IMG/VR virus record: IMGVR_UViG_3300042564_002870
DNA length: 20,000 nt
Source: an uncultured virus (IMG/VR IMGVR_UViG_3300042564_002870)
Lineage: Duplodnaviria; Heunggongvirae; Uroviricota; Caudoviricetes
Direction: 5' to 3' (one strand)
Below, in pieces: positions 1-20,000 of this stretch; positions within the stretch are counted from its first letter, which is position 1; the number at the start of each line of letters is the position of its first letter. The notes beneath the pieces were generated by a model. The model did no database searches, was not told the origin of the DNA, and saw only the letters and a program-made list of their open reading frames with translations. The position numbers and the translations under genes are program-made.

Positions 1-105
1 GTCCAATTTGAGTTTGATCTAGATACCTTAGATGCTGTAAATCCAGCACGGGTCGAAATTCTAGACAGCATTCGGTTCGACAACGTGAGAACCAGCAGAA
101 TTTAT

Positions 106-181
106 GGGCCATTAGTGATAGAGGGTAGCACACCGCACTTGCAATGCGGAAGAGACGGATCGTTACCGTCATGGTCCACCA
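106..181 (+). tRNA. tRNA-Ala(TGC)
   Basis: Acceptor GGGCCAT/ATGGTCC with G3:U70, anticodon arm CCGCA-CTTGCAA-TGCGG, encoded CCA; atypical T-loop ATCGTTA. Confidence 0.92.
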
Positions 182-188
182 ATAAACA

Positions 189-271
189 TGTCAATGCAGG
201 TTTGCTAACAGCACAGATATCACAGGCGTCATGTCACGCTATGACAAGGTTCAATTCCTTGATTGACACCA
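189..271 (+). pseudogene. tRNA-like element, no assignable anticodon
   Basis: TGTCAAT/ATTGACA stem followed by CCA, T-arm CAAGG-TTCAATT-CCTTG; no canonical D or anticodon arm. Confidence 0.55.
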
Positions 272-320
272 TTAACGAGGCGATCCGGCGCCTGACTAAA
301 GAATTTCCGGCTGAAATTTT

Positions 321-396
321 TGCCCCTTCGTCTATGCCGGTAGGACGCCTGACTCTGAATCAGGAAACCGTGGTTCGAGTCCACGAGGGGCAGCCA
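321..396 (+). tRNA. tRNA-Gln(CTG)
   Basis: TGCCCCT/AGGGGCA acceptor, CCTGA-CTCTGAA-TCAGG, GGTTCGAGTCC, CCA. Confidence 0.95.
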
Positions 397-404
397 AAGT
401 TTAT

Positions 405-488
405 GCGCTTGTGGTGTAATGGCAGCCACGCTGCACTTAGAATGCAGTGCCTTCGGGCGTGGGGGTTCAAGTCCCTCCAGGCGCACCA
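405..488 (+). tRNA. tRNA-Leu(TAG)
   Basis: CTGCA-CTTAGAA-TGCAG, long variable arm GCCTTCGGGC, CCA. Confidence 0.95.
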
Positions 489-495
489 AAATAAC

Positions 496-570
496 GGTCC
501 GTTAGCTCAGCGATAGAGCAACTCCTTTACACGGAGAAGGTCAAAGGTTTGATCCCTTTACGGACTACCA
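496..570 (+). tRNA. tRNA-Val(TAC)
   Basis: Cloverleaf, anticodon loop TTTACAC, CCA; T-loop TTTGATC. Confidence 0.92.
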
Positions 571-596
571 TTATACTTTGATATGAAGGAAAAAAT

Positions 597-842
597 ATGG
601 ACGAAGAACTATTAGGTACTGTTAAACTTGTAGCATTTAATTATGCACCAGAAGGTTATCTACCATGTGATGGTAGACTTTTAAATGTAAATGAAGAACA
701 AGCAATTTATGCTTTAGTTGGGAATACTTATGGTGGCACCGTCGGCCACAATTTTGCTCTTCCCAAACTACAAGCACCGATGGACGGACTGCACTACATT
801 ATTTGTATGCGTGGTCTATGGCCATCGCCGCGCATAATTTAA
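597..842 (+). CDS. stand-alone phage tail-collar domain protein
   Basis: Motif GTVKLVAFNYAPEGYLPCDGRLL..YALVGNTYGG..FALPKL; RBS AAGGA. Confidence 0.85.
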   Translation: MDEELLGTVKLVAFNYAPEGYLPCDGRLLNVNEEQAIYALVGNTYGGTVGHNFALPKLQAPMDGLHYIICMRGLWPSPRII

Positions 843-844
843 AT

Positions 845-928
845 GCCCAGGTGGTGAAACGGTAGACACACCATCTTGAGTAGGTGGCGCTTAATTGCGT
901 GAGGGTTCAAATCCCTCTCTGGGCACCA
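845..928 (+). tRNA. tRNA-Leu(GAG)
   Basis: GCCCAGG/TCTGGGC, CCATC-TTGAGTA-GGTGG, long variable arm, CCA. Confidence 0.92.
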
Positions 929-1037
929 ATTATTAGGAAGAAAAGCGCACTGACCCGAGCCTATTGTCTGTATTGGCTTTGAAGGTTATCCCTCTCTTCC
1001 TCGGCTCCCGAGATTCAGACCCTCGGAGTACGAATAT

Positions 1038-1112
1038 CAGTGTGTAGCTCAGTGGTAGAGTGCTAGTTTTGGAAACTAGAAGTCGCAAGTTCAATCCTTG
1101 TCACACTGACCA
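1038..1112 (+). tRNA. tRNA-Pro(TGG), copy 1
   Basis: CAGTGTG/CACACTG, CTAGT-TTTGGAA-ACTAG, CCA. Confidence 0.93.
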
Positions 1113-1118
1113 ATCAAT

Positions 1119-1191
1119 GCGGGTAAGGTTATGGCAACCAATCAGATTTCCAATCTGCAGGAGACCGGTTCGATTCCGGCTACCCGCTCCA
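1119..1191 (+). tRNA. tRNA-Gly(TCC)
   Basis: GCGGGTA/TACCCGC, U73, loop TTTCCAA, GGTTCGATTCC, CCA. Confidence 0.9.
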
Positions 1192-1299
1192 ATTCCTGAC
1201 AGCCAGATGATAGCCAGGTATCATGGATTGAGTTTATATAGGTGACTATAGACATTCTATCCACGACACTGGTGACGCTCTGGCTTGACAAATACAAAA

Positions 1300-1520
1300 T
1301 GGATCATTACAGCAACAAATTAGCATCCTTGAAATGGGCCGTGTCGGAGGTTCAAATCCTTCCTCTCCCACCACGGATACTGTTAGTTTATGACAACCTT
1401 TCTTGTATAAGATATTAATAGGCTTATATGGCGAGACAATTGGGTATAAACTAGCGTGCAGTATCTTTGATGGGAGAGTAGCTCAGGTAGTAGAGCAGGT
1501 TACGCAAAAAGTTGATCCAG
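1300..1520 (+). ncRNA. circularly permuted tRNA-Phe(GAA)-like gene inside a stem-CAGCAA cassette (copy 1)
   Basis: The 3' half (TTGAAAT..T-arm..CTCTCCC-A-CCA, 1329-1373) precedes the 5' half (GGGAGAG-TAGCTCAGGTAGTAGAGC.., 1472-1503); closed by TGGATCA/TGATCCA. Confidence 0.8.
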
Positions 1521-1531
1521 AAAAATAATGG

Positions 1532-1560
1532 TTGACATCCTTACAGAATCAGTATATATT
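1532..1560 (+). promoter_or_regulatory. sigma70-type early promoter
   Basis: TTGACA-N17-TATATT, GAATCAGT in spacer. Confidence 0.85.
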
Positions 1561-1585
1561 GATTATATAAGGAAAGGAACCGAAC

Positions 1586-1891
1586 ATGAACCAATACATC
1601 TTCGAAAAAGCTTCCGATACTGCAATCCGTGTACTTTGGATTGAGTCTGATGAAGACGGTCGTAGATCGGTCGCCAATATCATGGAAATGTCTCATGATG
1701 GTTCTAAAGAAAGTCTGAAAGTCACCGTCAAATGTCTTTATGAAATGATGTTTATCGGTGAACAATCAGGTGATGAACTTGGTTATAAGGTTGAAGTTGC
1801 TTACAAAGACTATGATGCTTCTCTTGAAGGTAAAGCTCGTAAGCAATCTTCGAAGGAAATTAACGTGATTACCGAACAACTTTTCGGTTGA
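1586..1891 (+). CDS. hypothetical protein
   Basis: 101-aa ORF with promoter and AAAGGAA RBS. Confidence 0.85.
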   Translation: MNQYIFEKASDTAIRVLWIESDEDGRRSVANIMEMSHDGSKESLKVTVKCLYEMMFIGEQSGDELGYKVEVAYKDYDASLEGKARKQSSKEINVITEQLFG

Positions 1892-1916
1892 CAAACACAC
1901 AGAATCAGTATATGGT
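1888..1916 (+). promoter_or_regulatory. sigma70-type early promoter
   Basis: TTGACA-N17-TATGGT, GAATCAGT in spacer. Confidence 0.75.
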
Positions 1917-1929
1917 AAACTTAATAACC

Positions 1930-1941
1930 GCTCTTTGACAA
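1930..1941 (+). promoter_or_regulatory. boxA-like antitermination element
   Basis: GCTCTTTGACAA just downstream of a promoter; resembles rrn boxA GCTCTTTAACAA. Confidence 0.6.
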
Positions 1942-1970
1942 TTTAGAAAAATAAACATAATAAATTACAG

Positions 1971-2140
1971 ACTTTATTATTGAAGGAACAGACAAGTAGC
2001 GTAAGGTGTAAATGGATGCACGGCCTTTGCTGGCAGGGACAGTTCGAATCTGTAACACAAAAGTTAGGATCAAACGTTGGTTGCAAACAGCGTCCTCGAA
2101 TAGGATTAATTACCCTATAGCGTTCTTTCAATTATAAAGT
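1971..2140 (+). ncRNA. structured RNA with D/T-arm-like hairpins inside a 19-bp stem
   Basis: ACTTTATTATTGAAGGAAC pairs with GTTCTTTCAATTATAAAGT; inner GTGT-AAATGGAT-GCAC and ACAG-TTCGAAT-CTGT. Confidence 0.55.
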
Positions 2141-2144
2141 TTAT

Positions 2145-2221
<77 letters not shown>

Positions 2222-2320
2222 AGATTACAATGGTTGTATCTGAGTTTTAGAAGTCTAGATACGGAAATTAACAAGATGATGGTTCGCTACCTCACTCATT
2301 ATTCCATTGTATTTTATATT

Positions 2321-2395
2321 GCGGACGTAGCTCAGTGGTAGAGCAGATGCTTGCCAAGCATCAGGTCGTGAGTTCGAATCTCATCGTCCGCTCCA
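2321..2395 (+). tRNA. tRNA-Gly(GCC)
   Basis: GCGGACG/CGTCCGC, GATGC-TTGCCAA-GCATC, U73, CCA. Confidence 0.96.
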
Positions 2396-2401
2396 AGTTT
2401 A

Positions 2402-2515
2402 AGGATCAATACAGCAATTTTAACAACCAGTAGATTGTAGGTTCAAGTCCTACCTTAGATCACACAAGATCTTTGTGGCCAAATGGTAAAGGCAACCGGC
2501 AAATAAATGATCCTG
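2402..2515 (+). ncRNA. stem-CAGCAA cassette copy 2 with permuted tRNA module (YrlA-like topology)
   Basis: AGGATCA/TGATCCT stem; T-arm (2437-2453), then closed acceptor-like hairpin, then D-arm GCC-AAATGGTAAA-GGC. Confidence 0.75.
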
Positions 2516-2626
2516 ATATTAGAGTCTCTTAAAGAGAGACGATACCCTTGCATCGTGACCCTGAAACTGTGATGCAATATTATTTTATGGGTGGCAGTCT
2601 GGAGAGTGACAGACAAACATTTTCTG

Positions 2627-2655
2627 TTGACATTCGTATAGAATCAGTTTATACT
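2627..2655 (+). promoter_or_regulatory. sigma70-type early promoter
   Basis: TTGACA-N17-TATACT, GAATCAGT in spacer. Confidence 0.88.
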
Positions 2656-2684
2656 AATAATATACGGAATGAAAAGGAAACACG

Positions 2685-2939
2685 ATGAAAGTCACTTCAA
2701 TCTACGGTAAAGAATTTGATATTACTGTAGGAACCGAAGTATTTGTTCCATGCCGCAATCGTGGTGGTCACGGTGCTTGGGTTAAAGTGACAAAGGTGAA
2801 TAAAATGTCTTTTAAAGGTGTTGAAGAAAAAGGTTCATACACACCAGGTACCAATTGGTCAGTTCATAAAGACTCGGTGTTTGCCGTTGTAGAACGACCT
2901 GAAGGTAAAGGTTGGATGAAGAATTGGATTAACGATTGA
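2685..2939 (+). CDS. hypothetical protein
   Basis: 84-aa ORF, promoter, AAAGGAAA RBS. Confidence 0.85.
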   Translation: MKVTSIYGKEFDITVGTEVFVPCRNRGGHGAWVKVTKVNKMSFKGVEEKGSYTPGTNWSVHKDSVFAVVERPEGKGWMKNWIND

Positions 2940-2964
2940 CATTTCTATAGAATCGGTTTATACT
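2936..2964 (+). promoter_or_regulatory. sigma70-type early promoter
   Basis: TTGACA-N17-TATACT, GAATCGGT in spacer. Confidence 0.88.
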
Positions 2965-2990
2965 AATAATATAACCGAGTACCAATTCGT

Positions 2991-3065
2991 TGGGGGATAG
3001 TTCAGTGGTAGAGCGCCTGACTTTGAATCAGGATGTCGGAGGTTCGAGCCCTCCTCCCCCAGCCA
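2991..3065 (+). tRNA. tRNA-Gln(TTG)
   Basis: TGGGGGA/TCCCCCA, CCTGA-CTTTGAA-TCAGG, G73, CCA. Confidence 0.96.
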
Positions 3066-3097
3066 AATTTATATGATCATGAATAGAAAGAAAATAT

Positions 3098-3313
3098 ATG
3101 GAACTTTTAGTAATTCTAATTACAGCTGCTCTTATGGCATGGTTGAATCACTATCTTGCTACCGAACGTGGCCGTAATGCAATTGGATGGGCTGTAGGTG
3201 GTGCAATTTTTGGACTGCTATCTACAATTTTACTACTAATTCTTGGTAAAACAGAAGAGAAGCAGATTGAAATTGCAACACGAGTTGCTTCTGCTGTTAA
3301 TAGCAAAGAGTAA
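3098..3313 (+). CDS. small membrane protein
   Basis: Two hydrophobic segments around AxxxGRNxxGW. Confidence 0.85.
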   Translation: MELLVILITAALMAWLNHYLATERGRNAIGWAVGGAIFGLLSTILLLILGKTEEKQIEIATRVASAVNSKE

Positions 3314-3322
3314 TATTTTTAT

Positions 3323-3397
3323 CCTAGGTAAGGTGTAATGGTTGCACTCCTCACTGTGACTGAGGAAGATGAGGTTCGAATCCTCTACCTAGGACCA
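3323..3397 (+). tRNA. tRNA-His(GTG)
   Basis: CCTAGGT/ACCTAGG, CCTCA-CTGTGAC-TGAGG; A73 and no G-1. Confidence 0.92.
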
Positions 3398-3503
3398 AAT
3401 TTAGAAGATTGTACAATGGCGGTTTCGGGACACCGGTCCTACAGAGGTGATGCTCTGCGTCTAGTCAATCGGAAGCAGTTTTACGGTGTCTGCGACAAAC
3501 CGA

Positions 3504-3511
3504 TATAAATA
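3504..3511 (+). promoter_or_regulatory. T4-type late promoter
   Basis: TATAAATA just upstream of cassette copy 3; others at 3760, 8581 and 18281. Confidence 0.6.
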
Positions 3512-3519
3512 ATTCTAAA

Positions 3520-3579
3520 AGGATCAGTTCCGCAAACAAGCGAAAATTTCAATTTTGGTTTGAAAAACAAATGATCCTG
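3520..3579 (+). ncRNA. stem-CAGCAA cassette copy 3
   Basis: AGGATCA-GTTCCGCAA..TGATCCT-G; inner TTCAA-TTTTGGT-TTGAA hairpin. Confidence 0.65.
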
Positions 3580-3587
3580 CTTATAAT

Positions 3588-3669
3588 GCTCGCGTACGCC
3601 CCACCGCTACGAACGGTGCCAAAGCTAACTGGAGGTAAGATGTAGGTTCGAGTCCTATCGCGAGTACCA
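3588..3669 (+). tRNA. atypical D-armless tRNA-Arg(ACG)
   Basis: GCTCGCG/CGCGAGT, CACCG-CTACGAA-CGGTG, T-arm GTAGG-TTCGAGT-CCTAT, CCA; only 7 nt between acceptor and anticodon arm. Confidence 0.75.
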
Positions 3670-3779
3670 AAATCCAAAGGCTCTGCAAACATCGAAGCAT
3701 CCTTTACGGTTGTAGAGACCGCTCTGCAAAGGTGTGACACCAGGGAGAGACCGACCAAATATAAATAATTCTATCCAAC

Positions 3780-4046
3780 ATGAAAGATAGTTTAATGTTT
3801 CAAGCTTTTGTGATTATCTGTGCTGCAAGTACTACATTTCAAATATACGAAGACATGTGTTTTTTTTCAAATGATACATGGGGTCCATATAAAACAGAAG
3901 AAAATTGTGGTATTCGAGCTAGACAGATGGTTTTGGAAGTGACAGAAGGTTCATTAAATGAGACAACATTCTTCGTGCTTGGTTTCCCTGAACAAATTTA
4001 TGCTGAAGGGTTTTGTAAAAAACTTGATGAAGATCCAGAAGCATAA
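3780..4046 (+). CDS. hypothetical protein, hydrophobic N-terminus, Cys-containing
   Basis: 88-aa ORF after TATAAATA at 3760. Confidence 0.75.
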   Translation: MKDSLMFQAFVIICAASTTFQIYEDMCFFSNDTWGPYKTEENCGIRARQMVLEVTEGSLNETTFFVLGFPEQIYAEGFCKKLDEDPEA

Positions 4047-4118
4047 GTAAAAGAATTGTTGACATTTTGAAAATATTGTGGGCAAAGTCAAAAGAGGTAT
4101 TGGTTCATATTAAATAAA

Positions 4119-4198
4119 AGGATCAGTTCAGTAAACAATCTGGATAAAAACAAATCTTCAAAATTTGAATAAGTGGTTCAATTCCACAATTGATCCTG
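4119..4198 (+). ncRNA. stem-CAGCAA cassette copy 4 with TCA anticodon arm and T-arm
   Basis: AGGATCAGTT/AATTGATCCT; CAAAT-CTTCAAA-ATTTG; GTGG-TTCAATT-CCAC. Confidence 0.7.
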
Positions 4199-4208
4199 TA
4201 AAGACCCA

Positions 4209-4273
4209 AGGATGGGTTCAGCAAAAAAGAAAGCAACAAACATTTAATTTGTAAACGCTCAAAAACCATCCTG
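4209..4273 (+). ncRNA. stem-CAGCAA cassette copy 5
   Basis: AGGATGG-GTTCAGCAA..CCATCCT-G (compensatory stem changes); inner ACAAA-CATTTAA-TTTGT. Confidence 0.65.
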
Positions 4274-4279
4274 ACTAAT

Positions 4280-4364
4280 GCCCCTATGGTGAAATTGGCA
4301 GTCGCGGCAGACTCAAAATTTGTTTCCGAAAGGAGTCCCGGTTCGAGTCCGGGTAGGGGCACCA
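4280..4364 (+). tRNA. tRNA-Leu(CAA)
   Basis: GCCCCTA/TAGGGGC, loop CTCAAAA, long variable arm TCCGAAAGGA, CCA. Confidence 0.94.
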
Positions 4365-4374
4365 CCAAATACAT

Positions 4375-4480
4375 GTTTCTGTAATTCAGCGGTAGAAGGG
4401 CACCCCAGCTATGATGGTAAGATACACCGAAAAAGAACTGGCTCTGCGGGACGTGGGTTCGAATCCCACCAGAAACCCCA
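4375..4480 (+). tRNA. 106-nt tRNA-like gene with expanded anticodon arm, identity undetermined
   Basis: GTTTCTG/CAGAAAC, D-arm TTC-AGCGGTA-GAA, T-arm GTGGG-TTCGAAT-CCCAC, CCA; about 30 extra nt centrally. Confidence 0.7.
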
Positions 4481-4517
4481 TAGCAATAATGCTAGCAACC
4501 CGCAAGGAGAATTAAAA

Positions 4518-4724
4518 ATGAGTTACCGTAAACTTGAAGTAGACGGCAATGTGTTCGAGTATTCCATTGGAAAAACTCACACGAAGATCAGAGGTGTTGG
4601 TGCATATCAAAACAACGAGGTTGGATACGTAATATCGGACCGCGAAGTTCGCGTCCGCCCGAGTGACATTGCAACCTTCATCAAGCAAAATAAATTGAAA
4701 GTAAAAAGTGAAAACACTAGATGA
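4518..4724 (+). CDS. hypothetical protein
   Basis: Start reassigned to ATG after AAGGAGA; the upstream part of the tracked ORF overlaps tRNAs. Confidence 0.8.
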   Translation: MSYRKLEVDGNVFEYSIGKTHTKIRGVGAYQNNEVGYVISDREVRVRPSDIATFIKQNKLKVKSENTR

Positions 4725-4956
4725 AAAGCGTGAGTTCTACGAGAACTGTGCTGAAATACTAAAAATAGATCATAATTACCATGATCCTGTTCCTAGAAGA
4801 ACAAGATGGAACACGAGGTTTCTTGGTAATGGCCGTTACCCAGGTTTCGGTCTAGTCCAATGTTTCGGTTCTTCTGTGAGAGTGGTAAGTAAACATGGAA
4901 CTAAATTGTTTAAAACATACGAAGAAACATACGAATATCTGAAAAGAATCGGTTGA
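4708..4956 (+). CDS. hypothetical protein
   Basis: 82-aa ORF, GTG start overlapping the previous gene. Confidence 0.8.
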   Translation: MKTLDEKREFYENCAEILKIDHNYHDPVPRRTRWNTRFLGNGRYPGFGLVQCFGSSVRVVSKHGTKLFKTYEETYEYLKRIG

Positions 4957-4980
4957 CATTTCACAATTTTGGTATATATT
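4953..4980 (+). promoter_or_regulatory. sigma70-type early promoter
   Basis: TTGACA-N16-TATATT; GAATC just upstream of the -35. Confidence 0.75.
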
Positions 4981-5010
4981 AATAATATAAACACAAACAA
5001 AGGAAACCAA

Positions 5011-5184
5011 ATGAAAAATCTCGCAGTTGCTTTTAAAGTTCCAGCAGTTTTTGTCTCCATGCACGAGAAAACTCTTCTAGTCCCTTCAATGGTTCTATCG
5101 ACTCTTTCTATCTGTATTTTGACCACGTTCCTTCCGCAGTTGATGCCTCTCTGGATGCAACTTGCGACAGTGCCGAGTAAATGA
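5011..5184 (+). CDS. hypothetical protein (possibly frameshifted)
   Basis: ATG after AAAGGAAA and a promoter. Confidence 0.55.
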   Translation: MKNLAVAFKVPAVFVSMHEKTLLVPSMVLSTLSICILTTFLPQLMPLWMQLATVPSK

Positions 5185-5185
5185 A

Positions 5186-5494
5186 ATGAAAAAAGTATTT
5201 TTGGTGCTTGCAGTCACACTATTTCCAATGCAAGCACCTGCACAGACATCATTTAGCACTTCAAATAGTGTTTCACAATTTGCATCAAACATTGGATCAA
5301 AGGTTACAATTCAACTTAGGTCTGATACTCCTTCTTCAAGTCGTGGAAATTTTTTACAAACATTTTCATATAACAACGGTGTGACCAATTTCAACCGAAG
5401 TTTTAATATTACTGGTAGTACAAACTTCAAGATTGATTCACAAATCAATAGTACTACAACTACATTCACAAACAACCCGAAGTTCAAGTGGTAA
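5186..5494 (+). CDS. secreted Ser/Thr/Asn-rich hypothetical protein
   Basis: Signal peptide MKKVFLVLAVTLFPMQAPA. Confidence 0.75.
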   Translation: MKKVFLVLAVTLFPMQAPAQTSFSTSNSVSQFASNIGSKVTIQLRSDTPSSSRGNFLQTFSYNNGVTNFNRSFNITGSTNFKIDSQINSTTTTFTNNPKFKW

Positions 5495-5516
5495 TAAATA
5501 ATTGAAAGACATAATC

Positions 5517-5633
5517 ATGACTAATCCAATTCAGCGTTACATTGATACTCCAAAGGCGGGTCGTCTTGCACCTCAACCTAATATGGATCTTGGTGTAACA
5601 CATATTGTTAAATGGTTGCTTCGTTTGAAGTAA
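5517..5633 (+). CDS. small hypothetical protein (38 aa, MTNPIQRYIDTPKAGR..)
   Basis: Fills the gap between the previous gene and a tRNA; weak GAAAG RBS. Confidence 0.45.
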   Translation: MTNPIQRYIDTPKAGRLAPQPNMDLGVTHIVKWLLRLK

Positions 5634-5641
5634 ACAATAAT

Positions 5642-5716
5642 GCTGATGTAGCACAGCGGTAGTGCACTTCATTGGTAATGAAGAGGTCATGAGTTCGATC
5701 CTCATCATCAGCACCA
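5642..5716 (+). tRNA. tRNA-Thr(GGT)
   Basis: GCTGATG/CATCAGC, CTTCA-TTGGTAA-TGAAG, CCA. Confidence 0.95.
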
Positions 5717-5729
5717 AAACAAAATTTCA

Positions 5730-5836
5730 AGTTTGTGTACAGCAATCAATTAAAATCATAGCATAGGTCGTAAGCTTCGGCAACAAGATCACAACAGTTT
5801 TCGATTTTCTGTCCAAAAAAGTAGACACACAAACTG
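5730..5836 (+). ncRNA. stem-CAGCAA cassette copy 6
   Basis: AGTTTGTGT-ACAGCAA..ACACAAACT-G; inner AAAATC/GATTTT and cTTCGg hairpin. Confidence 0.6.
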
Positions 5837-5841
5837 TTAAT

Positions 5842-5917
5842 GATCCCGTAGCTCAGATGGTTAGAGCATGCTCTCTAAAAGCAAATGTCGTGGGTTCGAG
5901 TCCCACTGGGGTCACCA
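5842..5917 (+). tRNA. amber suppressor-type tRNA (anticodon CTA)
   Basis: GATCCCG/TGGGGTC, canonical D and T arms, 4-bp stem TGCT-CTCTAAA-AGCA, CCA. Confidence 0.8.
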
Positions 5918-6080
5918 TAAATTTCAGTGCTGAATGTGACGGCCAACTTAATATTAGCTCTCAGAGAGTCTCTGATATTAAGTGCTGAAACGCGAGCGGG
6001 GAGTGTTCACATACCCGAAACTTAACACTAAACGAAAGGGTAATACAATGTCTTTATAGGTTGAACTGAGGTGTGATGAT

Positions 6081-6311
6081 GTGGTTTTCCACTTCAACAA
6101 GAAACACCTCGAAGATTCTAGCATACCGATGTGGGTGCTAAAAGCAAAAGGACAAACCTACTATGTCAATCATGTTGACTGTAACAAGTCCTGGAGCACA
6201 AAGGAATCACCTGATAACCCAAGTACCAAAGGTGCTATCAAGGTTAAAAAGTGTATTCTGAAAATTGACGGTGATCATAATGCGATCATTGAAGATTGGG
6301 CACCTCCCTAA
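6081..6311 (+). CDS. hypothetical protein
   Basis: 76-aa ORF, GAGGTG RBS; start could be ATG at 6075 or 6078. Confidence 0.8.
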   Translation: MVFHFNKKHLEDSSIPMWVLKAKGQTYYVNHVDCNKSWSTKESPDNPSTKGAIKVKKCILKIDGDHNAIIEDWAPP

Positions 6312-6371
6312 CAGTAGTTTGAATATTAACACTACCAATGTTACAAATCAAATCAATGTTAGGAGAACATA

Positions 6372-6746
6372 ATGTCTATTGAACTAAAAGTAAAATCAAA
6401 GCACCTCAGTGTTGAAGCACGTATCATTCGTCACGAAGAGAACAAACTCAAGCGACAAATTGAATGGAAAAAGCAGAATGAGCAAGACCAAGAAGCTGAA
6501 CGAAGCCAATGGTTCTCTCTAAACGAACACCGTCGATGGAACGTACGTAATGAGAATAGAGCAACATTTCTTGCCCGAGCTTACATCGCTGGTAAAGCAT
6601 ACAAGAATGTAGAACAGAAGAGAAAATATGATCGTGAAAATTTGTTTTACCAAAACATACTTCCTCGAGTTCTCACACTTGTAAAGAAATACTCTAACCC
6701 TAATCTCGATCTAAAGCATATCACTGCTTGGGTTGATGTAGACTAA
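6372..6746 (+). CDS. hypothetical protein
   Basis: 124-aa ORF, AGGAGA RBS. Confidence 0.88.
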   Translation: MSIELKVKSKHLSVEARIIRHEENKLKRQIEWKKQNEQDQEAERSQWFSLNEHRRWNVRNENRATFLARAYIAGKAYKNVEQKRKYDRENLFYQNILPRVLTLVKKYSNPNLDLKHITAWVDVD

Positions 6747-6827
6747 AGAGTCTTACTGCTCTTAAATCAGTAAGTGGTCGGAGCGAGATTCCTGGGCATG
6801 AAGTAAAACTGCCCATTTATAGTTTTT

Positions 6828-6902
6828 GCTAGTGTAGCATAGAGGTAGTGCAACTGTCTCGTAAACAGTAGGTCGTGAGTTCAATTCTCACCACTAGCAC
6901 CA
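6828..6902 (+). tRNA. tRNA-Thr(CGT)
   Basis: GCTAGTG/CACTAGC, ACTGT-CTCGTAA-ACAGT, CCA. Confidence 0.94.
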
Positions 6903-7037
6903 AATTTGAGGTAAGTAAAGTCTGAATACGCCGGATTGGTACCCGTAGGCATAGGTTCAGAGCAGATCGGCCAATCTGCAAAAGGAGCATGGGCACCACA
7001 CTTTGTGGAGATACCGCACCTGCCTCAAACTTTTATG

Positions 7038-7065
7038 TTGACATATCCACGTGGTAGTATATACT
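7038..7065 (+). promoter_or_regulatory. sigma70-type early promoter
   Basis: TTGACA-N16-TATACT. Confidence 0.75.
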
Positions 7066-7102
7066 AAATAAGTGATAAACAATATAACCTAAAGGAAATA
7101 CA

Positions 7103-7306
7103 TTGGGTAAAGCATCCGACTACAAAATTACGTCGTATTACAGCACTCTTGCACCAACTGTTGAAAAGTTTCAAATTATCTATGCTGGTAAACCATATGG
7201 CACATATAAGACATATGATGAAGCAGCTTCAGCGGTTAAAAGTTTAGTAAAAGATGCGTGGTTTTTTGACCGCGGATATACAAGAAAAGATCGAGCTGCC
7301 TGGTAA
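7103..7306 (+). CDS. hypothetical protein
   Basis: TTG start after AAAGGAAA. Confidence 0.75.
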   Translation: MGKASDYKITSYYSTLAPTVEKFQIIYAGKPYGTYKTYDEAASAVKSLVKDAWFFDRGYTRKDRAAW

Positions 7307-7335
7307 AAGGATAAATATATCTGAAGGTTAATTTG

Positions 7336-7427
7336 GGGGGTGAGAACTAGAGGGGCTCTAGGACCGCCTGCTAAGCGGATCGTGCCACTAATACTGGTAT
7401 GGGAATCGTACTCCCCCGCCCCCGCCA
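7336..7427 (+). tRNA. tRNA-Ser(GCT), atypical D and T loops
   Basis: GGGGGTG/CGCCCCC, CCGC-CTGCTAA-GCGG, long variable arm, G73, CCA; T-loop ATCGTAC. Confidence 0.82.
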
Positions 7428-7444
7428 AACTTTGGAGATATTCG

Positions 7445-7699
7445 ATGTTTACAAACGAATTTGACTTTGATGAAACTGTGACAACCATAATGGACGAAGG
7501 TGCCGATTATGAAGATGTCCAGGTTATGATAACAGACGACCAAGTTTTTATTAGACAATGGGATGATGATAGAGAAAAATATGAAATTATCTGTATGAGT
7601 CCAAAGATGTATTTTGAACTGCAGGAAGCAATGAAGCACCCCGTGGGTTTATTTATTGTTGAACTATCACAAAAGATTAAAGCGAAAAAAGGTTTGTAG
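7445..7699 (+). CDS. acidic hypothetical protein
   Basis: Start reassigned to ATG after GGAGA (MFTNEFDFDE..). Confidence 0.85.
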   Translation: MFTNEFDFDETVTTIMDEGADYEDVQVMITDDQVFIRQWDDDREKYEIICMSPKMYFELQEAMKHPVGLFIVELSQKIKAKKGL

Positions 7700-8312
7700 T
7701 AGCAGTTAATAATTTTCTTTTCTTTGCTTCTTTAGATTTTGTATGAACATAATTCCAATCTTCTTTATTTCCATTTTGTGCATAATAAAAGCTTTTTTCA
7801 ATCATTATTGAATTACCATTTTTATCAATACATGGAATGTTACCTCGAAACGGATTATCATCGGTAAGGTTTCTCTGAAGTGTAACAGGATGGGGAATAC
7901 CCTTTCTACTTATTCTAGTAGAATTTCTATTTTTAGATTGTAAATTATGAGTTCCTTTTTTAACTCTATTTAATTGAATTTTTCTTTGAACTTCAGAATT
8001 TTGAAAATTATGTTTACCTTCGTTTAAAAGTTTTTCTTGTTTTCCGCCATTGCCAGATTCTGGCATTAAATTTGCCCACTCTTTAGATTTAACAATATTC
8101 CAAATTTTACTAAAAAATAATCCAGTTTGTTTTAGCTCATCTTTATCTTCAGTTACTAGAAGTATTTGCGTAGTGTAATCAGTACCATACTTTTTAAGAT
8201 GTCTCAACCAATATTTACCTGATCCCGTATATTTGTATGGATCTTCATTGATTGTTTTGCCTAAATATTTTAGACCAGTTTTGTTGTGTGTTTTGACGTA
8301 TAAATATATCAT
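7677..8312 (-). CDS. free-standing GIY-YIG (Seg-like) homing endonuclease
   Basis: N-terminal IYLYVKTHNKTGLKYLGKT..YTGSGKYW; start after AAGGAG; AT-rich; the only credible minus-strand gene. Confidence 0.82.
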   Translation of the reverse strand: MIYLYVKTHNKTGLKYLGKTINEDPYKYTGSGKYWLRHLKKYGTDYTTQILLVTEDKDELKQTGLFFSKIWNIVKSKEWANLMPESGNGGKQEKLLNEGKHNFQNSEVQRKIQLNRVKKGTHNLQSKNRNSTRISRKGIPHPVTLQRNLTDDNPFRGNIPCIDKNGNSIMIEKSFYYAQNGNKEDWNYVHTKSKEAKKRKLLTATTNLFSL

Positions 8313-8377
8313 GCTGGAACTCCTTATGTTTCTAGTGTAGTTGGGATGACCGCCAAGAAATCCGCGAGCTACAATTA

Positions 8378-8385
8378 TATTTATA
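8378..8385 (-). promoter_or_regulatory. T4-type late promoter for the endonuclease
   Basis: TATAAATA on the minus strand, 65 nt upstream of the start. Confidence 0.65.
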
Positions 8386-8500
8386 TAAAAAGGGTTTGTA
8401 CTATAGGCCGAAATTCTGAAACCCTGGAATACCCAAAACACATTCATTGTGGATCGCCAGTAAGCGGCCCGTCAAGACACACAACAAAACTAGTCTATTT

Positions 8501-8574
8501 TTCCCTGTAGTATAATGGCAGTGCACCGTCCTGACTCGACGGAGGAGAAGGCTCGATTCCTTCCAGGGAAACCA
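8501..8574 (+). tRNA. tRNA-Val(GAC)
   Basis: TTCCCTG/CAGGGAA, CCGTC-CTGACTC-GACGG, CCA; U37 and C54 are atypical. Confidence 0.85.
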
Positions 8575-8622
8575 TCTAATTATAAATAGCCCATAACAAT
8601 CACCCTCATAATGGAGACTACA

Positions 8623-9063
8623 ATGGATAAAACTGAATTAGTTGAAAAGCTAAAAATGATACTTGCATCATCATTTTCACTCTATCTTAAAGCACATAAT
8701 TATCACTGGAATGTCACTGGACCAAATTTTAGTGAATATCATGCTTTCTTTGCTGGTTATTATGAATCAGTTCACGATTCAGTTGATGTTTATGCAGAAT
8801 TGATCCGTACAATGAGTTCATTTGCACCAGGTTCTTTGAAAAGATTTTCTGAACTTACAATAATTTCAGATGAAATTGCAATCCCAAGTCCAAGATTTAT
8901 GTTTGTAAGACTTGCATCTGATAATGGCCTTGTATTGGATGAATTAAGATCAGCACATGCCATGGCAGATTCTATGAATGAAATTGGTATCTCTGCTACA
9001 CTAGAGACACAAATCCAATTCCATGAAAAAATGCAGTGGCAACTAACCGCATTTGCAGAATAA
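8623..9063 (+). CDS. dps: Dps family ferritin-like DNA protection protein
   Basis: LYLKAHNYHWNVTGPNFSEYH..D.YAE..HEKMQWQL motifs; start after GGAG. Confidence 0.93.
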   Translation: MDKTELVEKLKMILASSFSLYLKAHNYHWNVTGPNFSEYHAFFAGYYESVHDSVDVYAELIRTMSSFAPGSLKRFSELTIISDEIAIPSPRFMFVRLASDNGLVLDELRSAHAMADSMNEIGISATLETQIQFHEKMQWQLTAFAE

Positions 9064-9067
9064 TAAC

Positions 9068-9088
9068 ACGGGCGCCAAGAGCGCCCGT
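9068..9088 (+). terminator. GC-rich hairpin, probable terminator
   Basis: ACGGGCGC-CAAGA-GCGCCCGT after the dps stop; weak U tract. Confidence 0.6.
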
Positions 9089-9099
9089 TAAACTTTCAG

Positions 9100-9128
9100 T
9101 TGACAAATACCCCGAATCAGTTTATATT
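9100..9128 (+). promoter_or_regulatory. sigma70-type early promoter
   Basis: TTGACA-N17-TATATT, CGAATCAGT in spacer. Confidence 0.88.
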
Positions 9129-9155
9129 AATACTATAACCGAATGAGGAACTGAA

Positions 9156-9509
9156 ATGACTGCTTTTGCTACTACTGAACGCCCTGCCGTCGGCGAAGTC
9201 AATGGACTTGTAAACGGTATTGCATATCATAATACTCGACATGAACAAAAAGGCGGAGTTGATACAGTTGATTGGACCGAACCTGGTCTTGAAATCACTC
9301 GTCTCCGCCTTCTTTCAGATCCTGGGTTTCCTGCATGGGATGTTTCCTATTGTCATGGTCTCCTGAATGGGCGACATGTCGATGTTCAACTTCCATTCTC
9401 GCAACTTCCAAAATATGGCAAAGGCGGCGCCAAAGCTGCTCTCTACAAAGAGGCCAAAGCTACTGGTAAGTTCATCAAAGGTCTTTTCAATGTGTCAACT
9501 CTCTGCTAA
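9156..9509 (+). CDS. hypothetical protein
   Basis: 117-aa ORF, GAGGA RBS, own promoter. Confidence 0.88.
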   Translation: MTAFATTERPAVGEVNGLVNGIAYHNTRHEQKGGVDTVDWTEPGLEITRLRLLSDPGFPAWDVSYCHGLLNGRHVDVQLPFSQLPKYGKGGAKAALYKEAKATGKFIKGLFNVSTLC

Positions 9510-9554
9510 AAAATTTATCACATTAATTTAATCAAGAAAGGAATCCAATACTGG

Positions 9555-10685
9555 ATGGAAAATTTAGTACACGATTATATAAAAAATAATAACTTTGATC
9601 GTCCTACTTTAATTATGTCACTTGAAAATTTAGAAACTAATTACAACGGTTTTAAAGCTGGAATGCCTTCGTGTCATGTACATTATGCAGTGAAAGCAAA
9701 TCCTCATCCAGAAATCCTTTCTAAATTGCATAGTCTTGGTTCAAAATTTGATGCAGCATCTGCAGGTGAAATAGACATGTGCCTAACAGCAGGTGCATCT
9801 CCATCCAATATCAGTTTCGGTAATACAGTTAAAAGACCTCAAGACATTAAATATGCATATTCAAAAGGTATCAAACTATTCGCAGTTGATTCTATAGAAG
9901 AAGTAGAAAAGGTTGCTGAACACGCACCTGGTTCTCAAGTCTTTGTCAGAGTTCTTGTCAGAAGTACTGAAGCAGAATGGCCTCTAAGTCGCAAGTTTGG
10001 TTGCAGTTCAAGTATGGTTCCTCAAGTTATGGAAGCTGCAAGAGATGCTGGTCTAGAAGTTGCTGGTTTAAGTTTTCATGTTGGAAGTCAAACTAGACAT
10101 CCTCATATGTGGCTTGATACTTTGGATTTTGTTGAAAGTATCTGGAATTACAGCAAGGAACAAGGCTTTGATCTTTGGCTATTAAATGCAGGTGGTGGTT
10201 TCCCTAGTTATTATGGGGTTGACATAACAGATTCGGTAGAATATTGTGAAACACTAAACAAAGAAATCTATGATCGGTTTGCTGGACTGAAATATCTGAT
10301 GATCGAACCAGGTCGTGGAATGGTTGCAAATCTAGGATCTATTGCATCTGAAGTACTTCTAGTCTCTACAAAGACACCTGGTGATCCAGTAAGATGGTTG
10401 TATCTAAATATCGGAAGATTTTCTGGTCTTGCAGAAACAGAAAAGGAAGCTATCAAGTATAGGTTCTTTATTCCTGGTAAAGATGCGGATGAGAAAATTG
10501 AATACATTATTGCAGGACCTACCTGTGATAGTGCTGATGTGCTTTATGAAGAACATAAAGTTCTATTATCAGAAAACTTAAAATGTGGTGATAAAATCAT
10601 CATTGATAATACAGGTGCTTATACTACTACATACAGCACTGTAGCATTTAATGGGTTTCCACCGCTTGAAGTAATTGTAATTTAA
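9555..10685 (+). CDS. fold-type III PLP-dependent ornithine/lysine decarboxylase
   Basis: YAVKAN, FDAASAGE, SFHVGSQ, GGGF, IEPGR, GPTCDS, GAYT motifs. Confidence 0.95.
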   Translation: MENLVHDYIKNNNFDRPTLIMSLENLETNYNGFKAGMPSCHVHYAVKANPHPEILSKLHSLGSKFDAASAGEIDMCLTAGASPSNISFGNTVKRPQDIKYAYSKGIKLFAVDSIEEVEKVAEHAPGSQVFVRVLVRSTEAEWPLSRKFGCSSSMVPQVMEAARDAGLEVAGLSFHVGSQTRHPHMWLDTLDFVESIWNYSKEQGFDLWLLNAGGGFPSYYGVDITDSVEYCETLNKEIYDRFAGLKYLMIEPGRGMVANLGSIASEVLLVSTKTPGDPVRWLYLNIGRFSGLAETEKEAIKYRFFIPGKDADEKIEYIIAGPTCDSADVLYEEHKVLLSENLKCGDKIIIDNTGAYTTTYSTVAFNGFPPLEVIVI

Positions 10686-10692
10686 GAATAGT

Positions 10693-10769
10693 GCCTCTGT
10701 AGCTCAACTGGATAGAGCTTCCGCCTTCGAAGCGGCAGGTTGTGGGTTCGAATCCTGCCAGGGGCACCA
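10693..10769 (+). tRNA. tRNA-Arg(TCG)
   Basis: GCCTCTG/CAGGGGC, CCGC-CTTCGAA-GCGG, CCA. Confidence 0.95.
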
Positions 10770-10777
10770 TTTTCTAG

Positions 10778-10806
10778 TTGACAATTCAGTATAGTTAATA
10801 TATACT
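10778..10806 (+). promoter_or_regulatory. sigma70-type early promoter
   Basis: TTGACA-N17-TATACT followed by GATTC. Confidence 0.85.
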
Positions 10807-10831
10807 GATTCTAACAAACAAGGAGTAAATT

Positions 10832-11506
10832 ATGAATGAACAGCGCTATTATTGCTTTCCAGATATTCACGGTTGTAGTGATCTTCTGAGAGATGCGCTT
10901 TCATTTGTTTACAAGCAAAATCCAAATGGTGGTAAGATTATCTTTCTCGGTGACTATATTGACCGTGGACCAGATAATCTTGGTGTTATTACAACTATTA
11001 TGAATCCACCAGAAGGCTGGGAATTTGTAACATTACTCGGAAACCACGAGGAAATGTTCATTGATTCTTATTTTCATGGCACACCATTCTATGATCCTAG
11101 AGCTGCTAAAGATATTGCAGGCTTTAAACAAGATGAATTTGTGATTTATGAACACGTCCGTCAAGGTATTGATCGGGCTATTATGGAGTGGATGTATAAT
11201 TTAAAGATATGTCACATCGAAGATAAAAATGTCTTTGCACATGCATTCTATGATGATACTATTAGCCCAGAAGATCAAGTCTCTAGCAAATGTGTTTGGA
11301 CCCGTATGGATGATTGGATGAAGTTCCCTAACAATAAACAAGGACTCTATTTGACTCACGGGCACACTCCACGTAAGCATGGTCCTGTGAAGTCTCCAAA
11401 TAGAACCAACCTTGACTGTGGTGTTGTTTTCTATGGACGGTTGGTGATAGCTGAATATTACAAAGATGTTCAAGGACCTGTAGCATTCCATGAATTTACA
11501 ACCTAA
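10832..11506 (+). CDS. calcineurin-like metallophosphoesterase (Ser/Thr phosphatase type)
   Basis: DIHG, GDYIDRG, GNHE, HGHTP motifs. Confidence 0.93.
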   Translation: MNEQRYYCFPDIHGCSDLLRDALSFVYKQNPNGGKIIFLGDYIDRGPDNLGVITTIMNPPEGWEFVTLLGNHEEMFIDSYFHGTPFYDPRAAKDIAGFKQDEFVIYEHVRQGIDRAIMEWMYNLKICHIEDKNVFAHAFYDDTISPEDQVSSKCVWTRMDDWMKFPNNKQGLYLTHGHTPRKHGPVKSPNRTNLDCGVVFYGRLVIAEYYKDVQGPVAFHEFTT

Positions 11507-11786
11507 AATTTTGAATGCAAGAGAAGTTGGTACAAAACTAGAAGGTTCTGTATATTGTGGAAGACCATCTAAGTATGGAAATCCATTTAAGACAGGAATA
11601 GACGGTAATAGAACTGAAGTTATAGAAAAGCACCGAATATGGTTTTTATCAAACCAACCGTTAATAGACCAAGCAAAGAATGAATTGCGAGGAACAAATT
11701 TAATCTGCTGGTGTGCGCCAAAGTCATGTCACTGTGATATAATTTTGGAAGTAGTAAATCAAAGTGATCTATTCGGCTTTATGTAA
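11490..11786 (+). CDS. DUF4326-like protein
   Basis: VYCGRPSKYGNPF..LRGTNLICWCAPKSCHCD. Confidence 0.88.
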   Translation: MNLQPKILNAREVGTKLEGSVYCGRPSKYGNPFKTGIDGNRTEVIEKHRIWFLSNQPLIDQAKNELRGTNLICWCAPKSCHCDIILEVVNQSDLFGFM

Positions 11787-11901
11787 TAAATAAATTCGAA
11801 GTTTCCACCTATCGGTAGAGACTCAATCGAGGTTTTGGTGATTGAGCCAGCGTAGCAAATCAATCACTATTATAACTGAAGGGAGATAATGAGGTGACGC
11901 A

Positions 11902-12378
11902 ATGTTTAAACAAAAACAAATCGAAGAATTAGTTAATCTTTTATATGGTCTTACTGCCGATACAAAAATTTACATTGGTACTGACTCTGTTCGTTTTAGA
12001 AAAGAAGGTCGTTGGTATGCAAAGTTTGCAAGTGTTTGTGTCGTCCACAAGAACGGTAATAAGGGCTGTAGAGTCTTTACATACCGTTCGATTGAACCAG
12101 ACTATGACTTAAAGAAGAATCGTCCTTCATTACGACTGATGAATGAAGTCTACAAATCTTGTGAACTTTACAATCAACTCGCACCTTTTATTGATGAATT
12201 TGATGTCGAAATTCACGTCGACGTAAATACTGATCCCAAGCATGGTTCAAATTGTGTTGCTACACAGGCAGCAGGATATGTTCTTGGAGTGACTGGTGTG
12301 GAAGCAAAGATGAAACCTGACGCTTGGTGCGCAAGTTTTGGTGCAGATCACTATGTTAACAATTTTAATGTAAATTAA
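11902..12378 (+). CDS. RNase H-like YkuK (DUF458) family protein
   Basis: IYIGTDS..RLMNEV..EIHVDVN..KPDAWCASFGAD. Confidence 0.85.
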   Translation: MFKQKQIEELVNLLYGLTADTKIYIGTDSVRFRKEGRWYAKFASVCVVHKNGNKGCRVFTYRSIEPDYDLKKNRPSLRLMNEVYKSCELYNQLAPFIDEFDVEIHVDVNTDPKHGSNCVATQAAGYVLGVTGVEAKMKPDAWCASFGADHYVNNFNVN

Positions 12379-12381
12379 TGG

Positions 12382-12410
12382 TTGACATATTCGGATGGAT
12401 AGTATATACT
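12382..12410 (+). promoter_or_regulatory. sigma70-type early promoter
   Basis: TTGACA-N17-TATACT followed by GATTC. Confidence 0.85.
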
Positions 12411-12440
12411 GATTCTATAAGGTGAATAAAGGAACCGAAA

Positions 12441-12632
12441 ATGACAACTATGAAGCTCCTGTCTCTCTGCGACGGCATGTCCAATATGGCTGCCACCCAC
12501 TCGAATGACAAGATCTCGAATGCCCTTGCTCGGGTATCTCGTAAAATTGAGTCTATCGGAACCACAAAGTTCGCACCTGAACTTGATGAAATCGACATGA
12601 AGGTGGTTCAGTTCTATCTTCAACACAAGTAA
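12441..12632 (+). CDS. hypothetical protein
   Basis: 63-aa ORF, AAAGGAA RBS, own promoter. Confidence 0.8.
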   Translation: MTTMKLLSLCDGMSNMAATHSNDKISNALARVSRKIESIGTTKFAPELDEIDMKVVQFYLQHK

Positions 12633-12734
12633 GTGTTGCTTTATTGTAACACTTACTTCTATATTTAAAATGTACTATTTACTTTTTCTAAAAATGTAAT
12701 ATATAGTACATATAGGTGAAATAAAGGCTATACA

Positions 12735-13220
12735 ATGATCAAAACCATTCTTGCTACCACAGCTATTTTGTGTGGTGCTTCCACCGCCTGTGCAGATGGT
12801 TATAATTCTCGTCAAGGTATTGTAGTTGATGTAGAAGCCGTATATAGCACAGACTATACATATAAAACTCAAGAACAATGTTTTGAACAACGAATTCCAA
12901 TTTATGGAAACACACAAGGTTCGACTGGAGATGTTCTTGCGGGTGCACTTATTGGTGGTGCTATCGGAAATCAATTTGGATCAGGTGACGGTAAAGATGC
13001 CATGACTGTTCTTGGTGCAATTGTTGGTGCTGATACTGCCGGTCGTAATCGCCGGGCTGTTGTAGATTATGTCTATGAATGGCGGTGTGAACTTGTGGAA
13101 ATTCCCCAAGAAACTCGAATGTTTCACCACTATCAAATAACATATGAAGTTGATGGTAACTATTATCGAGTAAATACCGATAGAATCTTTGAAATTGGTC
13201 AACGAATTACAGTAGAATGA
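12735..13220 (+). CDS. glycine-zipper 2TM domain exported protein
   Basis: Signal peptide; GALIGGAIGNQFGSGDGKDAMTVLGAIVG. Confidence 0.88.
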   Translation: MIKTILATTAILCGASTACADGYNSRQGIVVDVEAVYSTDYTYKTQEQCFEQRIPIYGNTQGSTGDVLAGALIGGAIGNQFGSGDGKDAMTVLGAIVGADTAGRNRRAVVDYVYEWRCELVEIPQETRMFHHYQITYEVDGNYYRVNTDRIFEIGQRITVE

Positions 13221-13684
13221 ATAATACAATTTTGAATAAAGAAGTTGCTCAAATTATTTACGAGCAAATTGACCCATGGATATTTCAAGCACCCGAAAAA
13301 ACAAAAGATGATATTTTTGTTGATATTGAACAAGATATTAAGAGTGGAAAATCACTACCTCTAGAAAAAGATGGTTTTATCTTATACATTGTTCCGGAAA
13401 CAAAATGGCTTGCAAGAGTACACATGTTTGCAAAAAACAATAGCCCTATAAAATCACTAAAGGCAGGTATATTCTTGACTGATTTAATCTTTAATAATTC
13501 TAAGGTAATGAAATTATATGGTATCACACCACTAAAATCTATGGTAAAAGTTTCCGAGAGAATCGGATGGAAACATGAAGGTACTATCACGAAATCCTTT
13601 ATGACAAAAGAAGGTGATCTCAAAGATCAATATGTCTTTGGTATTACACGTGAAGAAAATAAACAATGGAGAGAAATAAAATGA
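13217..13684 (+). CDS. GNAT-fold (RimJ/RimL-like) protein
   Basis: C-terminal ERIGWKHEGTITKSF..G.LKDQYVFGITR pattern. Confidence 0.7.
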   Translation: MNNTILNKEVAQIIYEQIDPWIFQAPEKTKDDIFVDIEQDIKSGKSLPLEKDGFILYIVPETKWLARVHMFAKNNSPIKSLKAGIFLTDLIFNNSKVMKLYGITPLKSMVKVSERIGWKHEGTITKSFMTKEGDLKDQYVFGITREENKQWREIK

Positions 13685-14268
13685 AAACTATTATCCTTAC
13701 CGCCGCGCTAGTTCTAGCTTCTACCGCTGTATTTGCTGCCGATTTTGAAAATAACAGCGTCGATCTTGTACTTGAGCGCGACAATATGACTTTTGGAATT
13801 TCTTCGACTGCTGGTCAAGCTAATGATCTTTCAGTTACTGTAACCGTACTTCCATATTCCGTAATGGGTGCAGATGCTGATCTAACTTTTGGTGCAAAGT
13901 ATGGTATCCAATCAGAAGATATTACACTCACCGCAGCATATGGCCTTTCCAAAAATTTCGGCCAATTGAATGTATACGGTACCGCTGAAGCTGAATATAC
14001 CATTGCATCTGGCGCTAATGAAGGTGCATGGGATGCCACTCCTACCGTTGGTGTCGGTTATCGTGTAAATGATAAACTTTCTGCTTACAGTCAAGTGTCA
14101 TATACTTGGAATGCGAGTACCGATTGGACACAAGAAGGTGGTTCTGTAGAAGCTGGCGCACGTTACGCACTTAGTGACAATATTGCACTTACACCAAGTG
14201 TAGCACATAGCTTTGATACTGGTGCAGATGAAACCAATCTAAATCTTAAGCTTGCCCTTCAATTCTGA
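13681..14268 (+). CDS. outer-membrane beta-barrel / porin-like protein
   Basis: Signal peptide, alternating beta-strand pattern, C-terminal Phe (LKLALQF). Confidence 0.8.
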   Translation: MKTIILTAALVLASTAVFAADFENNSVDLVLERDNMTFGISSTAGQANDLSVTVTVLPYSVMGADADLTFGAKYGIQSEDITLTAAYGLSKNFGQLNVYGTAEAEYTIASGANEGAWDATPTVGVGYRVNDKLSAYSQVSYTWNASTDWTQEGGSVEAGARYALSDNIALTPSVAHSFDTGADETNLNLKLALQF

Positions 14269-14348
14269 TTCTATAACAAGGTTTGGTTCCCATAAATAAA
14301 CCCGTGAGAGGCCTATGGTTAGCCTCTCATTTTTATATGGAGGTTCTT

Positions 14349-14705
14349 ATGGGTATAAAAGCTGGAAAAATTTGGGGAAATACCGAATTAATACACGCAA
14401 ACGGTGTTCTTGAGTTTCATAGAATTGAATTTAAATCAGGATTTAAATGCAGTGAACACGAACACAGATTTAAATGGAATGGATTCTTTGTTGAATCTGG
14501 TAAAATGCTAGTTCGTGTATGGCAAGATGCTGATCAAAAAGGCTTGGTTGATGAAACTATTCTTGGTCCAGGTGATTTTACACAAGTCAAACCCGGCAAG
14601 ATTCATCAATTTGAAGGACTTGAAGATGGTGTTGCATTTGAATTATATTGGGCTGAATTTAATCATGATGATATTGTCCGCCGAAGTATAGGAAGTGAAA
14701 TTTAA
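14349..14705 (+). CDS. cupin domain protein
   Basis: K.WG..E, CSEHEH..KWNGFFVESG, PGKIHQF; start after GGAGG. Confidence 0.85.
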   Translation: MGIKAGKIWGNTELIHANGVLEFHRIEFKSGFKCSEHEHRFKWNGFFVESGKMLVRVWQDADQKGLVDETILGPGDFTQVKPGKIHQFEGLEDGVAFELYWAEFNHDDIVRRSIGSEI

Positions 14706-14709
14706 ATTA

Positions 14710-15477
14710 ATGATTATTATAGCAGGACCTTGTCAACACGAAAGTTTAAAACAATCATTAGAAATAGCAAAACATTGTTCTGATATATGCCGTAAGTACA
14801 ATATAGATTATTATTTCAAAGCAAGTTTTGATAAAGCAAATAGAACAAGTATAAATGGTAAAAGAGGACTAGGTATTTCTAGGACTATTGATGATTTTAA
14901 GAAAATAAAGCAAGATTTACAAGATATTAAAATAGTTACAGATATTCATGAACAAGATCATATTTCTTATATTAAAGATACTGTTGATGTAATACAAATA
15001 CCTGCATTTTTATGTCGACAAACGGATTTAATACTTGCTGCTTGTGAAACAGGTAAAATAGTAAATATCAAGAAAGGTCAATTTCTGGCACCTTGGGATA
15101 TCTCAGGAATACTTTCAAAAACAGCATCTGCAAAAGAAGTCTGGATAACTGAAAGAGGTACTAGTTTTGGTTATAATAATCTAGTAGTTGACTTTACTGG
15201 TATGCAATACATATTAGATAATTTTAATACTAAACTCGTATTTGATGCTACACATTCTGTTCAAAGACCTGGTGGCGCTGGAGATTCAAGTTCTGGTAAT
15301 CGTAATTATGTACCAGGTCTATGTAGAGCTGCTAGCGCTATAGGTGTTTCTAATTTCTTTTTAGAAGTACACCCCGACCCTGATAATGCACCTTCTGATG
15401 GTCCTAATATGTTACATCTAGATAACTTTGAAAGTATAGTTCAACAAATTTTACAATTTCACTACGAGAAATTATAA
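14710..15477 (+). CDS. kdsA: KDO8P synthase (3-deoxy-8-phosphooctulonate synthase)
   Basis: IIAGPC, FKASFDKANRTS, QIPAFLCRQTDL, NIKKGQF, DATHSVQ, SDG motifs. Confidence 0.96.
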   Translation: MIIIAGPCQHESLKQSLEIAKHCSDICRKYNIDYYFKASFDKANRTSINGKRGLGISRTIDDFKKIKQDLQDIKIVTDIHEQDHISYIKDTVDVIQIPAFLCRQTDLILAACETGKIVNIKKGQFLAPWDISGILSKTASAKEVWITERGTSFGYNNLVVDFTGMQYILDNFNTKLVFDATHSVQRPGGAGDSSSGNRNYVPGLCRAASAIGVSNFFLEVHPDPDNAPSDGPNMLHLDNFESIVQQILQFHYEKL

Positions 15478-15569
15478 ACTTCTTGGATAGATAAATACTC
15501 CAAAATTGTTGGAGGATTAAATGGCTGATAAACCTAGACATGATTCAGAAGAAGAAAAACAAAGAAGAT

Positions 15570-15764
15570 ATGACAGAGGTTGAATTAAAAGAAGCCAATA
15601 GATACTTCTGGATTGTGAAAGGTCATCTTATCCCGGACTCTTGGCGCGAAAAAGAAATCATGAGTGTATATAATGGTTACTTTGATCGTATCTGGGGTAA
15701 TCACGAAAATTGTGTACATGAATATGATTTTGAAGAAGCATATTTAAAAAGATGTAATAAATAA
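15570..15764 (+). CDS. hypothetical protein
   Basis: ORF; start uncertain (15540 or 15570); overlapped by a 20-aa ORF at 15521-15583 that has a GGAGG RBS. Confidence 0.7.
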   Translation: MTEVELKEANRYFWIVKGHLIPDSWREKEIMSVYNGYFDRIWGNHENCVHEYDFEEAYLKRCNK

Positions 15765-15774
15765 CTATGTAGTG

Positions 15775-16100
15775 ATGATATTCACTGAACACGTTCTGGA
15801 CTCGGGGGCGGTACCCGAATCGTCCACCACAGATACCGGTCAGTTTATGGAACCCTTGGATGTATGAAGCATTGCTATCATATGGCGAGATAAGTTTATG
15901 TAAACAAGACGATCGGTATCTTTGCTGGGCGATAAATAGGATCGACAGGCGCACTAGGCAGGATGGAGCTACCCGGCGAAAGCTCGGTTAACGCAATAAA
16001 ATAAGAAATGCAAATGAAAATTTCGCACCTAAGGCTTTTGCTCTAGCAGCATAAGTACTGTGGGTTGGCAACTTACCTAGAAACAGAAAAGTTGCATCAC
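15775..16100 (+). ncRNA. ssrA: two-piece circularly permuted tmRNA (alphaproteobacterial type)
   Basis: Acceptor piece ends ATCGTCC-A-CCA at 15829; coding piece starts GGGCGAT-AAATAGGATCGAC at 15927 (G3:U70); tag ANENFAPKAFALAA* at 16010-16054; outer ends approximate. Confidence 0.93.
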
Positions 16101-16127
16101 ACATCACACAACATAGAAAGGTCTATT

Positions 16128-16937
16128 ATGACATATGTAAATTTTCCAAAACTCCCAAACCAACAAGTAAATATTCTCCCGCATACAACACTTACTGTTT
16201 CAAAACCAACTGTATCACTTGCTGATGCGTTCAAGCCGAAACGCGCGGGTACAAAAACCTCTCATATTATCTTTGTTCTAGACGATTCTGGCTCAATGCA
16301 GTCCTGTCGTGCTGCAACGATCTCTGGCTATAACGAGTACCTACAAGCACAAAAGAAAGACGCAGTGGAGACGGGGATTCCAACCTTTGTTTCCCTTTAT
16401 AAATTTGACGGTTCGTCTGTCAACAGTGTTTTCAGTCGTGTTACTGTAGATGAAGTTCAAGATCTTAATGAAAAAACATATGATCCACAAGGTACCACAA
16501 ACCTTTATGATGCCATTGGTGGTGTCATGATGCAGATCAATAGTCAACTTTCTGCAAACAAGAAAGCAGATCGTGACTCTATCATTATCACTATCTTGAC
16601 TGATGGTGCAGAAAATGCTTCCAGAACTTTCAATAATACTACAGTCAAACAAATGGTGGAAAAAGCAGAAGGTAAAAACTGGGGCTTTATGTTCCTCGGT
16701 GCAAATATCAATGCATTTGCTGCAGGTTCTGCACTTGGTTTCAATTCCAATAATACTATGCAATATGATACCGCTTCAATGGGTAACACAATGCGTTCTG
16801 CATCTGCTATGACGTCTCGTATGAAATCAGCTTATGCGACTGGTGAATATAGTGGCCACGACGGCGTGGCAGCTCTTTATGTGGCAACTGCTTTTACTGA
16901 CCAAGAACGAACTGCTTCAGTATCAAAAGATGAATAA
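16128..16937 (+). CDS. von Willebrand factor A domain protein
   Basis: MIDAS motif FVLDDSGSM, GTTNLYDAIG, ILTDGAENAS, FMFLGAN. Confidence 0.92.
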   Translation: MTYVNFPKLPNQQVNILPHTTLTVSKPTVSLADAFKPKRAGTKTSHIIFVLDDSGSMQSCRAATISGYNEYLQAQKKDAVETGIPTFVSLYKFDGSSVNSVFSRVTVDEVQDLNEKTYDPQGTTNLYDAIGGVMMQINSQLSANKKADRDSIIITILTDGAENASRTFNNTTVKQMVEKAEGKNWGFMFLGANINAFAAGSALGFNSNNTMQYDTASMGNTMRSASAMTSRMKSAYATGEYSGHDGVAALYVATAFTDQERTASVSKDE

Positions 16938-17187
16938 TAAGAATCCCTTCGAAGTTCGACTTGATGTTTTGAAAATGGCACAAGAAATGCTAGACAGAGA
17001 AATGTTTTTGAAAGAGCAAAAATTCAATCAACAAGTTGAGACATTGCGAACTACAGACATTGGCGGAGTAAATAATTTTGTTGAACAAAACTCTCCTACA
17101 ATGTATACACCAGAAGAAGTCATAACTCGTGCTTCTGCACTTTATAACTTTGTGTCATCGTCAACAAGAAAAGGTGAAGGCTCGTAA
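16930..17187 (+). CDS. hypothetical phage protein
   Basis: MNNKNPFEVRLDVLKMAQEM..YTPEEVITRASALYNFVS; start overlaps the vWA stop. Confidence 0.85.
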   Translation: MNNKNPFEVRLDVLKMAQEMLDREMFLKEQKFNQQVETLRTTDIGGVNNFVEQNSPTMYTPEEVITRASALYNFVSSSTRKGEGS

Positions 17188-17199
17188 GGGCCTTCATTA

Positions 17200-17239
17200 A
17201 TTTTACAAAACTATAATATAGAATTTATACGGCTGTTAC
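17200..17239 (+). promoter_or_regulatory. candidate tandem Pho boxes
   Basis: Half-sites ATTTTAC, CTATAAT, AATTTAT, CTGTTAC at exact 11-bp period upstream of pstS. Confidence 0.5.
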
Positions 17240-17304
17240 AATTGTAGTATAAATTAGTCCTACAGGGGAAGCAAAATGCAGGCCTCTTAATATGGAGATA
17301 TTGA

Positions 17305-18267
17305 ATGAAAACAGTAATACTAAGTGCAGCATTAATTATAGCAGCGTCTACTGCATTTGCAAGAGACAATATCCAAGTAACAGGTTCATCAACTGTTCTA
17401 CCTTATGCAACCATTGCTGCCGAAGCATTTGGAGAAAACTTTGAATTTCCATCACCGGTTGTCGAAGGGGGTGGTTCAGGTGCAGGTAGAAAGAAACTAT
17501 GTGAAGGGACCGGTGAAAATACGGTAGATATTGCAAATAGTTCTTCTAAGATGAAAGATGAAGAATGGGCTGCATGTGAAGCAAAAGTAGGTAAAATTAC
17601 TGAAGTTCGCATTGGGTATGATGGAATTGTATTTGCATCAAATATTGATAAACTAAATATTGATGATTTAACTCCACTGCAACTATACAATGCTTTACAT
17701 GCTTCTAGTACTGCGCAAAGGTGGAATGAAGTTGATCCAGCTTTACCGGATGCTAAAATTCTTGCATTTATTCCAGGAACAAAACATGGAACACGAGAAG
17801 TATTTGATGTTAAAGTTATGGAACAAGGGTGTAAAGCAGCTCTTGGAGTTGAAAAATTAGACGATGACCAAAAGAAATCCTGCACTAAAACTCGCACAGA
17901 TGGCGCTGCAGTTGATATTGACGGTGACTATACCGAAACTCTTGCTCGTCTAGATGCTAATCCAGCCGCGCTTGGTGTATTCGGCCTAAGTTTTTATCAA
18001 AACAATACAAGCAAGCTTGAGGTAGCAACTATTAATGGTATATTTCCAGACGTAGAAACAATCGCAAGTGGTGATTATCCTATCAGTCGCCCATTGTATT
18101 TCTATGTAAAGAATGCACACCTCCAAGTAATCCCAGGCCTCAAAGAATACATTGCATTTTTTGTCAGTGATGAAATGGCAGGACCAAATGGAGCGCTTGT
18201 TGCATACGGTTTAGTTCCTGATCCAGAACTTGCTGCAACACAAGCAGCAGTTGCTGATTTAAAATAA
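17305..18267 (+). CDS. pstS: phosphate ABC transporter substrate-binding protein
   Basis: Signal peptide, GSSTVLP, GGGSGAG, DIANSS, GTR, YPISRPLYFYVK. Confidence 0.93.
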   Translation: MKTVILSAALIIAASTAFARDNIQVTGSSTVLPYATIAAEAFGENFEFPSPVVEGGGSGAGRKKLCEGTGENTVDIANSSSKMKDEEWAACEAKVGKITEVRIGYDGIVFASNIDKLNIDDLTPLQLYNALHASSTAQRWNEVDPALPDAKILAFIPGTKHGTREVFDVKVMEQGCKAALGVEKLDDDQKKSCTKTRTDGAAVDIDGDYTETLARLDANPAALGVFGLSFYQNNTSKLEVATINGIFPDVETIASGDYPISRPLYFYVKNAHLQVIPGLKEYIAFFVSDEMAGPNGALVAYGLVPDPELAATQAAVADLK

Positions 18268-18287
18268 TTTCACTGTAAATTATAAAT

Positions 18288-18315
18288 AGAAGAGGGGATG
18301 AATGTCTCCTCTTCT
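18288..18315 (+). terminator. hairpin after pstS
   Basis: AGAAGAGGGGA/TCTCCTCTTCT followed by TATT. Confidence 0.55.
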
Positions 18316-18348
18316 TATTACATTTATACAACTGGGAAAAATTAAATA

Positions 18349-19242
18349 ATGGCAAATAAAACAAAAAAAGATAAAAAAGGTCTTAAAACTAAAGCATCTA
18401 GTGACTTCACAGCTGGTACGGATATTAATCCACGAGCAAGTGCAAGTGTAAACAAAGAGGTAACTACTGAAACTACGGTCGGCGGAGTTAATTTAGAAGC
18501 TCATGCAGGTGCCGAAGCACATGCGACAGCAGGAACAGAAATAACTAATACAAGTGCTGCTGCATCTGCCGAAGTAGGTGTAAGTGCAGAAGCAGGAGCA
18601 AGTGCAACTTATGGTGACACATCAGTAGAAGCACATGCAGGTGCCGAAGCACATGCGACAGCAGGAGCTCAAGCAGGATTTACAGATGGTAATGCATATG
18701 CACAAGTCGGTGTTGAAGCGGGTGTAAGCGCAGAAGCGAGTGCTAGCATTAGTCAACAAGTTGGTGATGTTACGGTAAAAAATGAAACAACTGTTAAAGC
18801 AGAGGCAGGAGCAAGTGCTGGAGCTGACGTACAAGTTGGTAAAGATGGTGTTGCGGGTCATGCTGGTGCTGTCGCAGGTGCAAGTGTTGGTGTAGAAAAT
18901 ACAACCAGTGCATATGACAGTAATGGTAATGGAGCCAGTGCGGGCGCTGGTGCTAGTATAGGGGTTCAAGTAGGTGCTGAAGTCGGCGGCGGTGCCACTA
19001 TGGATCATGGTGTTGCTACCGTTGGTGTAAGTGGTGAAGTTGCATTACTAGCGGGTGTTGAAGTTAATACTAGTGTCAGTGTTGATACTAAACCAGCACA
19101 AGTAGCAGTAGTAAATGTAGCAAATGATACTGCTAATGTAACTACTCAAGCTGCAACAACTGTAGTGAATACCGGAACTACTGTTGTAAATACTATTTCA
19201 GATGGTGCTAAAAACGTAGTAAAGAAACTGAAATTCTGGTAA
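18349..19242 (+). CDS. Ala/Gly/Val-rich repetitive protein
   Basis: 297-aa ORF; EAHAGAEAHATAG repeated at 44-aa spacing. Confidence 0.85.
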   Translation: MANKTKKDKKGLKTKASSDFTAGTDINPRASASVNKEVTTETTVGGVNLEAHAGAEAHATAGTEITNTSAAASAEVGVSAEAGASATYGDTSVEAHAGAEAHATAGAQAGFTDGNAYAQVGVEAGVSAEASASISQQVGDVTVKNETTVKAEAGASAGADVQVGKDGVAGHAGAVAGASVGVENTTSAYDSNGNGASAGAGASIGVQVGAEVGGGATMDHGVATVGVSGEVALLAGVEVNTSVSVDTKPAQVAVVNVANDTANVTTQAATTVVNTGTTVVNTISDGAKNVVKKLKFW

Positions 19243-19291
19243 AAAAATAAGAGGGATCAATTAAGTTCCCTCTTTATACAAGGAGACTAAC

Positions 19292-19501
19292 ATGAATAAT
19301 GTAAACTTCATGATTGACTTTATACAATCCACCAAAAAACAATTTGTAAATGCAACTGTGACTGATGAAAGAATAAAGCAAGGTCTTTACAATTTTGTTG
19401 ACAAACAATCAGAATTGTGTAAAATAATAACTAAGAATTTTGAAGATTTTACCAAAATTACACTCGATGGTTGCAAGGTTTCAAATATTTGCAAGCCATG
19501 A
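19292..19501 (+). CDS. hypothetical protein
   Basis: 69-aa ORF, AAGGAGA RBS. Confidence 0.8.
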   Translation: MNNVNFMIDFIQSTKKQFVNATVTDERIKQGLYNFVDKQSELCKIITKNFEDFTKITLDGCKVSNICKP

Positions 19502-20000
19502 ATAATTTAAAAGAATTGACACATGAACAGCACAAGAATGCTGAAAGGTCTCTTTTTGTAAAGAAATTACTCAAAAAAGAGATAACACCATATCAATATT
19601 ATATCTATCTTTGTAATCAGTTCCTCATGTATACTACTTTAGAGACACATGCAACTGATGCCGGTGTTCTAATAGGTATTGAAGATATCAAGCGTGGAAA
19701 TGCCATTGCAAAAGATCTAAAGGAACTCGAAAAGGAATATGGATTTGAGATTCCTATTCATTTGAAAAGTACTAGTGACTATATGCGCTATATTTACAAG
19801 ATACACGAAGAGCCAGAAAAACTTTTGGCACATATATATGTTCGACATATGGGTGATCTGTCTGGTGGGCAAATCATAAAGCGGTTTGTTCACGGTTCGG
19901 GTAATCATTATCAATTTGAAACTGATGTGGCTGAATTAAAAGAAAAAGTTCGGGCAAAGTTACATGATGGGCTTGCCGATGAAGCAAAAGTCTGCTTCAA
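19498..20000 (+). CDS. heme oxygenase (partial, runs off the window)
   Basis: Own translation: MNNLKELTHEQHKNAE..LLAHIYVRHMGDLSGGQII; not in the ORF track because it has no stop in the window. Confidence 0.92.
   Translation, partial: MNNLKELTHEQHKNAERSLFVKKLLKKEITPYQYYIYLCNQFLMYTTLETHATDAGVLIGIEDIKRGNAIAKDLKELEKEYGFEIPIHLKSTSDYMRYIYKIHEEPEKLLAHIYVRHMGDLSGGQIIKRFVHGSGNHYQFETDVAELKEKVRAKLHDGLADEAKVCF

Follow-up and report, generated by a model that had tools for sequence, protein, structure and literature searches.

Permuted tRNA genes of algae and archaea are matured through a bulge-helix-bulge motif by a splicing endonuclease and a ligase, with a circular intermediate. Such genes have been reported in red and green algae and in Thermofilum (as cited in passages of 10.1101/312249 and PMC3673656), and one is reported from the algal virus BpV1 (PMC3673656). 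A different kind of tRNA look-alike is the Y RNA YrlA (RF02553), for which sections of Chen et al. 2014 (PMC4201824) and of a structure preprint (10.1101/312249) describe an order of terminal stem, T arm, acceptor stem, D arm and terminal stem. According to the same sections of PMC4201824, the motif GNCGAAN0-1G near the YrlA 5' end is the presumed Ro60 site, and the M. smegmatis YrlA, whose acceptor stem has 7 bp, is cleaved in vivo by RNase P and receives CCA, which leaves two halves. A third described system is the two-piece tmRNA (RF01849, RF04321), in which the piece with the T arm and CCA comes first and is followed by an intervening segment and the 5' acceptor strand. The three families of tRNA mimics outlined in a 2026 preprint are RNAs of types other than the one described here. 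Among the papers listed on permuted tRNA together with phage, none, judging by title and the opening lines of the abstract, dealt with bacteriophage permuted tRNAs, and a literature search on cyanophage tRNA-like or noncoding RNAs and tRNA clusters returned nothing relevant.

We analyzed a 20,000-nucleotide stretch of DNA (the window) from an uncultured virus of the Caudoviricetes (IMGVR_UViG_3300042564_002870), in which positions 1300-1519 on the plus strand hold a tRNA-Phe(GAA) in rotated order: nucleotides 29-76 with CCA, a 98-nt hairpin and nucleotides 1-28, enclosed by a 7-bp closing stem. Re-reading the sequence placed every tRNA part listed in the initial annotation where it had been put. 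The 5' strand of the closing stem P0 (TGGATCA, 1300-1306) pairs with TGATCCA (1513-1519) and is followed by a conserved 5' module strand, TTACAGCAACAAAT, and the linker TAGCA (1307-1325). This strand is invariant among related units, and diverged copies retain (C/A)GCAA or CAGTAA; because the module is partly the search key, its sequence conservation is overstated. The anticodon hairpin (1326-1340) consists of TCC (nucleotides 29-31), the loop TTGAAAT (1329-1335, with the anticodon GAA at 1331-1333) and GGGCC (1336-1340), that is, GGG (nucleotides 39-41) and CC (nucleotides 42-43). Then come the variable loop GTGTC (1341-1345), the T arm GGAGG-TTCAAAT-CCTTC (1346-1362), the 3' acceptor strand CTCTCCC (1363-1369), the discriminator A (1370) and CCA (1371-1373). 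As described earlier, a 98-nt segment (1374-1471) joins the two halves and P0 closes the unit, and the 5' acceptor strand GGGAGAG (1472-1478) pairs with the 3' strand at all seven positions. Downstream lie TA, the D arm GCTC-AGGTAGTA-GAGC (1481-1496), A26 (1497), G27 and G28 (1498-1499), and the linker TTAC with the conserved A-rich 3' module strand GCAAAAAGT (1500-1512). Folding of the complete unit gave -66.3 kcal/mol (z -3.43), a value that 0 of 200 shuffled sequences equalled. An identical 218-nt unit is present in three further records (L041, L042 and L193), which disposes of the concern that the order might be an assembly artefact.

Standard programs pass over the locus. On the linear sequence, ARAGORN called 17 tRNAs and no tRNA or tmRNA at 1300-1520, and Rfam gave 18 tRNA (RF00005) hits and no match there. 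When the slice was closed into a circle, ARAGORN called a 76-nt tRNA-Phe(GAA), the anticodon assigned varying with the placement of the joint (Phe, Ser or Arg). As a control, 1454 circularised 220-nt slices of the genome were uninformative: of the 16 calls that wrapped the joint, 13 were ordinary tRNAs from which a slice edge had removed a few bases, two contained very long 'introns', and one was the 1300-1519 locus. The rejoining in silico that had been proposed, made at 28|29, likewise gave a 76-nt tRNA-Phe(GAA) and bears out the claim that the gene is a circularly permuted, CCA-encoding tRNA-Phe. The proposed covariance-model search agreed, a model built without the locus from 22 other units scoring 1298-1521 at 94.3 bits (rough E 8e-24). 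In the flanks we found no known ribozyme and no other Rfam family (12 loci at E up to 5; the window unit at E up to 10), and a CRISPR-DR64 match at E 0.88 was taken as chance.

The anticodon stem departs from its first description, which held that the RNA is open at the anticodon loop and that the stem is weak, with two G-U pairs and an A31-G39 mismatch. We found instead that TCC 1326-1328 pairs with GGG 1336-1338 (29-31/39-41) and GG 1498-1499 with CC 1339-1340 (27-28/42-43), giving four Watson-Crick pairs and one G-U pair below a 7-nt loop closed by TCC/GGG. Because these pairs form, the break of the rotated gene lies not in the loop but in the stem, between nucleotides 28 and 29, where the closing-stem module branches off.

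The likeness to a two-piece tmRNA, also proposed in the initial annotation, extends to the spacer. The same phage carries a two-piece tmRNA 14 kb downstream (15714-16098), and both loci place the piece with the T arm and CCA ahead of an intervening segment and the 5' acceptor strand. The intervening segments themselves (1374-1471 and 15830-15926, both on the plus strand) are homologous: 70 of 98 positions are identical, and the alignment score of 32 compares with -9.3 +/- 4.6 (maximum 8) in 1000 shuffles. The basal spacer stem covaries, with GATACTG/CAGTATC at the locus and GATACCG/CGGTATC in the tmRNA, and both spacers have the borders CCA-C(A/G)GATAC and GTATCTTTG(A/C)T-GGG. The spacer at the locus folds at -24.8 kcal/mol (z -2.62). 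Among related units, spacers on the same tRNA body can be short or long, as in the Ile units L215 and L220 and the Phe units L178 and L241. Unlike the two-piece tmRNA, however, the locus has no tag reading frame and no pseudoknots, its third acceptor pair is G3-C70 and not G3-U70, and its D and anticodon arms are both complete. The Rfam tmRNA_permuted model scored 13 bits at the locus against a cut-off of 47.

The locus had been presented as a single oddity, and this did not hold. We parsed 26 distinct units with eight anticodons among them, bordered by GGATCA-TTnCAGCAAC... on the 5' side and ...GCAAAAAGT-TGATCC on the 3' side. None of them was called by ARAGORN as written, and all 26 were full-length tRNAs when joined at 28|29 without the spacer. 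The break lies at 28|29 in every parsed unit, across unrelated bodies, and gives a perfect 5-bp anticodon stem each time; positions 27-28/42-43 and 29-31/39-41 were paired in 26/26 units, the latter through several pair types, whereas a control with strands taken across units showed such pairing in 0 of 362 and 0.5% of 422 comparisons. All 26 have U33 and, at position 37, a purine; CCA was encoded in 19, G55 stood in the T loop of 19, and Ser or Leu anticodons were carried on bodies with short variable arms in eight. The seven parsed Phe-type units retained GAA while their acceptor and T stems show compensating substitutions, and two further relatives carry GAT. Over 52 distinct family rows, in an alignment (A3) that was fitted to the model and in which pairing is favoured, 92.4% of cells were paired, against 66.4% in shuffled rows (0 of 500 reaching the observed value) and 34-51% with partners slid; here 21 of 25 pairs varied on both sides, P0 was paired in 98.3% with 5 of 7 pairs varying on both sides, and the 29-31/39-41 helix was paired in 95.3% with all three pairs covarying.

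These patterns weigh on the idea that the locus is dead and functionless, left over from a tandem pair of tRNA-Phe copies in which the front part of the first and the back part of the second were lost, an idea that we hold to be very improbable. Tandem duplication followed by two deletions would yield the gene order and the matching acceptor strands, and the normal tRNA-Phe that the initial annotation suggested looking for does exist elsewhere in the same genome. However, compensating changes, and no free decay, are seen in every helix across the family, the same break recurs in unrelated bodies, the flanks are conserved, and the sequence stands unchanged in three other records. We also rejected a recent origin from the phage's own tRNAs; the best identity was only 66-74%, and because the bodies are no more than this like any ordinary tRNA of G000 or G006, they are not recent copies.

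The same flanking module occurs with many cargoes. Some copies hold a complete rotated tRNA, one holds a normally ordered tRNA that lacks its acceptor, and others hold no more than anticodon hairpins or a small hairpin; still others are nearly empty, as in a 48-nt cargo-free form (L200 type) whose motifs include UUNCAGCAAC and GCAAAAAG. The 80-kb contig of the phage has at least seven module copies, and the complete 283-kb relative G006 has nine above 50 bits and five more full-length matches at 22-30 bits; in both, all copies are on the tRNA strand. Within the window and on the plus strand, a second family member at 2402-2513 (56.2 bits) has diverged flanks around a rotated tRNA body that is degenerate and lacks both CCA and the anticodon hairpin. 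A copy at 3520-3577 (22.1 bits; fold z -3.44) bears a small hairpin only, one at 4117-4199 (25.2 bits) bears anticodon-like and T-arm-like hairpins, and one at 4207-4272 (22.1 bits) bears an anticodon-like hairpin, the latter pair spanning 4117-4272. Judging from these sequence comparisons, the locus belongs to a hitherto undescribed family of genes for tRNA look-alikes that is widespread in the tRNA arrays of phages, and the module, not the tRNA, is the common part of this family. Points against a role as a needed decoder are the normal tRNA-Phe, the Ser and Leu units with short variable arms, the ordinary tRNAs for all 20 amino acids that G006 has besides its rotated units, and the G006 counterpart of the locus, which has the same acceptor stem with the loop CCGATAA, the anticodon GAT and C33.

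In common with the permuted tRNA genes of algae and Thermofilum, the locus has its 3' part upstream of its 5' part, gives a canonical tRNA on rejoining, has between its acceptor ends a spacer whose removal would fall to RNase P and 3' processing, and pairs its outer ends. In contrast to them, it lies in a bacterial virus, with no bulge-helix-bulge seen and no such endonuclease found in five records, its family is always broken at 28|29, and its flanks are a conserved module common to units of different identity. It might nevertheless be a true permuted pre-tRNA, in which the acceptor end is opened by RNase P and 3' trimming, the module is cut out at nucleotides 28/29 and the stem nick is sealed by a phage RNA ligase to give a decoding tRNA-Phe(GAA); we consider this unlikely. 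The recovery of full-length tRNAs in all 26 units on joining, and in none as written, is what such a precursor would show, as are the encoded CCA of 19 units and the GAA kept in the seven Phe-type units. Furthermore, the search for an RNA ligase recommended at the outset was positive in related records: G006 and G003 each encode an Rnl1-type enzyme (90 and 82 bits, respectively), Rnl2-type enzymes score 97 bits in G003 and 96 and 92 bits in G006, G003 being of the same lineage as the phage carrying the locus, and a nucleotidyltransferase of the CCA-adding type is encoded in G000 and G006. Nicked duplex RNA is sealed by T4 Rnl2, an enzyme for which we know of no established natural substrate.

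The two cuts would, however, require an endonuclease, and tRNA_int_endo and RtcB were each found in 0 of 5 records. By inspection, without a dedicated program, the 26 parsed junctions had no bulge-helix-bulge and no 3-nt bulges around a 4-bp helix; the sole helix nearby is of 2-3 bp, GC(A) with (U)GC. The distance from motif to junction is not constant, with linkers of 2-5 nt at one strand and ~1-4 nt at the opposite one, and a ruler measured from the module therefore does not fit. Among 105 matches to the 3' flank, none was a contiguous, unpermuted 'intron' form of the module. In addition, the same module bears cargo incapable of becoming a tRNA, the units duplicate ordinary tRNAs, and the G55 of 19 of the 26 T loops is unusual for working tRNAs. 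A protein-only, phage-supplied maturation in bacteria, in which RNase P and 3' trimming would remove the tmRNA-like spacer, the module would be clipped and the 28|29 nick would be sealed by an Rnl2-type (or Rnl1-type) ligase, seems to us rather doubtful. If it were true, a bacterial virus would for the first time be known to have permuted tRNA genes and to join tRNAs by means of a ligase, and the nick-sealing RNA ligases of phages would gain a natural substrate.

The order of elements at the locus is also that of YrlA, in which the ends are paired at the anticodon-stem position and followed by T arm, acceptor stem and D arm, and both kinds of tRNA look-alike occur in phages (sections of PMC4201824 and 10.1101/312249). 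An ordinary YrlA-type Y RNA, whose closing stem would bind the host Ro60 (Rsr) and whose tRNA-like part would be the effector module, is quite improbable all the same. The Rfam YrlA model did align to the tRNA-like core of L178, the short-spacer Phe relative, at 25.1 bits. At the locus itself (1260-1560), however, it gave no match at E up to 10; none of five phage records exceeded the gathering cut-off of 69 bits, the best reaching 35.8 bits in the core only, and similar sub-threshold matches occurred in 13 of 14 control genomes. The GNCGAA motif is absent from 1300-1325, where TGGATCA-TTACAGCAACAAAT-TAGCA contains no CGAA. As a criterion for YrlA we took encoding ~4 kb or less from a gene for Ro60 (TROVE) and on the strand of that gene. 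None of the five phage records, among them the complete G006 (100% by CheckV; G000 40%), had TROVE/Ro60 (PF05731), which was found in two control genomes. According to sections of 10.1101/312249, YrlA has no anticodon loop and no free CCA, whereas the RNA of the locus has an intact 7-nt loop with a real anticodon and an encoded CCA followed by a removable spacer. Its stem module is a different one, which also carries non-tRNA cargo and stands in many copies inside tRNA arrays.

We give about even credence to the reading that 1300-1519 is a real gene whose product, mounted on a conserved stem module, mimics tRNA-Phe in the form of two pieces with a CCA end and acts as a look-alike. The RNA can fold as a full cloverleaf with its 5' and 3' ends paired in the 7-bp P0 and its acceptor stem capped, after CCA, by the 98-nt hairpin; P0 and two conserved single strands (UUACAGCAACAAAU and GCAAAAAGU) leave the anticodon stem between nucleotides 28 and 29. 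By analogy with the two-piece tmRNA and the M. smegmatis YrlA, RNase P would cut before G1472 and the hairpin would be trimmed to CCA at 1373, and the two pieces (~1300-1373 and ~1472-1519) would stay associated through the acceptor stem, tertiary core and P0. The predicted product can probably be charged by PheRS because it has a free CCA end and a GAA anticodon; with a side arm at 28|29, we think ordinary decoding unlikely. The conserved module may be the binding site of a putative partner and the tRNA part its variable cargo, and the RNA could serve as a decoy or adaptor in a contest between phage and host over tRNAs. The break at 28|29, the kept CCA and the kept GAA also fit a splicing substrate and, together with the Rnl1-type and Rnl2-type ligases of related records, count against the mimic.

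If the family is real, phage tRNA arrays contain a second, unannotated gene layer with many copies per genome, in which tRNA parts (whole rotated tRNAs, anticodon arms and T arms) are displayed on one module and are all missed by standard finders and Rfam. It would tie together YrlA-type mimics, permuted tRNA genes and the two-piece tmRNA, which are known separately, the tie to the tmRNA being the common spacer. The locus offers a concrete test substrate for whether bacteria or phages can open, charge or re-join rotated tRNAs, and a putative partner that reads the module would bear on how large phages defend or exploit the host tRNA pool.

Among cultured phages, blastn of 1200-1620 gave no match, and the 48-nt cargo-free module gave chance matches in coding DNA only. 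When G was excluded at the free position, the 5' flank had 34 exact matches in cellular genomes, none with the 3' flank, and all look coding or due to chance. Many metagenome matches lack the 3' flank and have a G at the free position, and these look like protein-coding DNA. The ORF adjoining the locus (1586-1891), used as a handle on relatives, retrieved only two identical contigs. With the short Phe unit L178 as the query, 53 records of cultured phages were matched, and in no case did the match extend over 80% of the query or into the flanks; the best was Erwinia phage Kaldavass, under an annotated tRNA-Lys, and we read this match as part of a tRNA array. At the locus itself, a promoter-like site (CTGACA, 17 nt, TATCAT; 1196-1224, plus strand) with 10 of 12 consensus matches lies ~75 nt upstream of the unit and is a possible start of its transcript.

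Read linearly, window 1300-1520 yielded no tRNA with either ARAGORN or Rfam. With the slice 1300-1519 treated as a circle, ARAGORN called a 76-nt tRNA-Phe(GAA), in agreement with the initial annotation, which had described a tRNA-Phe gene with its 3' part upstream of its 5' part and whose listed elements all proved to be in place when the sequence was re-read. Folded as a whole, the unit reaches −66.3 kcal/mol (z −3.43). The anticodon called on the circularised slice shifted with the placement of the joint (Phe, Ser or Arg), so the joint in the anticodon loop assumed in that annotation is not secure. We found that the 5' part ends with G27 G28 (1498-1499) and the 3' part opens with T29 C30 C31 (1326-1328), followed by the loop TTGAAAT and GGGCC (1336-1340), giving an anticodon stem of four Watson-Crick pairs and one G-U. 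A parse of 26 units showed that the loop is closed and that the gene is interrupted in the stem, after nt 28 and before nt 29; the earlier impression of a weak stem was a product of the misplaced joint.

When the unit was compared by blast with related records, its flanks alone recurred, about 3.9 kb upstream in the same genome. There, on the minus strand of this phage's record (G000 c45135-45010, ~3.9 kb upstream of window position 1), lies a second full rotated tRNA with another body, the same flanks, an 8-nt spacer, the loop ATTCGGA (anticodon TCG) and the acceptor stem CAGGGGT/ACCCCTG followed by A and CCA; it scores 132.8 bits with our covariance model. A pattern search with the 5' flank matched 12 viral loci; in ten of them the 3' flank follows 102-210 nt downstream and a rotated tRNA fills the gap, and the other two contain a short insert only. 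Scanning metagenomes with the 5' flank gave at least 122 loci, many of which have G at the free position, no 3' flank and the look of coding DNA, while the rest added units. In one-genome-per-species contigs of bacteria and archaea the exact 5' flank occurred at 34 places, and the 3' flank accompanied none of them.

We parsed 26 distinct units with a fixed cloverleaf template. In all of them the 5' part stops two bases past position 26, the first three bases of the 3' part pair with the three bases following the 7-nt loop, and the next two pair with the final two of the 5' part. ARAGORN called a full-length tRNA in 26/26 units joined at 28|29 without the spacer and in 0/26 as written. The two anticodon-stem segments were paired in 26/26 units by our own parse, which selects the best-pairing register and so favours pairing; a control free of that bias, in which the strands were swapped between units, gave pairing in 0/362 and 0.5% of 422 comparisons. 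Furthermore, acceptor stems were fully paired in 81% of units versus 0.8% across units.

A covariance model built from 22 short-spacer units, with window 1300-1519 left out of the training set, scored window 1298-1521 at 94.3 bits. Among the 53 strongest matches (52 distinct), in an alignment that had been fitted to the model, 92.4% of cells pair versus 66.4% in shuffles (0/500 reach this value) and 34-51% with slid partners, and 21/25 pairs change on both sides. Pairing reached 98.3% in the closing stem (5/7 pairs covary), 95.3% in the lower anticodon stem (3/3), 92.7% in the acceptor stem (7/7) and 99.2% in the T stem; the D stem was only 62% paired, which may reflect misaligned columns. In addition, a crude tally suggests tertiary covariation between position 55 and the D-loop GG: the T loop has G55 in 19 units, with a D-loop AG and no GG in 16 and GG in three, and U55 in seven, all with GG. 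The window locus has U55, and its sole D-loop GG sits early in the loop.

What the family has in common is a module rather than the tRNA: a closing stem and two single-strand motifs that branch off the anticodon stem at 28|29. The closing stem occurs in the covarying forms GGATCA/TGATCC, GGATGA/TCATCC, GGATGG/CCATCC, GGTTCG/CGAACC, GGAACA/TGTTCC and GTTTGTGT/ACACAAAC, with an outer seventh pair of T-A, A-T or G-C. Directly 3' of its 5' strand stands (N)UU(N)CAGCAA(C/A), and an A-rich run, typically GCAAAAAG(U), precedes its 3' strand; the flanks served as search keys, which inflates their sequence conservation, and the diverged copies found by the model show the true extent. The cargo varies between copies: some carry a whole rotated tRNA, others a normal-order tRNA that is acceptor-less, an anticodon-type hairpin with or without a T-arm hairpin, an unrelated small hairpin, or next to nothing. 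The 80-kb G000 contig holds at least seven copies, at window 1300-1519, 2402-2513, 3520-3577, 4117-4199 and 4207-4272 and at genome positions c45135-45010 and c68312-68262. A likely eighth, the 105 nt at window 5730-5834 between a tRNA-Thr and a CTA tRNA, has a 9-bp closing stem AGTTTGTGT/ACACAAACT, whose 5' strand is followed by ACAGCAAT and whose 3' strand is preceded by an A-rich run. By its sequence it resembles another copy of the module loaded with unrelated cargo; the regular expression that picked it out demanded the motif, and its fold is not significant (z −1.03). In the related complete record G006 (282,855 bp) we found nine copies above 50 bits and five further full-length matches at 22-30 bits, all on the tRNA strand. 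Directly after the cargo-poor module at 3520-3577 comes an uncalled tRNA-like sequence (window 3588-3668) with acceptor strands GCTCGCG and CGCGAGT, then A and CCA, a normal T arm and an odd, long 5' region; two other loci (L032 and L034) show a similar combination of module and odd tRNA-like sequence.

The spacer links the unit to the two-piece tmRNA of the same phage (window 15714-16098; Rfam alpha_tmRNA 104.7 bits, tmRNA_permuted 95.3 bits; tag ANENFAPKAFALAA), of which five other viral loci have copies identical over the ~275-nt stretch shown and two a diverged copy. The 98-nt segment 1374-1471 aligns with the tmRNA intervening segment at 70 identical positions, with a score of 32 versus −9.3 ± 4.6 (maximum 8) in 1000 shuffles. 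Both fold into long hairpins whose basal stems differ by a compensating change, and their borders match, being CCA-C(G/A)GATAC on the 5' side and GTATCTTTG(A/C)T-GGG on the 3' side. Spacer patterns found nine relevant viral loci, namely the seven tmRNA copies above (five identical over that stretch, two from a second lineage) and two copies of this tRNA unit, plus five unrelated matches. The same tRNA body can carry a short or a long spacer (Ile, L215 and L220; Phe, L178 and L241), and spacer length after the CCA ranges from 3 to about 135 nt. Six units encode no CCA and have just a 4-5-nt loop closing the acceptor stem. Accordingly, the spacer is an optional insert whose position is fixed. 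Three metagenome loci (L151, L162 and L213) hold rotated Arg-type units whose ~135-nt spacers share a conserved interior (…CCTCTGA…GGTACGGGAG…GGCCTCTC…) that does not resemble the tmRNA-type hairpin; this spacer may be another type of passenger for the slot.

We also examined known RNA classes. YrlA gave no match at the locus and none above the 69-bit cut-off in five phage records; the best score there, 35.8 bits, covered the tRNA-like core only, and similar sub-threshold matches occurred in 13/14 control genomes. The GNCGAA motif is absent, and no TROVE gene was found in the five records; judged by score, motif and Ro60 gene, the unit is not a YrlA. The locus has G3-C70, lacks a tag frame and scores 13 bits, so it is not a tmRNA, nor is it a recent copy of the phage's own tRNAs (best identity just 66-74%). 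Inspection of the 26 units revealed no bulge-helix-bulge motif at the locus or the parsed junctions, and no splicing endonuclease was found in the five phage records. Our literature searches turned up permuted tRNAs of algae and archaea and of one algal virus, as well as bacterial and phage YrlA RNAs, and nothing on the module or on permuted tRNAs in bacteriophages. The topology of the rotated unit is that of YrlA, which lacks an anticodon loop and a free CCA (10.1101/312249). The best precedent is M. smegmatis YrlA, with a 7-bp acceptor stem, which is cut by RNase P in vitro and exists in vivo as two halves with CCA added (PMC4201824), whereas the phage unit encodes its CCA. Our finding belongs among tRNA mimics with YrlA topology. 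Four of its features are new: a conserved module that carries variable cargo derived from tRNA, an anticodon arm that is intact, an encoded CCA combined with a tmRNA-type spacer, and a break that always falls at 28|29.

Since the unit encodes its own CCA and shares its spacer with the phage's two-piece tmRNA, we infer that the acceptor end is opened as in M. smegmatis YrlA. Opening would leave two pieces, held by the acceptor and closing stems, in which the CCA is free and the GAA anticodon intact. The seven parsed Phe-type units all keep GAA and A37. By contrast, positions 32 and 38, the T stem and the acceptor stem (GGGAGAG/CTCTCCC versus GGGGAAG/CTTCCCC) vary in compensating fashion; two further relatives have GAT. 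PheRS reads the anticodon, and retention of both anticodon and CCA would fit recognition by this enzyme.

It is unlikely, in our judgement, that the unit is instead a permuted pre-tRNA from which the module is cut away and the nick at 28|29 sealed by an RNA ligase. Such a nick would sit within a duplex, the kind of substrate sealed by Rnl2-type enzymes, and the RNA ligase search proposed in the initial annotation did turn up Rnl1-type and Rnl2-type ligases in two related records, G003 (same lineage as this phage) and G006; G000 and G006 also encode a CCA-adding-type enzyme. However, no endonuclease is known for the two cuts, linker lengths vary among units, and none of 105 3'-flank matches shows the module as a contiguous intron. 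The G006 ligases include a cluster at 200873-205201 (L315:873-5201) of an RNA ligase with a PHA02142 OB fold, endonuclease VII and a T4 Rnl1-type ligase, with a YhhQ/Vut_1-type transporter nearby.

Ordinary tRNAs duplicate the units in G000 and G006, and the normal tRNA-Phe(GAA) whose presence had been in question is among those of G000 (ARAGORN). This redundancy speaks against a needed decoder, as do the Ser and Leu anticodons that sit on short-arm bodies in 8/26 units, the G55 T loops (19/26) and the non-tRNA cargo borne by the same module. Taken together, these four features lead us to favour the view that the unit is a scaffold-mounted tRNA mimic, with the conserved module read by a putative partner.

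The window is the minus strand of G000:C1:22508-42507, from a single viral contig of 80,190 bp (37% G+C; 40% complete by CheckV). ARAGORN found 35 ordinary tRNAs and one permuted tmRNA on it, all on the same strand, with 17 of the tRNAs inside the window; on these 80,190 bp it called no tRNA-Trp, the sole amino acid absent from the ordinary set. Window genes encode a phage tail collar domain, PstS, heme oxygenase, ferritin, a DAHP/KDO8P-synthase family protein, an Orn/Arg decarboxylase and a cyanophage-type outer-membrane protein; G000 is a large bacteriophage. The tmRNA is followed by a 290-aa protein (16065-16937) that has weak VWA matches. A tRNA with anticodon CTA (amber suppressor type; labelled Pyl by ARAGORN) lies at 5842-5917, and G006 also has one. 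A 103-nt tRNA match at 4375-4477 (Rfam 41.3 bits) has a long insert in the anticodon arm; ARAGORN called it in intron mode only, as His(atg) with a 28-nt intron, a call that looks doubtful. Finally, a promoter-like repeat, GTTGACAT...(17 nt)...TATAyT, with conserved surroundings precedes small ORFs at window 1531-1584, 1888-1925, 2626-2679, 2936-2973, 9099-9152 and 12381-12434, and one copy begins 13 nt past the rotated tRNA-Phe unit.

Follow-up and report, generated by a model that had tools for sequence, protein, structure and literature searches.

Homologous hairpin spacers in the two-piece tmRNA and a predicted permuted tRNA-Phe gene of a T4-like phage

Two interrupted RNA genes and their spacers

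The window analyzed here is a stretch of 20,000 nucleotides, the minus strand of bases 22508-42507 of an 80,190-bp IMG/VR virus record whose estimated completeness is about 40%. Pfam matches among the 132 reading frames of the record, including gp59, UvsX/RecA, a late-transcription coactivator and topoisomerase II as well as heme oxygenase, a bilin reductase and a PstS-like protein, identify a T4-like myovirus of the aquatic type. The record also encodes a nucleotidyltransferase of the RlaP family, and no RNA ligase or RtcB-family protein was found among these 132 reading frames, which represent an 80-kb record and about 40% of the genome. There are 35 ordinary tRNA genes in the record, 17 of them inside the window, and one tmRNA gene. 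When the whole window was compared to cultured phages by blastn, the only match was a tRNA-Pro, and no relative was found in this set for the permuted tRNA region or for the tmRNA. The features of the two genes considered here are as follows.

1300-1306, + strand: leader strand TGGATCA of a leader/trailer helix, paired with 1513-1519 when 1296-1523 is folded (MFE and centroid)
1307-1325, + strand: conserved single-stranded box TTACAGCAACAAATTAGCA, between the leader helix and tRNA position 29
1326-1373, + strand: 3' piece of tRNA-Phe, positions 29-76, supported by the ARAGORN cloverleaf and by compensatory T-stem changes
1374-1471, + strand, 98 nt: spacer of the permuted tRNA-Phe, a hairpin cassette closed by GGATACTG/CAGTATCT and followed by the leader TTGAT
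1472-1499, + strand: 5' piece of tRNA-Phe, positions 1-28, with the GGGAGAG acceptor strand, U8, the D arm and G27-G28; identical in the orthologue of contig G003
1500-1519, + strand: trailer, made of the conserved TTACGCAAAAAGT and the helix strand TGATCCA, supported by the fold and the comparison with G003
15714-15829, + strand: acceptor piece of a two-piece (circularly permuted) alpha-type tmRNA, with an encoded CCA at 15827-15829 (Rfam, ARAGORN)
15830-15926, + strand, 97 nt: tmRNA intervening segment, a hairpin cassette of the same type, closed by AGATACCGG/CCGGTATCT and followed by the leader TTGCT
15927-16098, + strand: tmRNA coding piece, with the 5' acceptor strand GGGCGAT and the tag frame ANENFAPKAFALAA, which ends at a stop

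The tmRNA gene belongs to the alpha-type two-piece class. Positions 15714-16098 scored 104.7 bits with RF01849 (cut-off 50) and 95.3 bits with RF04321 (cut-off 47), and ARAGORN called a permuted tmRNA in which the acceptor piece precedes the coding piece. Read directly from the sequence, the pairing of GGGCGAT with ATCGTCC gives a G3:U70 pair in the acceptor stem. Together with the models, the encoded CCA and a tag with a hydrophobic tail, this pair defines membership in the class.

The second gene was suggested by the initial annotation to be a permuted tRNA-Phe, and this suggestion held. When 1472-1499 is joined to 1326-1373, ARAGORN folds the resulting 76 nt into a complete cloverleaf of tRNA-Phe(GAA) with a 7-nt anticodon loop; in genomic order, the gene is called by neither ARAGORN nor Rfam. 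The cloverleaf of the joined pieces therefore places the break in the anticodon stem, on its 5' strand between positions 28 and 29, and leaves the anticodon loop intact. The 3' piece consists of a 3-bp lower anticodon stem, the loop TTGAAAT, the variable loop and the T arm, and ends with the 3' acceptor strand, A73 and an encoded CCA. Around the 28/29 break lie the 7-bp leader/trailer helix and, by inspection, a possible inner helix of 4-5 bp, and no 3-4-3 bulge-helix-bulge is visible by inspection at the tRNA-Phe junction. A fold of the 228-nt precursor (1296-1523) contains all of these elements, with the acceptor stem continuing into the spacer stem (z = -3.45; 0 of 200 shuffles fold as well). 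An ordinary tRNA-Phe(gaa), dissimilar to the permuted one, is also present in the record. Rfam searches below threshold returned nothing informative at 1230-1580 or 2396-2530. Judged by the reassembled cloverleaf and the compensatory changes described below, the permuted tRNA-Phe gene appears to be real.

The spacers of both genes begin after the CCA (which ends at 1373 and 15829) and stop before G+1 (1472 and 15927), exactly at the positions given in the initial annotation, which had also claimed that the two segments are homologous over their whole length. Aligned end to end by MAFFT, 1374-1471 (98 nt) and 15830-15926 (97 nt) are identical in 68 of 100 columns. Their global score is 30, compared to -16.8 +/- 4.6 for 2000 dinucleotide shuffles with a maximum of 1 (z = 10.2), and the claim thus passed the comparison with shuffled controls that had been set as its test. 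The two spacers are each other's best match across both strands of the 80-kb record, and they share the ATATGGCGAGA block at 1426-1436 and 15880-15890, again at the annotated positions. Each of them folds as a long, irregular hairpin with GATACYG/CRGTATC as its closing stem (fold z = -2.6 and -3.2). In an RNAalifold analysis of the two window copies and one relative's copy, 5 of 40 predicted pairs were changed on both sides, and 7 pairs were broken or gapped in one sequence. Among the compensatory pairs, columns 14/95 (C-G to U-A) and 43/59 (G-C to A-U) recover the two stem covariations that had been named beforehand. These results support the conclusion that the two spacers are homologous and that the hairpin has been kept since they diverged.

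The distribution of the shared interior is narrow. A viral scan for the TGGCGAGA block, whose conservation had been part of the original proposal, gave 19 matches, nine of them real and all in near relatives: five window-identical tmRNA copies, two copies of the type found in one close relative (L014) and two window-identical tRNA-Phe copies. The block is therefore confined to the window lineage and that relative. No Rfam family matched either spacer, and for the 12-mer CATATGGCGAGA (15879-15890), allowing up to one mismatch, neither a further copy nor an antisense match was found in the 80-kb record. Three other phage records likewise have a tmRNA gene alongside a permuted tRNA-like gene, and in none of them are the two spacers related (z = 1.8, -1.8 and 0.3, compared to 9.5 for the window pair), which speaks against a dedicated module. 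Concerted evolution of both spacers as a general rule was rejected on the same observation.

The CCA/+1 slot and its contents

To avoid ascertainment on the spacer ends, viral tmRNAs were picked by a 16-mer conserved in the coding piece of the mature RNA, with the spacer ignored. The 103 distinct tmRNAs with an identifiable CCA have spacers of 3 to 247 nt (median 86), and 20 of the 103 have spacers shorter than 30 nt, down to 3 nt. Among the 83 spacers of at least 30 nt, 72 carry a closing helix, mostly of 10-12 bp, with 0-1 nt between it and the CCA and 4-5 nt between it and G+1; the final five bases read TTGAT in 47 cases and ATGAT in 18. Pairs 2, 3, 4, 6, 7 and 8 of the closing helix covary, with variants such as AAACACA/TGTGTTT, AAGCACA/TGTGCTT and AGATACA/TGTATCT, and pair 5 is A-U in 39 of 39. 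When 81 spacers were registered by Watson-Crick pairs alone, the non-Watson-Crick cells comprised 52 G-U and 8 A-C. Such an excess of G-U indicates an RNA helix on the transcribed strand, not a DNA inverted repeat. Collectively, these comparisons indicate that the geometry of the slot, with its helix 0-1 nt after CCA and 4-5 nt before G+1 and its (U/A)UGAU leader, is fixed across phage two-piece tmRNAs. The strict conservation seen at the helix base (pair 5) exceeds the needs of a plain clamp.

Pattern searches gave a similar view of where the element occurs. A viral scan for CCACCA-NN-GATAC...GTATCTTTG yielded at least 118 loci with at least 93 distinct sequences, and nearly all of the matches listed are phage two-piece tmRNAs that share the spacer ends and have very different interiors. 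The same pattern, searched in one genome each of 185,579 bacterial and archaeal species, was found at 39 loci, of which three (L324, L340 and L342) are real and lie on phage-like contigs, and the other 36 are chance matches. The element thus belongs to phages and not to bacterial chromosomes. A metagenome scan for ATGGCGAGA...GTATCTTTG returned at least 118 matches, one of them relevant (L609) and the others chance. Another viral motif scan gave 102 distinct matches, mostly chance; a CCA lies just upstream in 10, and one of these, a tmRNA (L297), looks real.

Inside this fixed frame the contents vary. The spacers of at least 222 distinct tmRNA loci were compared with their flanks in 24,531 pairs; the loci came from motif scans and were partly ascertained on their GATAC/GTATCTTTG ends. 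Among the pairs listed, at least 279 combine flanks that are at least 85% identical with interiors below 55%, which is the chance level, and at least 43 show the reverse, with interiors at least 85% identical and flanks below 75%. Even at flank identities of 95% or more, interiors are unrelated in 49% of 65 pairs (among the loci listed). The tmRNA cassette of the window is itself an example, as its interior is 90% identical to that of L014 and the mature tmRNA flanks are just 72% identical. Among the 145 pairs whose interiors are at least 85% identical, flank identity falls below interior identity in 128, although choosing pairs by interior identity biases flank identity downward. On the basis of these comparisons, the interior above the helix base appears to be optional cargo that is swapped between genes and between phages. 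"Optional" should not be taken as "functionless," since interiors that are better conserved than their flanks fit either purifying selection or recent exchange.

Hairpins of a similar kind are found where no gene is permuted. One of them lies in the window between two ordinary tRNA genes:

2222-2320, + strand, 99 nt: spacer between tRNA-Pro and tRNA-Gly, predicted by folding to form a stem-closed hairpin

It has eight contiguous closing pairs, TACAATGG/CCATTGTA, from 4 nt after CCA to 9 nt before +1, and the MFE fold extends the stem outward. Outside the window, the spacer between tRNA-Phe(gaa) and tRNA-Glu of the same record carries GATACACTG...CAGTGTATC. These hairpins imply that the slot is a general feature of the interval from CCA to +1 that is not tied to permutation. 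With regard to the initial question of whether the module always sits between CCA and +1, the conserved ends are indeed always found there, but the comparisons do not support the whole segment of about 97 nt as a dedicated module that enables permutation.

Scaffolded permuted tRNAs and a Ro60-fold protein

The permuted tRNA-Phe has relatives that share its surroundings more faithfully than its spacer. Its orthologue on a 5,991-bp contig (G003) has the same leader, box, anticodon loop, D arm and acceptor, and differs by compensatory changes in the T stem (GGAGG/CCTTC to GGTTG/CAACC) and in the leader/trailer helix (TGGATCA/TGATCCA to TGGGTCA/TGACCCA, A-U to G-C). The trailer 1500-1519 differs from its counterpart by one loop substitution and by one compensatory helix substitution. 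The spacer of the orthologue is a 64-nt hairpin unrelated to that of the window. Compensatory changes in the tRNA next to an unrelated spacer indicate that the tRNA is under selection and that the interior of the cassette is dispensable; this comparison for purifying selection used one diverged orthologue aligned in full, and a further Phe orthologue, at L688, has a third type of spacer. Beyond the window, near C1:45,062, the record also contains a permuted tRNA-Arg(UCG) paralogue that has the same scaffold, consisting of the leader AGGATCA, the box TTTCAGCAACAAATATGCA and the trailer TAGCAAAAAGT-TGATCCT, and a spacer of 8 nt.

A scan for the scaffold gave 18 distinct matches, six of them real when the window type, the tRNA-Arg paralogue and the G003 orthologue are counted. 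Other members were seen at L683 and L691, with spacers of 19 and 16 nt, and at L120, an Asp-like member with the leader/trailer pair AGGTTCAC/GTGAACCT. The box TTACAGCAACAAATTAGCA is identical in the G003 orthologue and near-identical in the tRNA-Arg paralogue, L688, L683 and L691. In addition, G003 has a second permuted element (L316), which retains GGGAGAG/CTCTCCC, CCA and a spacer of 104 nt. A second group of four loci (L498, L503, L521 and L538) shows the order helix, ACAGCAA, T arm, ACUCCCC-ACCA, spacer, GGGGAGU and small hairpin, and is without an anticodon arm. The helices of this group covary (AGAATGTTT/AAACATTCT, AGATTGG/CCAATCT and AGGATATAT/ATATATCCT). The window holds one more related element:

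2402-2515, + strand: related tRNA-like element with a sealed acceptor end, read from the sequence

It runs from the leader AGGATCA through ATACAGCAA, a T arm, a short stem-loop and a D-like arm to the trailer TGATCCT, and the stem-loop TTAGATC-ACACAA-GATCTTTG replaces the acceptor, CCA and spacer. Its leader is near-identical to that of L316, and its Rfam tRNA score is just 17.9 bits.

The motif ACAGCAA that follows the leader helix in the window also follows it in all four loci of the second group. By itself the motif occurs in the window about as often as expected (4 matches, 3.8 expected), so that only its position after the leader helix is informative. Similarly, single 7-bp leader/trailer helices are not significant when compared to shuffles (in one case, 75 of 300 shuffled sequences had a helix that long), and support for the helix comes from its constant position and the compensatory changes across loci, not from single helices. 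By these comparisons of sequence, the permuted phage tRNAs have in common a leader/trailer helix and a ACAGCAAC box.

About 31 kb from the permuted tRNA-Phe, at C1:72816-74276, the record encodes a DUF2828/DUF7788 protein of 487 aa that is labeled "RNA-binding protein" in PHROGs. An AlphaFold model of this protein (26 sequences, pLDDT 75) was searched with Foldseek, and the top 11 matches were all Ro60/TROVE proteins (E about 1e-8, probability 1.00, TM about 0.5). Likeness to Ro60 was seen by the fold search alone; at the level of sequence, none was found by phmmer or profile searches against the PDB, nor in the Atlas. Relatives of the protein are encoded in all four contigs of the second group, at about 0.3-2 kb from the RNA in G007 and G001, and in two of three further scaffold contigs, where one match has a weak E of 4e-12 and the other consists of two separate parts; the scaffold contig without a match is a 27-kb fragment. 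None of five large tmRNA-bearing control contigs has a relative of the protein, in a count that is confounded by phage relatedness and in which the controls may themselves hold scaffold RNAs. Searches with the Rfam model of YrlA gave no match at E up to 10 in 1230-1580, nor at the gathering score in the whole window. Together, the scaffold and the modeled fold suggest Y-RNA-like biology, as a lead only. The family of scaffolded permuted tRNAs, with its possible link to Ro60, is nevertheless a more unusual finding than the cassette.

Origin, processing and comparison with known systems

We consider it probable that the two spacers are diverged copies of one hairpin cassette that occupies a fixed slot between CCA and +1, with a helix base kept by covariation and an interior that serves as exchangeable cargo. 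In the window lineage, one cassette may have been copied between the tmRNA and tRNA-Phe genes by recombination or gene conversion through their common ends, after which the two cassettes would have diverged to 68% identity with the hairpin retained. It is established that RNase P cleaves tRNA and tmRNA at +1. In the permuted precursors, the acceptor stem and the spacer stem would form one long helix because the ACCA and UGAU strands are nearly complementary. A cut by RNase P at G+1 would then free the 5' piece and leave the hairpin on the CCA end, from which it could be removed if RNase P cut a second time, or by a cut at the helix base combined with exonuclease trimming. CCA is encoded in every one of the record's 35 ordinary tRNAs, and U is found at -1 in 31 and AU at -2/-1 in 19 of the 35. 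This pattern suggests that the GAU and GCU before 1472 and 15927 are the normal RNase P leader of the phage. Promoter-like sites lie before the permuted tRNA-Phe unit (1196-1224) and after it (1532-1560).

Several other explanations of the spacers can be weighed against copying of a cassette. The two pieces of each gene might be transcribed separately, with the spacer acting as terminator and promoter; this is extremely improbable, as no sigma-70-like promoter or intrinsic terminator was found on the + strand in 1374-1471 or 15830-15926, and spacers of 3-11 nt in relatives are too small for either signal. The main proposal of the initial annotation was that permuted genes depend on the segment as a dedicated module for processing or protein binding. 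This proposal could account for the presence of the segment in both permuted genes of the window and for the conservation of the helix base and leader sequence in many phages, but it now appears highly improbable. The orthologous tRNA-Phe of G003 has an unrelated 64-nt spacer, the permuted tRNA-Arg manages with 8 nt, 20 of the 103 sampled tmRNAs have spacers of 3-29 nt, TGGCGAGA is confined to the window lineage, and similar hairpins lie between ordinary unpermuted tRNAs. Because the interior is swapped or optional in relatives, the two copies in the window represent a lineage-specific copy between genes and not a module needed by permutation.

The exchange of interiors could also reflect a miniature mobile element, a piece of DNA with terminal inverted repeats for which CCA/+1 junctions are the target. 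Its conserved inverted ends and variable interior, its occurrence in tmRNA genes, permuted tRNAs and inter-tRNA spacers, the three tandem modules in L128, the discordance with tmRNA flanks and its near absence from bacterial genomes (3 of 39 loci real, on phage-like contigs) fit such an element. However, covariation and a strand-specific G-U excess (52 compared to 8 A-C) mark the ends as an RNA helix, the junctions show no visible target-site duplication, no transposase is linked to the element, and the register to CCA and +1 is what processing would select, which makes a mobile element improbable. A possible, if somewhat unlikely, alternative, which the initial annotation had also raised, is that the cassette functions in its own right as a passenger small RNA, released by the flanking tRNA-processing cuts in the manner of tRNA punctuation. 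The five compensatory pairs between the window copies, the small conserved reading frames in other sampled tmRNA spacers, the whole tRNA-Ala reported within one spacer (accessible text of PMC11915505) and interiors that often outconserve the adjacent mature tmRNA (0.90 compared to 0.72 for L014; 128 of 145 pairs) all speak for cargo with a role, although the last of these is weakened by the downward bias on flank identity noted above. Against a passenger RNA, about half of near-identical tmRNAs carry different cargo, and some carry none; CATATGGCGAGA has no other copy or antisense match in the 80-kb record, and no Rfam family is matched. A copied cassette in a fixed slot remains our preferred reading.

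Spacers of two-piece tmRNAs have usually been treated as disposable, and here they are held by a conserved, covarying RNA clamp in fixed register with CCA and +1. A slot of this kind with exchangeable cargo (hairpins, small reading frames and, reportedly, tRNAs) amounts to a defined expression-and-release slot in phage genomes, and the same slot extends to circularly permuted tRNA genes of bacteriophages. The scaffold tRNAs and the co-occurring Ro60-fold protein bring two questions within reach of experiment, namely how permuted genes are processed in bacteria or phages and what the ligands of phage Ro60-like proteins are.

The intervening sequence of circularly permuted (two-piece) tmRNA genes was reportedly described by Keiler, Shapiro and Williams in 2000. 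As in known two-piece tmRNAs, for which removal of the spacer by tRNA-processing enzymes has been described, the spacer in the window follows the CCA of the acceptor piece and precedes +1 of the coding piece. In the accessible text of PMC11915505, the spacer is noted as missing from the mature RNA, and the cargo in the tmRNA database includes one tRNA-Ala and one repetitive element; two-piece tmRNAs of marine myophages are described in PMC9004378, as far as its accessible text goes. Beyond what the available parts of these two descriptions contain are the covarying helix in a fixed register, the exchange of cassettes and the presence of the same cassette in a tRNA gene. The literature consulted, partly in excerpt, contained no paper on permuted phage tRNAs or on a conserved or swapped tmRNA spacer, and supplements of papers may list phage spacers.

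Circularly permuted tRNA genes have been reported, in the portions of these sources available to us, from Cyanidioschyzon merolae, green algae and one archaeon (PMC3978253), and one from a prasinovirus (PMC3673656). The phage gene resembles the algal and archaeal genes, to the extent that these are covered there, in having its 3' half upstream, a linker from the 3' end to the 5' end and a normal cloverleaf. The algal and archaeal system uses a bulge-helix-bulge, a splicing endonuclease and ligation through a circular intermediate (PMC3978253 and PMC3673656, in part), whereas the phage gene has a bacterial host, a 28/29 break, a leader/trailer helix with the ACAGCAAC box and an encoded CCA.

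A further comparison is with the YrlA-type Y RNAs of bacteria and phages, which are partners of Ro60 and for which Chen et al. (2014) described a rotated tRNA topology in which the RNA's own ends form a helix at the place of the anticodon arm (PMC4201824, accessible portion). According to the same portion, in M. smegmatis YrlA RNase P cuts in the loop that closes the 7-bp acceptor stem, and CCA is then added. We offer, as a tentative and on balance unlikely proposal, that the scaffold RNAs (leader/trailer helix, ACAGCAAC box and 28/29 break around Phe, Arg, Asp-like and anticodon-less bodies) are Y-RNA-like partners of the Ro60-fold protein, perhaps together with RlaP, with RNase P opening the CCA/+1 slot as in M. 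smegmatis YrlA; or else that the scaffold directs trimming and nick-sealing into working tRNAs, which would be tRNA splicing in a bacterial virus. Like YrlA, as described in the text at hand, the phage element has a rotated tRNA-like connectivity and an end helix. A Ro60 gene is usually adjacent to its Y RNA, and the protein with a modeled Ro60 fold in this record is encoded about 31 kb away. Unlike YrlA in that description, the GNCGAAN0-1G motif was not seen in the leader or trailer of the permuted tRNA-Phe, and the phage element includes a tRNA-Phe that is complete, down to a real anticodon loop, and has both an encoded CCA and a long spacer.

Permuted tRNA-Arg and scaffold-related elements

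A second intact permuted tRNA lies outside the window, in the 80-kb record to which the window belongs (G000 C1), and shares the scaffold of the permuted tRNA-Phe, namely the leader/trailer helix, the ACAGCAA-containing box and the break at 28/29. When its pieces were joined, ARAGORN called the product tRNA-Arg(UCG). The spacer between its encoded CCA and the next +1 consists of only 8 nt, TACACTGA. The elements considered here are as follows.

G000 C1 about 45,000-45,150, gene strand: permuted tRNA-Arg
Window 2402-2515: tRNA-like element
Window 5730-5835: third intergenic element, flanked by tRNA-Thr on one side and a CUA-anticodon tRNA on the other
Window 5842-5917: tRNA with anticodon CUA (ARAGORN label 'Pyl')

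The element at 2402-2515 combines the ACAGCAA box with a leader/trailer helix like that of the permuted tRNA-Phe, and carries a short stem-loop in place of the acceptor stem, CCA and spacer; its topology is sealed and Y-RNA-like. Its counterpart, L316, is the second permuted element on G003, a 5,991-bp relative contig, and retains the acceptor stem, the CCA and a 104-nt spacer. The third intergenic element is closed by a 9-bp end helix (AGTTTGTGT/ACACAAACT), which is immediately followed by ACAGCAA, and also contains a degenerate T-arm-like hairpin. The adjacent CUA tRNA is of the amber-suppressor type and belongs to a phage tRNA array.

Cargo of spacers in other phages

In the tmRNA of the viral contig locus L128, three spacer hairpins are arranged in tandem between the CCA and +1. 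Two stretches of 18 nt lie between the hairpins; by pairing with each other they can form a minihelix of 12 bp that bears ACCA-type tails. T-arm-like hairpins with GGTTCGAATCC-type loops adjoin the closing stem in the spacer interiors of L068, L107, L088/L158, L103 and L499, which suggests that some spacer cargoes are tRNA-derived. Small reading frames are found in some tmRNA spacers (L358, L365, L375, L418 and L431, as well as L390, L400, L421, L427, L437 and others). One has about 38 codons, and its differences between loci, as read by eye, fall mostly on third codon positions; the sequence of another, also judged by eye, looks like that of a small membrane peptide.

Protein genes and a predicted Ro60-like fold

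The following protein genes were recorded in the window and elsewhere in the same phage record.

Window 16065-16937: reading frame directly downstream of the tmRNA
L141:10082-10975: RlaP-family nucleotidyltransferase
G000 C1:72816-74276 (L142:12816-14276), minus strand: DUF2828/DUF7788 protein

In the reading frame at 16065-16937, a vWA/MIDAS-type DxSGS motif was read from the DNA; the frame's PHROGs match, phrog_7371, has no assigned function. For the DUF2828/DUF7788 protein, the predicted fold matches that of Ro60/TROVE plus vWA.
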